DNA of 61,742 nt from positions 1 through 61,742 of the forward strand of contig JBKPCP010000047.1 of NCBI GenBank assembly GCA_046727475.1, in the 5' to 3' direction. Numbering within the stretch: the stretch's first letter is position 1; each line of letters begins with the position of its first letter. Positions 1 through 61,742 of the stretch are shown piece by piece. Origin of the DNA: Actinomycetota bacterium. Its GTDB lineage: Bacteria > Actinomycetota > Actinomycetes > Jiangellales > Jiangellaceae. The position numbers were made by a program, and so were the translations under genes. The notes beneath the pieces are model-generated. The model saw nothing but the letters and a program-made list of their open reading frames with translations, ran no database searches and was not told where the DNA came from.

Positions 1-46
1 CGGGTAGGTGGTCCACGGAAGCGGCGAGAGCAGATCCGGGTGGCCG

Positions 47-559
47 CTACGGGCCGTTCCAACGCGTCGCATCGTCGCTTTCCTCCCTCTCTTCCGCATG
101 GTTGGGTGCTCGAGACATTCCCGAAAGCGCCGCCTCGACCCGAGCTCGCGGGATCCGCTCGCCGGCGACGATCCTCCCTCCCGCGTGCTGCGCTGCCGCA
201 GAGACCGGTTGAGCCCAGCGATCCTCGGCAACGAGGAGCAGAGCGGCCGTGCCAGGCTCGAGGACAACGGATGCCTGGTCGATGTCCCGATCACTGAGCA
301 AGCCACCCACCTCCCCCTCCACGGCGGCCAACGCCGCCAGACTCGGCACAGCCTCCAGCTCTAGTACGTTGACAGTCGCGTCGTCGGCCCGCGCGATCGC
401 AACGACGTCGAGCACCCGGATCGTCGCCGCCCGGACCAGGTCAGCAAGCTCCGACGCGATGTCCGCGACTGAGTCGAGGTCCGGCACGACAATGACGAGA
501 CACTCGACGAGGTCGGTGTCCACGGCCGCTCGCCGTCCACTCTCTGCCGCATCCGTCAT
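47..559 (-). CDS. DUF6325-like protein
   Basis: 170-aa ORF. The pattern LVECLVIVVPD..IRVLDVVAIARADD..GGLLSDRDID..EPGTAALLLVAEDRWA parallels the paralog at 822..1262. Divergent orientation. Confidence 0.6.
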   Translation of the reverse strand: MTDAAESGRRAAVDTDLVECLVIVVPDLDSVADIASELADLVRAATIRVLDVVAIARADDATVNVLELEAVPSLAALAAVEGEVGGLLSDRDIDQASVVLEPGTAALLLVAEDRWAQPVSAAAQHAGGRIVAGERIPRARVEAALSGMSRAPNHAEEREESDDATRWNGP

Positions 560-762
560 TCGCTCGACCTGGTATTCCCTGCTGCAGCCGTCCTAGATTC
601 AGATCGTGGCGCCGACACGGGTTGGCGTGGACCACCCCACAGGGGGTAGTCAAGGATCCGAGTCGGCAGCCTCCGCAGCCGTGCCGCTCGCACAGGCTCC
701 CTTTCACGCGATGCGTTCCACCCGCCTCCGGGTGGTGCCGGGCCACCCCGTGCGCGAACATG

Positions 763-814
763 ATGCATTGGTACGTGCTGAAGAAGGGATGCATTGGTAC
801 GTGCTGAAGAAGGG
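763..814. repeat. Perfect 26-bp tandem duplication (2 x ATGCATTGGTACGTGCTGAAGAAGGG)
   Basis: Read directly: 763..788 is identical to 789..814. It ends 7 nt before the ATG at 822 and carries the GAAGGG Shine-Dalgarno. Confidence 0.95.
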
Positions 815-821
815 CATCGTC

Positions 822-1262
822 ATGAACATTGCCGAGGCTGGACCCGTCGACGTCATCCTGCTGAAGTTTCCGGGCAACCAGTTCAGAGGTGAGATCGGCC
901 CCGCGTTGCGGGATCTTGTCGTGCGCGGGCTTGTGCGCGTCCTCGATCTTCTCTTCGTCTACAAGGACGCGGATGGCACCGTCGGCTCCATCGAGCTGGG
1001 TGGTCTCGGTGCTGCACTCGAGCCCTCGTTCGTCGATCTCGACGGGCAGCTCGGAGGCGGGTTGTTCGACGCCGAAGATGTGGACGAGGTGGCGGCTGGG
1101 CTGGAGTCGGGAAGCTCCGTAGCCGTGGTCGCCATTGAGAACCTCTGGGCCATTCCGTTCATCTACGCGGTTCGCAACGCAGGCGGCGAGCTCGTTGACC
1201 AGGCGCGTGTCCGGTCGGAGGTCGTGGCAGCAGTCCGCCGTGACATCGCGCAGGGCTCCTGA
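822..1262 (+). CDS. DUF6325 family protein
   Basis: GPVDVILLKFPGNQFRGEIGPALRDLVVRGLVRVLDLLFV..SSVAVVAIENLWA is typical of this family. Start moved from 606 to the ATG at 822 (SD GAAGGG 7 nt upstream). The in-frame ATG at 789 is an alternative start. Confidence 0.65.
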   Translation: MNIAEAGPVDVILLKFPGNQFRGEIGPALRDLVVRGLVRVLDLLFVYKDADGTVGSIELGGLGAALEPSFVDLDGQLGGGLFDAEDVDEVAAGLESGSSVAVVAIENLWAIPFIYAVRNAGGELVDQARVRSEVVAAVRRDIAQGS

Positions 1263-1268
1263 GGAGGG

Positions 1269-1559
1269 ATGACGATGGGTCTCCTTCGTGGCATGGCCCG
1301 CACCGCGGTGGTCGCCGGGACCGCCACAGCAGTGTCGAACCGGGTGTCACGTCGCCAGGCGGAGCGTTGGCAGGCGCAGGAGTATGAGGCGCAGGGCCCA
1401 CCCCCGCCTCCTGCATCGGTCGGACAGGCGCCAACGGGTGCCCCCGGCGCCGGCGATGCGCTGACCACAGAGATTGAACGGCTCTCGGACCTGCGCCAGC
1501 GAGGCGTGCTCAGCGACGAGGAGTTCGCGGCGGCGAAGGCGAAGCTGCTCGGCCTCTGA
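1269..1559 (+). CDS. SHOCT domain protein
   Basis: C-terminal IERLSDLRQRGVLSDEEFAAAKAKLLGL is the SHOCT motif. Pro/Gly linker. Directly follows the DUF6325 gene. Confidence 0.75.
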   Translation: MTMGLLRGMARTAVVAGTATAVSNRVSRRQAERWQAQEYEAQGPPPPPASVGQAPTGAPGAGDALTTEIERLSDLRQRGVLSDEEFAAAKAKLLGL

Positions 1560-1573
1560 GGTGTCGATCCCCC

Positions 1574-3172
1574 ATGACCGAGGGCGCTAGTACCGGCGTT
1601 CCAGGGGAGGCGACGCTGAATCGGCGGCTCGCCATCCTGCTGGCGATGGCGATGTTTGTGCTGGTCGTCGACACCTCCCTCATGAACGTCTCGATCTCGG
1701 CGGTGGTACGGGACATCGGCACGACCGTCAGCGGCGTTCAGTCCGCAATCGCGCTGGAGGCGCTGGTCTCGGCCGCTTTCATCCTGATCGGCAGCAAGGT
1801 GGGCGACCTTTTCGGGCGCAAGCGGGCGTACGTGCTGGGCCTGCTCGGCTACGCCATAGGCGCCGTGGCCATGACGCTCGCCCAGGGCCTGACCACCATC
1901 ATCTTCTTCTGGGCAATAGTCGGTGGTCTTGGCGCGTCGCTCCTGCTGCCGTCGATGCAGTCGCTCATTCACGGCAACTTCGAAGGAGCAGCTCAGAAGA
2001 AGGTCTACGCCTTGGTCGGTGCGGCAGCGGCGATCGCCGCCGCGGTGGGGCCGCTGCTCGGCGGCTTCATCACCACCTACCTGTCGTGGCGCATCGCGTT
2101 CCTGCTCGAGGCCGTCGTCATCGCGATCGTCCTGTCGGGCATCGGGCTCGTCCGTGATGCGCCCTACACAGGACCTCGGGGTGTCGACGTCGTCGGTGCG
2201 GTCGTCTCGGTGCTCGGCATGGGTGGCATCGTGCTCAGCATCCTGGTGTGGCAGGAGGGCGGCGAATCCGTCGCCGCCATCCTTGTAGTCGGTGCACTGG
2301 CGCTGATTGGTCTTGTCGTCTGGCTCAGGCGCCGCAAGCGCCAAGGGCGTCCGACCCTGATCGACCCACACCTGTTCAGGTCCAAGATCTTCCGGCTGGG
2401 AATCACCCAGCAGATGCTGCAGCAGATCGTGCTGGGCGGCTTGATGATCGCGCTTCCGATCTACTTGCAGATGGTGCTCGAGTACGACGCGATGCGGGCG
2501 GGTCTGTCACTTGCCCCACTCTCGTTGAGCATGTTCGCCATTGCCATGCTGGTGGGAAAGCGGGCGGGACGACGACGTGCCAGCAGCATCGTCCGGGTCG
2601 GGTTCCTGCTTGTGACGATAGGCACCGGCGTGCTGATCCCGATCGTGCCGCGAGCCGACTCCGGATGGTCCCTCGCGGTCCCGTTGGTAGTTGCGGGCTC
2701 GGGGCTCGGCTTGCTGGTGTCACAGCTCAACAACTACACGCTGGGCCCGATCTCCGAGGAAGGAGTCAGCGAGGCCGCTGGAGTCAATTCTGCAGCCGGG
2801 TCGTTCGGCCTGTCGTTCGGGCTGGCATTCGCCGGCGCCATCATGCTCGCGACGCTCTCCCTCACCTTCACCAACATGGCGGACGCGAGCAGCGTGCTCC
2901 CCGCCGGCGACAAACAGCGTGTAGCACAGGCGCTGGAGGACGACGCAGAGGTCATGAGCAACACGCAACTCGAGTCGCTGCTCGTCGACCAGCCGGAGGA
3001 GATTCAGGACGAGATCGCTCGGATCAACACCGATGCACGGCCGATCGCACTCCAGGTGGCGCTGCTCGTCCCCCTCCTCGCCGGCCTTGCCGGTCTGTCC
3101 AACTCGTTCCGCATGGTGCGGCTACCAGAACCCAAGCCGTCAGGCGCTGCCGGGGGCCTTGCGTTGGGCTGA
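1574..3172 (+). CDS. MFS transporter, DHA2/EmrB-like (14-TMS type)
   Basis: 532 aa with many hydrophobic segments. N-terminal LAILLAMAMFVLVVDTSLMNVSI and GSKVGDLFGRKR motif. Confidence 0.85.
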   Translation: MTEGASTGVPGEATLNRRLAILLAMAMFVLVVDTSLMNVSISAVVRDIGTTVSGVQSAIALEALVSAAFILIGSKVGDLFGRKRAYVLGLLGYAIGAVAMTLAQGLTTIIFFWAIVGGLGASLLLPSMQSLIHGNFEGAAQKKVYALVGAAAAIAAAVGPLLGGFITTYLSWRIAFLLEAVVIAIVLSGIGLVRDAPYTGPRGVDVVGAVVSVLGMGGIVLSILVWQEGGESVAAILVVGALALIGLVVWLRRRKRQGRPTLIDPHLFRSKIFRLGITQQMLQQIVLGGLMIALPIYLQMVLEYDAMRAGLSLAPLSLSMFAIAMLVGKRAGRRRASSIVRVGFLLVTIGTGVLIPIVPRADSGWSLAVPLVVAGSGLGLLVSQLNNYTLGPISEEGVSEAAGVNSAAGSFGLSFGLAFAGAIMLATLSLTFTNMADASSVLPAGDKQRVAQALEDDAEVMSNTQLESLLVDQPEEIQDEIARINTDARPIALQVALLVPLLAGLAGLSNSFRMVRLPEPKPSGAAGGLALG

Positions 3173-3298
3173 CAGGAGACACCGCAACCACCCTGCCGTG
3201 GGTGGGGTCCGCCTACCCAGTGCCGATTTAGCGTCGCGGACAGGCTGACCCCTGCGCACCTGGCTTGTGCCTGGGCGCGGAGACGGGGAGTGGACACG

Positions 3299-4300
3299 AT
3301 GCTCAACTTACGAAACCGCAGCTTCCTCAAGGAGATCGACTTCACGCCCGGCGAGCTGCGCCACCTGCTGCAGCTTGCCCAGGCGCTGAAGATCGCAAAG
3401 TATGCCGGCACCGAAAACCGGCGGCTGGAAGGCAAGGAGATCGCGCTGATCTTCGAGAAGACCTCTACCCGCACTCGGTCCGCCTTCGAGGTCGCCGCCT
3501 TCGACCAAGGCGCTCACGTGACCTACCTCGATCCGTCGGGGTCACAACTGGGCCACAAGGAGTCTGTTGCGGATACGGCACGGGTGTTGGGGCGGATGTA
3601 TGACGCCATCGAGTTTCGTGGCAACCTTCAGTCGGATGTCGAGGCGCTGGCAGAACACGCCGGTGTTCCCGTGTACAACGGGCTCACCAATGAGTGGCAC
3701 CCGACACAGATGCTGGCTGACTTCCTCACCATGCACGAGGCCAGCGGAAGGCCGTACGACGCCCTGACCTATGCCTTCGTCGGAGACTGTCGCTTCAACA
3801 TGGGAAGGTCGCTCTTGGTCATGGGCGCCCTGATGGGCGCAGACGTGCGGCTGGCCGGGCCGGAGGCGCTGCGGCCCCCCGAGGACGTCGTGACCATTGC
3901 CGAGGGAATCGCCGCCCGGACGGGCTCCCGAATCACGATCACTGACGACGTCAGCCAAGCCGTGGCAGGTGCGGACTTCATCCACACCGACGTGTGGGTG
4001 TCCATGGGTGAGTCCAAGGACGTCTGGCACGAGCGCATCCGACTCCTCGCGCCGTACCAGGTCAATAGGGAACTCCTCGAAAAGACCGGCAACCCGAAGG
4101 TGAAGTTCATGCACTGCCTGCCCGCCTTCCACGACCAAGACACAGTCGTCGGCAGGGAGATCATGGAGCACACCGGCATGCGTGAAGGCCTCGAAGTGAC
4201 AGGAAACGTCTTCGACTCGCCCGCCAGCATCGTCTTCGATCAGGCGGAGAACAGGCTGCACACGATCAAGGCGCTGCTTGTCGCCACGCTCGGAAGTTAG
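3299..4300 (+). CDS. arcB: Ornithine carbamoyltransferase (catabolic context)
   Basis: [17 protein letters not shown].., STRTR, HPTQ and HCLP motifs. Start moved to ATG 3299. Sits directly next to arcC and arcA. Confidence 0.9.
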
Positions 4301-4310
4301 GTGGCTGGCC

Positions 4311-5237
4311 GTGCGCATCCTCGTGGCCCTTGGTGGCAACGCCTTGCTCAAACGTGGCGAGCCCATGACGGCCGACATGCAGCGCGCCAATGTTCGGACC
4401 GCCGCACGGTCCCTGGCGCCCGTTGCCGAGCGCCATCAGGTGGTTCTATCCCACGGCAACGGCCCGCAGGTCGGTCTGCTCGCCCTCCAAGCGGCGGCCT
4501 ACCAGGACGTCGAGGCCTACCCCTTGGACGTCCTGGGAGCGCAGACCGAAGGGATGATCGGCTACCTGATCGAGCAAGAGCTCGGCAATCTGCTCCCGGC
4601 TGAGGTTCCACTCGCCACGATCCTCACGATGATCGAAGTCGATGCGGCCGATACGGCCTTTGCCGACCCGACCAAGTTCGTCGGCCCGCTCTACGACGAC
4701 ACGGACGCGAACACGTTGGCAGCCGAGAAGGGCTGGGTGTTCAAGCGTGACGGCGAACGTCTGCGCCGGGTCGTCCCGTCGCCACAGCCCAAGAGGATCT
4801 TCGAGATCCGTCCCATCCGATGGCTGCTCGAGCGGGGCGTCCTGGTCATCTGCGCCGGTGGGGGCGGCATCCCTACGACATGGGTGGCGGGCCAGGAACG
4901 GATTCTGGGGGGCGTGGAGGCGGTCATCGACAAGGACCTGGCCAGCGAGCTGCTCGCCCGGGAGGTCGAGGCCGACCTGTTTGTGATGGCCACAGACGTG
5001 GATGGCGTCTATGAGGACTGGGGAACGTCACGTCAGCGTCGCCTGGAGCGCGTGACGGTGGACGAGCTGCGCGGCAAGCAATTCGCGTCGGGGTCGATGG
5101 GACCGAAGGTTGAAGCCGCGACGCGGTTCGTCGAAGCAACCGGACGGTATGCCGCCATTGGCGCCTTGGACGAAATCGAGCAGATCGTGAAGGGCGGCGC
5201 CGGCACCACGGTAACGCCCACGGAGACTGGGAAGTGA
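4311..5237 (+). CDS. arcC: Carbamate kinase
   Basis: [17 protein letters not shown].. and ICAGGGGIP motifs. The GTG at 4311 gives the canonical N-terminus. Confidence 0.9.
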
Positions 5238-5242
5238 GATCG

Positions 5243-6505
5243 ATGACCGAGTTCGGTGTGCACTCGGAGGTGGGCAGGCTTCGCAAGGTCATGGTCCACC
5301 GACCGGATCTGAGCCTGCAGCGGTTGACACCCGCGAACCACGACGATCTGCTCTTTGACGACGTGCTCTGGGTGGAACGCGCACAGCGCGAACACGACCA
5401 GTTCGTCGCGCGCATGCGGGAGCGGGGCGTCGAGGTGTTCTACCTGTCGGAGCTGCTGGCCGAGGCGCTGGCGGAGAGCGACGATGGCAGGCAGCGACTC
5501 ATCGAGCTCGTCGCGTCCGAGTACACGGTCGGGTGGTCACTGGTCGACGAGGTGCGGACTCTGCTCGCGGACCTCAAGCCCGACCAGCTGGCCGAGCACC
5601 TCATTGGGGGGCTCACCGTGGCAGAGGCCGGCCTGGATCCGGCAGCGGTGGCCGAGACGTCATTGATCGGCGCCGCAATCGCGGAGACCAGCGCCTTTGT
5701 GCTACCACCGCTGCCCAACACGCTGTTCACGCGTGACTCGTCGTGCTGGATCTACGGAGGCGTCTCGATCAATCCCATGTACTGGCCGGCCAGGCGGCGC
5801 GAGGGGTACAACGTCGCCGCGATCTACCGGGCGCACCCGATGTTCGCCGGGGCGGGCTTCGAGTTCTGGTACCCACCGGAAGGGCCGGACGGCCGGTTCG
5901 AGATCGCCGACTTCGGCCGGGCGTCCCTGGAGGGCGGTGATGTCATGCCCATCGGCAATGGCACTGTCCTCATCGGCATGAGCGAACGATCGCAAGGACG
6001 CATGATCGAGCAGATTGCCAAGGCGCTCTTTGCCAAGGGTGCGGCAGGGCAAGTCATCGCCGCGGTGATGTCGAAGGACCGCGCGCACATGCACCTGGAC
6101 ACGGTCTTCACGCTGCTCGATAGGGACAAGGCGACGGCGTATCCGAAGGTCGTCGACAGCATCCGGGCCATCAGCCTGCGCCCCGGATCGGGTCGCAACG
6201 ACTTCCACGTCACGGTTGAGCGGGACTTCATCGAGGCGGTCGCCAACGCCTTGGGAGTCGACAAGCTGCACGTTGTCGAAACCGGCGGGGACGCCTACCA
6301 GCAGGAGCGGGAGCAGTGGGACGACGGCAACAACGTCGTAGCGCTGGAGCCCGGCGTGGTCGTGGCCTACGAGCGCAACACGTACACGATTGCCAAGATG
6401 CGACAGGCGGGCGTCGAAGTCGTCGAGATCGAGGGATTCGAGCTCGGGAAGGGCCGCGGGGGCGGGCACTGCATGACCTGCCCGCTGCTGCGAGACCCGC
6501 TGTAG
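5243..6505 (+). CDS. arcA: Arginine deiminase
   Basis: [24 protein letters not shown] and C-terminal [12 protein letters not shown] (catalytic Cys) motifs. The GTG at 5234, which overlaps the arcC stop, is an alternative start. Confidence 0.9.
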
Positions 6506-6517
6506 GAGGAGGTAGCG

Positions 6518-6694
6518 GTGTCGACTGCGGTAGTGCGCTGGGCGGTCGCCGCGATCGTAGTGCTCGCCATCGTGGCGCTTCTGGCCTACGCCCGCAATGA
6601 CCCAGGCGTTGGTGGGCGAGTGCCGGATGCGCCTGGCGCCGGCGCAGCTGTGGCATCCATCGACGCGCTTGTTGACGCTGGGCGCCGATCGTGA
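6518..6694 (+). CDS. Small single-pass membrane protein (58 aa, below the ORF-track cutoff)
   Basis: GTG preceded by AGGAGGAGG with a 5-nt spacer. Encodes VSTAVVRWAVAAIVVLAIVALLAYARND.. Its TGA overlaps the GTG of the next gene (GTGA at 6691..6694). Confidence 0.45.
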   Translation: MSTAVVRWAVAAIVVLAIVALLAYARNDPGVGGRVPDAPGAGAAVASIDALVDAGRRS

Positions 6695-8250
6695 CGCTCG
6701 AGGCGGAGGAGAAGCCACAGGCCGCGCCGCGGCCGCCCAGTTTCCCGGATGCGCTTGCGCCGGTGGTCGTGCTCGTCGTGTTGCTGGCGCTCACCATCGC
6801 ACTGTTCGGCATCGATGCCACGGACGGACCGCTGCAGGTCGCCCTGTTCACCAGTGCCACCTTCGCCGGGCTCGTGGCACTGAAGAACGGGCATACCGCA
6901 GCCACCTTGCGTGACGCTGCCATCGGTGGTGTCTCGTCGGCGATGGGTGCGGTGTTCATCCTTCTCGCGGTCGGCGCGCTCATCGGGACGTGGAACATGG
7001 CAGGCACGATCCCGACCGTCGTTTCGTATGGCATTGCGCTGCTCAAGCCGGCCATTTTCTACGCAACGGTCGCATTGATCTGCGCGGTCGTGGGTGCGGT
7101 CACGGGCAGCTCCTGGACGACGGCTGGCACGCTGGGCGTCGCCTTCGTGGGCATGGCGCCAATCCTTGGCATGTCGATCACGATCACGGCTGGGGCGGTC
7201 ATATCCGGTGCCTACATGGGCGACAAGATGTCGCCCCTCTCCGAGACGACGGTGCTCGTGCCAAGCCTGGTCGGTGGCGTGACGGTCAACCAACACATCC
7301 GCGGAATGGCATGGACAGTCGTACCGTCCTTTGCGATCGCGTTCCTCGGGTTTCTCGTCATCGGTGTCTTCGACGAGCCGGCGTCGTCGGCGGTGGGCGC
7401 CGACGAGGCACGTGCCGTGCTCGCTGACGCCTTCACCATCTCGCCCGTCAACCTGTTGCCGCTGGCGCTCCTTGTTGCGCTCACCCTCTTGCGCGTCCCA
7501 CCCTTTCTCGCCATCTTCGGCGTCGCGCTGGCCGCTGGCGTCCTCGCCTGCTTCACCCAGCGCGAGGCGGTCAGTGCCTTCGTCGGCGAGACCGATCAGG
7601 GAGTGGTTCTGGACGGCGTCGAGGCCGTCTACCAGTCCATGGCCAACGGGTTCGTCTCGACAACCGGCAACGCCACGATCGACGACCTCTTCTCGGGTGG
7701 GGGCATGTCAGGCATGCTCACCACCGTCTGGCTCATCCTCGGAGCGCTGAGCTTTGCCGCCATCATGGAGGAGGCGGGATTCCTCAACCGGCTGATCGCT
7801 CCGATCGTCAGCCGCGCCCACTCGGACGCACGTCTCATCGCATCTGTCGCCGCCACGAGCACCGGGCTCAACGTCGTGGCCGGCGATCAGTACGTTGCGG
7901 ACGTCCTGCCGGCCCGGGTCTTCCGGGAGGAGTTCGCCAAGCGAGGGTTGGCGCCGCGGATGCTGTCGCGGACCGTCGAGGACACAGGCACCGTGACCTC
8001 ACCGCTCGTGCCGTGGAACACGTGCGGCGCCTACATGACCGGCGTGCTGGGGGTTTCTACCATGCAGTACCTCCCGTACGCCTTCTTCAACCTGGTCAAC
8101 CCCCTTGTCGCTCTTGCCTACGCATTCACCGGTTTCCGGATCGAGCGCATCGAGCCGGCCGAAATGCCGACCACGGCTGCCGCGAGCGATGCGCTGAGCG
8201 TCCATGACCAGCGTGGGCTGACCCCTGAAGGGAATCGCGATGTCGAGTGA
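6691..8250 (+). CDS. Na+/H+ antiporter NhaC family protein
   Basis: IGTWNMAGTIPTVVSYGI..GAVTGSSWTTAGTLGVAF is the NhaC signature. 519 aa, polytopic. Confidence 0.85.
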   Translation: MTLEAEEKPQAAPRPPSFPDALAPVVVLVVLLALTIALFGIDATDGPLQVALFTSATFAGLVALKNGHTAATLRDAAIGGVSSAMGAVFILLAVGALIGTWNMAGTIPTVVSYGIALLKPAIFYATVALICAVVGAVTGSSWTTAGTLGVAFVGMAPILGMSITITAGAVISGAYMGDKMSPLSETTVLVPSLVGGVTVNQHIRGMAWTVVPSFAIAFLGFLVIGVFDEPASSAVGADEARAVLADAFTISPVNLLPLALLVALTLLRVPPFLAIFGVALAAGVLACFTQREAVSAFVGETDQGVVLDGVEAVYQSMANGFVSTTGNATIDDLFSGGGMSGMLTTVWLILGALSFAAIMEEAGFLNRLIAPIVSRAHSDARLIASVAATSTGLNVVAGDQYVADVLPARVFREEFAKRGLAPRMLSRTVEDTGTVTSPLVPWNTCGAYMTGVLGVSTMQYLPYAFFNLVNPLVALAYAFTGFRIERIEPAEMPTTAAASDALSVHDQRGLTPEGNRDVE

Positions 8251-9778
8251 CTCCACGACCTCGGGCACGGCTTCGGCAGGCGAGACATCGACACTGGAGA
8301 CCGCGCCGCGCCGACGCCGGTTCACGCTGCCGTCGGCGTACACCATCCTGTTCATCCTGATCGTCCTGACAGCGCTCGCGACGTGGATCATCCCGGCCGG
8401 CAGGTACGCCCTCGACCCAGAGGGGTCGCCGATCCCGGGCACCTACGAGGAGGTTGAGTCCAACCCGCAGCGCATCATCGTCGACTCGTTGGAAGCGCCG
8501 ATCAACGGCCTCTACGGGATCGAGGATCCCGCCACCGGGCAGGTCGACGTGTTCAACAGCGGCACCCTGTTCGGCGCCATCGACGTCGCACTGTTCATCC
8601 TCGTCATCGGTGGCTTCATCGCCATCACCATGAAGACCGGTGCCATCCAGGCGGGGATAACGCTGCTGGTACGACGACTGGGCGGTCACGAGAAGTGGAT
8701 GATTCCCATCCTGATGACAGTCTTCGCCATCGGCGGGACGACCTTCGGGATGGCCGAGGAAAGCCTGGCGTTCTACGTGCTCATCATCACGGTGATGATT
8801 GCAGCGAAGTACGACGCACTAGTGGGGGCATTGGTGATTCTGCTCGGCGCAGGCATCGGTGTCCTTGGCTCCACGGTCAACCCTTTCGCCACCGGTATCG
8901 CGTCCGGCTTCGCCGACGTGCCGTTGAGCGAAGGGCTGGGCCTACGGCTTGTGATCCTCGTCGTGGGCCTGGTGATCGGCATCTGGTTCGTCCTCCGCTA
9001 CGCGGAGCGGGTCCGGCGTGACCCATCCACCTCGCTCGTCTACGACATGAAGGATGCCAACGAGCGCCACTTCGCCGCCACGACTGATGCAGAAACCGGT
9101 GAAGTGGTCCTCACTGGCCGCCACAAGTTGGTTCTCGGTCTCTTCGCCGGTGCCTTCGTGGTGATGGTCTATGGCGTGATCCCGTGGGAGGACCTCAACA
9201 TCGACCTGCCCACGTTGTGGTGGTGGTTCCCGGAGATGACCGCGTCCTTCCTGCTGTTCGCCATCCTGATCGGGCTGATCGGCAACATGGGAGAGGGAGA
9301 GCTGACGTCCACGTTCGTGGACGGCGCACGCGACCTGCTCGGCGTTGCTCTCATCATCGGCATCGCCCGGGGGATCACCGTCGTCATGAACAACGGCGAG
9401 ATCACCGACACGGTGCTGCATTGGGCAGAGAACGCTCTGGGCGATGTCGGACAGGCCGCGTTCGCGGTGGTGATGTACCTGCTCTTCCTCCCGCTCTCGT
9501 TCCTGATCCCCTCCTCCTCCGGACTGGCCACCGTTGCCATGCCGATCATGGCGCCATTGGCCGACTTCGCCGGCGCAGATCGCAGCCTCATCGTGACGGC
9601 CTACCAGTGTGCCTCAGGGCTGTTGAACCTGGTCACACCCACGTCTGCCGTGGTCATGGGTGGATTGGCCATCGCCCGCGTTCCGTACGGCAAGTACCTG
9701 AGGTTTGTGTGGCCCTTGCTGGCGATGCTGGCGGGACTCACCATCGTCGTCCTTGCGGCTGGCGCCTACCTGGCATGA
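8240..9778 (+). CDS. YfcC / ArcD-type (TC 2.A.118-like) putative arginine-ornithine antiporter
   Basis: N-terminal FTLPSAYTILFILIVLTALATWIIPAGRY is typical of the YfcC family. 512 aa, polytopic. Lies in the ADI cluster. Confidence 0.8.
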   Translation: MSSDSTTSGTASAGETSTLETAPRRRRFTLPSAYTILFILIVLTALATWIIPAGRYALDPEGSPIPGTYEEVESNPQRIIVDSLEAPINGLYGIEDPATGQVDVFNSGTLFGAIDVALFILVIGGFIAITMKTGAIQAGITLLVRRLGGHEKWMIPILMTVFAIGGTTFGMAEESLAFYVLIITVMIAAKYDALVGALVILLGAGIGVLGSTVNPFATGIASGFADVPLSEGLGLRLVILVVGLVIGIWFVLRYAERVRRDPSTSLVYDMKDANERHFAATTDAETGEVVLTGRHKLVLGLFAGAFVVMVYGVIPWEDLNIDLPTLWWWFPEMTASFLLFAILIGLIGNMGEGELTSTFVDGARDLLGVALIIGIARGITVVMNNGEITDTVLHWAENALGDVGQAAFAVVMYLLFLPLSFLIPSSSGLATVAMPIMAPLADFAGADRSLIVTAYQCASGLLNLVTPTSAVVMGGLAIARVPYGKYLRFVWPLLAMLAGLTIVVLAAGAYLA

Positions 9779-9828
9779 AATGGTCGGCGTCCGAGGCGCA
9801 CCGAACAAACCGGAGAAAGGAGCCCGTA

Positions 9829-10317
9829 ATGGCTGCACTTACCGTGTGGCGGTTCGACACACCGGACGGCGCCGAGAGAGCTGAGGCGATCCTGCTGCGA
9901 ATGGCCAGAGAAGGTGACATCGGAGTCATGGACGCGGCCACGGTCAGTTGGGCGCCCGGTCAGAAAAAGCCGCGGACCCGTCACCTGACCGACCTCACTG
10001 GCGGGAGGGCCGGTTGGGGTGCCTTCTGGGGCTTCCTCTTCGGCCTGTTGTTCTTCGTTCCGCTGTTGGGCACTGCGGTGGGAGCGGGTGTTGGAGCAAT
10101 GGCGGGCCACTTCGCCGACACCGGCATCGACCGCGAGTTCATCAGCTCGGTCCAGGCCAAGGTCACTCCCGGCACGTCGGCCCTGTTCTTGTTGTCCGAC
10201 CACGCCGCTATGGGCAGGCTCAAGCTCGAGTTCGTGGGGCTGAAGCCTGAGTTGATCTCGACAAACCTCAGCGAGGAGCAGGAGCAGACATTGCGCGATG
10301 CATTCTCCGACAACTGA
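9829..10317 (+). CDS. DUF1269 domain membrane protein
   Basis: MAALTVWRFDTPDGAERA.. N-domain plus a glycine-zipper segment GTAVGAGVGAMAGHFADTGID. SD GGAGAAAGGAG upstream. Start trimmed from the track ORF 9184. Confidence 0.8.
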   Translation: MAALTVWRFDTPDGAERAEAILLRMAREGDIGVMDAATVSWAPGQKKPRTRHLTDLTGGRAGWGAFWGFLFGLLFFVPLLGTAVGAGVGAMAGHFADTGIDREFISSVQAKVTPGTSALFLLSDHAAMGRLKLEFVGLKPELISTNLSEEQEQTLRDAFSDN

Positions 10318-10443
10318 ACGGAGGGACTCAAGCCGGCCGTCGCCCGCACAGCTCACGAGCGACGAGCAGTTCACGCAGCACATCGTTGGCGGGCCCAGAT
10401 CGTCGTCGGTCTCGAGCCGTTCTGCCAGACGTAGGCAACCCGT

Positions 10444-10478
10444 GGGGGTGGAGCCGTCAGGCAAACGGCACCACCCCC
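10444..10478. terminator. Hairpin between convergent genes (8+5 bp stem, 7-nt loop)
   Basis: GGGGGTGG-a-GCCGT ...loop... ACGGC-a-CCACCCCC, read directly. No U-tract. Confidence 0.45.
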
Positions 10479-10488
10479 CAACGGATTC

Positions 10489-10755
10489 CTACGCGCTCAG
10501 GTGTGCCGGCTTGTGCGTCTCCTGCTCGATCTCGCCGGCAGCTTTCTCCAGGAGCTGGTGCACCAGGTCCGACAGCGCCCGCGCCGCAGCGATCTCCTCG
10601 CCGACCCGCGGCTGCAACGGGTCAGCAGGGTTGCGCTTGGCGTGTCCGCGTGCCCGCATCTCGGTCCCGTCAGGCAGCCGGACGAGGCTGGCAGCGGTCG
10701 TATGTGACTCGTCCTCGGTGAACTCGACCTCGATGTGCCATCCGACAGATTGCAT
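10489..10755 (-). CDS. DUF1876 domain protein
   Basis: WHIEVEFTEDESHTTAASLVRLPDG..ARGHAKRNPADP..VGEEIAAARALSDL matches the DUF1876 pattern. Start moved to the ATG at 10755, behind GGGAGG. Confidence 0.75.
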   Translation of the reverse strand: MQSVGWHIEVEFTEDESHTTAASLVRLPDGTEMRARGHAKRNPADPLQPRVGEEIAAARALSDLVHQLLEKAAGEIEQETHKPAHLSA

Positions 10756-10841
10756 CCTCATCACCTCCCGACTCCTCTGCAGCATGCTCCTGTCCGGGCG
10801 CGTCAAACACCCCTTGCCAGATCGTCTGCGACGCACCGACT

Positions 10842-11633
10842 TCACAGAGTCAGGTCCACCACGACCGCGAAATGGTCGCTCGGGTAGAGACCGTCCACCG
10901 GCCGACCGTCGATGAACGCCCGGTCGACCCGCAGGCTCTCCGACTCCCGGCCCGGTTTCGCCAGGACGTAGTCGATCCTCCGGTCGATCTGCTGGGTGGC
11001 CGCCAGCGGCGCGAACGGCACCTCCGAGCTGAGGGTCACCGCGTCCGGATCGCCGCCACCGGCGACCCAGGTGTCCTCGACGACCTCGGTCAAGATCGAC
11101 AGCTGCGGGGTGTCAGGCCCAGCGTTCAGGTCCGCTGCCAGCAGCACGGGCAGTACGCCGTCCACCGTCGGATCCGAAACCAGATCGGCGAGCGCGTGCA
11201 TCTGTGCCAGCTGGTCATCTGCGAACTCCGGCTCCCACTCGACACAGGTCACGACCACGTGCAGTGGACCCGTGGGGTGATCGATCGTTGCCAGCAGCGC
11301 CGCGGGCTCGTACCTGTGCGTGGCCGGTAACCGGATCGTGCGGACATGGGCGATAGCCCAGCGACTCAGCACTGCGACACCGACGTCCATCCCTTCCTGG
11401 TCGGGCGATTCCAAGGGGTCCGGCACCGGCGGCAGCGACGGCGTCGCCACGGCATGCGCCATCCCAAGACGACGGCCGAGCAGCTCAGCCTGTGACGAGT
11501 CCCGGCCGACCCAGACCTCCTGCAAACCGACCACGTCGGGTCGCAGCCGCGTCAAGGTCTCGACGATGCCTCGCTCTCGGGTACGCCAGTCCGGCGCGAA
11601 TCGCCACAGTAGGTTCCAGCTCACGACACGCAT
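10842..11633 (-). CDS. Endonuclease/exonuclease/phosphatase (EEP) family protein
   Basis: MRVVSWNLLW..PDVVGLQEVW..SDHFAVVVDL motifs. Confidence 0.85.
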   Translation of the reverse strand: MRVVSWNLLWRFAPDWRTRERGIVETLTRLRPDVVGLQEVWVGRDSSQAELLGRRLGMAHAVATPSLPPVPDPLESPDQEGMDVGVAVLSRWAIAHVRTIRLPATHRYEPAALLATIDHPTGPLHVVVTCVEWEPEFADDQLAQMHALADLVSDPTVDGVLPVLLAADLNAGPDTPQLSILTEVVEDTWVAGGGDPDAVTLSSEVPFAPLAATQQIDRRIDYVLAKPGRESESLRVDRAFIDGRPVDGLYPSDHFAVVVDLTL

Positions 11634-11938
11634 AGATGCCCTGAAAGCCCTCGATCACCCACACCCGATCCGGCCGCCGGTTCACAAACATTGTCCGGTA
11701 GCCGTCACTGTCGGTGGCTTACCGGTCCCCGCCGCGAACCGTCTCATCAGCGGTCATCACCTCGACCGTGACGGAGCGTTGTGCGGGTCTATGCCGATGA
11801 TCACGCGGCCTGGTTCTGCGGCCACCCTGATCCTCCGATGCTCGATCCACTACTGGTCCTCGAGCGGTGACGTACCCGCGGCGCGCCTGGTGACGCCAGA
11901 GTCCTGGCCTTTCGAGCGCGCCGCGGGTATCGGCTCCG

Positions 11939-13759
11939 TCAGTCTGGGATGTAGTTGAGGTCCTGTGCCGACGGCGTCCAGTCAGGCGACGCCGGACCGC
12001 GGCCGAGACCGCACGCACTGTCGGGCAATGGGGTTCCTTCCTCCGCGGGCGGACCGTACAGTCGCTCCGCAGCGACCCACGGCTCCGCGGCCTGACCGTC
12101 GAGGAGCAGCGGGATGAGACCCCGTTCGGGTTGGGTCAGAGGAACCATGTACCCACTCGGCCTCGTCTGGACGCGCCAGCCGTGGGCCTCGATGCGCTCG
12201 GCCACTGTGGTGGAACCGTCCGTGCGTGGACCGTTGTACTGCTGCTCGGTGAGGAGGTACCCGCACGGCGGATCCTCGAGGATCTGGTCCGGGGTCGGAA
12301 CCTCGGGTGGCGGCGGGCTCTCACCGGGGTGCGGAGGCGGAAAAGCCGGGACGTCATACGAACCCCTGAACACGATCCGACCCGTGTTCAAGGTTTGGAA
12401 CTCTGCCCCGTCCTCGGTTGCCTCAGTGATGTCGGCCTGATTCGCCCGGAAGTAGTCCAGGAACTCGTGGTAGTTGTAGAGAGCCGAGTATCCCTTGCGC
12501 TTCCGGCTGCTCGGCGTGTTGGACCCATCGTCGGACGGGCGCGTCTCCCCGCCCGCGCTGCGTGCCTCGAGTAGTGCACCGACCACGTTCTTGAGTCCCA
12601 TGGTGTTGCGCAGGATGGTCTCCTGGCTGAGGCCGACCGCGCCGCCGCCCTGGCAGCCGTACGGGCAGTACCACCAGCCGTCGACGGAGCCCTGCTCGTA
12701 GAGCCAACCTTCGATCAGGTCCTTCGCCTGGCTGAATACCGGCCCGGCGACGTTGAGGTGCCGTGGGTAGAGCACCGGCAGATCCCCAGCCTGGATGTTG
12801 CCGAACTCGTGGCCGTCGAATCCTGCTTCGGGCCGATAGTCGCGCAGCATCCTGACGAACGCGAACGTCTCCGGCTGGCGAATCAGCGAGAAGTCGCGGT
12901 TCAGATCCTGCCCTGTGGAGTTGCCCCGAGTGTTCGCCGCGCGTCCGTCCCCGTTGATCGCAGGAACGATCAGGACCGTGGTGTTCGACAGGATGTCGAT
13001 GGTGCGAGCGTCGTCACCGAACGCCAACTGCCGGGCCAGGATCAGGCATGCCTCTCGCGAGGACGGCTCATTGCCGTGCACATTGCAGTTGACGAGTGCT
13101 GCAGAGGAATGGGCGATCCTCCTCGCAGTTCCCGGCGGCGTCGGGTAGCCGATGATGAACATGTTGATCGGACGGCCGAGAACCGTCCGCCCTATCTCCA
13201 CGACCCGCACCCGTTCGCTCGCTGCGTCGAGCGCGGCCGTGTAGGCGTACTCGTTCACGTCGCTGGTGAACTGCGCCGCCTGGGTCATTTCCCACTGGGT
13301 GCGAAGGTTCTCTCCCGGGACGCCTGGATCGCCCCACTGCGGCAGGGTGGTGTCGTACACCGGATCGGAGAACGGCTCCCCGGTCGCGGCGACGCGCCAG
13401 CGGAACCGATCGCCCGGGTTGAAGTTGGCATCGGCGAAGGCCGGCGAGTCCTGGTTCACCTGCCGGTTGGGTCGCCAGATACCCGTGATCACCGGTTCGC
13501 CGATGGGATTGTTGTCGGCATCCACGGGGGTGCGCTCTATCTGGTACTCGGTTGCCCCCTCCACGGGTTCCCAACTCAGCGTGGCGTATCCCAGTTGCTG
13601 CTCGACGGTGAGGGCGGTGACTTGACCCTGCTCCTGTGCCCGGGAGGTTCCCGTGGAAATCAGTGAAACGATGAGCACAATTCCGACACTGGCCGCCAGC
13701 AGCACCCGGCTCCGGTGACCTCTGGCCCCCCGCCAAGCAATGGCTTCCTCTGTCTGCAT
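11939..13759 (-). CDS. Secreted M14 family zinc carboxypeptidase with N-terminal anchor/signal and Fn3-like domain
   Basis: NCNVHGNEPSSREACL (HxxE zinc motif). N-terminal hydrophobic segment. SD GAGGAGAAGAGGA upstream of the ATG at 13759. The GTG at 13819 is an alternative start. Confidence 0.85.
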   Translation of the reverse strand: MQTEEAIAWRGARGHRSRVLLAASVGIVLIVSLISTGTSRAQEQGQVTALTVEQQLGYATLSWEPVEGATEYQIERTPVDADNNPIGEPVITGIWRPNRQVNQDSPAFADANFNPGDRFRWRVAATGEPFSDPVYDTTLPQWGDPGVPGENLRTQWEMTQAAQFTSDVNEYAYTAALDAASERVRVVEIGRTVLGRPINMFIIGYPTPPGTARRIAHSSAALVNCNVHGNEPSSREACLILARQLAFGDDARTIDILSNTTVLIVPAINGDGRAANTRGNSTGQDLNRDFSLIRQPETFAFVRMLRDYRPEAGFDGHEFGNIQAGDLPVLYPRHLNVAGPVFSQAKDLIEGWLYEQGSVDGWWYCPYGCQGGGAVGLSQETILRNTMGLKNVVGALLEARSAGGETRPSDDGSNTPSSRKRKGYSALYNYHEFLDYFRANQADITEATEDGAEFQTLNTGRIVFRGSYDVPAFPPPHPGESPPPPEVPTPDQILEDPPCGYLLTEQQYNGPRTDGSTTVAERIEAHGWRVQTRPSGYMVPLTQPERGLIPLLLDGQAAEPWVAAERLYGPPAEEGTPLPDSACGLGRGPASPDWTPSAQDLNYIPD

Positions 13760-13863
13760 GGGTTTGTCCTCTTCTCCTCGGTAGTTCTCATCACCGCGGA
13801 TAGTGGTAGTTCGCCGCACTCACCTCCTGACTCCGATGCCAAATCTCCTTCCCCGGAGACGAT

Positions 13864-13904
13864 GTCGCTCGGCTAAGTCGGTCAGGCCGACGTAGCCGAG
13901 CGAC
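13864..13904 (-). other. Strong hairpin (about 17 bp stem, 5-nt loop) in the carboxypeptidase leader
   Basis: GTCGCTCGGCTA-a-GTCGG tcagg CCGAC-g-TAGCCGAGCGAC, read directly. Confidence 0.6.
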
Positions 13905-14057
13905 TGCCCGATATTCGCTCATTTCCGTGCCGAGATGCGCTCACGCCCCTAGAGGATCGTCGTTTCCAGGAACTCACGAGAGCGGCCTCCTCTCATAGCG
14001 GAGGCGCCCGCCCGAGTTGAGGCGGTATGCCTCATGGGTTTCGGAAAAACGGCAAAT

Positions 14058-14086
14058 ACTATACCACAGCTATACATTGCCGTCAA
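14058..14086 (-). promoter_or_regulatory. Near-consensus sigma70/HrdB-type promoter TTGACG-17nt-TATAGT (minus strand)
   Basis: Reverse complement of 14058..14086. Lies in a stretch of about 38% GC and points toward the carboxypeptidase gene roughly 290 nt away. Confidence 0.5.
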
Positions 14087-14339
14087 TTGATTTCATTCTC
14101 CTCGAGAATTGCCCGATTAGATCCAGAGAAAGGGCGCGAGAAAAGGATGCGTCCCCTCGATTAGCCCCTCAAAAGGACGCTCGCCTCCATTGCGGGCAAG
14201 GTGCGGCGGGCTGACCCGTCCGACGTCAACGTCCAGCGCTCACTCGCCTGCTGCACCGGCTCAACCTGGTGGCGTGGGATGTGCACGTACAGGTGGCTCG
14301 TGTCGCGGCCAGTCGCTCTCGCTGTCCTTCAGCGCTTGA

Positions 14340-15596
14340 TCAAGCCGAGCCGATCCTGGTCGTCTCGCTGTCGGCGTTGTTGGTTGTGTCCGGGTCGAAC
14401 TCGACGGCGGACACCTGCGCTTGGTCGGTGACCGATCCGATTCCCCGTGGCCGCAGCCTGACCGTCAGGGTGGCGTCGGCACCACTGGCCAATTCTCCCA
14501 GTTGACAGTCGATGCTGCTGTCGGCCGTCTGCGCGCACTGGCCCTGGGTGGCGCCGAGAGACAGAAGCTGTACGCCGCCCGGGACTGTCGTGCTCCAGGT
14601 ATCGGCGAGGGTGACCCCTGACGCCGGTGATGGGCCGAGGTTGGTGATCGTCACCGTGTAGGAGAGGGCCTCCCCCGGGGTGGATGGGTCGGCCGACTCG
14701 CTGATCTGCACGGACAGGTCGGCGGCCGGGCTCGCGTTGACCACGGTCGAATCGGCGTTGTTCGACGACACCGGATCGGGCTGGTCCGAGGTGAGCGAGC
14801 CTTGCACCGTATAGGAGCCCGCCTCGGAGGCCGTGACCCCGAGGATTCCGATGCTTCCGGCGCCCGGCGGCAGCGATCCCCAAGAGTAGGAACAGCTCAG
14901 CCCGGTGTCGGTCTCGGTGCACAGACCACCACCGAAGTCACCGGGTCGGAGGCCGAGCGGGAACTCGAGGATGACGGTCAAGCCGGTCGCGGCCGCTGGG
15001 CCGGCGTTCCGGACCTCGACGCCCAGAAAGATGTTCTGCCCGGCGTAGCCCTCCACCGAGGTGGGAAGGTTGATCGACACGTCCGCTTCGGTCGGCTCGA
15101 CTACCACCGTGTCTTCGGTGTCGGAGTTGTTCGAGAGATCTCGGTCCTGCTCGGTCGCGGTCACCGCGTAGGTGACCTGTAGGACACCCGCTGTGGAAGG
15201 CGTGACGGTGATGAGAACTATGCGGGCCGCATCGGCGTCCCACGACGGGAAACTGCACGTCACGGTCCCGGCTGACTCGGAACATGCCGGGTCCGACTCG
15301 AAGGGCTCGAACCGGACGGTGGCGGGAAGAGTGGCGGTCACCTCGACCCCCGTAGCGGGGCTGGGCCCGAGGTTCGCCACCTCCAGCTGGTAGCGCAGAT
15401 CGTGATTCGTGAGGACGGGGTCTGGACTGTCGCTGACCATGATGGACATGTCTGCTCTCGCCGGCGCTCGAGCAGAGGCGCTGCCAGCGGCGAAGGTCGG
15501 AACGAGACTCAGCAGGACAGCCAGAACAAGGAGCATGGATCTACGCCGGTTCCCCACCCTCGGCGGCGATTCGTACTGATTGCGCGACCGCAGCAT
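14340..15596 (-). CDS. Secreted DUF11 (TIGR01451-type) repeat protein
   Basis: Signal peptide, then repeated modules such as LRYQLEVANLGPSPATGVEVTATLP and LSYTVTITNLGPSPASGVTL, each ending in SNN.D. An alternative start lies at 15536. Confidence 0.8.
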   Translation of the reverse strand: MLRSRNQYESPPRVGNRRRSMLLVLAVLLSLVPTFAAGSASARAPARADMSIMVSDSPDPVLTNHDLRYQLEVANLGPSPATGVEVTATLPATVRFEPFESDPACSESAGTVTCSFPSWDADAARIVLITVTPSTAGVLQVTYAVTATEQDRDLSNNSDTEDTVVVEPTEADVSINLPTSVEGYAGQNIFLGVEVRNAGPAAATGLTVILEFPLGLRPGDFGGGLCTETDTGLSCSYSWGSLPPGAGSIGILGVTASEAGSYTVQGSLTSDQPDPVSSNNADSTVVNASPAADLSVQISESADPSTPGEALSYTVTITNLGPSPASGVTLADTWSTTVPGGVQLLSLGATQGQCAQTADSSIDCQLGELASGADATLTVRLRPRGIGSVTDQAQVSAVEFDPDTTNNADSETTRIGSA

Positions 15597-15885
15597 CGGG
15601 ACCGTCCTCCCAACATCGACGAGGCGTGTCCGTCGACGTCACGTCGCCAGCTCAGCCAAGCACGTCTGTCCACGCTGAGCATCGGACGAGACAGCGGACT
15701 CATCGGCCCCGCGGCGTCGTCCTCGACCCCACACCTTGGCACCATCTGACCGCCATGCACAGGTCTGAGCACGTGAGCGTTTCCACCCTTGCGGCGCCTA
15801 CCAGCGAACCGTCGAACACCGTGGCAGCTACGGAGCGGCGGAGAACCTGGCCACGACCCGGCGCTGTCGTCCCAGGCGGCGCTTC

Positions 15886-16716
15886 CTAGCGCCGCCGCCG
15901 ACCGCTGTCTTGACGCTCGAGCGGGGTTCGCCAGGTCCAGGTGCCCGGCGTCTCCGCCGGGCTGTCCAGCGCCGGAACCGAGGTGGGCACTGGGTCCTCG
16001 TCGATGGGTGAGACCGCAATCATGACGGACGTGATGCAGAGGAAGGCCGCCATTCCGATGGTCAGCGGGAGGATGAACTGCAAGGCGGTCGCACCGGACA
16101 GCGCAGTGTGCTCCGCGTGCACATCGACCCGCAGCGCCGCCATGGCGGTGTAATGCATGCTGCTGACCGCGAGGCCCATGACCAACGCCGCGATCAGGGC
16201 ACCGAGCAGGTCCTGAACCCGGGTCACGATCCAGAGGGCGGCTGTGGCCGCGACGATGGCGATCACCACCGAGGTGACCACCAGCAGCGTGCTGTAGCCG
16301 ACCGTCCCATTGACGCGTACGGCCGCCATGCCCGTGTAATGCATGGTCGCGACACCCAAGCCGGTACCGACACCACCCAGGAGCAGGGAGCGCGTCGTCG
16401 CCTCGCCGTACCCGACCGTGAAAACCCCGGCGCCGACCACGACGATGGCGACTGCCAGGCTGATCAAGGTCAGCGGGACGTCGTACCGGATGACGGAGCC
16501 GGACACGCCGAATCCGAGCATCGCGATGAAGTGCATCGTCCAGATGCCGGAGCCGATCGCCGTTGCGCCCAGCATCAACCAGTTGCGCCGTGAGCGGCCG
16601 GTCTCCCTCAATGCCCGGACCGTGCAGCGCAGTCCAACGGCCGCACCGGTGCACGCCATCAGGTACGAGAGCACCGGGGTCAGCAGGCCGTAGCTGAAGT
16701 GTTGCATGTGTCCCAC
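15886..16716 (-). CDS. Stand-alone MHYT domain membrane protein
   Basis: Three MHxxxM repeats (MHFIAMLGF, MHYTGMAA, MHYTAMAA) in TM helices. Short non-enzymatic tail. Confidence 0.8.
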   Translation of the reverse strand: MGHMQHFSYGLLTPVLSYLMACTGAAVGLRCTVRALRETGRSRRNWLMLGATAIGSGIWTMHFIAMLGFGVSGSVIRYDVPLTLISLAVAIVVVGAGVFTVGYGEATTRSLLLGGVGTGLGVATMHYTGMAAVRVNGTVGYSTLLVVTSVVIAIVAATAALWIVTRVQDLLGALIAALVMGLAVSSMHYTAMAALRVDVHAEHTALSGATALQFILPLTIGMAAFLCITSVMIAVSPIDEDPVPTSVPALDSPAETPGTWTWRTPLERQDSGRRRR

Positions 16717-16753
16717 GACGGTTCCTTCCGCGCGGCCGAGTGTGCGGCGGCGG

Positions 16754-17476
16754 TCAGGATACGTGTCTCGACGGTTGACGTGAGACAGCCGGCCCGCTTC
16801 GAGGGTCGATGAACGCGCAGAACTCGTTCCCTTCCGGGTCGGCCATCACGTACCAGGCAGTGTCGTCGCCCGGCGGCCGCAGCATGGTTGCTCCGGCGTC
16901 GACGAGCAGGTTGACGTCGGCCGCGCTCACGTCCCAGTGGATGCGGTTCTTGACCGTCTTGGGTTCTGGCACGGGGTTGAAGTCCATGGTCTCGATCGCC
17001 ATGCCGGGTACGTCCATGACCGTGGAGAAGCCGCTGTTGTCGTGCACGGACCGAGCGCCGTAGACCTCGGCCCACCACCGAGCCTGTGCCGGCGGGTCGG
17101 CGCTGTCCACCACCAGGCCGTGCAGGCGACGTTCAGGCAGGTCGGTGCGCAGGAACGCGCAGTATTCGCCGCCCTCGGGATCAGCCATGACCGTCCAGCG
17201 GCGGCCGTCGCCTTCCGGGAGCAGGATCCGGGAGCCCAGCGCTTCCAGGCGCGCCAGGTCGGTCGTGTAGACGTCGAGATGAACGCGATGCTTGGCCGAC
17301 TTGGGCTCGGGTACCCGGTTGACCCAGATCCGCGGATGTGGTTCGGGCCCTGAGACCAGACCCTCGCCGTTGTCGTATGGCGTCCACGTCACACCCAGGA
17401 CGGCCGCCCAGAAGGCGCCGAGCCGGGACGGGTCGTTGGCATCGATGCACAGCTTCTTGAAGCGGGCGAGAGCCAT
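16754..17476 (-). CDS. VOC (glyoxalase-like) family protein, two-domain
   Basis: Two repeats of the ..KNRxHxDV..L...GA.....DD..W.VMADPEGNEFC pattern. Start moved to the ATG at 17476. The upstream part of the track ORF is low-complexity. Confidence 0.8.
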   Translation of the reverse strand: MALARFKKLCIDANDPSRLGAFWAAVLGVTWTPYDNGEGLVSGPEPHPRIWVNRVPEPKSAKHRVHLDVYTTDLARLEALGSRILLPEGDGRRWTVMADPEGGEYCAFLRTDLPERRLHGLVVDSADPPAQARWWAEVYGARSVHDNSGFSTVMDVPGMAIETMDFNPVPEPKTVKNRIHWDVSAADVNLLVDAGATMLRPPGDDTAWYVMADPEGNEFCAFIDPRSGPAVSRQPSRHVS

Positions 17477-17657
17477 GAAGTGGACACTAGAGCCCGCCCA
17501 GGACAGGCTCGAAACATGGCCGTAGGTCGGCCACGAGCTTGCGGTTTGACAGGGCCCGGGCCCGCGACGGCGGGCGCTCGCGGGAGGCGCACATCTACAA
17601 TCGTCGCGGTCGCTGCGTCTGCGGCTGCCGATCCCCGATGCTAAGGACGCCGTTCCC

Positions 17658-18347
17658 GTGCCCGCCTTGTTGACCGGATCCGCGTCCGCTTCCGAGGCTG
17701 TGGACGATGGTCTCACTGGCCTGGCCGGGCTGGCGGCGGACGTGATCGACGCTCTCGGCGAGGTGGGTGTCGGCGTCCTCACCTTCGTCGAGACCGTCTT
17801 TCCACCGATCCCCAGCGAGATCGTGCTCTCGCTGTCCGGATACCTCGCCGAGCGGGGACGGCTGAACATCGTGTGGGTCGTCGTTGCCGCGACGCTCGGA
17901 GCCGTTCTCGGTGCGCTCGTCCTCTACGGCCTGGGAGCCGTCTTCGGCGAGGACCGGGCCAGGCGCTGGCTGACCAGGCTGCCGCTCGTGGAGACGTCCG
18001 ACTTCGACAACGCGTCGGCATGGTTCCACCGGCATGGCCACGGGGTGGTCTTCTTCGGACGGTTCGTGCCGATCGTGAGGAGTCTGGTCTCACTGCCCGC
18101 GGGTGCCCAGCGGATGCCGCTGACGCCCTTCGTGCTGCTGACGGGGCTGGGTAGCTTGCTGTGGAACAGCGCTCTGGTCGGTGCCGGCTACGCATTCGGC
18201 ACGCAGTACGACCGGGTAGAGCAGTACATGGGATACCTGGACTACGTGATCTACCTGGCGGTCGCCGCGATCGTCGCCTGGTTTGTGGCACGCAAGCTGC
18301 GCCAGCGCCGAGCCGCCGCGGCTGCCGGCGGCCGTCACCGAGCCTGA
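17658..18347 (+). CDS. DedA family membrane protein
   Basis: LTFVETVFPPIPSEIVLSLSGYL and FFGRFVPIVRSLVSLPAG motifs. Confidence 0.85.
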   Translation: MPALLTGSASASEAVDDGLTGLAGLAADVIDALGEVGVGVLTFVETVFPPIPSEIVLSLSGYLAERGRLNIVWVVVAATLGAVLGALVLYGLGAVFGEDRARRWLTRLPLVETSDFDNASAWFHRHGHGVVFFGRFVPIVRSLVSLPAGAQRMPLTPFVLLTGLGSLLWNSALVGAGYAFGTQYDRVEQYMGYLDYVIYLAVAAIVAWFVARKLRQRRAAAAAGGRHRA

Positions 18348-18372
18348 CTTACGTCCATGACCAGGCGCAGCC

Positions 18373-18406
18373 GCGCTTCACCAGGTTTCTGGGCCTGGTG
18401 AAGCGC
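18373..18406. terminator. Perfect 13-bp stem / 8-nt loop hairpin between convergent genes
   Basis: GCGCTTCACCAGG tttctggg CCTGGTGAAGCGC, read directly. Confidence 0.6.
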
Positions 18407-18542
18407 CGCTGCGGGTGGTTAACGTGATCAAACGCCGGGGCGCCAGCTCCCCGGGTCCTGGCGCCGTCGTCCCGGGGGCAGGTCCCCTGCGGCTCCCCGA
18501 TCCGCTCGCCGTCCCTCCCGGCCGGCTGGTGCTCGGCCCTCG

Positions 18543-19178
18543 CTAGAGCGTGCTGCCCTGCGCCTGCACGGTCTTCGCCAGGCCTGCCTCGGTGAGGCTC
18601 TCGAACACGTCGAGCATGTGCTGCAGGCGGTTCAGCTCGCTGCTGTGGAACGACGGGCCGTCCTCGCGTGCGACGGTGAGCACCAGGCCACCGGGAAGCG
18701 GTGCCCGAGCCAGGCGCGCACCCTCGGTGACCGCGATGGCCCGGGTTGGGACGCCCTCGGGCAGCCGAGGATGCGAAGGTGCCTCCGGGGTCGACATGAG
18801 GACCACGCTGCCCGCATCGGACACGCAGCCCCAGGTGGCGGCCAGCACCAGGGGTGCCGCATCCATCAGCGTGACGAGTGCGCGTTCGGGTGCCGTCACC
18901 ATCTGAGCGATCACGCCCGCCTCGGGCATCGCCTCCGGGGTGCTACGCGCCGCCCACACGCCGACCGGGCGGACACCTGGGATCGAGCGCAGCGCGGACA
19001 GGAGCCGGTCGCGTGGCTGGCCCCTCCACTCCAAGGTGATGTCGTCGAGAGCCCGCCCCGAGTCACGCTCGAGCACGAAGATCTGAGCGACGTCGGCGCC
19101 CAGTACACCGAGCGTCCAGGTCACCCGGCCGAGCGAGCCAGGCTGGTCAGGAAGCTCGATACGCAGTCGCAGCAGCAT
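18543..19178 (-). CDS. ACT domain-containing protein
   Basis: MLLRLRIELPDQPGSLGRVTWTLGVLGADV is an ACT N-terminus. Start moved to the ATG at 19178. Confidence 0.6.
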   Translation of the reverse strand: MLLRLRIELPDQPGSLGRVTWTLGVLGADVAQIFVLERDSGRALDDITLEWRGQPRDRLLSALRSIPGVRPVGVWAARSTPEAMPEAGVIAQMVTAPERALVTLMDAAPLVLAATWGCVSDAGSVVLMSTPEAPSHPRLPEGVPTRAIAVTEGARLARAPLPGGLVLTVAREDGPSFHSSELNRLQHMLDVFESLTEAGLAKTVQAQGSTL

Positions 19179-19286
19179 GGGTGTCCCCGTCTCGGTCGGG
19201 CGGCGCCGCTCGTAACGGGAGAGCGGCCTGGCCCCCACCGTGCTCCGTCCACGTTGCCCCGGTGTTTCGGTCGTGGGTCGGTGGCG

Positions 19287-19589
19287 TCAACCCCTCAACA
19301 CGTAGCCGAGCTCGAGCGCGGCCAGGACGGCGACGAGGAGGCTGACACCGGCCGGGAGCCGGCCGTCCGGAAGTGGCGGATTCTCCTGTGTCGTGGCGCG
19401 GTACCGACGGCCCGCACCGATGAGAACCCCGACGGCGAGCGGCAGCGCCACGAGTGTGACGGCGACCGCGAGCGCACCGAGCCGATCCACGCTCAGCCGG
19501 GCAGCGAGCAGCACCGCGCCGAGCAGGGCGAGCGCGGTACGGACCCATGCCAGCGCCGTGCGCTCGGTGTGCAGGCCTCGACCGTCCAC
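19287..19589 (-). CDS. DUF202 (YidH-like) membrane protein
   Basis: GLHTERTALAWVRTALALLG motif plus TM segments. Confidence 0.75.
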   Translation of the reverse strand: MDGRGLHTERTALAWVRTALALLGAVLLAARLSVDRLGALAVAVTLVALPLAVGVLIGAGRRYRATTQENPPLPDGRLPAGVSLLVAVLAALELGYVLRG

Positions 19590-19592
19590 GGC

Positions 19593-19976
19593 TCAGCCGG
19601 CCAGCACCGACACCACCACAATGGCGGCCACCACGACCAGCCCGAATGCCAGCAACGGCGCCAGCGCGGGCGATGGCAGGGGCCGGGACTGCCGAAGCGC
19701 CCGCTCGGCGCGGGCCCACCGTGCGAAGGCAGCGCCGCTCGCGACCGCACCGAGCACGACGAGCGCGGTGACCAACCCCCGCCGGGGACCGTCGGACGCG
19801 GGGACGTCGAGACCCTCGAGCGCGACGCCGGTGGCAAGCAGCGCAAGTCCGGTCCTGATCCACGCCAGGAACGTGCGTTCGTTCGCGAAGCTGAAACGGG
19901 GATCGGGTTCGTCGCCGACACCGTAGACCTGCTGGGGCCACCGCGGCCTCGGTGGATCACCCTGGCCAACGCTCAG
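19593..19976 (-). CDS. DUF202 (YidH-like) membrane protein, probable CTG start
   Basis: My translation upstream of the 60-aa track ORF gives ..RPRWPQQVYGVGDEPDPRFSFANERTFLAWIRTGLALLATG.. with no ATG/GTG/TTG. The CTG at 19974..19976 overlaps the upstream TGA. Confidence 0.55.
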   Translation of the reverse strand: MSVGQGDPPRPRWPQQVYGVGDEPDPRFSFANERTFLAWIRTGLALLATGVALEGLDVPASDGPRRGLVTALVVLGAVASGAAFARWARAERALRQSRPLPSPALAPLLAFGLVVVAAIVVVSVLAG

Positions 19977-20572
19977 CGGGGCACCTCCTGGTCCGACCGC
20001 CGATGCCGCCCGGGCGTGCGCAGCCCGGGAGCGGTGCCGCTGTCACGTGCTGCGCCGGGCTGAGTATCGACGTTCGGATCGGATGCTGAGCTGGGCTGCC
20101 GGGGGTGTCCGTTGAAGAAGCTCGAACGGGACCCGCCGACCGACTCCACGTCGCCGACCGGCTCGGCACCTTCCGAGCGTGCCGCTGCGCCACCACCTGC
20201 CTCGGCTGGCGAGTGAGGTCGCGCCCCCACGTTGCTGGGATCGATGGCCGCGATCGTCCCCGCCGACTGGCTGGCCCGCACCGCCGCGCGCCGCCGCGCA
20301 CGGCGCCCGCTTCCGGACGTGCCGGGCAGCTCCTCCAGATCACGGACCGGGGCGTCGATCCACTGGATGCTGGTCGCCTCGCCATGGCCGTGAACGGCCA
20401 GCATGTGTTCCAGCGACTCCCAGATGCTGGTTGCCGGATGGTTGGAGCACCAGCGCAGCACCACGTGGCCGTCGGAGAAGGTGATGCCGTACGCGACGAC
20501 GCCGATCCCCGATACCCCGGTGTAGTCGATGTGCCGGACGAGAGCGAACCTGCGAGGGAGCACCGTCGTCAC
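19973..20572 (-). CDS. Hypothetical protein (compact N-domain, disordered Gly/Ala/Arg-rich tail)
   Basis: FALVRHIDYTGVSGIGVVAYGITFSDGHVVLRWCS..VHGHGEATSIQW looks like a folded conserved domain. No family recognised. Confidence 0.5.
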   Translation of the reverse strand: MTTVLPRRFALVRHIDYTGVSGIGVVAYGITFSDGHVVLRWCSNHPATSIWESLEHMLAVHGHGEATSIQWIDAPVRDLEELPGTSGSGRRARRRAAVRASQSAGTIAAIDPSNVGARPHSPAEAGGGAAARSEGAEPVGDVESVGGSRSSFFNGHPRQPSSASDPNVDTQPGAARDSGTAPGLRTPGRHRRSDQEVPR

Positions 20573-20777
20573 CCGATGTCACTCGACCGGCCGGGCCACT
20601 AGGCCCTCGGCGGCGAGCGATGGCCGGTTCACCCGGTCATCCTGCTGGACGCGCCCACCCGGTGTCACCACTCCACGCCGCTCCGCCGGATCTCGGTCGC
20701 AACACCGACGTACCTGACGGCGGTCGTCGTGACTCCACGACGTCCGAACCGCGCTGGCATGAGGTGGACGATATGCC

Positions 20778-21236
20778 TCAGCGTGCGACCTGTGGCCGCC
20801 GGTCACCCCAGAGATAGCGCGGTCCGCTGCCGAGAGCCGCTGCCTGGTCGCCCGGGTTGTAGAGGTTGCACGCATTGAGCGACAGGCAACCGCAGCCGAT
20901 GCACTCACCGAGCTCGTCCCGCAGGCGCTGCAGTTCGGAGATCCGCTGGTCGAGTCGCGACTGCCAGGCGCGCGACAGCCGACCCCAGTCGGCCGCGGTG
21001 GGCGTGCGTGCACTCGGTAGCGTGTCCAGGGCCTCCCGGATCTCGTCCAACGTCAACCCGCACCGCTGAGCCGCACGGACGAAGGCAACCCGACGCAGCG
21101 TGGAACGGGGGTACACCCGGTGCCCACCGGATGTCCGTTCCGACGACAGCAGGCCGCGCGCCTCGTAGAAGCGAAGCGCCGATGTCGCGGCCCCGCTGCG
21201 TTCCGCCAACTCGCCGATCGTCAGACGTGCACCCAT
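20778..21236 (-). CDS. soxR: Redox-sensitive transcriptional activator SoxR (MerR family)
   Basis: MerR HTH (LTIGELAERSG) and the [2Fe-2S] motif CIGCGCLSLNACNLYNPGD. Confidence 0.9.
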   Translation of the reverse strand: MGARLTIGELAERSGAATSALRFYEARGLLSSERTSGGHRVYPRSTLRRVAFVRAAQRCGLTLDEIREALDTLPSARTPTAADWGRLSRAWQSRLDQRISELQRLRDELGECIGCGCLSLNACNLYNPGDQAAALGSGPRYLWGDRRPQVAR

Positions 21237-21242
21237 CTACGC

Positions 21243-21265
21243 CCTCAACTTCAACCTAACTTGAG
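21243..21265. promoter_or_regulatory. SoxR-box-like inverted repeat with extended centre
   Basis: CCTCAACTT-caacct-AACTTGAG. The canonical box is CCTCAAGTTAACTTGAGG. The site lies 6 nt from the soxR ATG. Confidence 0.4.
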
Positions 21266-21371
21266 TTTGCACTCTAACCGATGATCTAGGCCGTGGTGGA
21301 GCCGGGACTCCCGGTGCGGGGCGACCGCACGCTAGGGTGCGGCACCGCCGCAGAACATCGAGGAGGGTTGC

Positions 21372-21629
21372 ATGGAGCCCAGTGCCGACGTCGACGCGAT
21401 GATCGTCGACGCCGTGAGGAACATCCGTGACCGGTTCGGATCCGACGGACTGCGCGAGATGATCGCGCTCGCCGACCGGGAGATCAACGGTGTGGAGCGT
21501 GCCGTGGCCGGCCTCGGCGACGACACCCGGGCGGCCGGCTCGGCCGCGGGGTACGACGCGGCGGACACGCAGGCGTGGATCGCATATACCAGCCAGGACT
21601 CCGACCACGCGGCGGACGACGGCGACTGA
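21372..21629 (+). CDS. Small acidic hypothetical protein
   Basis: 85-aa ORF divergent from soxR. High GC3. No recognised family. Confidence 0.4.
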   Translation: MEPSADVDAMIVDAVRNIRDRFGSDGLREMIALADREINGVERAVAGLGDDTRAAGSAAGYDAADTQAWIAYTSQDSDHAADDGD

Positions 21630-21650
21630 AGTCCGAGCCAGCTCGCGAGG

Positions 21651-23045
21651 TCAGGTGGCCCGGAGTGTCTCGAGGAACTCGCGGGCCCAGCGCGCGATGT
21701 CGTAAGTCATGACGTGGTCGCGCAGCCGCCGCATCCGCTCCTCGGCCTCGGCGTCGGGCAGCCGCATGGCCTCGCACAGCGTTCGCTTGAGTCCGTCGAT
21801 GTCGTGCGGATTGACCAGGAACGCGCCGTCGAGCTCGTCGGCAGCACCCGCGAACTCCGACAGGACGAGCGCACCGCGCAGGTCGGTCCGCGCGGCGACG
21901 TACTCCTTGGCGACGAGGTTCATCCCGTCGCGCAGCGGCGTCACGACCATGACGTCTGCAGCCCGAAGAAGGGCGACCAGCTCGGCCCGGTCGTACGACG
22001 AGTGCAGGTAGTGGACGGCGGGCTGGCCGATCCGGCCGTATTCGCCGTTGATGCGCCCCACCTGGAGCTCGATGTCGTCACGCAGCGTCTGGTAGGCCTC
22101 GACCCGTTCCCGGCTCGGCGTGGCCACCTGGACGAAGACCGCCTCGTCGGGCGACACCTCGCCGTCGGCCAACAGCTCGCTCCAGGCCTTGAGCCGGTGG
22201 CCGATCCCCTTCGTGTAGTCGAGCCGGTCGACGCCCAGCAGCACGTGCTCGGGTGATCCGACCTCTTCGCGGACGGTGGCGCAGCGGGCGAGAACATCCG
22301 GATCCGACGCAAGCCGGGAGACCTCGCTAACCTCGATCGAGATCGGGAAGGCCCGCGCCAGTACCTTCCGCCCGTCGTCGACCAGCACCAGGTCGTCGGT
22401 GGCCACAGCGTCGGTGAACCGCGCACACAGCCCGACGAAGTTGTCAGCCGCGCCGAGCCGCTGGAACCCCACCAGGTCGGCGCCGAGCAGTCCTTCCAGG
22501 ATCTGACGCCGCCACGGGAGCTGGGCAAACAGCTCGCCGGGTGGGAACGGGATGTGCAGGAAGAATCCGATCTTCACGTCCGGCCGCAGCTCGCGAAGCA
22601 TCCGCGGGACCAGCTGGAGCTGGTAGTCCTGCACGAACACGACGGCGCCGTTGGCCGCGACCGAGGCTGCCGCCTCGGCGAACCGTCGGTTGACCCGCCG
22701 GTAGGCGTCCCACCACTCCCGGTGGAACTCCGGCGCGACGATGACGTCGTGGTAGAGCGGCCACAGCGTGGCGTTCGAGAACCCCTCGTAGTAGTGGCTC
22801 GTCTCCTCGGCGGACAGTGGGACCGCCACCAGGTCCATGTTCTCGGAGGAGAACGGCTCGGGCACATCGTCCGGCGAGCCGGTCCAGCCAACCCAAGCGC
22901 CGTCGTAGGAGCGCATCACCGGGGCAAGGGCGGTGACGAGGCCGCCAGGGCTCCGCCGCCAGGTCGTCGCACCGTCTTCGCCGGTCACCCGGTCGACCGG
23001 AAGCCGGTTGGCCACCACGACGAAGCTGCTCGTGCCCATGCGCAT
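21651..23045 (-). CDS. otsA: Alpha,alpha-trehalose-phosphate synthase
   Basis: [20 protein letters not shown] and [16 protein letters not shown] motifs. ATG at 23045 behind GAGGGAGG. Confidence 0.9.
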
Positions 23046-23155
23046 CACGGGGCCTCCCTCGTCTTCCACCGTAACCAACCCCAGTGCGCCCGACATCTCG
23101 GGTACATCGGCCTGTCGAATCACTGAGCCGGCAGCGCCTTTCGTACGATGCCGGA

Positions 23156-23467
23156 ATGGAAGCCGCGCCCCGAGCAGTCACCAAGTTCCTTCCCGCCGAC
23201 ACGTCTGCTGTAACCGGGGAGCTCGACGAGCGCGACCGCGCGGTCCTCGAGTTCGAGCGCCAGTGGTGGAAGTACGCAGGTGCCAAGGAGCAGGCCGTCC
23301 GGGATCTGTTCGACATGTCGGCGACGCGCTACTACCAGGTGCTCAACGCCTTGATCGACCGCCCGGAGGCGCTGGTCCACGACCCGATGCTGGTCAAGCG
23401 GCTGCGCCGGCTGCGGTCGAGTCGGCAGCGGGCCCGGTCGGCGCGGCGGCTCGGTTTCGACGCCTGA
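23156..23467 (+). CDS. DUF3263 domain protein
   Basis: [46 protein letters not shown] is the DUF3263 pattern. Start uncertain. Confidence 0.7.
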
Positions 23468-23479
23468 CGGTCGGGCTGT

Positions 23480-25348
23480 TCAGCCGAGCTCGCTGTCGGC
23501 GAAGCACCAGCGCCAGCTTTCGCCCGGCTCCGCCGAACGCATGACCGGGTGGCCCTCGCCCTCGTAGTGCAGGCGGGCGTGTCTGCGCGGCGAGGAGTCG
23601 CAGCACCCCATGTACCCACAGGCCAGACAGGTCCGCAGGTGTACCCAGTCGTGTCGGCCCTCGGCCTGGCAGCCCTCGCATCCGGTGGACCGCGTCTGTA
23701 CCGAGGCGGGTGCCGCGGCGAGGTGTGGGCAGGGCTCGCGCACCGAGGTGCCTGCGGATAGTTCCCGGCGGTCCGTGGCATCCTCCACTCGCGCTCTTCG
23801 CAGGAGCAGCGTCTCCTCGAGGTCGAGTTCGACCTGAACCTGCCGCAACACGTCGTCGTCGAGGTCGCCGGAGTCGCGCATCCGCACGAACACCTCGCGC
23901 TCGGCATTGAGCATCTCGCGGCGCAGCCGCTGGTAGGTCCGGCTCGGCGGCTCGCTGCCGTCGGTCCGGCCCAGCCGCTCCCAAGCGACCAGTCCGCGCC
24001 GCTCCGCGTCAACACGCAGCTTGTCGACCACCCACGGCGGAACATCCTGCTCCGCCACGATGTCGTCGAGCCGCCGCAGCGCCGCCTCGACGGCATCCTC
24101 CTGCACGTTTGCGATCGCCAGGGCGTCCATGCGCGGGTCCTGGGGCCGCACGCCGACCAGCCGGATCAGCGCCGGCAGGGTGAGGCCTTGCAGCACCAGG
24201 GTGCCGAAGATGACGACGACGGCGACGAGGAGGGCGAGATCGCGGTGCGGGAAGCCCAGCGGCAGTGATTGCGCGGCGGCCAGGGAGACCACGCCACGCA
24301 TGCCGGCCCATGAGACCACCGCCAGGTTCGACCAGCGGGGCCGGCCGAGGTCGAGGTGCGGCACGATCCGCGCGAGTGCAGCGATCCCGAAGATCCATAG
24401 TGGCCGGACCAGGATGACGGCCGCCAGTGCGGCGGCGCTGGCGGCGACGACCGTGCCGACCGGTTCGGTGACGTTCTCTACGACGGCCGGGAGCTGCAGT
24501 CCGATCAGGGCGAAGACGGCGCCTTCCAGCACGAACTGCACGCTGCGCCACATCGACGCGTCCGTGATCCTGGCCTCGGGACCCTGTTCGACGGGGGAGC
24601 GGTGACCGAGAATCAGCCCCATGACCACCACTGCGATCACGCCGGAGCCGCCGAGCTGCTCGGCGCCGAGGTAGGCACCGAACGGGGCGACCAGCGACAG
24701 TGCGATGCCGGATAGGAGGTCGATGCCCCGCCGGCGGAGCCAACCCAACGCGTAGGCTCCGGCGATGCCGACGGCTGCTCCCCCTGCCGTGGCCACCGCG
24801 AACTCCCGGCCCACGTCGAGGACGCTGACCGACCCGGCCGCCGTGGCCGCCACAATGGCGATCCGCAGCGTGGTGAGTGCTGTCGCATCGTCGAACAGGC
24901 TCTCGCCCTCGAGGATCGTGATGGTGCGCCGAGGCATTCCGGTACGCCGGGCGATTGCGGTCGCCGCCACTGCGTCGGGGGGCGCGACGATGGCCCCGAT
25001 GGCCAGCGCCGCGGCCAGGGACAGGCCCGGGACGAGTGGCTTGACGGCCAAGGCGACCGCGGCGGTCGTGAGCAGGACCAGGGCGACCGCCAGGAGGAGG
25101 ACCGGACGCTTCACGTCGCGGAGTCCCACGTAGGAGGAGCCGAGCGCGGCCGCGAACAGCAGCGGAGGCAGCAACCCGTAGAAGACGAGCTCCGGCTCGA
25201 TCTCGATCTCCGGAACCCACGGCAGCGTGCCGATAACGACCCCGGCCAGGACGAGGAGTACCGGGGATGGCACCCGCAGCACGGATGCCAGCCGCGAGAC
25301 CGCCACCACCCCGACCACGAGGACCACCAGCAGGGCGACATCGTTCAC
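23480..25348 (-). CDS. CPA1-type Na+/H+ antiporter fused to a C-terminal UBP-type zinc finger
   Basis: Polytopic N-terminal part of about 530 aa. The last 83 aa, C..CEGC..W.HLRTCLACGYMGCCDSSPRRHARLHYEGEGHP, form a zf-UBP domain. GTG start at 25348. Confidence 0.85.
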   Translation of the reverse strand: MNDVALLVVLVVGVVAVSRLASVLRVPSPVLLVLAGVVIGTLPWVPEIEIEPELVFYGLLPPLLFAAALGSSYVGLRDVKRPVLLLAVALVLLTTAAVALAVKPLVPGLSLAAALAIGAIVAPPDAVAATAIARRTGMPRRTITILEGESLFDDATALTTLRIAIVAATAAGSVSVLDVGREFAVATAGGAAVGIAGAYALGWLRRRGIDLLSGIALSLVAPFGAYLGAEQLGGSGVIAVVVMGLILGHRSPVEQGPEARITDASMWRSVQFVLEGAVFALIGLQLPAVVENVTEPVGTVVAASAAALAAVILVRPLWIFGIAALARIVPHLDLGRPRWSNLAVVSWAGMRGVVSLAAAQSLPLGFPHRDLALLVAVVVIFGTLVLQGLTLPALIRLVGVRPQDPRMDALAIANVQEDAVEAALRRLDDIVAEQDVPPWVVDKLRVDAERRGLVAWERLGRTDGSEPPSRTYQRLRREMLNAEREVFVRMRDSGDLDDDVLRQVQVELDLEETLLLRRARVEDATDRRELSAGTSVREPCPHLAAAPASVQTRSTGCEGCQAEGRHDWVHLRTCLACGYMGCCDSSPRRHARLHYEGEGHPVMRSAEPGESWRWCFADSELG

Positions 25349-25431
25349 GCATCCATCCTGCCCGGCCGGCTCGTGCGATGCCGGAGCGCCTTTCGCGCGG
25401 TAGCCGTGCCGTGGCGTAACCTCCTGATCCC

Positions 25432-25959
25432 GTGACGGTCCGCGAGCGATTCGACCGGGCGTGGCCCTCGCTGGTGGCGCTGCTCGGGACGGTCGCCGTC
25501 GTTGCCGTCCTGCTCGTGCTCTTCGGTGGCGACGTCGAGCCCAGCAGCCCGGACGATGCAGCGGCCGGCTCGGACGGCGCGAGCACCCCGGCTCCCACCG
25601 AGGTCGGTACGCCGACACCCGGCGAGACAGCGCCGGCCGCGCCGGTCACCGCACCGGCAGAGCTGCGTGAGGACGTCGCGATCCTCAACGGAACCGACGT
25701 GACCGGCCTTGCGGCCGAGGCTCAACAGCAGTTGGAGGCGGGCGGCTGGATCGTTCCCGCGATCGACACGTTCACGGGCGACATCGCCGAGACCACGGTC
25801 TTCTACCCCGACGGCATGCAGGACTCCGCCGAGGCGCTGGCTGCCCAGTTCCCGGTCGAGATCGCACGGGTGGCGCCCACCATCGCGGGCCTCACGACAC
25901 AGCGGCTGGTCCTGATCGTCGCCGAGGACTACGTGGAGGCGATCGGGGCCACGCGGTGA
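25432..25959 (+). CDS. LytR C-terminal (LytR_C) domain protein
   Basis: N-terminal TM, Pro/Ala linker, then VAILNGTDVTGLAAEAQQQLEAGGW..TTVFYP. Confidence 0.7.
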   Translation: MTVRERFDRAWPSLVALLGTVAVVAVLLVLFGGDVEPSSPDDAAAGSDGASTPAPTEVGTPTPGETAPAAPVTAPAELREDVAILNGTDVTGLAAEAQQQLEAGGWIVPAIDTFTGDIAETTVFYPDGMQDSAEALAAQFPVEIARVAPTIAGLTTQRLVLIVAEDYVEAIGATR

Positions 25960-26765
25960 GCAGCCTGCCCGTTCCCTCGACGCAGGACGGACGTTCCGCT
26001 CTCGCCGCAGTCCTGGCCGAACCGGCGAAAGCCTTGGTGGCGCTCGACTTCGACGGAACGCTGTCGCCCATCGTGGAGCGACCCGAGCAGGCATACGCAC
26101 AGCCGGGCGCGGCCAACGCTCTGGCGGCACTCGCCCGCATCCTGGGTCGGGTGGCGATCGTCACCGGTCGTCCGGCGGCAGACGTCGTCCGGCGGAGTGG
26201 ACTTGCCGACGTGGACCGCCTGGTCGTGCTCGGCCACTACGGACTCGAGCGGTGGACGGCAGGAGCCCTCACCACGCCGGACCCGCATCCGGGCGTGGCC
26301 GCTGCCCGCAAGGCAGCAGCCTCGCTCGTCGCCGACGCGCCGCCCGGTGTCACGCTCGAGGACAAGGGCCACTCGGTGGCGATTCACACTCGTCGTGCCG
26401 CAGATCCGGCGGCGGCGCTCGACGCGGTGCAGCCGGCCGTCGAGCAGATCGCACGCGACGCCGGACTCGAGGTGGCTCCGGGCCGGTACGTTCTCGAGCT
26501 GCGGCCGCCGGGCACGGACAAGGGGGTGGCGTTGCGCGCGCTCGTCGCCGAGGCCGGAGCGCGTTCGGTGGTGTTCCTCGGCGACGACCTGGGCGACCTT
26601 CCGGCGGTCGCGGCGCTGCGCGAGTTGGACGTGGCCGGACTCGTGGTGTGCAGCGACTCCGACGAGGCCCCGGACGTCCTGCGGCTCGAGGCAGATCTGG
26701 TGGTCGACGGACCGCCGGGAGTCATCGCCTTCCTCGATGCCTTGGCGACCGCCCTGTCGGCATGA
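25956..26765 (+). CDS. otsB: Trehalose-phosphatase
   Basis: LVALDFDGTLSPIV (HAD motif I) and FLGDDLGD. GTGA overlap with the upstream gene. Confidence 0.85.
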   Translation: MSSLPVPSTQDGRSALAAVLAEPAKALVALDFDGTLSPIVERPEQAYAQPGAANALAALARILGRVAIVTGRPAADVVRRSGLADVDRLVVLGHYGLERWTAGALTTPDPHPGVAAARKAAASLVADAPPGVTLEDKGHSVAIHTRRAADPAAALDAVQPAVEQIARDAGLEVAPGRYVLELRPPGTDKGVALRALVAEAGARSVVFLGDDLGDLPAVAALRELDVAGLVVCSDSDEAPDVLRLEADLVVDGPPGVIAFLDALATALSA

Positions 26766-26819
26766 TGACGGATGTGCGGTGGCCTTCCCGATCGGTCATC
26801 GCGGTGCCAGGCTGTCGCC

Positions 26820-27563
26820 ATGTCCTTCGACGATCATGCTCGGCCGCCGTTGCCCCCGGCGGCGGCTGCCGTGAGCGACCACGGTGAGGTCCACCTCCAG
26901 TCCGCAGATGGCACGGAGTTCGCCGCTTATTACGCCTACCCGGTGGTACGTGCCCGTACCGGGATCGTGGTCATGCCCGACGTAAGAGGGCTGCACGGCT
27001 TCTACCAGGAGCTTGCTCAGCGGTTCGCCCAGGTCGGCATGCTCGCCGTGGCCATCGACTACTTCGGCCGTACGGCAGGAGTCGAACTGCGTGACGACAC
27101 CTTCCCGTACCGCGACCACGCCGAGAAGGTCGAACCTGCGCAGGTCGATCTCGATGTCGCGGCCGCGGTCGCGTGGCTGCGAGCGGACCTCGACCACGAC
27201 GTGACCTCGGTGTTCACGGTCGGCTTCTCTGCCGGCGGGTCGCTGTCGTGGGCGCAGTCCGGCGCGGGCCAAGGCGTCGCCGGCTGCGTGGGGTTCTACG
27301 GCAGGCCGTCGCTGGTGACGTACCGGCTGCCGGCTCTGCAGGCACCGCTGCTCCTGTTGGCCGCGGGCCGGGACGACACACCCGTCGAGGAGGTCGAGGA
27401 GTTCGCCGAACAGGTGCGGTCCGCCGGGGTGGAGGCCGAACTGCACGTGTATCCCGGCGCCCCGCACAGCTTCTTCGATCGCATGGCCGGCGAGCACCAG
27501 GCAGCCTGTGCCGACGCATGGATGCGGATGCTGTCGTTCATCGACCGCCACGCCCGCGTCTGA
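26820..27563 (+). CDS. Dienelactone hydrolase family protein
   Basis: GIVVMPDVRGLHGFY, GFSAGG nucleophile elbow and a C-terminal PGAPHSF motif. Confidence 0.8.
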   Translation: MSFDDHARPPLPPAAAAVSDHGEVHLQSADGTEFAAYYAYPVVRARTGIVVMPDVRGLHGFYQELAQRFAQVGMLAVAIDYFGRTAGVELRDDTFPYRDHAEKVEPAQVDLDVAAAVAWLRADLDHDVTSVFTVGFSAGGSLSWAQSGAGQGVAGCVGFYGRPSLVTYRLPALQAPLLLLAAGRDDTPVEEVEEFAEQVRSAGVEAELHVYPGAPHSFFDRMAGEHQAACADAWMRMLSFIDRHARV

Positions 27564-28347
27564 TCCAGGTCCAGGTCATGGTGGTGACGAGCGGAGCCTC
27601 GGGGGTGACGACGAGCGGTTCGAGCGTCAGGGCGTCGGGTGGACCGGTCTGGGGCTCGACGCAGACCGCGTCGTCGAGCTGGTCGTAGACGACTGCGTAG
27701 CGCGTGTCGCCGCCGACCTCGAGCCGCAGGGCTCCCGGCCAGTGCAGGACGACCGGCCACCGGACGTCGACGAAGCAGTCGTCCCACGGCCCGCTCCTCA
27801 CGGGGGCCCGTACGCCGGTCGGGATGCCGTCGGCGTCGCGCGGCAGCATCGCGGCCGCGTCCAACGTGATCTGCACCGGGCCACCGTGGGCGAGCCGGCG
27901 GCGGAACCACGGGTGCCAACCTGCCGAGGCCGGGAACGGCGCATCCACCGCATGGACCTCGATGCGGAACGTGGCGCCGTCGCCTTCCAGGCTGACCCTC
28001 TGCCGGACCTTGCCGCGCCACGGCCAGGAATCACCGAGAGCGCACTCGAGCTCGGCTGAGGTGTCAGTGGTGGCCGGCGCGACCGTCCAGGGTCGGTCGA
28101 GGACGGTCCCATGGATCGCGTGCGGAGGCATCCGGTCCGTTGGCAGGTCGTAGGTCGTGCCGGCGAAGGTGAACCGCCCCCGGCGGATCCGACCGGCCCA
28201 CGGCGCCATCACGAAGCTGCCCCAGTGCACCGCCGTGCCGTGGACGCGGGCCAGGACGGGCAGCCCGTCGACGAGCAGCTGCGCGACGCGACCTCCGGCA
28301 GCCGGGTCGAGGTTGAGCTCCGCCGGCCCGTTCCGCAGCACGATCAT
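27538..28347 (-). CDS. Aldose 1-epimerase family protein
   Basis: GSFVMAPWAGRIRRGRFTFAGTTYDLP..HAIHG pattern. ATG at 28347. Confidence 0.75.
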   Translation of the reverse strand: MIVLRNGPAELNLDPAAGGRVAQLLVDGLPVLARVHGTAVHWGSFVMAPWAGRIRRGRFTFAGTTYDLPTDRMPPHAIHGTVLDRPWTVAPATTDTSAELECALGDSWPWRGKVRQRVSLEGDGATFRIEVHAVDAPFPASAGWHPWFRRRLAHGGPVQITLDAAAMLPRDADGIPTGVRAPVRSGPWDDCFVDVRWPVVLHWPGALRLEVGGDTRYAVVYDQLDDAVCVEPQTGPPDALTLEPLVVTPEAPLVTTMTWTWIRRGRGGR

Positions 28348-28790
28348 TGGAACCGCCCGGACCCGCCGCGGCGGAATACCTGCCGGAGCGGACGCTCCCG
28401 ATAGCCACCGTCGGTCAGGCCGGCCGACCGCTCGAACAGGTTCCTGGATGCGGGATCCCCCGTGCAGATCCACGACCAGCCGGCCGCCAGCCCGTAGAGC
28501 GGGAGCAGGACCGGACCGAAGCACAGCGCGTACTGGCTCGCGTGCCGGCTCTCATGGGTGAGCAGCATCGGCCGACGCAGGTGGACCGACTCGTCGTCCC
28601 TGAACATCACGACGTTGCCGAGCGTGAAGACGGGGTTGGTCGGCAGCCGCAGCCGGTAGCCGTAGCCGAGGAGCAGGCCGTCGGGTCCGGTGCGCAGCTG
28701 AGCCCCGCCCAACGCGGCCACACCCAGGCCGAGCAATGTGGACAGGTTGATCACGTTGACGATCTGACGGATCCGGTGGGCCGGTCTCAC
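28344..28790 (-). CDS. Hypothetical membrane protein with HExxH motif
   Basis: 148 aa containing LLTHESRHASQY. GTG at 28790 behind GGAAGGA. ATGA overlap with the epimerase gene. Confidence 0.5.
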   Translation of the reverse strand: MRPAHRIRQIVNVINLSTLLGLGVAALGGAQLRTGPDGLLLGYGYRLRLPTNPVFTLGNVVMFRDDESVHLRRPMLLTHESRHASQYALCFGPVLLPLYGLAAGWSWICTGDPASRNLFERSAGLTDGGYRERPLRQVFRRGGSGRFQ

Positions 28791-28921
28791 GCCGTCATCC
28801 TTCCGTGAACCGGCACCAAGCCGCGACGGCCTCCCACCCACCGCGGACTGAGATGGCAGTCTCGGATGGTGGACCGAGCTGCCGTGCACGTCGTCGTCGT
28901 GCGTAAGGTCGCGGGCAAGAA

Positions 28922-29023
28922 CTCATCCAGAGGGGCAGAGGGACCGGCCCGGTGAAGCCCCGGCAACCACCCGCGCGACGGGACAGGTGCCAACTCCGGC
29001 CCGCAAGACGCGGGAAAGATGAG
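28922..29023 (+). promoter_or_regulatory. SAM-I (S-box) riboswitch
   Basis: CTCATCCAGAGGGGCAGAGGGACCGGCCCGGTGAAGCCCCGGCAACC...GGTGCCAACTCCGGC...GAAAGATGAG matches the S-box core almost base for base. The P1 3' strand overlaps the SD GAGGAGG of the next gene. Confidence 0.9.
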
Positions 29024-29035
29024 GAGGCCTCGCCG

Positions 29036-30313
29036 ATGACCACGACACTCCCGCCGGCCGCATCCCCCCGGACGAAAGAGTTGCCCGACCTCGGTCGGGC
29101 CACCCACCTGTCATGTCGCGAGTGCGGGGCGACGACCTCGTTGGGCCCGTTCTACGCCTGTCACGAGTGCTTCGGCCCCCTCGAGGTGGCGTACGACTTC
29201 GGCCGCGTGACACGCGAGTCGGTCGAGGCCGGCCCGCGGTCGATCTGGCGCTACCGGTCACTGCTACCGGTGCCTGCCGACGTCGCCACCACGCCCAGCC
29301 TCGATCCGGGCTTCACCCAGCTGGTCCGCGCGGACCGGCTCGCGGCGGAGCTCGGGGTCCGCAGTCTGTGGGTGAAGGACGACTCCGGTAACCCCACGCA
29401 CTCGTTCAAGGACCGGGTCGTCGCCGTCGCGCTCGCCGCCGCCCGCCAACTCGGGTTCACCGTGCTCGCCTGTCCCTCGACGGGCAACCTGGCCAACGCC
29501 GTTGCCGCTGCTTCCGCGCGGGCAGGCATCCGGTCGTTCGTCTTCGTCCCGCAGGACCTCGAGCAGCAGAAGATCGTCACCACGGCCGTCTACGGCACCA
29601 CGCTGGTCGCCGTAGAGGGGACATACGACGACGTGAACCGGCTGGCGTCCGAGCTGGCCGGTGACCACGAGGACTGGGCATTCGTCAACGTCAACGTCCG
29701 GCCGTACTATGCCGAGGGCTCGAAGACGCTGGGCTACGAGGTGGCCGAGCAACTGGGCTGGCGGCTGCCCCAGCAGGTCGTCATCCCGGTGGCGAGCGGG
29801 GCTCAGCTGGTCAAGGTCGACAAGGCGTTCCGGGAGCTTCTCGACCTCGGACTGGTCGAGGGCGAACCGCCCCGGATCTTCGGTGCCCAGGCCACCGGCT
29901 GCTCGCCGGTCGCGGCCGCCTTCAAGGCCGGACACGACGTCGTTCGCCCGGTGCGGCCGTCGACGATCGCGAAGTCGCTCGCCATCGGCAACCCGGCCGA
30001 TGGCCCGTACGTCCTCGACGTCACGCGGCGCACGGGCGGAGCCGTCGAGGACGTCACCGACGAGGAGATCGTGGAGGGCATCCGGCTGCTCGCGCGGACC
30101 GAGGGGATCTTCGCCGAGACGGCCGGCGGCGTCACCACGGCGGTGCTCTCGAAGCTGCTGCGCGACGGAGTGCTCGACCCGGAAGCCCAGACCGTCGTGT
30201 TCAACACCGGCGACGGCCTGAAGACCCTTGACGCCGTCTCAGCCGTGGTCGGACCGGTCGCGACGATTCCGCCCACGACGGAGGCGTTCCACGCGCTGGA
30301 GGCAGCCCGATGA
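29036..30313 (+). CDS. Threonine-synthase-like PLP enzyme with N-terminal zinc ribbon
   Basis: CRECG..17..CHEC ribbon. PLP lysine motif NPTHSFKDR. 425 aa. Confidence 0.85.
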   Translation: MTTTLPPAASPRTKELPDLGRATHLSCRECGATTSLGPFYACHECFGPLEVAYDFGRVTRESVEAGPRSIWRYRSLLPVPADVATTPSLDPGFTQLVRADRLAAELGVRSLWVKDDSGNPTHSFKDRVVAVALAAARQLGFTVLACPSTGNLANAVAAASARAGIRSFVFVPQDLEQQKIVTTAVYGTTLVAVEGTYDDVNRLASELAGDHEDWAFVNVNVRPYYAEGSKTLGYEVAEQLGWRLPQQVVIPVASGAQLVKVDKAFRELLDLGLVEGEPPRIFGAQATGCSPVAAAFKAGHDVVRPVRPSTIAKSLAIGNPADGPYVLDVTRRTGGAVEDVTDEEIVEGIRLLARTEGIFAETAGGVTTAVLSKLLRDGVLDPEAQTVVFNTGDGLKTLDAVSAVVGPVATIPPTTEAFHALEAAR

Positions 30314-30597
30314 TCACGGTCGCCGTGAGAGTCCCCACCATCCTGCGCGCGTATACGCAGGGACAGTCCGACGTGTCGGTCACCGTCGAGGACGGCGCTG
30401 CATTGGCCGACGTCGTCGCCGCCCTGGACCGCGCACATCCCGGCATCGCGGCTCGCGTGCTGGACGACTCCGGTCAGATCCGTCGGTTCGTCAACGTGTA
30501 CGTCGACGACGACGACGTACGCTTCGCGGCCGGGTTGCAGACCCCGACTCCTGACGGCGCCCGGGTCTCGGTGATCCCCGCTGTTGCCGGCGGTTGA
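30310..30597 (+). CDS. MoaD/ThiS-family sulfur-carrier protein (C-terminal GG)
   Basis: 95 aa ending in AVAGG. ATGA overlap with the ThrC-like gene. Confidence 0.8.
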   Translation: MITVAVRVPTILRAYTQGQSDVSVTVEDGAALADVVAALDRAHPGIAARVLDDSGQIRRFVNVYVDDDDVRFAAGLQTPTPDGARVSVIPAVAGG

Positions 30598-30834
30598 CGG
30601 CTGCCGCGACCGGGCTACGCCGAGGGGCTCTGCCCTGCCACGGTGCGCAAAACATGCGTTCCGGGACACCTGCTGAGCTGGTGGCCGCCGTGTATGGTCG
30701 TCACCGGTCGGACGTGACGCGAGCGACCGGAGCAAGCGGAACGGGCACGCAAGACCCCCCTCGGGGGCGGTGGAGCGAGCACGACCCGGGACCCCCGACA
30801 GGGCCCCGACACACGCCCCGCGCGAGGAGAGGTA

Positions 30835-31035
30835 ATGGCTCAGGGCACCGTGAAGTGGTTCAACTCCGAGAAGGGCTACGGCTTCATCGCCGTCGACGGC
30901 GGACAGGACCTCTTCGTCCACTACACGGCGATCGACATGGAGGGCTACCGCAGCCTGGAAGACGGTCAGCGCGTCGAGTTCGAGGTCGGCCAGGGACCCA
31001 AGGGCCCGCAGGCCGAGCAGGTTCGCATCGTCTGA
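30835..31035 (+). CDS. cspA: Cold-shock protein
   Basis: [24 protein letters not shown] (RNP1/RNP2). Leader of about 235 nt. Confidence 0.95.
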
Positions 31036-31166
31036 CCAGCACCACCCCACTCTTACGGTCGGTCTGGTCCCGGTACGTCGTGGGGCCGGGCCGACTCGCG
31101 TCTCGGGTGGCGCGTCTCACACCCGAACGGGATCTTGGCACCCACGGGCCGAGGGACAATTGAGGG

Positions 31167-31571
31167 GTGAGCGTCCGCATTCGTCCGGTTCTTGTCTACG
31201 ACGGAGACTGCAGGTTCTGCAGCTCTTGTGTCGACTTCATCCAGCGACGAGTCCCGACATCGGCCGAGATCGTGCCCTGGCAGTGTTCGAACCTCGACGC
31301 ACTGGGCACGACCGCGCAGCAGGCCGAGTACGAACTTGTATGGGTCCACTCCTCGGGACGGGTCGACGGCGGGGCCCAGGCCATAGCCCACCTCCTGATC
31401 GACGCCGGCGGGCCTTGGCGGCCGCTGGGTCGGCTGCTTCGGGTACCGCCGGTGCGCTGGCTGGCGCACGCCGTGTACCGCCTGGTCGCCGCCAACCGCC
31501 ACCGCCTCCCCGGTGGCACACCGGCCTGCGCGCTGCCGGCAGCGGACCGACCCGGCGCAGCTGCCCGCTGA
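31167..31571 (+). CDS. DCC-family thiol-disulfide oxidoreductase (DUF393)
   Basis: VLVYDGDCRFCSSCVDFI motif. Confidence 0.8.
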   Translation: MSVRIRPVLVYDGDCRFCSSCVDFIQRRVPTSAEIVPWQCSNLDALGTTAQQAEYELVWVHSSGRVDGGAQAIAHLLIDAGGPWRPLGRLLRVPPVRWLAHAVYRLVAANRHRLPGGTPACALPAADRPGAAAR

Positions 31572-31603
31572 CGTTCTCCGCGCGCGTACACGATCCCCCG
31601 AGC

Positions 31604-31629
31604 TTGCACTCGGGCCTACCGAGTGCTAA
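31604..31629 (+). promoter_or_regulatory. CIRCE element (HrcA operator), copy 1
   Basis: TTGCACTC-N9-GAGTGCTAA. Consensus is TTAGCACTC-N9-GAGTGCTAA. Confidence 0.8.
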
Positions 31630-31636
31630 ACACGGA

Positions 31637-33413
<1,777 letters not shown>

Positions 33414-33434
33414 GAGTCCAACTCGCACCCACGC

Positions 33435-33474
33435 AGGGGCGGCGCTTGCGGGACAAACCGCGAGCGCCGCCCCT
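33435..33474. terminator. groEL terminator hairpin (12-bp outer stem plus inner pairing)
   Basis: AGGGGCGGCGCT ... AGCGCCGCCCCT followed by TGTGTT. Confidence 0.65.
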
Positions 33475-33507
33475 TGTGTTGGGACCCGGCCCGCCCCCGT
33501 GGGTCGT

Positions 33508-33888
33508 CTACAGCTCGCCGAGCGGAGCGACGACGATGCCGGACTCTGCGCACTTCCACCGGGGATCAGGGCCGAGGTCGGGCTCGATCCGGAGCGCATG
33601 CGGCTCGGTCTCGTCGCAGGCGGTGCAGCGCGGCCACCGGCCGACGCCGCCGTCGAGCAGCCGGTCCTGCACGTCCTGCGCGACCTGACCGGCGACGAAG
33701 GACTCGCCGTCTGGCCATTGCTCGACCCACCATCGGCGTTCGGTCACCGCATCTTCGAGCACGTCGACGGCGTCCGCGGTGTCGAGGCCCCGCGCGGCCA
33801 GGTCGTGCAACACCCGGGCGCGCGCCTCCAGCAGGGCGTCGGCGCTCACCCTCCGATCGTGCCAGGACGGCGGCGCGTCCTGGCACAC
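33508..33888 (-). CDS. Hypothetical protein
   Basis: ORF with high GC3 and a C-terminal RCTAC...KC pattern. Start ambiguous (GTG at 33888 or 33849). Confidence 0.45.
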   Translation of the reverse strand: MCQDAPPSWHDRRVSADALLEARARVLHDLAARGLDTADAVDVLEDAVTERRWWVEQWPDGESFVAGQVAQDVQDRLLDGGVGRWPRCTACDETEPHALRIEPDLGPDPRWKCAESGIVVAPLGEL

Positions 33889-33896
33889 TGTGGGAC

Positions 33897-34601
33897 GTGC
33901 GGCCGCTGCTGGAGGTCATCGCGCTGGGCCCGGGTGACGCCGCGGGCGCACAGCAGGGCGGCGCCGACCGGCTCGAGGTCGTCGCCGACATGGACTCCGA
34001 CGGCCTCACCCCATCTGTCGACACGGTGCGCGACCTCAAGCGAGAGTGCGACCTTCCGCTGCGGGTGATGCTGCGGGCCAATGACGGCTTCTCGACCAGC
34101 GGGTCGGAGCTGACCCGCCTGCAGGGTGCGGCGCACCAACTCGCCGAAGCCGGCGCCGACGGCTTCGTGCTCGGCTTCCTCGGCCCGACGGTCGAGATCG
34201 ACGTGGACGCCACCCTCGCGCTCGCCGACGAGCTCGGCAGCCTGCCCTGGACGTTCCACCGCGCGATCGACCACGCGCTCGACTACGACCATGCCTGGCA
34301 GCGCCTGCGCATGATGCCGCGGCTGGACACCGTGCTTACCGCCGGCTCCGCCCGGGGTGTATCGGCCGGCCTCGACGATCTGTGCCGCCGGGCCTCGGAC
34401 GATGCCGAGGTCGCTCGGCTGATGATGGCCGGCGGCGGGCTGGTGGCCGACCACGTCCCGTGGCTCGCTCGCGCGGGCGTGCGCAAGTTCCACGTCGGCT
34501 CGCGGGTGCGGCCGAGCGGATCGTGGAAGGCGTATGTCGACGCGTCGATGGTCCGGTCGTGGCGCACTCTGGTCGACGATGCCGTCGCCGCGGCCCTGTA
34601 A
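33897..34601 (+). CDS. cutC: Copper homeostasis protein CutC family
   Basis: LLEVIALGPGDAAGAQQGGADRLEVVADMDSDGLTPS and WTFHRAID motifs. GTG at 33897. The upstream part of the track ORF is an Arg-rich artefact. Confidence 0.8.
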   Translation: MRPLLEVIALGPGDAAGAQQGGADRLEVVADMDSDGLTPSVDTVRDLKRECDLPLRVMLRANDGFSTSGSELTRLQGAAHQLAEAGADGFVLGFLGPTVEIDVDATLALADELGSLPWTFHRAIDHALDYDHAWQRLRMMPRLDTVLTAGSARGVSAGLDDLCRRASDDAEVARLMMAGGGLVADHVPWLARAGVRKFHVGSRVRPSGSWKAYVDASMVRSWRTLVDDAVAAAL

Positions 34602-34606
34602 CCACC

Positions 34607-34888
34607 GTGATCCTCGTCGATCCGCCGAGCTGGCCCGGTCACGGCCGGCTCTGGTCGCATCTTGTGTCCGACGACTCGTTGGACGAGTTGCACGCGTTCG
34701 CCGCCGCGGTAGGCATCCCGTCCCGCGGCTTCGAGCGCGACCACTACGACGTGCCGGAGGAGATGTACGGGCGGGTGGTCGCTGCGGGAGCAGTACCGGT
34801 GAGCAGCCGAGAGGTCGTTCAGCGGCTGCATACCGCCGGGCTCAGGAGGCGGAAGCGCCGCCGCGGAGCAGGGTCAGCTCCGTCCTGA
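34607..34888 (+). CDS. DUF4031 domain protein
   Basis: ILVDPPSWPGHGRLWSHLVSDDSLDELHAFA is the DUF4031 signature. Confidence 0.75.
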   Translation: MILVDPPSWPGHGRLWSHLVSDDSLDELHAFAAAVGIPSRGFERDHYDVPEEMYGRVVAAGAVPVSSREVVQRLHTAGLRRRKRRRGAGSAPS

Positions 34889-35462
34889 CGTTGCGCCGAG
34901 CCGCGTCCTCCCAGCGCTCGCGCGCGGCCGCGGTGCGGTATAGCGGCTTGCCGGACAGCAGCCGCTCGAGCACCTCGGCCCGGCCACGGCGGAAGACCTC
35001 CTCGTCTACGTGGGCGTACTCGGCCCGAACGGCGGCGGCGTAGGCCGCGTAGGTCTCGGGGTCACCACCGAGGACAGCGAGGTCGGCGTCGCAGAGCACC
35101 GCGCCGTTCTTGTCGTCCGGAGCCGGGTCGTGTGTGGCCGTCAGCTCGACCAGCCGGACGACCTCGGCGACCCGCTCGTCGCCTACGCCGAGTGCGGGAA
35201 GCGTCGAGGCTGCGAGCCGGGCGCTGTCGCGTTCGTCGGCACCGGGATTGCCGGCGTACACCGCGTCGTGGAACCAGGCGGCCAGGCGCACGGCGTCCGG
35301 GTCTGCCGCATCGGTCGCCAGCTCGTCGACGGCATCCAGAACCGCTCGCAGATGCGCGGGATCGTGGTAGCGCCGATGCGGCTCCGACCAGCGGGACAAC
35401 AGCGAACGGCCCGCGGCCTCGTCATCGACAAGATCGCGCCAACGTACGATCAGGTCGTCCAT
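34842..35462 (-). CDS. HD-superfamily metal-dependent phosphohydrolase-like protein
   Basis: RRYHDPAHL..AAWFHDAVY..CDADLAVLG pattern. Confidence 0.7.
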   Translation of the reverse strand: MDDLIVRWRDLVDDEAAGRSLLSRWSEPHRRYHDPAHLRAVLDAVDELATDAADPDAVRLAAWFHDAVYAGNPGADERDSARLAASTLPALGVGDERVAEVVRLVELTATHDPAPDDKNGAVLCDADLAVLGGDPETYAAYAAAVRAEYAHVDEEVFRRGRAEVLERLLSGKPLYRTAAARERWEDAARRNVRTELTLLRGGASAS

Positions 35463-35634
35463 CCCGGTATCATGACGCCCGCACAGGATGCCCGTGCGCG
35501 CGCGGGCCTGACACTCCTCTCGGGCGCGACGGTCGCGGTGCAGGAACTATCCAGGCCCGTGGCGGGCGGCGCGGGACGTGCGTGAGACGGACCGCCGCGG
35601 GAGACACGGCGGGGTTCCGCGTGCGGCGCCGAGG

Positions 35635-37290
35635 TCAGGCGGGGTCGGTCGGGTGCAGGACGTCCTCGGCGTCGATAATCCGGTAGGCGTATCCCTGCTC
35701 GGAGAGGAACCGCTGGCGATGCTGGGCGTAGTCCTGGTCCAGAGTGTCGCGCGCGACGACCGAGTAGAAGCGCGCGGTGCGGCCGTCGGCCTTGGGACGT
35801 AGGATCCGGCCGAGCCGCTGCGCCTCCTCCTGCCGAGATCCGAAGGTGCCCGAAACCTGGATCGCCACGCTTGCCTCGGGCAGGTCGATCGAGAAGTTCG
35901 CGACCTTGCTGACCACCAGCATGGAGAGCTCGCCGGTGCGGAACGCCTCGTACAGCCGTTGCCGTTCGCGCACGGTGGTCTCGCCCTTGACCACGGGTGC
36001 GCCGAGGCGTTCGCCGAGGTCGTCGAGTTGGTCGATGTACTGGCCGATCACCAATGTCTGGTCTGCCGCGTGCTGGGCCACCAGCCGCTCGACGACTCTG
36101 GTCTTCGTGTCGGTGGTGGAGCACAGGCGGTAGCGCTCGTCCGGCTCGGCGACGGCGTACGTCAGCCGCTCGCTGTCGCTGAGCGTGACGCGTACCTCGA
36201 CGCAGTCGGCGGGCGCGATCCAGCCCTGATTCTCGATCTCCTTCCAGGGCGCGTCGTAGCGTTTGGGGCCGATCAGCGTGAACACGTCGTCCTCCCGGCC
36301 GTCCTCCCTCACCAGGGTCGCGGTAAGGCCGAGGCGGCGACGCGCCTGCAGGTCGGCCGTCATCCGGAAGATCGGGGCGGGCAGCAGGTGGACCTCGTCG
36401 TAGACGATCAGGCCCCAGTCGCGGGCGTCGAGGAGCTCGAGGTGGGTGTAGACGCCCTTCCGGCGCGTGGCCATGACCTGATACGTCGCGATGGTGACCG
36501 GCCGGATCTCCTTCTTGGCGCCTGAGTACTCGCCGATCTCGTCTTCAGTCAGCGACGTCCGTCGGAGGAGCTCGTCGCGCCACTGTCGCGCGGCCACCGT
36601 GCTCGTGACGAGAATGAGCGTCGTGGCGCTCGCGCGCGCCATCGCCGCTGCGCCGACCAACGTCTTACCGGCGCCGCAGGGCAGGACGACAACGCCGGAA
36701 CCGCCGTGCCAGAACCCGTCGGCCGCTTCCTTCTGGTACGCCCGCAGCGCCCATCCGTTCTCGGCCAGCGCGATCGGGTGGGCTTCGCCGTCGACGTACC
36801 CCGCGAGGTCCTCGGCCGGCCAGCCGAGCTTGACCAGCGCCTGCTTGACGTTGCCACGCTCGCTGGCGTGGACGGCCACGGTGTCGGCGTCGATCCGGTC
36901 GCCGAGAAGGGGGCGTACCCGCTTGGAGCGCAGCACCTCCTCGAGTACGGGCCGATCGGTCGTGTGCAGGACCAGGCCGTGGACCGGGTCGGTCTCCAGG
37001 CGGAGCCGGCCGTAGCGTGCCATCGTCTCGGCGACGTCGACGAGCAAGGCGTGGGGCACCGGGTAGCGGGAAAACGTCAGCAGCGTGTCGACGACCTGCT
37101 CGGCGTCGTGGCCGGCCGCGCGGGCGTTCCAGAGTCCGAGTGGCGTGAGCCGATAGGTGTGGACGTGCTCGGGCGACCGCTCCAGCTCCGCGAACGGCGC
37201 GATGGCGCGACGGCACGCGTCGGCCTGGTCATGGTCGACCTCCAGGAGCAGGGTCTTGTCGCTCTGGACGATCAATGGTCCGTCGGTCAC
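35635..37290 (-). CDS. DNA repair helicase XPB (ERCC3 homolog, SF2)
   Basis: N-terminal LIVQSDKTLLLEV.. damage-recognition-like domain. Walker A LPCGAGKT, DEVH box and helicase C motifs. GTG at 37290. Confidence 0.85.
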   Translation of the reverse strand: MTDGPLIVQSDKTLLLEVDHDQADACRRAIAPFAELERSPEHVHTYRLTPLGLWNARAAGHDAEQVVDTLLTFSRYPVPHALLVDVAETMARYGRLRLETDPVHGLVLHTTDRPVLEEVLRSKRVRPLLGDRIDADTVAVHASERGNVKQALVKLGWPAEDLAGYVDGEAHPIALAENGWALRAYQKEAADGFWHGGSGVVVLPCGAGKTLVGAAAMARASATTLILVTSTVAARQWRDELLRRTSLTEDEIGEYSGAKKEIRPVTIATYQVMATRRKGVYTHLELLDARDWGLIVYDEVHLLPAPIFRMTADLQARRRLGLTATLVREDGREDDVFTLIGPKRYDAPWKEIENQGWIAPADCVEVRVTLSDSERLTYAVAEPDERYRLCSTTDTKTRVVERLVAQHAADQTLVIGQYIDQLDDLGERLGAPVVKGETTVRERQRLYEAFRTGELSMLVVSKVANFSIDLPEASVAIQVSGTFGSRQEEAQRLGRILRPKADGRTARFYSVVARDTLDQDYAQHRQRFLSEQGYAYRIIDAEDVLHPTDPA

Positions 37291-37440
37291 GTGCGGCCTT
37301 CCGGTGGAGGACCATTCATTGTCCCTTACGCCCGGTGACGAATGCCTCGAGTCCGTCGAGCAGGCGCTGCCCGCCGGACGGCAGCGTTTCGCGGTTTCGC
37401 TAGGGCTGACGATGCCCGGTTCGGGGCACAATGGCCGGCG

Positions 37441-38973
37441 ATGGCCCGAGTCGAGCACTCTCGTTCCGCGCAGACGTCGGATCTGCGCGGAAGACGACAT
37501 CTACGGGTGGTGGAGTACCGGCGTTATCTCCGGCTATCGGCGATCGGCGCGCTGGTCCCTGGAGTCGGGCTGATCGCCGCCGGCCGCCGGGCGGGGTGGC
37601 TCGTGCTGGGCGTGGTGGTGGCCGGCCTGGTCGGGGTCGGTGTCTATGTCGCGCAGGCGGGGACATCGGGCCTGCTGGAGGCAGGCACCGACACGGGGAC
37701 CCTGCGCGTTGTCGCCTTCACGTTGGTCGTGGTTGCCGCCTTTTGGTTGCTCGTGGCGATGACCAGTCTGCGGATCCTCGAACCGGAGGGCCTCAACGGT
37801 GCGCAGCGGCTGCTGGCGGCCCTGGTCGTAACGGCGGTTGCTTCGTTGGTCGTGGGCCCGTTGGCCCTCGCGGCCCGCAACAGTTTCACCCAGCGTGACC
37901 TGCTCGGGTCGGTCTTCGCCGACGACGACCAGCACAGTCTCACCGTGCCGACGCCGGCACCGGCCGAGGACCCCTGGGCCGATCTGTCGCGGGTCAACGT
38001 CCTGCTGCTCGGCAGCGACAGCTATCCGGGTCGCGACGGCACCCGCACCGACACGGTCATGGTCGCGAGCATCGATACAAGCTCCGGTGAGACGACGCTG
38101 TTCGCGTTGCCGCGAAACCTCGAGGGCCTTCCCTTTCCCGAGGGACCGCTACGTGACGCATACCCGGATGGCTTCCAGGCAGAGCCGGACTCGTTCCTGT
38201 ACTCGGTCTACAGCACTGTCCCGGCGCACGTCCCCGAGGTGTTCGAGGGCATCGAGGATCCCGGCGCCGAGGCGCTCAAGCTCGGTGTCGGCGAAGCCCT
38301 CGGCATCCCGATCCACTTCTTCGTCATGGTCAACATCAGGGGCTTCGAGGCACTCGTCCAAGCCATGGGCGGGATCGACATCGACGTGCCGTACGACATT
38401 CCGATCGGTACCGAGCGTGACAACTCGGCCGACGGCTGCACCGAGGCCACCGGTTGGATCCGCAAGGGCGACGACCAGCACCTCGACGGCTACCACGCCC
38501 TGTGGTTCGCGCGCGCCCGCTGCGGGCCCGGGCCGGTCAACAACGACTACGAGCGGATGCGCCGCCAGCGGTGCGTCATCGGCGCCGTCGCCGAGCGGGC
38601 GGATCCGATCCGTATGGCCACCAGCTTCCAGCAGATCGCAGCCGCGACGGAGGCACTCGTCTCGACCGACATCCCGCAGCAGCGAGTCGGTGCGTTCGTC
38701 GAGCTCGGCCTCAAGGTCCGAGACGCCGGGATCCGCAGCCTCCCCTTCACGAACGAGATCGTCAATTCCGCCGATCCCGAATACGACGTGATGCGAGAGT
38801 ACGTCCAGGAGGCTCTCCAGCCCGCACCGGCGGCGACCTCCCCGGCACCATCGTCTCCGTCGGCTGGTCCGACCGGCGAGGCGTCCCTCGATCCGTCGCC
38901 GGCCGATCCGAGCGAGAGTCCACAGCCGCCGAGCGAGTCCGAGGGCGCGCAGGACCTCGACGCCGTCTGCTGA
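37441..38973 (+). CDS. LCP (LytR-CpsA-Psr) family protein
   Basis: N-terminal TM segments, then NVLLLGSDS..RTDTVMVASID and the LCP core. Ser/Pro-rich tail. Confidence 0.85.
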   Translation: MARVEHSRSAQTSDLRGRRHLRVVEYRRYLRLSAIGALVPGVGLIAAGRRAGWLVLGVVVAGLVGVGVYVAQAGTSGLLEAGTDTGTLRVVAFTLVVVAAFWLLVAMTSLRILEPEGLNGAQRLLAALVVTAVASLVVGPLALAARNSFTQRDLLGSVFADDDQHSLTVPTPAPAEDPWADLSRVNVLLLGSDSYPGRDGTRTDTVMVASIDTSSGETTLFALPRNLEGLPFPEGPLRDAYPDGFQAEPDSFLYSVYSTVPAHVPEVFEGIEDPGAEALKLGVGEALGIPIHFFVMVNIRGFEALVQAMGGIDIDVPYDIPIGTERDNSADGCTEATGWIRKGDDQHLDGYHALWFARARCGPGPVNNDYERMRRQRCVIGAVAERADPIRMATSFQQIAAATEALVSTDIPQQRVGAFVELGLKVRDAGIRSLPFTNEIVNSADPEYDVMREYVQEALQPAPAATSPAPSSPSAGPTGEASLDPSPADPSESPQPPSESEGAQDLDAVC

Positions 38974-38977
38974 CCTC

Positions 38978-41362
38978 CTACGCCGCGTCGACCGGAGCTA
39001 CCCCGCTGATCCGGTGTACCGCGAACGAGCGGACCTCACCGGAGCGGTGGTCGAACGCGGCGAGCCAGCCGCCCTCGAGGCGGACCGGGTCGACGACCCG
39101 TTCGCTGGTGGCGCCGTGGTGGTCGACGTAGCCGATCCAAACCGTGACGCCATCCGCCAGTGCGCGCCGAAGGTCGGCCAGCGTCTGGGCGGACACGCTG
39201 CGACCCAGCCGGCTCGGCGACGCGTCCGCGGGACGTCCAGCTGCGCTGCGGTCGCCGGCTCGAAGCGCCCGGACGGCGGCGGTCAGCGTGGCCTCGGTGG
39301 GCGGCGGCCGCTCGGCCAAGAGCGGCTCCGGTACCGGCCGGGTGGGAGCTCGCCGGGCCTGCGCACGTGCGACGACCAGCGTGCCGTCGGCGGCCTCGGG
39401 TGTCGGCGTGAAGCCCAGCTGCCGCAACCGTTCCAGCAGCGTGGCGGCCTCGAGATTTGTGGCGAGCACGGTGGGTGCGAGCCGTCGTAGGCCGAGCGCA
39501 CCCGCAACGGGGTCCGCCAGGATCTGCGCGAGCAGCGCCTCGTCGTCACACCGCACGAATGCCGCCGCGCCACCGACCCGGAGCAGGCCGTGCTGCCGTG
39601 CGACGTCGTCGACCAGGTATGTCAGCGGCTGCGGGACCGGCGTTCGCGATACGCGGGCAAGGAAGTCGTGGATCTCCGCCGCCGTACGTCCGGCGTCGAG
39701 GGCGCGGCGGATGGAAGCCGTCGTGAACCGCTGGACCGTGGCACCGCCGCGGCTCTCGACGTCGGAGAGCTGCGCCAGTTCCCGGGCCAGGTCCGGCCGG
39801 AGTCGGCCCGGGGCGACCGCGGTGAGGTCAGCCTGGATCAGGACATGGTCGAGCGGCTCGGGAAGGACGGCGTCGAGCGCGGCCGCCGCCGCCTTCGTCG
39901 CCGCCTCGGCGGACCGGCCGTCGAGAAGGGGCCGTACGTATGCCGCCAATGCGCCCAGCCCGGTCACCCCCAACTGCTCGGCCTCTCGCAGTGTCCAACG
40001 GACCAGGTCGTCGCGCAGGCGCCCCCCGCGCCGCGGCCGCGCCCAGCGCACGGCGTCGCGCACGCCCTCCGGCTCCGGGGCCTCGCCGGGATCGAGGCCT
40101 GCGAGCACGTCGAGCACGAGGCGCCGGACCTCGGGCGCCAGCGGACGGTCGAGGTCGCGGCCCAGCGGTGGGACCGGACGGTCTCGCTCGTCCCGCGTCC
40201 CGACCAGTCCGGCCGTGCGGCTCGTGGTCAGCCAGGTGCTGGCGAGGCTCACCCACTGCCGTGCCCCGTCCAGACGCCGCCACGCGTCTGAGGCCGGAGT
40301 CGGCAGCCACACCGCGTCGAGGTCGGTGCTGGCAGCGACCAGGCCGGCGGCGTACGCGAGGTCCGTGAGCATCGCGGCACCTGCCTCGTCGAGGTCGAGG
40401 AGATCCGGCAGCCGGCGCAGGTCGCGGACGCCCAGGCCGCCAGTCCGCAGGACGGATGGCGGGCTCTCCTGCCAGGCGTCGAGGAGCGTCTCGACCCGGC
40501 GGACGGTCTCGACCGCGCCGGCACCGGCCGTACGGTCGACGGTTGTCGGATCTCGCCGGGTTGTCGGCGGCGTCGGCGGGTCGGCGCAGACGTCCGGATG
40601 GATGACGCCGTCGCGCAGGTGCAGCCCGATCTCGCGGGGGAGGACGACCGTGTCGTCGTCGACGGGGACGAGCAGCCCGCGGGCAAGCAGCTGGTCGACG
40701 GGCGTTCGTGCGCTGGACCTGTCGACCTGGCGACGGGCGTCGCCGACCCGTCCGGTCGGTGGGCCGGCCGACAGGGTGCGCAGGGCCGCCGCCGCCTCGG
40801 CACCGACATCGTCGAGCAGGGTCTCGACTCGTGCATCGATGGCGGCTGCGATCGCCTCGGCGTCCGCGGTCGGGTCGCCCTTCGGGCCGAGCCCGAGGTC
40901 GGCGGCGATCTGGGCGAGCCTGGCCGGTGGGTACGCCATCAGGGCCTGGTCTGCGGGCGGGCCAAGACCCGCGGGATAAGGGCCGACCGCCTCGTGTGCG
41001 ACCCGGACGAGCCGCAGGGCGGGACGGCTTCCCCAGACCAGAGCCATGCTGTGCAGCCGGCCGAGCGCGTCGGTGACGTCCCGCATGCCGGTACCTAGCA
41101 GTACGCGGACGGCTTCCGGCGACGTCGGCTCGGGCAGGACGGCGAGTGCGTCCACCACCTGGAGCGTGAAGCGGTCCAACCGGTCAAGCGCGCGGACGAC
41201 CGACGCCCTGGTCGTCGCGCGCGAGGCCAGTTGGGCGATGTCGACGGGGATCGGGGTGACGAGGTCTGGACGGATCCGCAACAGGTCGATCAGCTCGGCG
41301 TCCGATCGCGCCCGGAGGTCGTCGGCCAGGCTGCGCGGCCCTGGCGTCCCGGTTGTGCCCAT
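38978..41362 (-). CDS. Helicase-associated large protein (XPB partner, Rv0862c-like as I recall)
   Basis: 794 aa. N-terminal LRARSDAELIDLLRIRPDL.. I recall it being typical of the actinobacterial protein encoded next to XPB. Confidence 0.6.
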   Translation of the reverse strand: MGTTGTPGPRSLADDLRARSDAELIDLLRIRPDLVTPIPVDIAQLASRATTRASVVRALDRLDRFTLQVVDALAVLPEPTSPEAVRVLLGTGMRDVTDALGRLHSMALVWGSRPALRLVRVAHEAVGPYPAGLGPPADQALMAYPPARLAQIAADLGLGPKGDPTADAEAIAAAIDARVETLLDDVGAEAAAALRTLSAGPPTGRVGDARRQVDRSSARTPVDQLLARGLLVPVDDDTVVLPREIGLHLRDGVIHPDVCADPPTPPTTRRDPTTVDRTAGAGAVETVRRVETLLDAWQESPPSVLRTGGLGVRDLRRLPDLLDLDEAGAAMLTDLAYAAGLVAASTDLDAVWLPTPASDAWRRLDGARQWVSLASTWLTTSRTAGLVGTRDERDRPVPPLGRDLDRPLAPEVRRLVLDVLAGLDPGEAPEPEGVRDAVRWARPRRGGRLRDDLVRWTLREAEQLGVTGLGALAAYVRPLLDGRSAEAATKAAAAALDAVLPEPLDHVLIQADLTAVAPGRLRPDLARELAQLSDVESRGGATVQRFTTASIRRALDAGRTAAEIHDFLARVSRTPVPQPLTYLVDDVARQHGLLRVGGAAAFVRCDDEALLAQILADPVAGALGLRRLAPTVLATNLEAATLLERLRQLGFTPTPEAADGTLVVARAQARRAPTRPVPEPLLAERPPPTEATLTAAVRALRAGDRSAAGRPADASPSRLGRSVSAQTLADLRRALADGVTVWIGYVDHHGATSERVVDPVRLEGGWLAAFDHRSGEVRSFAVHRISGVAPVDAA

Positions 41363-41407
41363 CCGTACTACGGTACGGGCCGTGCTGGGACCGTGCGATG
41401 TCCGGCA

Positions 41408-41578
41408 TCACGGGGCTCCGAGCAGGTGGATCGTCTGCCGGATCTGGTCGAGGAAACCCTCGCAGCCTCCGCAGGTGGAGATGTGCTCGACGAACCGGCG
41501 CTCGGCACCGGCATCAAGTGCGTCTTCGAGGAAGGAGGTGACGAGCTCGACGAACTCGGAACAGGTCAGCGCCGTCAT
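41408..41578 (-). CDS. Small soluble ZAS-type (zf-HC2) anti-sigma-like protein, 56 aa
   Basis: C6..H32-x3-C36-x2-C39 (HISTCGGC). Paralog of 42931..43167. ATGA overlap with the upstream MFS gene. Confidence 0.65.
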   Translation of the reverse strand: MTALTCSEFVELVTSFLEDALDAGAERRFVEHISTCGGCEGFLDQIRQTIHLLGAP

Positions 41579-42867
41579 GCCGCAAGCTCCATGCGCGCCG
41601 CTTCGACCGGGGCAGCAGGTGCATTCTCGACGCCCGCAGCGCCGCGGCCGTGAGCGAGCGCCTCCCTGGCCAGCAACGCAGCCGTCAACACCGTGACCCC
41701 GACGATCATCCAGCCGGCCGAGTGCACGCCGAAGGTGTCGCTCAGCAGACCGAAAGCCAGGGCGAACGGCAGGAACGTCATCCAGGAGATGGCACCCACT
41801 CCCGAGGCCACGCCGGCGCGAATCGTCGACGGCACGGCATCGTGCAAGAGGCGGGTGACGTGGATGCTTGCGACCACCATCAGCAGCAGCAGGACGACCT
41901 GCGCGACCGTCACGACGACAACATCTGTGCTGGTGGTCAGCAGGAGGCCGGCCCCGACCGTCAGACCTGCGATACCACCCACCGTCGCTGGTCGGTCGAG
42001 CCGCAGCTTTCCGGCGAGCAGACCACCGAGGCCGAGGGTGGACATCAAACCGGCCCAGTGCGGTCCGTACAGGACGGTCGACGCGGCAAGTGCGACGAGC
42101 CACAACGGCCCGAACTCGAACATCACCGTCATGATCAGCGACGTGAGCACGGCCAGGGCGACGATCGGCCGCAGCTGGTCACGCCGGGCGATAGTCCGGT
42201 AGGTGACGTCGAGATGCCCACGGAGCGAGATCGGCTCTGCGGCCTTGTGCAGCTGGGGCTCACGGAATTTCAGGAATGCGACGATGGACAGCGCAGTGAG
42301 CGGAACGGTCACGAAGTAGGTCAGCCGCGCTGAGGTGAGGCCGGCCAACAACCCGCCAGCCAGGCCGCTCCCGACCAGCGCGACGCTCTCGATCATCCGG
42401 AGCCTGCCGATCCGGCCTTCGAACTCGTCGCTGCCACCGCTCTCCTCGAGCACGGTGTCGTAGACGACCGCCTCCATGGTTCCCGACCGCATCGCGAAGA
42501 AGACACCGAGGAAGAAGGCGCTCGCGAAGTACATGGGAACGCTGGTGCTGATCCCTCCGATCGCCACCGAGAGCGAGGCCGCGATGCTCGAGACGATCAG
42601 GACGCCTCGTCGGCTCCACCTGTCGGCGAGGATCCCGGACGGGATCTCGATGATCGGTGGAACGGCCGCGTAGACGGCGGCCATGATGCCGACCGACGCT
42701 GCGTCGAAACCGATCTCGTTCATGAAGAGCTTCTCGACGGGCACCCAGAGCGCCGTGCCGAGCAGCAGTGTCGCGACGTGCAGCGGCAGTAGTCGCCTCT
42801 GCAGCGATGTCCTCGGGTGCTTCCGCGGCAGCCTGACGGCCAGGCGCGGGATGCGTCGAAGGGTCAT
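41575..42867 (-). CDS. MFS transporter
   Basis: 430 aa, about 12 TMS, ILADRWSRRG motif. Confidence 0.8.
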   Translation of the reverse strand: MTLRRIPRLAVRLPRKHPRTSLQRRLLPLHVATLLLGTALWVPVEKLFMNEIGFDAASVGIMAAVYAAVPPIIEIPSGILADRWSRRGVLIVSSIAASLSVAIGGISTSVPMYFASAFFLGVFFAMRSGTMEAVVYDTVLEESGGSDEFEGRIGRLRMIESVALVGSGLAGGLLAGLTSARLTYFVTVPLTALSIVAFLKFREPQLHKAAEPISLRGHLDVTYRTIARRDQLRPIVALAVLTSLIMTVMFEFGPLWLVALAASTVLYGPHWAGLMSTLGLGGLLAGKLRLDRPATVGGIAGLTVGAGLLLTTSTDVVVVTVAQVVLLLLMVVASIHVTRLLHDAVPSTIRAGVASGVGAISWMTFLPFALAFGLLSDTFGVHSAGWMIVGVTVLTAALLAREALAHGRGAAGVENAPAAPVEAARMELAA

Positions 42868-42930
42868 GGCGGTGCAGTGTCACCGCCGGCGCCAAGCGTT
42901 ACAGATTGCCCGTCGACGAGACCCGCTCGG

Positions 42931-43167
42931 TCAGCTGGGCCGGTCGCGGAACGCGCTCAGCAGTGCCTCCCGGGCCGCCGCGGGCAGGCCCTCCCCGGGC
43001 AGGTCGCCCAGCGTGCCGATGGTCTGCCGGAACTGGTCGAAGTAGCGTTCGCAGCCGTCGCAGAGGGCGAGATGATCGACGAAACGACGCTCGGACTCGG
43101 CATCGAGCTCTCCGTCGAGGTAGGCCGTGACCAGCTCGACGAACTCGTTGCAGTTCAGGTCTCTCAC
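42931..43167 (-). CDS. ZAS-type (zf-HC2) anti-sigma factor, soluble, 78 aa
   Basis: C6..H32-x3-C36-x2-C39 (HLALCDGC). GTGA overlap with the sigma gene. Confidence 0.75.
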   Translation of the reverse strand: MRDLNCNEFVELVTAYLDGELDAESERRFVDHLALCDGCERYFDQFRQTIGTLGDLPGEGLPAAAREALLSAFRDRPS

Positions 43168-43844
43168 GATGTCACCGCCTCGCCGCCGACTCCGCGCGCT
43201 GACTCCACCGTCGCGAAGTACTCCTCCAGTCTGCTCCGGACGAACGCTCGAGCTCGGTGCAGGAGCACGCGCTGGTTGGCCGCCGTGATGTCCAGTATCG
43301 AGCACACTTCGTCCGAGCCGTATCCCTCGACGTCGCGCAGGGTGATCACCACGCGCTGGCGGTCGGGCAGTTCCGCGAGCGCCCGGGCCACCTGCGCACG
43401 GACTTCGTCCGCCAGCGTCTCCTGCTCCGGAGACGCTGGCCACGGCGCCGGGAACTCCCGCCAGTGCCCGGCAAACGGGTCACCCGGGCCGCAGAAACGA
43501 GTCGGGTCGACGGTCGGGCCTTCGTCATCGGTGGTGAGGCTGCTCCACGGAACGGTGCGGCCTTCGCGCGCGCCACGGCGCTTGGCCGTGTTGACGAGGA
43601 TCCGGTACACCCAGGTCCGCAGCGACGACCGGCCCTCGAATCTCCCGATCCCCTGCAGGACGGCGAGCCACGACTCCTGCACGACCTCCGCCGCGGAGTC
43701 GGTGGTCGACACGAAGGACCGGGCAAGCCGCTGCATGCCGGTCGACCAGGCGTCCAGCACCAGGGCAAACGCGGCCTCGTCCCTTGCCCGCAGACGGGCC
43801 ACCAGGACCTCGTCGGACGGGAACGATCGGGCCTCGACGTCCAC
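43164..43844 (-). CDS. ECF-subfamily RNA polymerase sigma-70 factor
   Basis: Region 2 (AAEVVQESWLAVL..FEGRSSLRTWVYRILVN) and region 4 (LPDRQRVVITLRDVEGYGSDEVCSIL). Confidence 0.9.
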   Translation of the reverse strand: MDVEARSFPSDEVLVARLRARDEAAFALVLDAWSTGMQRLARSFVSTTDSAAEVVQESWLAVLQGIGRFEGRSSLRTWVYRILVNTAKRRGAREGRTVPWSSLTTDDEGPTVDPTRFCGPGDPFAGHWREFPAPWPASPEQETLADEVRAQVARALAELPDRQRVVITLRDVEGYGSDEVCSILDITAANQRVLLHRARAFVRSRLEEYFATVESARGVGGEAVTS

Positions 43845-44086
43845 GCGGCAAGCGTAGGACCTCAGTGGGTCACAGTTCGCGAAGGCGGTCGAGCAGCTCG
43901 GCTCGGCGTTCGGCCGCCTCCTGCAACGCCTCTTCGTCGGCGGCGCGAAGCTCGGCGGTGACCTCCGGGTCGGCGGGCATCTCGTCAGGTTTGCGTCGTT
44001 CGACCGTCACGGGCGGGCACGTTACCCGGTCCTCCCGGCACGAAACAGGGCCTCGGGCGGGAAGCGGGGTGCGGTATTACTACTCC

Positions 44087-44932
44087 ATGCCTGCGATGCG
44101 CTTCGGCCTCAAGCTCAGCCAGCGGGCCACCATCGACGAGCTCCGCGAGGTATGGCGGATCGCCGACGACGAGGGCTTCGACCACTGCTGGATCATGGAC
44201 CATTTCGCCACCCTGGGAGGCGACCCCACCGGTGACATCTTCGAGGCCTGGACACTGCTCGCGGCCATGGCCGAGGCGACGTCCCGCACCCGGATCGGAT
44301 GCATGGTCACCGGGAACACGTACCGGCACCCGGGCGTGCTCGCGAAGACTGCCGTGACCGTGGACCACCTTTCCGGTGGCCGGCTGGAGTTCGGCATCGG
44401 CGCGGGCTGGGCCGAGAACGAGCACACGATGTTCGACCTCGAGTTCGGCACCGTCGGGGACCGGATGGACCGGCTCGAAGAGGCGTGCCAGATCATCCGG
44501 TCGCTGTGGACCGAGAAGCGGACCACGTTCGAGGGCCGCCATTACCGCATCGTCGACGCCATCGCCGAGCCCAAGCCGGCCCAGCGACCGTACCCGCCGA
44601 TCTGGATCGGCGGCAGCGGCCGCAGGCGGACACTGCGGATAGTGGCGCAGTACGCCGACGCCTGGAACGCGGCAGGGGGCACGCCGGACGAGGTGGCCGA
44701 CCTCTCCGCCGTACTCGACCGGCACTGTGCCGACGTCGGCCGCGACCCGGCACAGATCCGCCGGACGGTGCAGATCCGGCTACCCGACAAGGCCGAGGAC
44801 GCGCTCCCGCTGATCGACGACTACGCCCGCGTCGGCGTCTCCGAGGTGGTCGTGATCGTGATGGGTGGTCAGGCCGTGCAGAAGGCCGAGCAAGCCGCGG
44901 CACTCCTCCCACGTCTGCGTGGCATCGGCTGA
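44087..44932 (+). CDS. LLM-class F420-dependent oxidoreductase
   Basis: MRFGLKLSQ..FDHCWIMDH..GRLEFGIGAGW pattern. Start moved from 43784. Confidence 0.85.
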   Translation: MPAMRFGLKLSQRATIDELREVWRIADDEGFDHCWIMDHFATLGGDPTGDIFEAWTLLAAMAEATSRTRIGCMVTGNTYRHPGVLAKTAVTVDHLSGGRLEFGIGAGWAENEHTMFDLEFGTVGDRMDRLEEACQIIRSLWTEKRTTFEGRHYRIVDAIAEPKPAQRPYPPIWIGGSGRRRTLRIVAQYADAWNAAGGTPDEVADLSAVLDRHCADVGRDPAQIRRTVQIRLPDKAEDALPLIDDYARVGVSEVVVIVMGGQAVQKAEQAAALLPRLRGIG

Positions 44933-45044
44933 CCGGTCGGCCCTCAGGTACAAGCGTGACCGGCACCGGCGGTTTGATGGTGATCACGACGGGTACACCA
45001 CGGCGGAGCGCATCACCCCGGTGCGCCGGACGCAGGAGGCAACG

Positions 45045-45659
45045 ATGCCCACCTGGGCGTGGATCCTTGTGGTGGCAGCGATCATCGTAGTCGGGGTCGT
45101 CGCCGTCGTACTGATGCAGCAACGGCAACGAGCCGGTCTGCAGGAACGCTTCGGGCCGGAGTACGACCGGGTCGTCGAAGAGCGTGAGGACCGGCGGCAA
45201 GCCGAACGCGAGCTCGCGGAGCGGGCGGAGCGCCGCGACAAGCTGGACATCCGGCCGCTGACCTCCGAGCAGCGAGGCGAGTACGCCGCGCGCTGGGAGT
45301 CGGTACAAGCGGCGTTCGTCGATCGGCCGCGCGAGGCGGTCGTGCTCGCGGACGATCTGATCGTGGAGGTCATGGACCGCCGCGGCTACCCCGTCGAGAA
45401 CTTCGACGACCGGGCAAGTCTGGTGTCGGCTGACCATCCCGAAGTCGTGGACCATTACCGATCCGCGCACGCGGTGTCGGCGCAGGGCGAAGACGCGTCG
45501 ACCGAGGACCTCCGCCAGGCATTCGTGCACTACCGCGCCTTGTTCGACGCGATGCTGACCGATGGCGAGCCGGAGCCACGCACCGATCGTGCGGACGACG
45601 AGCTGCTGGACGGTCGGCCTGCCGTCGAGAACCGCGACGAGCAGGGACGGAGGCTCTGA
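45045..45659 (+). CDS. Membrane-anchored hypothetical protein
   Basis: SD AGGAGG. N-terminal TM WAWILVVAAIIVVGVVAVVL. Shares a domain with the next gene. Confidence 0.55.
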   Translation: MPTWAWILVVAAIIVVGVVAVVLMQQRQRAGLQERFGPEYDRVVEEREDRRQAERELAERAERRDKLDIRPLTSEQRGEYAARWESVQAAFVDRPREAVVLADDLIVEVMDRRGYPVENFDDRASLVSADHPEVVDHYRSAHAVSAQGEDASTEDLRQAFVHYRALFDAMLTDGEPEPRTDRADDELLDGRPAVENRDEQGRRL

Positions 45660-45660
45660 C

Positions 45661-46005
45661 ATGACCGAGCAGCCACGCGACCTGCGTGACGACGGGGAGC
45701 TGATGCCCGACGACGCTCGCTCCGCCGCGGATGACCTCGGCCCAGACAGGGACGCCCTTCTCGGCGACGATGCCGACTTCGTCCGGCGGTGGGATCAGGC
45801 GCAGGCCACGTTCGTCGACGACCCGCGCCAGGCGGTGAGCGATGCCGCGGCGCTGGTGGAGGACGTACTGGCCCGCCTGTCCGACACCTTCTCGGCCGAG
45901 CGGGAACGCGCTGAGGCCAACGCACAGGACGGCGAGGAGACGGAGAGCCTGCGGCTCGCGATGCAGCAGTATCGCGAGTTCTTCCGACGGCTGCTTGCCG
46001 CCTGA
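45661..46005 (+). CDS. Hypothetical protein (paralogous domain to 45045..45659)
   Basis: RWDQAQATFVDDPRQAV.. aligns with RWESVQAAFVDRPREAV.., and QQYREFFRRLL with VHYRALFDAML. Confidence 0.5.
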   Translation: MTEQPRDLRDDGELMPDDARSAADDLGPDRDALLGDDADFVRRWDQAQATFVDDPRQAVSDAAALVEDVLARLSDTFSAERERAEANAQDGEETESLRLAMQQYREFFRRLLAA

Positions 46006-46069
46006 CGAGTTCGCGTACCGACGGGGTGCCCACCCGACCGGCCGCATGTCCCCACGTAGGGTGACGGAC

Positions 46070-47503
46070 ATGCGGCCGGTCGTCGGGTTCGACCTCGATC
46101 TCACCCTCGTCGACTCCGCTGACGGTATCGTCGCCACCTTCGTCGAGATGGCTCGTCAGCTCGAGACCTACGTCGACCCCCAGGCCGTTCGGGCGCTGAT
46201 CGGCGTACCACTGGAGGCCACCTGCGAGGTGCTGCTGCCGTCGCACCTGGTGGCCGACGGCGTGCGGACCTATCGGGAGCTCTACCCGACGATCGGGGTG
46301 CCCGGCACCACGCTGCTTCCCGGGGCAGCCGAGGCCGTGAGTGCCGTGAACCGCCACGGCGGGCGGGCTGTCGTCGTCAGTGCCAAGATCGAGCCGGCGG
46401 TTCTGGCCGTACTCGATCACGTCGGACTCGAGGTCGACGACGCCGTCGGAGGCCTCTTCGCCGAGGCCAAGGGCCGTGCACTTCGAGAGCATGGCGCCAG
46501 CGCCCACGTGGGCGACCATCCGGCCGACATGATCGGTGCCTGCGCGGCTGGCGCGGTCGCGGTCGGTGTCACAACGGGTTCACACGACGCTGCCGCGCTG
46601 CGGGGCGCAGGCGCAGATGTCGTCCTCACCGACCTGCGGGACTTCCCGCAGTGGCTGGACGAGCACGTCCTGGATGCACGGCTCGCGGCCCTGGAGGCCG
46701 ACCTGCGAACGCTCGGATCCGTCGTCGTCGCGTTCTCCGGGGGGGCCGACTCGGCCTTCCTGCTCGCGGCCGCCGTACGCACGCTCGGTCCGGACCGGGT
46801 GCTCGCGGCGACCGCCGTGTCGCCATCGCTTCCGCGGCGCGAGCTGCTCGCGGCCCGGGAGTTCGCCAGCTGGCTCGGCGTCCGTCACGTGAGCCCGCGT
46901 ACCGACGAGATGGCGCGCCCGGGCTACCGGGCGAATGACGGCGACCGCTGCTACTTCTGCAAAGCGGAGTTGCTGGACGTCCTCGCGCCGCTGGCTCTGC
47001 GAGAGGGGTTCACCCACGTCGCGACCGGAACCAACGCCGACGATGCGGTCGGCGGCTTCCGGCCGGGCATCCGCGCTGCTGCCGAGCGCGGTGCCGCGAC
47101 TCCGCTGAAGGACGCGGGCTTGACGAAGGCGCAGGTCCGCGTGGCGTCCCGCCGTTGGGGGCTCTCGACCTGGGACAAGCCGGCGGCGGCCTGCCTCTCC
47201 AGCCGGGTCGCGTACGGCGTGCAGGTCACCCCCGCCCGGCTGGCCCGGGTGGACCGCGCCGAGACGGCCTTGCGGGCGGCTCTCGCCTCGGCGGGAGTGC
47301 GAGCGCTGAACGTGCGGGTCCGCGACCTGGGTGACGTCGCGCGGATCGAGGTGGACCACGACCTGGCGTCGCGCGTCGCATCCCTTCCCGAGGCGACGGC
47401 AGCCGTACGAGCCGTCGGATTCGACGACGTCCACGTCGACCCTGCCGGGTTCCGGTCCGGCTCGATGAACGAGCTCCTCCCCGACCCGATGCGCTGGCGC
47501 TGA
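46070..47503 (+). CDS. HAD-hydrolase / LarE-type ATP-dependent sulfur transferase fusion
   Basis: N-terminal part: GFDLDLTLVDS (HAD motif I). C-terminal part, from about 46670: PP-loop AFSGGADS, RCYFCK and AACLSSR, which are LarE signatures. Confidence 0.8.
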   Translation: MRPVVGFDLDLTLVDSADGIVATFVEMARQLETYVDPQAVRALIGVPLEATCEVLLPSHLVADGVRTYRELYPTIGVPGTTLLPGAAEAVSAVNRHGGRAVVVSAKIEPAVLAVLDHVGLEVDDAVGGLFAEAKGRALREHGASAHVGDHPADMIGACAAGAVAVGVTTGSHDAAALRGAGADVVLTDLRDFPQWLDEHVLDARLAALEADLRTLGSVVVAFSGGADSAFLLAAAVRTLGPDRVLAATAVSPSLPRRELLAAREFASWLGVRHVSPRTDEMARPGYRANDGDRCYFCKAELLDVLAPLALREGFTHVATGTNADDAVGGFRPGIRAAAERGAATPLKDAGLTKAQVRVASRRWGLSTWDKPAAACLSSRVAYGVQVTPARLARVDRAETALRAALASAGVRALNVRVRDLGDVARIEVDHDLASRVASLPEATAAVRAVGFDDVHVDPAGFRSGSMNELLPDPMRWR

Positions 47504-47516
47504 GCGAGGGCGGGCC

Positions 47517-47882
47517 TCAGCGGACCAGCCGGTCGAGCAGGCGCGCGAGCTCGGCCTGGGGTGAGTCGGTGAGGCCTGCGTGCACCGGGCCCGGCTGGAC
47601 GACAGTGCTGCGCGGCGCGGTCAGCCACCGGAACCGCTCGCCCCTGCTGCCGCCGCCGGCCGGCCCTTCGCCGGAGCATGCGGCCCGTATCGCGTCGACG
47701 GCGGCCCAGACGCCGTCCACGTCCACCTCGGGATCGAGCGCCCGCAGACGGGCAGCGTCGACAGCGGCCGCGGCGGCGAGGTAGTCGAGTGCCTGGCAGT
47801 AGACGATGACGCCTACGTTGACGGTCTCGCCCCGTTCGATCCGCGGGACCGCGCGCAGGATGGCGTACTCGAAGGGCTTCAC
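47517..47882 (-). CDS. DUF3037 domain protein
   Basis: FEYAILRAVPRIERGETVNVGVIVYC is the DUF3037 N-terminal pattern. Its GTG start overlaps the upstream TGA (GTGA). Confidence 0.75.
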   Translation of the reverse strand: MKPFEYAILRAVPRIERGETVNVGVIVYCQALDYLAAAAAVDAARLRALDPEVDVDGVWAAVDAIRAACSGEGPAGGGSRGERFRWLTAPRSTVVQPGPVHAGLTDSPQAELARLLDRLVR

Positions 47883-48634
47883 CGGCTCGCCTCCGGCAAC
47901 CAGGACCGCGAGGCGGCAGCTCGAGCGGCCAGGTAATCGACGTACGCCGCCCGCCCCTCGGCGGGCAGCCAGTCGTGCGGCACGAGCGCGACGACGTCGG
48001 TGAGCAGTGCGTCACTCACCAACGGCGAGAGCTCCGCGTCGGCGGATCCGAGCGCGCTCGCGTACGGCGCCAGCGCATGGTCGCCCAACGGGTACGGGCG
48101 CGACGCGAACTCGGCGATCCCGGGCCAGGTGTGCTGGAAGAGCAGCGCCGCTCCGTGGTCGATCGCCCACAGTTCACCGTGCCAGACCAGCAGGTTCGGG
48201 TTCCGCCAGCTGCGGTCGACGTTCACGGTCAACGCGTCGAGCCACAGGATGCGTGCCGCGGTGTCCCTTTCCGGACGCCAGCCGATGCCGTCATAGCCCA
48301 GCGAGCGGGGCAGGAAGTCGATACCCAGGTTCGTGCCCGGGCTCGCCAGCAGAAGGTCCTGCACCTCCGGGTCCGGTTCGCGGCGTCCGATGTCCGGGTC
48401 GAGGTCCACCACGACCTGCTCGGGTACCCGGATTCCCAGCCTCCGGGCCAGCTCACCGACGATCACCTCTGCCACCAGTGCCTTGAGCCCCTGGCCGGCG
48501 CCGCGGAACTTCACGACATACGTCCCGAGGTCGTCGGCCTCCACCAGACCTGGAAGCGAGCCGCCCTCGCGCAGCGGCTCGACGTACCGTGTCGCACGGA
48601 CCCGACGCAGCACATCGAGCACTACCTCGGTCAT
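47879..48634 (-). CDS. HipA-like family kinase
   Basis: VKFRGAGQG (P-loop-like), NVDRSWRNPNLLV (catalytic loop) and IDHGAAL (DxG). Confidence 0.7.
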   Translation of the reverse strand: MTEVVLDVLRRVRATRYVEPLREGGSLPGLVEADDLGTYVVKFRGAGQGLKALVAEVIVGELARRLGIRVPEQVVVDLDPDIGRREPDPEVQDLLLASPGTNLGIDFLPRSLGYDGIGWRPERDTAARILWLDALTVNVDRSWRNPNLLVWHGELWAIDHGAALLFQHTWPGIAEFASRPYPLGDHALAPYASALGSADAELSPLVSDALLTDVVALVPHDWLPAEGRAAYVDYLAARAAASRSWLPEASR

Positions 48635-48716
48635 GGAACCGGACCGTACGGCATTAGGCTGTGCCAGATCCCCTCAGCGGGCGACCCCACACCGACACCC
48701 ACGAACGAGGTCTTCC

Positions 48717-49100
48717 GTGCCTACCGGCAAGGTCAAGTGGTACGACACCGAGAAGGGCTTCGGCTTCCTCTCGAAGGACGACGGCGGCGACGTCTTCGTC
48801 CACTCCTCGGCGCTCCCGGCCGGCCTCACCGCGCTCAAGCCCGGCCAGCGGGTGGAGTTCGGCGTCGCCGAGGGCAAGCGCGGCGAGCAGGCGCTGTCCA
48901 TCCACGTTCTCGAGCCGATCCCGTCAGTCGTGGCCGCGCAGCGCAAGAAGCCCGACGACATGGTCGCCATCATCGAGGACCTCATCAAGCTCCTGGACGG
49001 CGTCTCGAACACGTACCGGCGGGGCCGCCACCCGGAGAGCAAGTCCGCGCACAAGGTGGCGTCCGTGTTGCGAGCCGTCGCCGACGACCTCGACGCCTGA
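48717..49100 (+). CDS. Cold-shock domain protein with C-terminal extension (CspB-like)
   Basis: GKVKWYDTEKGFGFL..DVFVH, then a helical tail of about 60 aa. GTG at 48717 behind GAGG. Confidence 0.85.
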   Translation: MPTGKVKWYDTEKGFGFLSKDDGGDVFVHSSALPAGLTALKPGQRVEFGVAEGKRGEQALSIHVLEPIPSVVAAQRKKPDDMVAIIEDLIKLLDGVSNTYRRGRHPESKSAHKVASVLRAVADDLDA

Positions 49101-50465
49101 TCAGGCCGGCGGCGGCTCCGGCCGGACCCGCTGGGCGGCAATCAGGCCGACGACCAGTCCGCCGGCGGCGATGCCGAGACCCAGCTGCGGGATGAGCGGC
49201 AGCGCAATGCCGAGCCCGCCGCCGAGCACCCAGGCCAGCTGCAGGAGTGTGTCCGACCGGGCGAAGGCGCTGGCCCGGACCCGTTCGGGCACGTCGCGTT
49301 GCACCACGGCGTCGAGCGACAGGCGCCCGAGCTGCTGGCCGAAGCCCGCCACCAACGCGACGATGAGCACCGTCACCAGACCCCAGACGGCGGCCGTCAA
49401 CGCGGCGACCGCAGCCGCCAGCCCGACCAGCGCCAGCACCAGGCTGTCCGGGCTCCGGGTCCGGACGGTGGCGCCGAGCGCCGTACCCCCGGTCGTCCCG
49501 ATCCAGGCCGCAGCGGCCAGCAGGCCGATCGCCACCGTGTCGTCCAGGCCGCCGACCGGATCCTCACGCAGGACGAAGGCCAGGAACAGGGTGAGGAAAC
49601 CGGAGAACGCGCGCAGCGCGGCGTTCGCCCGCAGCGCCCGCACGACGGTGCCGCCGACGCGGTAGGCGCGCCCCGGCCCGGCGGAGCCTTCGCGAAGCGA
49701 GGCTTCGTTCTCGCCCGCGGCCGAGTCGACCCGCGGCGGGAGCAGGATCGCCTGCACCGTCGCCCCGATGTAGGCGGCGAAGGCCAGCCGGAGCGTCCAG
49801 TCGGAGCCGATCACTGCGAGACCCACCCCGAGCGGGGCGGCGATCGCCGCACCGACGACGGCGGCCATCCCCAGCCGCGCGTTCGCCGTAACGAGGGCAA
49901 CGCCGTCCGGAAGAAGACGCGGCACGGCCGCCGCGCGCGTGACGGCGAATGCCTTCGACGCCACCAGGCAGCCGAACGCGGCGGGGTAGAGCCACACGCC
50001 GCCCTCGATGACCGTGCCCGCCATGACCCAGCACAGGAAGGCTCGAATCGCCGTCGTCGCACCGATCGCCCAGCGCCGGCCGTGCCGGAACCGGTCGAGG
50101 AACGGTCCGACGACCGGTGCGATGACGGCGAACGGGGCCATCGTCAGGACGAGGTAGAGCGCGACCCGACCACGTGCCTCCGACGTCGCGACCGAGAAGA
50201 ACAGCGTGTCGGCCAACGCGATCGCGAGCAGGACGTCGGCGGCCGAGTTGACGGCGTTGAGCTCGATCAGCCTGGCGAGCCCGGTCCGACCGGCACCCTC
50301 GGCGCTGGCCGCTCGTCGCAGCCGGGCGGTGCTGGCCCGGGCCGCCCGCGTCGTCGACGACGCGGCAGTCTTTGCGACGCGCGCCGACGAACTGGCCATA
50401 CGGCGTGCCCGCTCCGCGCCCGGCCGATTCGGCTGCGAGGGCGGGTCCGGCGTCACGCGCACCAT
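49101..50465 (-). CDS. MFS transporter
   Basis: Polytopic part of the 948-aa track ORF. The start is either ATG 50465 or ATG 50399. Everything upstream is Arg/Pro-rich and antisense to the DUF3027 gene. Confidence 0.7.
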   Translation of the reverse strand: MVRVTPDPPSQPNRPGAERARRMASSSARVAKTAASSTTRAARASTARLRRAASAEGAGRTGLARLIELNAVNSAADVLLAIALADTLFFSVATSEARGRVALYLVLTMAPFAVIAPVVGPFLDRFRHGRRWAIGATTAIRAFLCWVMAGTVIEGGVWLYPAAFGCLVASKAFAVTRAAAVPRLLPDGVALVTANARLGMAAVVGAAIAAPLGVGLAVIGSDWTLRLAFAAYIGATVQAILLPPRVDSAAGENEASLREGSAGPGRAYRVGGTVVRALRANAALRAFSGFLTLFLAFVLREDPVGGLDDTVAIGLLAAAAWIGTTGGTALGATVRTRSPDSLVLALVGLAAAVAALTAAVWGLVTVLIVALVAGFGQQLGRLSLDAVVQRDVPERVRASAFARSDTLLQLAWVLGGGLGIALPLIPQLGLGIAAGGLVVGLIAAQRVRPEPPPA

Positions 50466-50531
50466 CCAACCCCATGCCTCAGCGTGCCCAGCGCTGTCGT
50501 TCCCGCCGTAGGTTTGCGACAATCTCCCTTC

Positions 50532-51356
50532 GTGACCCCTCCCACCACCCATGCGCCCGGCCGTGCGCGCAGCCGCAAGGCCGACGCCGCATGCCTCGAG
50601 GCTGTGGACCTCGCACGCGCGGCCGCTGTGGCGATCGCAGGCGCCGACCAGGTGGGTGAGTACCGCGGTTACGACGTCGAGGACGAGCGGGTCGTCACCC
50701 ACTACTTCGACGCCAGAGCATTCGGCTACCGAGGCTGGCGGTGGTCCGTCACCGTCACCCGGGCGGCGCGGGCCAAGGTCGTGACCGTCGACGAGTGCGT
50801 GCTGCTCCCCGGGCCGGACGCCGTGCTGGCGCCGCCGTGGGTGCCCTGGGACGAGCGGGTGCAGCCCGGCGACCTCGGCCCGGGCGACCTGTTGCCGACC
50901 GCAGACGACGACCCCCGGCTGGTGCCGGGCTACACCGGGGCCGACGAGGCCATCGACCCGGAGGCTTCGCGAGCCGTCACCGACGAGCTCGGGCTCGGTC
51001 GCGCCAGAGTCCTCTCGGCCTGGGGACGCGACGACGCGGCCGAACGGTGGCGCGAAGGCATCGGCGGACCGGACACCGAGATCGCCCGGGCAGCCCCGTT
51101 CCCCTGTGAGACGTGCGGCTTCCTCGTGCCGCTCGCCGGTGCGCTCGGCCGGGTCTTCGGCGTGTGCACCAACGAGCGGACGCCCTTCGACGGCCTCGTC
51201 GTCGCCCACGATCACGGCTGCGGCGCGCATTCGGAGGTGCGGATCGGGCAGGTCGTGCCGACGCCGTCGGGCCCGGTCTTCGACACGCTGTCCCACGAGC
51301 TGGTACCGAATGAGCTCGTCGAAACAAACCTCGACGAGGAGCTCGGCCACTCGTAG
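50532..51356 (+). CDS. DUF3027 domain protein
   Basis: CETCGFLVPLAGALGRVFGVCTNE..HDHGCGAHSE is the DUF3027 Cys/His pattern. GTG at 50532. Confidence 0.75.
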   Translation: MTPPTTHAPGRARSRKADAACLEAVDLARAAAVAIAGADQVGEYRGYDVEDERVVTHYFDARAFGYRGWRWSVTVTRAARAKVVTVDECVLLPGPDAVLAPPWVPWDERVQPGDLGPGDLLPTADDDPRLVPGYTGADEAIDPEASRAVTDELGLGRARVLSAWGRDDAAERWREGIGGPDTEIARAAPFPCETCGFLVPLAGALGRVFGVCTNERTPFDGLVVAHDHGCGAHSEVRIGQVVPTPSGPVFDTLSHELVPNELVETNLDEELGHS

Positions 51357-54337
51357 TGGATGGGCGTCCGGTGGATCCGTTCGGCACGGCGTCGATCCGC
51401 GAACGCGTCCTTGCGGCGTGGACCGCCTCGCCGGCGCGTTTCCGTGAGGACGCGAACGCCGAGGAGGAACTGGTCCGCGGCGCGTACCGCGACCGGCTCG
51501 TCGTCGAGCTCGCTCAGAACGCGGCGGACGCCGCTGGACGCGCCGGCGTTCCCGGTCGGCTGCTCCTCCGCCTCGAGGGGTCGACGCTCGTGGCCGCCAA
51601 CGTCGGCGCACCACTCGACGCGGCCGGGGTGGAAGGTCTGTCGACGCTGCGCGCATCGGCGAAGCGCGACGATCCGGCCGCCACGGTCGGCCGGTTCGGT
51701 GTCGGATTCGCGGCGACGCTGGCGGTGACCGACGCACCAGTTGTCGTGTCCCGCTCGGGTGGCGTGCGTTGGTCACGACCCTCGACGCTGGAGGCGGTCG
51801 GGGGCATCCCCGCGCTGGCGGCCGAGGTGGCCCGGCGCGGTGACGCGGTTCCGGTGCTCCGGCTCCCGTTCCCGGCCGACGGGACGGTGCCCGAGCCGTA
51901 CGACACCGTCGTCTCGCTGACGCTGCGCGACCAACGGGCGGTCGCACTGGCAGCCGAACTGCTCGCCGGCATCGACGACGCGCTGCTGCTTGCCCTGCCC
52001 GCGCTGGCCGAGATCACCGTCGAGCTCGGCGGCGCACGGCGGACACTGACTGCCGACCGAGCGGGTCCGGAGGTCGTCGTCGACGACAACGGCCGGCGTG
52101 CCCGGTGGCACCTCGCCCACCGGACCGGCCCGATCGCGCCGGACCTGCTGGCCGACCGGCCCGTCGAAGAGCGCGCACGACCGCAGTGGGAGGTCACGGT
52201 CGCGGTTCCGGTCGACGACGACGGCGCCCCGGTAGCTCTACCGGCCTCCGTACCCAGGGTCGTCCACGCTCCGACCCCGACCGACGAGCCGACCGCCTTG
52301 CCGGCCCTGGTGATGGCGACATTCCCCATGGACTCTTCCCGGCGCCGAGTCGCCCCGGGACCGCTGGCCGACCTCGTGGTGGGGGAGGTCGCCGTCGCCT
52401 ATGCGACGCTGGCGGCGAAGTTGGCAGGCCCGGCTGTGCTGGGCCTCGTGCCGGGCCCTCTGGGTGCGGGGGAGCTCGACGCAGCGCTCCATCGGGCGGT
52501 CGTCGACGCCCTGGCCCGCACGCCCCTGGTCCCCGCGGCCGACGGTTCGGGACGCCTCCGTCCGGACCGGGTCGTGCTCGTGCCCGGCCTGGAGCGTGCG
52601 GCCGATCCGGCCGCGTTGGCCCTGGTTGTCGCCGGTTTGCCGGCAGCGGCCTGGTGGCGGCCGGAAGCGCTGCGGCGACTCGGCGCTCAGGAGATCCCGC
52701 TGGCGGAGGTCGTCGACCGGTTGGCCGAGCTGTCACTGCCACCGGCGGAGTGGCGTGCGCTCTACGGCGCCCTCGAGGGTTCGGACCGCGATGTGTTGGC
52801 GGGGCTTCCGGTGCCGCTCGCCGACGGCCGGGTCGTACGCGGTCCGCGCGGCGTTCTGGTGCCCACCGGCGAGGTCGGCCCACGGATGCTGGAACCGCTG
52901 GGTCTGCGGATAGCCCATCCGGACGCAGATCATCCCGTGCTGCACCGCCTGGGTGCCGTCGAAGCGACGCCGGCCGCGGTGCTGCATGATCCGGCCGTCC
53001 GGGGCGCCGTCGAGGCACTGGCCGCGGAGGATGTCGCCGGCGAAGCGGTGGCGGGTCTGGTCGACGCCGTCCTCGGTCTGGTGGCCGCATCGGGCGTGAC
53101 GGTCGAGGACGAGCCTTGGCTGGGACGCCTGCCACTGCCGGACGCGAGCGGACAGGTGGCTCTGGCTCAGGAACTGCTGTTGCCCGGCTCACCGACCCTG
53201 AATCTGCTCGATGCCGATCCGGCCGACTACACCATCGCGGCCGAGCCGGTCGATCGGTGGGGCGAATCGGTACTTCGCGCGGTCGGCGTGCGTGACGGGT
53301 TCGGCGTCGTCCGCGACGCCGACCTGGCGCTCGACGACGAGAGCCGGCACGACCTCGACGACGAGGATCGGTGGGCCGAGGCCGTGCTTGCCGGACTTCC
53401 CGGTCAGGACCTGCCGCCGTTGATCGTGGAGCTCATCGCGGTACGGGACCTGGACCTGGTGCGTGAGGACGCCTGGCCCGCCGCCCTCGGTCTGCTGGCC
53501 GGCGACCCGGCAACACGTCCCGCCCTGGTGGAACCGGCGTACGCCCTGCTGGCCGACGGCACCCGGCGCACGGTTGTGCCCTACACGGTCTGGTGGCTGC
53601 GCACGCACGCCCGGATAGGCGGGCTTGCGCTGGAGGAGCTGTGTCCCGCCGATGCGGACCCGCTCGTCCGGGCGCTGCTGCATCCCGCTGATCTCGGCCT
53701 CGACGACATCGTGACTGGGTCACTCGGGCTGCCGAAGACGCTGACCGATCTGGACACCGGCCTGCTGCTAGACCGCCTCGCGGATCCGGGGCGCACGTTG
53801 TCCGCGCGCGATCTTGCCGACGTGTACGCGGTGCTGGCTTCGACGGACACCGGCACGGTGCCGGCGCCGAGGCGGATTCGGGTGCCCGCCGGACTCGGAT
53901 CGCGAGTTGTCCCCGCCGCGGACGCGGTCGTCGCGGACGGTCCGCATTGGCTGCAGCTCGACCTGCCGGCCGTCGTGCCGGGAGGACGTGCGCTCGCGGA
54001 CCTGCTCGACGTCGACCTGGCCGCGGACGTCTACGACGGCGCACCGGGTCCGGGTGGCCTCGTCGCTCAGGTTCCGGAGGTGATGTCCGCGCTCGTGCCG
54101 GACGCTCCTGCGACCTACGTCGAGCACGACGACCTAGTGGTTGCCGACCGGGCCGTCGACTGGTGGGTCGACGAGGAGAACACTGTCCACGCGGCCACGC
54201 CCGACGGCCTCGCGAGAGGGTTGGCCTGGGCCACCCGCCGTTGGGAGCTCCGGTTCCTGCTCGCCGAGGCTCTCCGGGACCCGGCTGCCGTGCCGGCGCT
54301 GCTGTCCGAGCAGGCCTACGAGCCCCACCGGGGCTGA
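51356..54337 (+). CDS. Large ATP-binding protein with GHKL/sacsin-like N-terminal ATPase motif
   Basis: VVELAQNAADA (N-box ExxxNAxD) and GRFGVGF (G2 box). 993 aa. The GTG overlaps the DUF3027 TAG by 1 nt. Confidence 0.6.
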   Translation: MDGRPVDPFGTASIRERVLAAWTASPARFREDANAEEELVRGAYRDRLVVELAQNAADAAGRAGVPGRLLLRLEGSTLVAANVGAPLDAAGVEGLSTLRASAKRDDPAATVGRFGVGFAATLAVTDAPVVVSRSGGVRWSRPSTLEAVGGIPALAAEVARRGDAVPVLRLPFPADGTVPEPYDTVVSLTLRDQRAVALAAELLAGIDDALLLALPALAEITVELGGARRTLTADRAGPEVVVDDNGRRARWHLAHRTGPIAPDLLADRPVEERARPQWEVTVAVPVDDDGAPVALPASVPRVVHAPTPTDEPTALPALVMATFPMDSSRRRVAPGPLADLVVGEVAVAYATLAAKLAGPAVLGLVPGPLGAGELDAALHRAVVDALARTPLVPAADGSGRLRPDRVVLVPGLERAADPAALALVVAGLPAAAWWRPEALRRLGAQEIPLAEVVDRLAELSLPPAEWRALYGALEGSDRDVLAGLPVPLADGRVVRGPRGVLVPTGEVGPRMLEPLGLRIAHPDADHPVLHRLGAVEATPAAVLHDPAVRGAVEALAAEDVAGEAVAGLVDAVLGLVAASGVTVEDEPWLGRLPLPDASGQVALAQELLLPGSPTLNLLDADPADYTIAAEPVDRWGESVLRAVGVRDGFGVVRDADLALDDESRHDLDDEDRWAEAVLAGLPGQDLPPLIVELIAVRDLDLVREDAWPAALGLLAGDPATRPALVEPAYALLADGTRRTVVPYTVWWLRTHARIGGLALEELCPADADPLVRALLHPADLGLDDIVTGSLGLPKTLTDLDTGLLLDRLADPGRTLSARDLADVYAVLASTDTGTVPAPRRIRVPAGLGSRVVPAADAVVADGPHWLQLDLPAVVPGGRALADLLDVDLAADVYDGAPGPGGLVAQVPEVMSALVPDAPATYVEHDDLVVADRAVDWWVDEENTVHAATPDGLARGLAWATRRWELRFLLAEALRDPAAVPALLSEQAYEPHRG

Positions 54338-54387
54338 AGACGGCGCCCCAAGTTGCTCGTGCCTCAGGCCCCCGGCCAGGCTGGAGC

Positions 54388-55242
54388 ATGCGATTCGTGA
54401 TCGAGCCGGACGTCCAGGCGTTCGAGCACCGAGGGCTTGCCTGGATGGAGCGGGATCCGCTGCTCAACACCCTTCCTGCGACGATCGCACGGTCCGTGAT
54501 GGCTGGCATGTACCCGGGTGACTTGGCACCGTCTGTGTGGATCACGATCGAGTCCGACGACCACCAGCCGATCGGTGCCGCCGTGCGTACTCCGCCACGG
54601 AACATGGTCGTGCCCGCCGTCCCGAACGAGCTCGCCCGCGCGCTCGCGGAGTTCATGTTCGAGAGATCGGTGGGAGAGGACCTCCCCGGCGTGAACGGGC
54701 CCGTCGATGCGGCGCGCGCCTTTGCCGACCGATGGGCCGAGCTGACCGGCTGCGACGTGCGCACCGAAACCAACATGCGGCTCTACCGCCTGGACAGGCT
54801 GGATCCGCCGGCGGATCCGGCCGGCGCGTGGCGGATTGCCACCCGGGACGACCGTGACCTGTGCTTCGGGTGGTTCGAGGCATTCGCGGCGGAGACCACC
54901 CGGAGTGCGCCGCCGCCGGAGCGGCGCGATGTCCTTGCCCGCGTCGACGGTCGAAGGCTCGGACTGTGGCATGTGCACGGTCGTCCGGTCTCTCTGGCCG
55001 GTTGGACGGTGCCGGCCTCGGGCGTGGTTCGGGTCGGGCCCGTCTACACACCGCCCGAGCAGCGCGGGCGAGGCTACGGCACGGCGGCGACGGCGGCCGC
55101 GACGGCAGGGATCCTGAGCGCCGGAGCCCAGGCGTGCCTGTTCACGGACCTGAGCAACCCGACCTCCAACTCGATCTATCAGAGGATCGGCTACCGGGCG
55201 GTCACCGACTGCGTCGAGTTGGCCTTCGAGCAACCCCACTAG
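54388..55242 (+). CDS. GNAT family N-acetyltransferase
   Basis: VYTPPEQRGRGYGTAATAA (acetyl-CoA Q/RxxGxG/A motif) and C-terminal IYQRIGY. Confidence 0.75.
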   Translation: MRFVIEPDVQAFEHRGLAWMERDPLLNTLPATIARSVMAGMYPGDLAPSVWITIESDDHQPIGAAVRTPPRNMVVPAVPNELARALAEFMFERSVGEDLPGVNGPVDAARAFADRWAELTGCDVRTETNMRLYRLDRLDPPADPAGAWRIATRDDRDLCFGWFEAFAAETTRSAPPPERRDVLARVDGRRLGLWHVHGRPVSLAGWTVPASGVVRVGPVYTPPEQRGRGYGTAATAAATAGILSAGAQACLFTDLSNPTSNSIYQRIGYRAVTDCVELAFEQPH

Positions 55243-55285
55243 TTGGTCACGCGCGTGGGTGCTCTCCCCGCGGGCGACGTCCGGA

Positions 55286-55361
55286 ACGACAGGAACAACG
55301 ACCCGGGGCTGCCACGTTTGTCTGGGTCTGCCGGGCCACAGCGGGCCGTTGTTCCTGTCGT
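55286..55361. terminator. 15-bp perfect inverted repeat (ACGACAGGAACAACG / CGTTGTTCCTGTCGT) with a structured 46-nt interior
   Basis: Read directly. Lies 17 nt downstream of the micro-ORF stop, between convergent genes. Confidence 0.6.
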
Positions 55362-55378
55362 ACGGTCCGCGTTCCCGG

Positions 55379-55444
55379 TCAGCAGCAGTCCGCGATCTCG
55401 CAACAGTCGTCGGTACAACAGCCGGCCAGGTCGAGCTCGTCCAT
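55379..55444 (-). CDS. Cysteine-rich micro-protein, 21 aa: MDELDLAGCCTDDCCEIADCC
   Basis: ATG preceded by AGGAGG with a 6-nt spacer. GC3-rich codons. TGA stop followed by a hairpin. Divergent from arsR. Not in the ORF track because it is under 60 aa. Confidence 0.55.
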   Translation of the reverse strand: MDELDLAGCCTDDCCEIADCC

Positions 55445-55466
55445 GGCGAACCTCCTCTTCTAAGAC

Positions 55467-55482
55467 ATCGACGAGTTTCGAT
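55467..55482. promoter_or_regulatory. Operator-like palindrome ATCGAC-N4-TTCGAT (copy 1)
   Basis: Read directly. Lies 22 nt upstream of the micro-ORF ATG. Confidence 0.45.
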
Positions 55483-55509
55483 GCCTGCGCACAGGAGCTT
55501 GCCCTTCGT

Positions 55510-55541
55510 ATCGACGGATGTCAATATCGACGCATGTCGAT
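55510..55541. promoter_or_regulatory. Two abutting operator-like palindromes ATCGAC-N4-GTCAAT and ATCGAC-N4-GTCGAT (copies 2 and 3)
   Basis: Read directly. They overlap TTGACA (minus strand, 55519..55524), CAATAT (plus strand, 55522..55527) and the arsR ATG. Confidence 0.5.
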
Positions 55542-55890
55542 GTTGCGCACATCCCTGCCTGTTCTGGAGCCGTTCTGCTGCACGCCGCTGACACGGGAGC
55601 CGCTGGCCGAGGTCGAGGCGGCTGCGCTGGCGGTGCGCTTCAAGGCTCTGGCCGACCCGGTCCGGCTGCGCCTGCTCTCCCTGGTGCTGGCGTGCGAGGA
55701 CGACGAGGCCTGCGTGTGCGACCTGACCGCCGCCTTCGACCTGTCCCAGCCGACGATCTCCCACCACCTCAAGGTGCTGCTCGACGCGGGACTGCTCAGC
55801 CGCGAGAAGCGCGGTGTGTGGGCCTACTACCGGGTGCAGCGTGAGGCGCTCGGAGCCTTGGCCGGAGTGATCGACGCCGTCGCCGCCTGA
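55534..55890 (+). CDS. ArsR/SmtB family metalloregulator (alpha3N thiolate-site type)
   Basis: ALADPVRLRLLSLV, CVCDL, LSQPTISHHLKVL and an N-terminal CC pair (EPFCCTPL). Confidence 0.9.
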   Translation: MSMLRTSLPVLEPFCCTPLTREPLAEVEAAALAVRFKALADPVRLRLLSLVLACEDDEACVCDLTAAFDLSQPTISHHLKVLLDAGLLSREKRGVWAYYRVQREALGALAGVIDAVAA

Positions 55891-55949
55891 CGATCGACCG
55901 CTGGCCACCCAGGGTGGTGGGGCCGGCGCAGACAGGGGATGCTGGCGAT

Positions 55950-56426
55950 ATGCGTGATCAGACCTGCCCCTTGTGTCGTGGCCGCGAAGTCGACCCGGAC
56001 ATGGGTCGCGAGCAGGTCTGGGAGGACGCCCACTGGCGGCTGACCACGAGCATCGGGCCCGGTGATCCCACACCGGGCTTCTCCTACCTCGAGCCCAAGC
56101 GCCACATCCCTTCGATCGCCGACCTCGACGGCGGCGAGGCCGTCACGTTCGGCCTGGCGATCGCCCGAAGCACGAAGGCCCTCAAGCAGGCGACCGGCAG
56201 CGAAGCCGTCTACGTCTACGTCTTCGGCGGGCACATCCCGCACCTGCACGTCCACCTGGCCCCGCACCGCGAAGGCGACGCCCTGAACTCGGCCATGTTG
56301 AAGGGCGAGATCGTCGAGGAGCCCCTGCCCACCGGCGCCGTCTCGCTGGTGAGCAAGGACTTCCCCGCCATCGACCAGGTCGAGCTGCGCTCGGTAGCCG
56401 ACCGGGTGCGTCGATTGCTCAGTTGA
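55950..56426 (+). CDS. HIT family protein
   Basis: Histidine triad HIPHLHVHLAP. N-terminal CPLC. Confidence 0.85.
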   Translation: MRDQTCPLCRGREVDPDMGREQVWEDAHWRLTTSIGPGDPTPGFSYLEPKRHIPSIADLDGGEAVTFGLAIARSTKALKQATGSEAVYVYVFGGHIPHLHVHLAPHREGDALNSAMLKGEIVEEPLPTGAVSLVSKDFPAIDQVELRSVADRVRRLLS

Positions 56427-57891
56427 TCAGTTGGTCGATGGGTCCGATCGCGAAGTAGACGACGAAGAGCAGTGCGACCACCCACAGCAGTAGGTGGACG
56501 TCGCGCGCCTTGCCACGCACCAGCTTGATGAAGACGTACGTGATGAAGCCGGCACCGATCCCCGCGGTGATCGAGTAGGTGAACGGCATGAGCACGATGG
56601 TGAGGAACGCCGGAATCGCGATCTCGACGTCGCCCCACTCGATGCCGCGCACCTGGGCCATCATCAGGAACCCGACCAGGACCAGCGCCGGTGTCGCCGC
56701 CTCGTACGGCACGATCTCGACCAAGGGTGCAAGGAAGGTCGCGAGCAGGAAGCACACGCCGGTGACGATGCTGGCCAGGCCCGTACGCGCGCCGTCGCCG
56801 ACACCCGCCGCCGACTCGATGTACGACGTGTTGCTCGAGACCGACGCCGCGCCGCCGGCCGCGGCTGCGACCGAGTCGACGATCAGGATGCGCTCGGTGC
56901 TCGGCGGGTTGCCCTCGTCGTCGAGCAGGTCGCCCTCGGCGCCGACGGCCACCATGGTGCCCATCGTGTCGAAGAAGTCGGCCAGCAGCAGGGTGAACAC
57001 GAACAGTCCCGCGGTGAGGATGCCCACGGCTTCCCACGAACCGAGCAGGCTGAACTGGCCGAGCAGCCCGAAGTCGGGGGCGTCGACAATGCGGTCGGGC
57101 AGCACCGGCACGTTCAGGCCCCAGCCCTTGGGGTTCGTGTCTCCGTTCTCGCCGACGGATGGCCCGATGTCGAACAAGGCCTCGACCAGGATGGCGAGCA
57201 CCGTCGCACCAAGGATCGTCCACAAGATCGCGCCCTTCACATTGCGCACGTACAGGAAGATCAGGGCCAGCAGGGCCAGGCAGAAGACCAGCACCGGCCA
57301 GCCGGCCAGGAAGCCGTCGATGCCCATCTCGATCGGTGGGACGGGCACCGAGGTGCTACGGATGACGCCGGCGTCCACCAGACCGATCAGCGCGATGAAC
57401 AGGCCGATGCCGACACTGATGGCGACCTTGAGCTGGGACGGGACGGCGGTGAAGACCGCGGTCCGGAGGCCCGTGAGCACCAGGACCAAGATGACCAGGC
57501 CTTCGATCACCACTAGTCCCATCGCGTCGGCCCACGTCATGCGGCTGGCGATCGCGAACGTGACGAAGGCGTTCAGACCCAGTCCGGTGGCCAGCGCGAG
57601 CGGATAGTTGGCGAACGCCCCCATGGCGATCGTCATGACGCCTGCGACCAGGGCGGTGGCGGCTGCGACCAGGGCCAGGTTGGGCGTGCCTCCGCCGCCG
57701 AGGAAGTCGCCCTCGACGTCCGGCTGCGTCCCGATGATCAACGGGTTGAGCACGATGATGTAGGCCATCGTGAAGAACGTGACCAGCCCGCCCCGGATCT
57801 CGCGGCCGATGGTCGTGCCACGCTCGCTGATCTTGAAGTATTGGTCGAAGCCGTTCGAGGGCTGCGTGTTCTTGGCGGACGTCTGCGTCAT
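56419..57891 (-). CDS. NCS2-family purine (adenine/guanine/hypoxanthine, AzgA-type) permease
   Basis: FKISERGTTIGREIRGGLVTFFTMAYIIVLNP signature. ATG at 57891 behind GGGAGCAGGA. Confidence 0.9.
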   Translation of the reverse strand: MTQTSAKNTQPSNGFDQYFKISERGTTIGREIRGGLVTFFTMAYIIVLNPLIIGTQPDVEGDFLGGGGTPNLALVAAATALVAGVMTIAMGAFANYPLALATGLGLNAFVTFAIASRMTWADAMGLVVIEGLVILVLVLTGLRTAVFTAVPSQLKVAISVGIGLFIALIGLVDAGVIRSTSVPVPPIEMGIDGFLAGWPVLVFCLALLALIFLYVRNVKGAILWTILGATVLAILVEALFDIGPSVGENGDTNPKGWGLNVPVLPDRIVDAPDFGLLGQFSLLGSWEAVGILTAGLFVFTLLLADFFDTMGTMVAVGAEGDLLDDEGNPPSTERILIVDSVAAAAGGAASVSSNTSYIESAAGVGDGARTGLASIVTGVCFLLATFLAPLVEIVPYEAATPALVLVGFLMMAQVRGIEWGDVEIAIPAFLTIVLMPFTYSITAGIGAGFITYVFIKLVRGKARDVHLLLWVVALLFVVYFAIGPIDQLIN

Positions 57892-58063
57892 TCCTGCTCC
57901 CGGAGTGGAAGTACGGCATGTCCCCGCGGCGTGAGAATGCCAGAACCGGCAGCGCACCGACAGAGGACACGGCCGAGACCGCGGAACGCCCGCCGCGGCC
58001 GCCCTCGCACAGGTTTCGGCTGACTCGCTCCGCCGACACGGCTGCCAGGTAGCCTCTTGAATC

Positions 58064-58834
58064 ATGGTGAAGCGAGGCCGCACGCCCGGGGAGTCGCCGA
58101 AGGTGGCCCCCCTCGACGTCGACGGCGTCCGAACCGTGGCGATCGGCACCGTGCTCTGGGCCGCGGCCTTCGTCCTGCTCGCGCTGCGGAAGGACAGCCT
58201 GGACGAGCAGGGCCACGGCTGGTGGCTGTGGACCTGCCTGGCGGGCGTAGGGCTGGGCCTGCTGGGCCTGGATTACACCCGCAGGCGCCGTGACGCCATT
58301 GCGTTGGCCCGGCTCGAGGAGGAGGCCGACCTTCCCGACGATGTCGAGCCGCTCGACCAGGCCGACGACCTTGGCGACGTGCAGGCGGGCGAGGAGATCG
58401 AGGCACTCGATGTGGGTCCGCCGGTACCGGCGCCGACCGGACGCCGAGCCCGCCGGGCGGCTAGGGCTTCCGGTCAACCGGTCCCGGCCCCGCGGCTCGT
58501 GGAGCCTGACGAGCCTGACCTGGCCCGTGAGGCCGACCTGGCCCGTGAGCCCGCCGTGGCCCGTGAGCCCGACGATGACCGCCTGTTGGACGTGCCGGAT
58601 CGGATCGTCGAGACGGGTGACCTGGAGCAGACTCGCGCTTGGGACTTCACCCGCCCGGGGGACGATGCCTTTGGCCTGGACGGACCGGGTGGCATGGACG
58701 AGACCGGTGACCTCGACGAGACCGGTGACCATCGCGTCGGCGGGCGGCGGGCGCGCCGGAAGGCAAAAAGAAGGAACGAGCCGTCCACGGACAGCGATTC
58801 TGGCTACCGTGGCCGCCGGGCCCGACGCCGCTGA
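58064..58834 (+). CDS. DUF2530-type membrane protein with long acidic/basic disordered tail
   Basis: GTVLWAAAFVLLAL..GWWLWTCLAGVGLGLLGL matches the DUF2530 pattern. The tail has in-frame repeats. Confidence 0.6.
   Translation: MVKRGRTPGESPKVAPLDVDGVRTVAIGTVLWAAAFVLLALRKDSLDEQGHGWWLWTCLAGVGLGLLGLDYTRRRRDAIALARLEEEADLPDDVEPLDQADDLGDVQAGEEIEALDVGPPVPAPTGRRARRAARASGQPVPAPRLVEPDEPDLAREADLAREPAVAREPDDDRLLDVPDRIVETGDLEQTRAWDFTRPGDDAFGLDGPGGMDETGDLDETGDHRVGGRRARRKAKRRNEPSTDSDSGYRGRRARRR
58517..58570 (+). repeat. 3 x 18-bp in-frame tandem repeat (DLAREA/DLAREP/AVAREP)
   Basis: GACCTGGCCCGTGAGGCC, GACCTGGCCCGTGAGCCC, GCCGTGGCCCGTGAGCCC, read directly. Confidence 0.85.
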
Positions 58835-58966
58835 GGATCCACCTCCCACGCCAGGGCTGCGCGCCGCTCGGGGGCGACGACATCACCACTGCGAGGGTGC
58901 CAGTCCCCATGTAACCGAGTCATGAGCCAATGTGCCATCAATAGCCCTTAGCAAGGGTAATGAGGT

Positions 58967-59425
58967 ATGCTAACGGCCGTGTCCCTCGCCGCACCGGTCG
59001 TCCGCCGCACCCACACGGGGTTGCCCAGCACCCTCCGACTGTCGGTGATGCGGCTGGCGAGGCGGCTGCGAGCGGAGCGGGAGGACGACTCCCTGACGCT
59101 CAGTCAGCTCGCGACGTTGGGAACTCTGAACCGCCACGGGCCGATGACGCTCGGTGCCCTCGCCGCCCACGAGCGCGTGCAGCCGCCGTCGATGACCAGG
59201 ATCGTGTCCGGGCTCGAGGAACGTGGCCTGGCGGTGCGCCAGCCGGATGCGTCCGACCGGCGTCTCGTCGTCGTACGGATCACGGCCGAGGGTGCCGCCC
59301 TGCTGGCGGCCGACCGTCGCCGGCGTGACGCCTGGCTGGCCCGCCGGCTGCGCGAGCTCACCGCGGACGAGCACGAAGCCTTGCGCCGCGCCGCTCCAGT
59401 GCTGGAGAAGTTGGCGAGGTTGTGA
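58967..59425 (+). CDS. MarR family transcriptional regulator
   Basis: LTLSQLATLGTLNRHGPMTLGALAAHERVQPPSMTRIVSGLEERGLV..DRR winged-helix pattern. Confidence 0.85.
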   Translation: MLTAVSLAAPVVRRTHTGLPSTLRLSVMRLARRLRAEREDDSLTLSQLATLGTLNRHGPMTLGALAAHERVQPPSMTRIVSGLEERGLAVRQPDASDRRLVVVRITAEGAALLAADRRRRDAWLARRLRELTADEHEALRRAAPVLEKLARL

Positions 59426-60717
59426 GCCCCACCTTCCACTCCCTGCGCAACTACCGCGAATACCGGCTGTTCTGGTCCGGCATGCTGGTGTCCAACATCG
59501 GTACCTGGATGCAGCGGGTAGCGCAGGACTGGCTCGTCCTTGTCACGCTGGGCGGAGGCCCCGCGGCGCTCGGAATCACCACCGGCCTGCAGTTCCTGCC
59601 GTTCCTGTTGGTCGCGCCGTTCGGCGGGTTGCTGGCCGACCGGTTGCCGAAGCGGCAGCTGCTGATGTTCACCAACGGATTCCTCGGCATCACCGGCGTG
59701 ACGCTCGGGGTGCTCGTCGTCACCGACCTCGCGCAGATCTGGCACGTCTACGTCCTGGCATTCCTGCTGGGCGTCGGCACTGCCCTGGACCACCCGGCCC
59801 GCAACACCTTCGCAGCGGAGCTGGTCGAACCCGACGACCTGGCCAACGCGGTCGGGCTCAACAGCGCGTCGTTCAACGCCGCTCGGCTCATCGGACCGGG
59901 CGTCGCCGGCCTGCTCATCGCGGCTTTCGACACCGGACCGGTCTTCCTGCTGAACGCGCTGACCTTCTCCGCTCCGATCGCAATGCTGTTGATCATCGGT
60001 AAGCACGTGATCAAGGAACCGCGTGCGGTGCCCCGCAGCGAACGTCGCCTCGTCGACGGGGTGCGCTACCTCCGACGCCGGCCCGATCTGGTCATGGTCA
60101 TGGCGATCATGTTCTTCGTCGGAACGTTCGGCATGAACTTCCAGATGACCATGGCGCTGATGGCGACCGGCGCGTTCGACAAGGGGCCGAGCGAGTACGG
60201 CGTCCTCGGGTCGATCATGGCGATCGGCTCGCTCACCGGCTCCCTGCTCGCCGCCCGTCGGGCTGCGCCGCGACGCCGGGTGATCGTCGGCGTAGCACTC
60301 GTGTTCGCCCTGATGGAGGTGCTGGCGGCGCTCAGCCCGGCGTACTGGATCTTCGCGCTTGCGCTGATCCCGCTCGGTATGGCGGCCCTGACGATCATCA
60401 CGACCGCGAACGCGTACATGCAGACGTCGGTAGACCCACAGGTCCGGGGGCGGGTCATGGCCCTGTACCTCATGGTCTTCATGGGCGGAACGCCCGTCGG
60501 CGCGCCCATCATCGGCTGGGTGGCCGATGTCCTGGGGCCGAGGTGGTCGCTCCTGGGGGGCGGACTGATGACCGGAGCGGGAACGCTGGCTGTGACTCTG
60601 CTGCTCGCCCGCCGCAACGGCATCGTCCTGCGCCCTCGGCTGCGCCCGCGACCCGGGGTCCGCATCACACTGCCGCCGCGGGACACGTCGCGCGACGCCA
60701 GGCCGCAGGCCGCCTGA
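59422..60717 (+). CDS. MFS transporter (EntS/MFS_3-like)
   Basis: YREYRLFWSGMLVSNIGTWMQRVAQDWLVL is typical. GTGA overlap with marR. Confidence 0.85.
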   Translation: MSPTFHSLRNYREYRLFWSGMLVSNIGTWMQRVAQDWLVLVTLGGGPAALGITTGLQFLPFLLVAPFGGLLADRLPKRQLLMFTNGFLGITGVTLGVLVVTDLAQIWHVYVLAFLLGVGTALDHPARNTFAAELVEPDDLANAVGLNSASFNAARLIGPGVAGLLIAAFDTGPVFLLNALTFSAPIAMLLIIGKHVIKEPRAVPRSERRLVDGVRYLRRRPDLVMVMAIMFFVGTFGMNFQMTMALMATGAFDKGPSEYGVLGSIMAIGSLTGSLLAARRAAPRRRVIVGVALVFALMEVLAALSPAYWIFALALIPLGMAALTIITTANAYMQTSVDPQVRGRVMALYLMVFMGGTPVGAPIIGWVADVLGPRWSLLGGGLMTGAGTLAVTLLLARRNGIVLRPRLRPRPGVRITLPPRDTSRDARPQAA

Positions 60718-60842
60718 ATGGGCGTGATGCCGCCCGTCGTCCCGCCCGACCCGCATGCCACAATGGGCTGAGAGCGCTCCCAGCTGACACCGTCGGCAGC
60801 CGATGTCCGAGCGTCGTGCGGAGCTTGTCGAAAGGGATCGCG

Positions 60843-61742
60843 GTGGTCGAGCCGGGGACAGCCAACGCCGCCGCTGCCGCCACGCGGCAGTTTCCGGCCG
60901 GTTTCGTCTGGGGCGCGGCCACCGCGGCCTTTCAGGTGGAGGGCTCGACGACTGCCGACGGACGCACCGACTCGATCTGGGACGTCTTCTGCCGCCGGCC
61001 GGGCGTGATCGTCGGCGGTCACACGGGCGAACCAGGAGCCGACCACTACCGGCGGATGCGAGAGGACGTCGCGCTGATGTCCGAGCTCGGATTGACGTCG
61101 TACCGGTTCTCGGTGGCTTGGCCGCGGGTGCGCCCGGACGGCGGCGCGGTCAACGAGCGCGGGCTGGACTTCTACCGGCGCCTGGTCGACGAGCTGCTCG
61201 CGGCCGGAATCGCGCCGTGGGTCACGCTGTACCACTGGGACCTCCCGCAGGCCCTGGAGGAGCAGGGCGGCTGGACCTCGCGCGACACGGCGCAGCGATT
61301 CGCCGCCTACGCCGACACTGTCCACGCCGCGCTCGGTGACCGGGTGCCGTACTGGACGACGCTGAACGAGCCCTGGTGCTCCGCGTTTCTCGGCTACGCG
61401 AGCGGCGAGCACGCCCCCGGCCGGTCCGAACCGCGGGCCGCCGTCGCCGCGGCCCATCACCTGCTGCTGGCACATGGTCTCGCGAGCGCAGCCATCCGGG
61501 CGCGCGACCCTGGTACGACCCTTGGCATCACGCTCAACCTGTCGCCGGTGCGGGCGCTGGATCCCGGCGACCCGGCTGATGTCGAGGCCGTGCGTCGTAT
61601 CGACGGTCTGCAGAACCGGCTGTTCCTGGAGGCGATCCTCCGCGGCGCGTACCCGTCCGACGTGGTGGCCGACCTGGAGCCGTACGGCCTGTCCGAGCAC
61701 CTCCACGACGGCGACCTGAAGTCGATCTCGGTGCCGCTGGAC
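60843..61742 (+). CDS. GH1 beta-glucosidase, 3'-truncated by the window end
   Basis: FPAGFVWGAATAAFQVEG, YRFSVAWPRV and TLNEPW (acid/base Glu). Open to the last base, so absent from the ORF track. Start is GTG 60843 (AAAGGGA upstream) or GTG 60816. Confidence 0.85.
   Translation, partial: MVEPGTANAAAAATRQFPAGFVWGAATAAFQVEGSTTADGRTDSIWDVFCRRPGVIVGGHTGEPGADHYRRMREDVALMSELGLTSYRFSVAWPRVRPDGGAVNERGLDFYRRLVDELLAAGIAPWVTLYHWDLPQALEEQGGWTSRDTAQRFAAYADTVHAALGDRVPYWTTLNEPWCSAFLGYASGEHAPGRSEPRAAVAAAHHLLLAHGLASAAIRARDPGTTLGITLNLSPVRALDPGDPADVEAVRRIDGLQNRLFLEAILRGAYPSDVVADLEPYGLSEHLHDGDLKSISVPLD

What the first reader, a model, noticed from the sequence alone, without database searches (positions are those of the whole stretch)
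55286..55890. Unannotated 21-codon, 6-cysteine micro-ORF divergent from a thiophilic ArsR/SmtB repressor, with a triple palindromic operator array
**The ORF.** The minus strand 55444->55379 reads ATG GAC GAG CTC GAC CTG GCC GGC TGT TGT ACC GAC GAC TGT TGC GAG ATC GCG GAC TGC TGC TGA. This encodes MDELDLAGCCTDDCCEIADCC, which is 29% Cys arranged as three CC pairs and otherwise acidic. It is invisible in the ORF track because it is under 60 aa.

**Signs of a real transcription unit.**
- AGGAGG sits 6 nt before the ATG.
- A 15-bp perfect inverted repeat (55286..55300 / 55347..55361) lies 17 nt after the stop.
- TTGACA (55524..55519, minus strand) with a weak CAAGCT -10 lies 17 nt downstream of it.

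**The divergent neighbour.** It is an ArsR/SmtB regulator with the CVCDL alpha3 thiolate site plus an N-terminal CC pair, the sensor type for soft metals and metalloids.

**The intergenic region.** The 89-bp intergenic region, running into the first codons of arsR, holds three copies of ATCGAC-N4-GTCGAT (55467..55482, 55510..55525, 55526..55541). The last two abut each other, cover both putative promoters and overlap the arsR ATG. TTGCCC-17-CAATAT-6-ATG suggests a leaderless arsR mRNA.

**Interpretation.** The layout mirrors smtB-smtA (repressor and metallothionein), but the product is far smaller than known bacterial metallothioneins such as SmtA or MymT (about 53-56 aa). It could be a mini-metallothionein or metal/metalloid-buffering peptide. 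Less likely, it is a RiPP-like precursor. I know of no described family for it.
Basis: partly seen in the sequence, partly recalled or inferred. Interest (0 to 1): 0.75.

Follow-up and report, generated by a model that had tools for sequence, protein, structure and literature searches.

The report
Tiny six-cysteine peptide gene beside ArsR
A never-annotated 21-codon gene for an acidic peptide with three cysteine pairs sits back-to-back with an arsenic-type ArsR repressor, and it belongs to a widespread, apparently undescribed family of 16-26-residue peptides that travel with arsenic-resistance genes and probably bind arsenite or similar soft metal(loid)s.

Summary
The 21-codon ORF MDELDLAGCCTDDCCEIADCC (55444->55379, minus strand) has an AGGAGG ribosome-binding site and a strong downstream hairpin. 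It is the only short ORF in the window with five or more cysteines.

It is a conserved gene. All eight distinct ArsR orthologues at 73% identity or more carry it in the same divergent position. They show in-frame indels, TGT/TGC swaps and invariant cysteines.

A pattern scan of one genome per species found at least 23 more such ORFs of 16-22 aa (CC-x3-CC-x3/4-CC-stop, strong SD). They come from Actinomycetota, plus one Chloroflexota MAG and one MAG labelled Burkholderiales. Of 23 family ORFs, 18 lie within 1 kb of an ArsR homologue, against 2 of 97 other hits (p = 5e-15). Two follow a MerR-type metal sensor. About 15 loci also carry arsC, ACR3, arsM, arsI/cadI-like or aquaporin genes.

The ArsR shares its N-terminal CC and CVC cysteines and its ATCGAY-N4-RTCGAT operators with homologues that control canonical ars operons.

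None of ten peptides tested is in a 15-billion-protein collection. Pfam, NCBIfam and nine literature searches found nothing.

Best reading: an ArsR-repressed, arsenite-inducible thiolate peptide that buffers or chaperones the metalloid. Metal binding and expression remain untested. Only two of the three palindromes are conserved.

The parts
55379..55444 (-). Micro-ORF of 21 codons plus stop: MDELDLAGCCTDDCCEIADCC, with three vicinal Cys pairs.
   Evidence: Conserved in orthologous loci L003, L004, L005, L007, L101, L209 and L210. It is the only ORF of 12-35 aa with >=5 Cys in the window.
55451..55456 (-). Shine-Dalgarno AGGAGG, 6 nt upstream of the ATG.
   Evidence: A GGAGG-type SD is present in all orthologues and in nearly all family members.
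55286..55361 (-). Long hairpin (20-nt arms, 36-nt loop) 17 nt after the stop. It is a probable factor-independent terminator without a U-tract, shared with the convergent GNAT gene.
   Evidence: dG -60.8 kcal/mol, z -4.45. In 15 of 22 family loci the 70 nt after the stop fold with z < -2.
55467..55482 (.). Operator-like palindrome 1, ATCGACGAGTTTCGAT (1 mismatch). It lies between the micro-ORF SD and its putative promoter.
   Evidence: An ATCGAY-N4-RTCGAT site next to the peptide SD is present in almost all peptide-ArsR loci.
55510..55525 (.). Operator-like palindrome 2, ATCGACGGATGTCAAT (1 mismatch). It spans the spacer of both divergent promoters and overlaps the arsR -10 and the micro-ORF -35.
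   Evidence: It is conserved as ATYGAN-N4-GTCAAT(AT), including in canonical ars loci such as L212.
55526..55541 (.). Palindrome 3, ATCGACGCATGTCGAT (perfect), overlapping the arsR start codon. It is lineage-specific, so its role as an operator is doubtful.
   Evidence: The left half is not conserved in L003, L005, L007 and L210, and the spacing is N3 in L101.
55499..55527 (+). Putative arsR promoter: TTGCCC, 17 nt, CAATAT, then 6 nt to the ATG. This implies a leaderless arsR mRNA.
   Evidence: Read directly. GTCAATAT followed 5-7 nt later by ATG, and CAGCTTG, are conserved in the orthologues. It is not called by the sigma-70 scan. The assignment is inferred.
55496..55524 (-). Putative micro-ORF promoter: TTGACA (55524->55519), 17 nt, CAAGCT (55501->55496). 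It interlocks with the arsR promoter.
   Evidence: Read directly. Both hexamers sit in blocks conserved across the orthologues. The assignment is inferred.
55534..55890 (+). ArsR/SmtB-family repressor, 118 aa, with Cys15-Cys16, Cys54 and Cys60-x-Cys62.
   Evidence: HTH_5 57.9 bits; NF033788 92.8 bits against a cutoff of 55. CC and CVC are invariant across 30 peptide-linked homologues and about 85 of 86 other homologues.

Best explanation
**What it is.** The locus is a two-gene, self-contained metalloid-response cassette.

**How it most likely works.**
- The ArsR dimer binds the ATCGAY-N4-RTCGAT sites in the 89-bp intergenic region. There it represses two interlocked divergent promoters: its own leaderless transcript and the micro-ORF transcript.
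- When As(III), or a chemically similar soft metal(loid) such as Sb(III) or possibly Cd(II), binds the N-terminal Cys15-Cys16 together with the Cys60/Cys62 (and Cys54) thiolates, the repressor leaves the DNA.
- The monocistronic, SD-led micro-ORF is then translated into a 21-residue, strongly acidic, cytosolic peptide.
- Its six thiolates (CC-x3-CC-x4-CC) can form two three-sulfur sites. This is the kind of 'vicinal pair plus one nearby Cys' site used by ArsD, AfArsR and CgArsR.
- The peptide therefore sequesters the metalloid. It acts as a minimal 'arsenic metallothionein' and may hand the metalloid to efflux or methylation systems encoded elsewhere.

**Shown here.** The gene is real and conserved. 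It is linked to ArsR or MerR sensors and to ars genes. Its operator and sensor cysteines are shared with canonical ars regulators.

**Inferred.** Repression by this ArsR, the identity of the inducer, translation, metal binding and stoichiometry.
For: 1. **Conservation as a protein.** Eight distinct orthologous loci (ArsR 73-100% identical) all keep the divergent micro-ORF. They keep the SD, show in-frame length changes (21-26 aa) and TGT/TGC synonymous swaps, and end in -CC-stop. The spacer residues drift among D/E/T/S/G/A.
3. **Link to sensors.** 18 of 23 family ORFs lie within 1 kb of an ArsR homologue, against 2 of 97 other pattern hits (Fisher p = 5e-15). Those two are family members missed by the SD filter. 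Two more (Actinoplanes L016, Amycolatopsis pittospori L054) directly follow a MerR-family heavy-metal regulator.
4. **Link to arsenic.**
   - tblastn finds arsC, ACR3, arsM, arsI/cadI-like or MIP genes in about 15 of about 25 peptide loci.
   - In L018 and L063 the order is arsR <-> arsI/cadI-like -> peptide.
   - In L204 the order is peptide -> arsC.
   - The 80 nearest metagenomic ArsR homologues (55-68% identical) flank ArsI/CadI-like (25), ArsM (22), ArsC (7), ACR3 (5) and MIP (5) genes. NCBIfam confirms these families, as do annotated plasmid records.
5. **Same sensor site and operators.** The sensor cysteines (CC, CVC) and the operator/promoter layout are the same in peptide-linked and canonical ars ArsRs.
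6. **Stand-alone gene.** The peptide gene is usually followed directly by a GC-rich hairpin. It is therefore an end product, not a leader.
7. **Chemistry.** As(III) sites made of three Cys that include a vicinal pair are documented for CgArsR (Cys15/16/55) and AfArsR (95/96/102) in PMC11868830, and for ArsD (12/13/18; 112/113; 119/120) in PMC4562236. The ArsI/CadI-like and ArsM proteins next to the ArsR homologues carry similar acidic CC...CC tails.
Against: - There is no expression, translation or metal-binding data of any kind.
- The window holds no other ars gene (Pfam of neighbours). Arsenic specificity for this particular cassette therefore rests on homology of the regulator (55-68% identical to regulators of ars operons) and on the context of distant family members.
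- ArsR/SmtB sensors change metal specificity easily. The closest curated model (Rv2640c family, partner of the 'cadmium-induced' CadI) is missed (115 bits against a cutoff of 155), and its effector is, to my knowledge, unknown.
- The MerR-linked variants score closest to the Hg, Zn and Cd/Pb sensor models, which hints at broader metal use.
- Only 1 of 80 close metagenomic ArsR homologues carries the peptide, so it is an accessory element.
- A 21-residue unstructured peptide may be unstable in vivo.
- The promoters are weak matches, and the consensus scan does not call them.
Confidence: 0.55

Rival explanations
1. The architecture is as above, but the physiological ligand is a soft metal cation (Cd(II), Hg(II), Pb(II), Zn(II) or Cu(I)). 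The peptide would then be a minimal true metallothionein, not an arsenic-specific one.
For: - The alpha3N-type site (N-terminal Cys plus CVC) is, from knowledge of CadC-type sensors, also used for Cd, Pb and Zn.
- The best NCBIfam model is the Rv2640c family, whose divergent partner in M. tuberculosis is the cadmium-induced CadI.
- Two family members follow MerR-type regulators that score closest to the MerR, ZntR and CadR/PbrR models.
- The window has no ars genes.
Against: - The genes near the family members and near the ArsR homologues are overwhelmingly arsenic genes: arsC, ACR3, arsM, the aquaglyceroporin type, and ArsI/CadI.
- No metal-cation efflux ATPase or CDF gene was seen next to peptide loci, but this was not searched for systematically.
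- L016, one of the two MerR-linked cases, is itself inside an ars cluster.
Confidence: 0.2
2. The peptide is mainly a regulatory partner of ArsR. It would compete with ArsR for the metalloid, or deliver the metalloid to it. This would set the induction threshold or give negative feedback, without providing bulk detoxification.
For: - The pairing with the sensor is tight and conserved, usually under shared operators, often with no other ars gene in the same transcription unit.
- From the literature, ArsD was first seen as a vicinal-Cys regulator (PMC4562236).
Against: - No evidence of a protein-protein interface.
- The peptide also occurs after MerR-type regulators and after arsI or arsC. That fits a general effector better than an ArsR-specific partner.
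- This reading is not exclusive of the best explanation.
Confidence: 0.08
3. The ORF is a cis-acting translational sensor of cysteine or Cys-tRNA supply, like the polycysteine short ORFs of mycobacteria. The peptide itself would have no function.
For: - The ORF is cysteine-dense.
- Precedent: polycysteine leaderless sORFs attenuate downstream cysteine-related operons (10.1101/834739).
Against: - The ORF is SD-led and not leaderless.
- In the window it is followed by a terminator-like hairpin and a convergent gene, so there is nothing to attenuate. In L007 its stop codon overlaps the stop of the convergent gene.
- The cysteines come in spaced pairs, not one tract.
- The acidic spacers and the -CC end are conserved across phyla.
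- The linkage is to metal sensors, not to cys genes.
Confidence: 0.03
4. The peptide is a RiPP precursor, or a secreted thiol-rich metallophore that is modified by enzymes encoded elsewhere.
For: - It is a short, Cys-rich, genetically encoded peptide.
- Some close relatives have a sulfotransferase or methyltransferase gene beyond arsR.
Against: - No maturase, protease or exporter is conserved next to it. The flanks differ among orthologues (GNAT, Sacsin-like, sulfotransferase, methyltransferase, ABC) and among distant members.
- There is no leader/core organisation in 16-21 residues.
- There is no signal peptide.
Confidence: 0.04
5. It is not a functional gene. The conserved block would be DNA or RNA-level sequence, such as operator or terminator remnants, or the decayed 3' end of an arsI/cadI-like gene.
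For: - In canonical loci the position divergent from arsR is occupied by an ArsI/CadI-like gene whose product also ends in ...CC*.
- No gene caller has ever reported the ORF.
Against: - Conservation is at the amino-acid level: synonymous Cys codon swaps, in-frame indels only, and a retained start plus strong SD, in lineages from Jiangellaceae to Gaiellales, a Chloroflexota MAG and a MAG labelled Burkholderiales.
- It coexists with an intact, tail-bearing ArsI/CadI-like gene in L063.
- It was never called because 66 nt is, from my knowledge of Prodigal's 90-nt minimum, below common gene-caller length limits.
Confidence: 0.03

Closest known systems
SmtB-SmtA of Synechococcus (ArsR/SmtB repressor divergent from a metallothionein gene)
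   Same: - An ArsR/SmtB-family repressor is transcribed divergently from a small Cys-rich metal-sequestering product.
- Palindromic operators lie in the shared intergenic region.
   Different: - SmtA is about 56 aa (from memory), folds around a Zn4 cluster using His as well as Cys, and has its own Pfam family. The micro-peptide has no match to any Pfam or NCBIfam model.
- The micro-peptide is 21 aa and has only vicinal CC pairs.
- Its sensor belongs to the arsenic clade (CC plus CVC), not to the SmtB alpha5 zinc-site type.
MymT, the mycobacterial Cu(I) metallothionein
   Same: - A small actinobacterial Cys-rich cytosolic peptide that was missed by annotation when discovered.
- It is induced by a metal-responsive repressor (mentioned in PMC11672702).
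   Different: - MymT is about 53 aa (from memory), is Cu(I)-specific, and is controlled by CsoR/RicR-type regulators, not ArsR-type.
- No sequence similarity was detected.
ArsD arsenic metallochaperone, and the Cys-rich tails of ArsI/CadI-like and ArsM proteins
   Same: - Vicinal cysteine pairs within a few residues of further Cys, in flexible acidic segments, encoded in ars clusters.
- ArsD uses Cys12/13/18 and Cys112/113 and 119/120 (PMC4562236).
- ArsI/CadI-like tails end in CC* and ArsM N-termini read ...CCDDSCC....
   Different: - Those are parts of folded proteins of 120-350 aa. Here the motif is the whole gene product.
- The peptide coexists with a tail-bearing ArsI/CadI-like protein (L063), so it is not simply a split-off tail.
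Polycysteine leaderless short ORFs of mycobacteria (cysteine-responsive attenuators)
   Same: Unannotated, very short, Cys-rich ORFs in Actinomycetota (10.1101/834739).
   Different: - Those are leaderless, have consecutive Cys tracts, and sit upstream of the operons they regulate.
- This ORF is SD-led, has spaced CC pairs, is terminated immediately, and is tied to metal sensors.
Phytochelatins and fungal 25-aa Cu-metallothioneins
   Same: Very short thiolate-rich peptides that chelate As(III), Cd or Cu. Phytochelatins are the main As(III) chelators of plants (PMC9917255).
   Different: - Phytochelatins are made enzymatically from glutathione and are not gene-encoded.
- The fungal metallothioneins (from memory: Neurospora, 25-26 aa, CxC motifs) are eukaryotic and Cu-specific.
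- Actinomycetota use mycothiol and lack phytochelatin synthase as a rule (from memory).

Membership tests
ArsR/SmtB metalloregulators (the neighbouring gene) | Winged-helix HTH_5 domain that scores above the curated cut-offs. | tested here: met
   Pfam PF01022 57.9 bits (cutoff 22). NCBIfam NF033788 92.8 bits (cutoff 55)..
Rv2640c-family ArsR-like regulators (NCBIfam NF041413, equivalog) | A score at or above the 155-bit curated cut-off. | tested here: not met
   115.5 bits. It is the best-scoring model, but the protein is not a member by NCBI's criterion.
Type 3 (CgArsR-like) As(III)-sensing ArsR | An N-terminal vicinal Cys pair (Cys15-Cys16) plus a third Cys (Cys55) from the other subunit (PMC11868830). 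| tested here: inconclusive
   Cys15-Cys16 are present and are invariant in 115 of 116 homologues. Cys54 is present in the window lineage only. No alignment with the CgArsR sequence itself was possible here, and As(III) binding was not tested.
Type 1 (R773-like) As(III)-sensing ArsR | Cys32-x-Cys34-x2-Cys37 (CVCDLC) in the DNA-binding domain (PMC11868830). | tested here: not met
   The sequence reads ACVCDLTAAF. The CVC is present, but the third Cys is replaced by Ala.
Bacterial metallothioneins (SmtA/BmtA, MymT) | Sequence membership in the described families. | tested here: not met
   No Pfam or NCBIfam hit for the peptide even at E <= 1.
Metallothioneins in the functional sense | Low molecular weight, high Cys content, no aromatic residues, and metal-thiolate cluster formation. 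| not testable with these tools
   The composition criteria are met: 29% Cys, no aromatic residues, 21 aa. Metal-thiolate binding needs biochemistry.
Polycysteine leaderless sORF attenuators (mycobacteria) | A leaderless start, a consecutive Cys tract, and a position as first cistron upstream of a regulated operon (10.1101/834739). | tested here: not met
   There is an SD with a 5' UTR. The Cys come in spaced pairs. A hairpin and a convergent gene lie downstream.
RiPP precursors (for example SCIFF/ranthipeptides) | A conserved adjacent maturase (radical-SAM or other) and a leader-core organisation. | tested here: not met
   Flanking genes differ among the eight orthologous loci and among distant members, and no maturase recurs.
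The new 'CC-x3-CC-x3/4-CC-stop' micro-peptide family defined here | A 16-26-aa ORF with a strong SD, three vicinal Cys pairs (or equivalent), acidic or small spacers and a C-terminal -CC. It lies next to an ArsR- or MerR-type sensor, and a hairpin usually follows. | tested here: met
   The window ORF has all of these features. At least 30 loci share them.

The most novel reading that the evidence does not exclude
The micro-ORF is the founding example of an undescribed ars-gene class. It would be a genetically encoded 16-26-residue 'arsenothionein', which would make it the smallest known bacterial metal(loid)-binding gene product. It would bind two As(III) through three vicinal cysteine pairs. 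It is spread across Actinomycetota, with single hits in a Chloroflexota MAG and a MAG labelled Burkholderiales, under ArsR or MerR control. In mycothiol-using bacteria that lack ArsD/ArsA and phytochelatins, it would serve as the cytosolic arsenite buffer or chaperone.
Probability: 0.45. Interest if true: 0.8.

Novelty: new variant of a known kind. Interest (0 to 1): 0.7.

Why it matters
- **A missing component of arsenic resistance.** If the peptide binds arsenite, arsenic-resistance clusters of many soil Actinomycetota contain a component that no annotation pipeline reports. The gene is 51-81 nt long. None of ten tested sequences is among 15 billion predicted proteins.
- **A new kind of bacterial effector.** It would add a sequestration or chaperone step to an actinobacterial arsenic pathway so far described as reduction, efflux and methylation. 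It would be a bacterial, gene-encoded counterpart to phytochelatins.
- **Practical uses.** It is a very short, chemically synthesisable tag for arsenic capture or biosensing.
- **Annotation.** It shows that comparative genomics anchored on metal sensors can recover functional micro-proteins. It also supplies a motif and genomic context from which an annotation model could be built.

Tried and rejected
- **tblastn of two peptides against plasmids.** No match. The query is short and the low-complexity filter is on, so this says little.
- **Exact look-up of ten family peptides in the 15-billion-protein collection.** None present.
- **Pfam and NCBIfam scans of the peptide.** Nothing.
- **Rfam scan of 55000-56000.** Nothing.
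- **Consensus promoter and terminator scan.** Nothing called. The promoter and terminator assignments therefore rest on conservation and folding only.
- **ArsR-anchored scan of metagenome contigs.** It returned only 55-68% homologues, and 79 of 80 lack the peptide. This was useful as a negative set and showed that the clade is an arsenic clade. It was not useful for dN/dS.
- **Four annotated actinobacterial plasmid ars loci.** Amnibacterium, Paenarthrobacter, Streptomyces and Rhodococcus have no micro-ORF.
- **Supplementary ORF lists of the M. tuberculosis Ribo-seq study.** Searched for family-like motifs, none found.
- **Split-tail hypothesis.** I considered whether the peptide is just the detached C-terminal tail of ArsI/CadI. 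I rejected this because L063 has both an intact tail and the peptide.
- **Cysteine attenuator, RiPP and pseudogene readings.** Rejected for the reasons given under the rival explanations.
- **Literature.** Nine full-text searches found no description of such a peptide. An in-silico survey of actinobacterial metallothioneins (Schmidt et al. 2010, cited in PMC4531530) could not be read.
Full report
**1. The observation**

- **The ORF.** The minus strand 55444->55379 encodes MDELDLAGCCTDDCCEIADCC followed by TGA. AGGAGG lies 6 nt before the ATG.
- **The hairpin.** It begins 17 nt after the stop. As RNA it folds at -60.8 kcal/mol, z = -4.45 against shuffles. It has no U-tract, so the simple terminator scan does not report it.
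- **Downstream gene.** The next gene on the other strand is a convergent FR47-like GNAT (54400-55242). Nothing lies downstream of the micro-ORF on its own strand.
- **Chance.** The ORF is the only one of 12-35 aa in any frame of the window with five or more cysteines. In 100 Markov shuffles, 0.21 were expected for >=5 Cys and 0.0 for >=6 Cys. Its GC3 is 18/21, like real genes of this 69% G+C sequence.
- **The regulator.** The divergent gene (ATG 55534, to 55890) is a 118-aa ArsR/SmtB regulator. It scores 57.9 bits on HTH_5 and 92.8 bits on NF033788 (cutoff 55). The best specific model, the Rv2640c family, is missed at 115 bits against a cutoff of 155. It has Cys15-Cys16, Cys54 and Cys60-Val-Cys62.
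- **The palindromes.** One of the three is perfect and two have one mismatch each. They are the only three matches in the window, against 0.28 expected.

**2. Is the ORF a gene?**

I fetched loci that encode ArsR homologues, without using the peptide in the search.

| Locus | ArsR identity to window | Peptide |
|---|---|---|
| window, L001, L002 | 100% | MDELDLAGCCTDDCCEIADCC |
| L101 (Jiangellaceae MAG) | 98% | MDELDLASCCTEDCCEVADCC |
| L003 | 89% | VDELDLAGCCSDDCCDVADCC |
| L004 (Jiangellaceae MAG) | 81% | MDDLNLAGGCCDDDCCDVAGCC |
| L005, L006 | 81% | MTELTLHDCCDCTSDCCDETCC |
| L209 | 79% | MTDLTLHDCCDCTSECCDETCC |
| L007, L008 | 74% | MTDLTDCDCYCTGDCTSDCCTDVGCC |
| L210 | 73% | MNDCDCMCDCTDDCCADTSCC |

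- All eight distinct homologues at 73% identity or more carry a divergent micro-ORF in the same place.
- Length differences are all in frame. Every copy keeps a GGAGG-type SD, and Cys codons switch between TGT and TGC. The spacers drift among D, E, T, S, G, A, V and I, and all copies end in -CC-stop.
- This is conservation of a peptide, not of DNA.
- The genes beyond the pair differ between loci: GNAT present or absent, a Sacsin-like 990-aa protein, sulfotransferase, methyltransferase, ABC transporter, HIT-like. The conserved unit is just arsR plus the micro-ORF.

**3. How widespread is it?**

- **The scan.** I scanned one genome per species for the reverse-complement pattern TCAGCAGCA-N9-12-RCARCARTC-N6-12-RCARCA.
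- **The hits.** Most were noise, for example a poly-Cys C-terminus in Prochlorococcus. At least 23 were ORFs of 16-22 aa preceded by AAAGGAGG-type sites, of the form M..CC-x3-CC-x3/4-CC-stop. Examples are MNDPCCPPDCCPPGCC, MKKDDCCGSDCCGDDCC, MGTDCCDSDCCPNGCC, MPRACCDPDCCKTGDCC and MVHALPSCCDGGDCCGDDCC.
- **The hosts.** They include Actinomycetes and Actinomycetota MAGs, Gaiellaceae and Gaiella, Solirubrobacterales, Thermoleophilia, Nocardioidaceae, Amnibacterium, Actinoplanes, the isolate Amycolatopsis pittospori PIP199, a Chloroflexota MAG and a MAG labelled Burkholderiales. The last two labels rest on binning.
- **Link to ArsR.** 18 of 23 family ORFs have an ArsR homologue within 1 kb, nearly always divergent. 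Only 2 of the 97 other hits do (Fisher p = 5e-15). Those two are family members that my SD filter missed.
- **The five exceptions.**
  - L016 and L054 directly follow a MerR-family heavy-metal regulator. It scores closest to the MerR, ZntR and CadR/PbrR models, below their cut-offs.
  - L099 sits at the edge of its 8-kb block, next to arsC.
  - L017 and L021 (Longimicrobium) are a different, 12-Cys type.
- **Stand-alone gene.** In 15 of 22 loci the 70 nt after the stop fold with z < -2 (sequences). The gene is normally monocistronic.
- **Never annotated.** None of ten family peptides of 20 aa or more exists in the 15-billion-protein collection.

**4. Which metal(loid)?**

- **Neighbours of the nearest homologues.** The 80 nearest metagenomic ArsR homologues (55-68% identity) almost all lack the peptide (79 of 80). 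Their neighbours identify the clade: ArsI/CadI-like (25), arsenite methyltransferase (22), LMW-phosphatase-type ArsC (7), ACR3 (5) and MIP channel (5).
- **Confirmation of those families.** NCBIfam scores are 192 against a cutoff of 116 for ArsI/CadI, 295 against 263 for the methyltransferase and 433 against 283 for ACR3. Precomputed Pfam for L211 and L212 agrees, as do annotated actinobacterial plasmids.
- **ars genes near the peptide.** They also lie in about 15 of about 25 peptide-bearing genome loci:
  - arsR <-> arsI/cadI-like -> peptide in L018 and L063
  - arsR-arsM divergent from the peptide in L024, L072 and L084
  - MIP-arsC-merR-like-peptide in L016
  - ACR3 and arsC in L125
  - peptide -> arsC in L204
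- **Same sensor cysteines.** The N-terminal CC and the CVC are invariant in 30 of 30 peptide-linked ArsRs and about 85 of 86 others. Cys54 is special to the window lineage (9 of 30 against 0 of 86, where His is usual).
- **Known As(III) sites.** According to PMC11868830, known As(III) sites in ArsRs are three-Cys sites. CgArsR uses Cys15, Cys16 and Cys55. R773 uses Cys32/34/37. AfArsR uses Cys95/96/102. The window protein has the CgArsR-like pair at the same residue numbers and two of the three R773 positions.
- **Same operators.** An ATCGAY-N4-RTCGAT site abuts the SD of the divergent gene, and an ATYGAN-N4-GTCAAT(AT) site overlaps the arsR -10, which lies 5-7 nt before the start codon. This layout recurs in peptide loci and in canonical loci such as L212.
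- **The third palindrome.** It is not conserved. In L101, whose ArsR is 98% identical, it has lost one spacer base.
- **Not one clade.** Peptide-linked ArsRs are scattered over a neighbour-joining tree and do not form one clade. The tree is built on a short protein and is only indicative.

**5. Mechanism**

- **Regulation (inferred).** The ArsR binds the two conserved operators. These cover two interlocked divergent promoters, in which the -35 of each overlaps the -10 of the other. The metalloid releases the repressor. The short SD-led transcript is then made and ends at the hairpin.
- **The product.** It is a strongly acidic 21-mer with six thiols.
- **Chemical precedent.** Vicinal pairs with a third Cys a few residues away are the recurring As(III) site. 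ArsD uses Cys12/13/18 and the pairs 112/113 and 119/120 (PMC4562236). ArsI uses a Cys pair for MAs(III) (PMC6514093).
- **Similar tails nearby.** The ArsI/CadI-like proteins next to the ArsR homologues end in ...CC-x12-20-..CC*. ArsM N-termini read ...GGCCDDSCCSPG.... These resemble the peptide core CC-TDD-CC.
- **The model.** The peptide looks like a free-standing version of these metalloid-capturing tails. It could hold two As(III) in S3 coordination, acting as a buffer or as a donor to efflux or methylation systems.
- **Not a detached tail.** In L063 an intact tail-bearing ArsI/CadI-like gene and the peptide gene coexist.

**6. Rivals**

- **A cation metallothionein (Cd, Hg, Zn, Pb or Cu).** It remains possible. 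The best model for the regulator is that of the partner of cadmium-induced CadI. Two members use MerR-type sensors. The window has no ars genes.
- **A role tuning ArsR itself.** It is compatible with the data and not exclusive of the best explanation.
- **The cysteine-attenuator model of mycobacterial polycysteine sORFs (10.1101/834739).** It does not fit. This ORF is SD-led, has spaced pairs, and has nothing downstream.
- **A RiPP precursor.** It is unlikely, because no maturase is conserved nearby.
- **A non-coding remnant.** The amino-acid-level conservation excludes it.

**7. Known or new?**

- Pfam, NCBIfam, Rfam, the protein collection and nine full-text literature searches gave no description.
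- The principle is the metallothionein paradigm (SmtB-SmtA, MymT): a thiophilic sensor controlling a Cys-rich sequestering peptide.
- The family, its size, its vicinal-pair architecture and its tie to arsenic clusters appear new. I therefore rate it a new variant of a known kind.
- The main weakness is the complete lack of expression and binding data. In addition, arsenic specificity for this stand-alone cassette is inferred from relatives.

**8. Source**

The 98%-identical ArsR-plus-peptide locus L101 and the 81% locus L004 are from Jiangellaceae MAGs. The window probably comes from a member of that family, recovered from a metagenome.

Noticed in passing
L017:1-156 and L021 (Longimicrobium MAGs; oriented coordinates): A different Cys-rich micro-ORF: 28 aa with 12 Cys (MNVKCDCPDCDCTACCESCDCCREKCCC), preceded by an SD. 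No ArsR homologue lies within 1 kb. It may be another unannotated metallothionein-like family in Gemmatimonadota.
   Followed up: no
about 30 Prochlorococcus loci among L010-L120 (e.g. L010:361-404): The DNA pattern repeatedly hit a reading frame that ends ...DCCCCCCCC*, in many Prochlorococcus single-cell genomes and isolates. The context is unrelated to ArsR. I did not determine what ORF this belongs to.
   Followed up: no
L130-L207, genes divergent from ArsR homologues (e.g. L164:911-1372): ArsI/CadI-family proteins next to ArsR homologues almost always carry an acidic C-terminal tail with one CC pair and a terminal -CC*. ArsM neighbours carry N-terminal CC-x2-6-CC, and sometimes C-terminal CC-x6-CC-x6-CC. 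These tails resemble the micro-peptide.
   Followed up: partly
window 55693-55695 (Cys54 of ArsR): The window's ArsR lineage has an extra cysteine at residue 54 (LACE), where 77 of 86 non-peptide homologues have His. It could be the counterpart of the third ligand (Cys55) of CgArsR. It was seen only in peptide-linked ArsRs (9 of 30).
   Followed up: partly
L016 (Actinoplanes MAG) and L054 (Amycolatopsis pittospori PIP199), oriented coordinates: Here the peptide gene directly follows, with an overlapping SD, a MerR-family heavy-metal regulator that carries CPC and C-terminal Cys motifs. The same peptide family has therefore been recruited by two unrelated sensor families. L016 also holds a two-domain ArsR and an ArsR-ArsC fusion.
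   Followed up: partly
window 51356-54337 (+): A 993-aa protein with only a weak Sacsin-domain hit (25.9 bits, below the cutoff). It is the conserved upstream neighbour of the arsR/micro-ORF pair in L004, L005, L007 and L209. Its function is unknown.
   Followed up: no
window 54400-55242 (+): An FR47-like GNAT acetyltransferase convergent with the micro-ORF. It is present only in the closest relatives (L001-L003). GNAT genes also recur beside ArsR homologues on actinobacterial plasmids (L213-L215), which is reminiscent of ArsN/PhoN1-type acetyltransferases in ars operons (PMC11637737). I did not test whether this one is related.
   Followed up: no
window 47520-48634 (-): A DUF3037 protein followed by a HipA-like kinase (PF20613), which is a possible toxin-antitoxin-like or defence pair.
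   Followed up: no
L090 (Actinophytocola MAG), oriented 3621-3875: A long reading frame that ends in an extremely Cys-rich tail, ...CGDCDCCPCDGCGKGDCCDCDCCGCDCC*. It has no short SD-led start and was not classed with the family.
   Followed up: no
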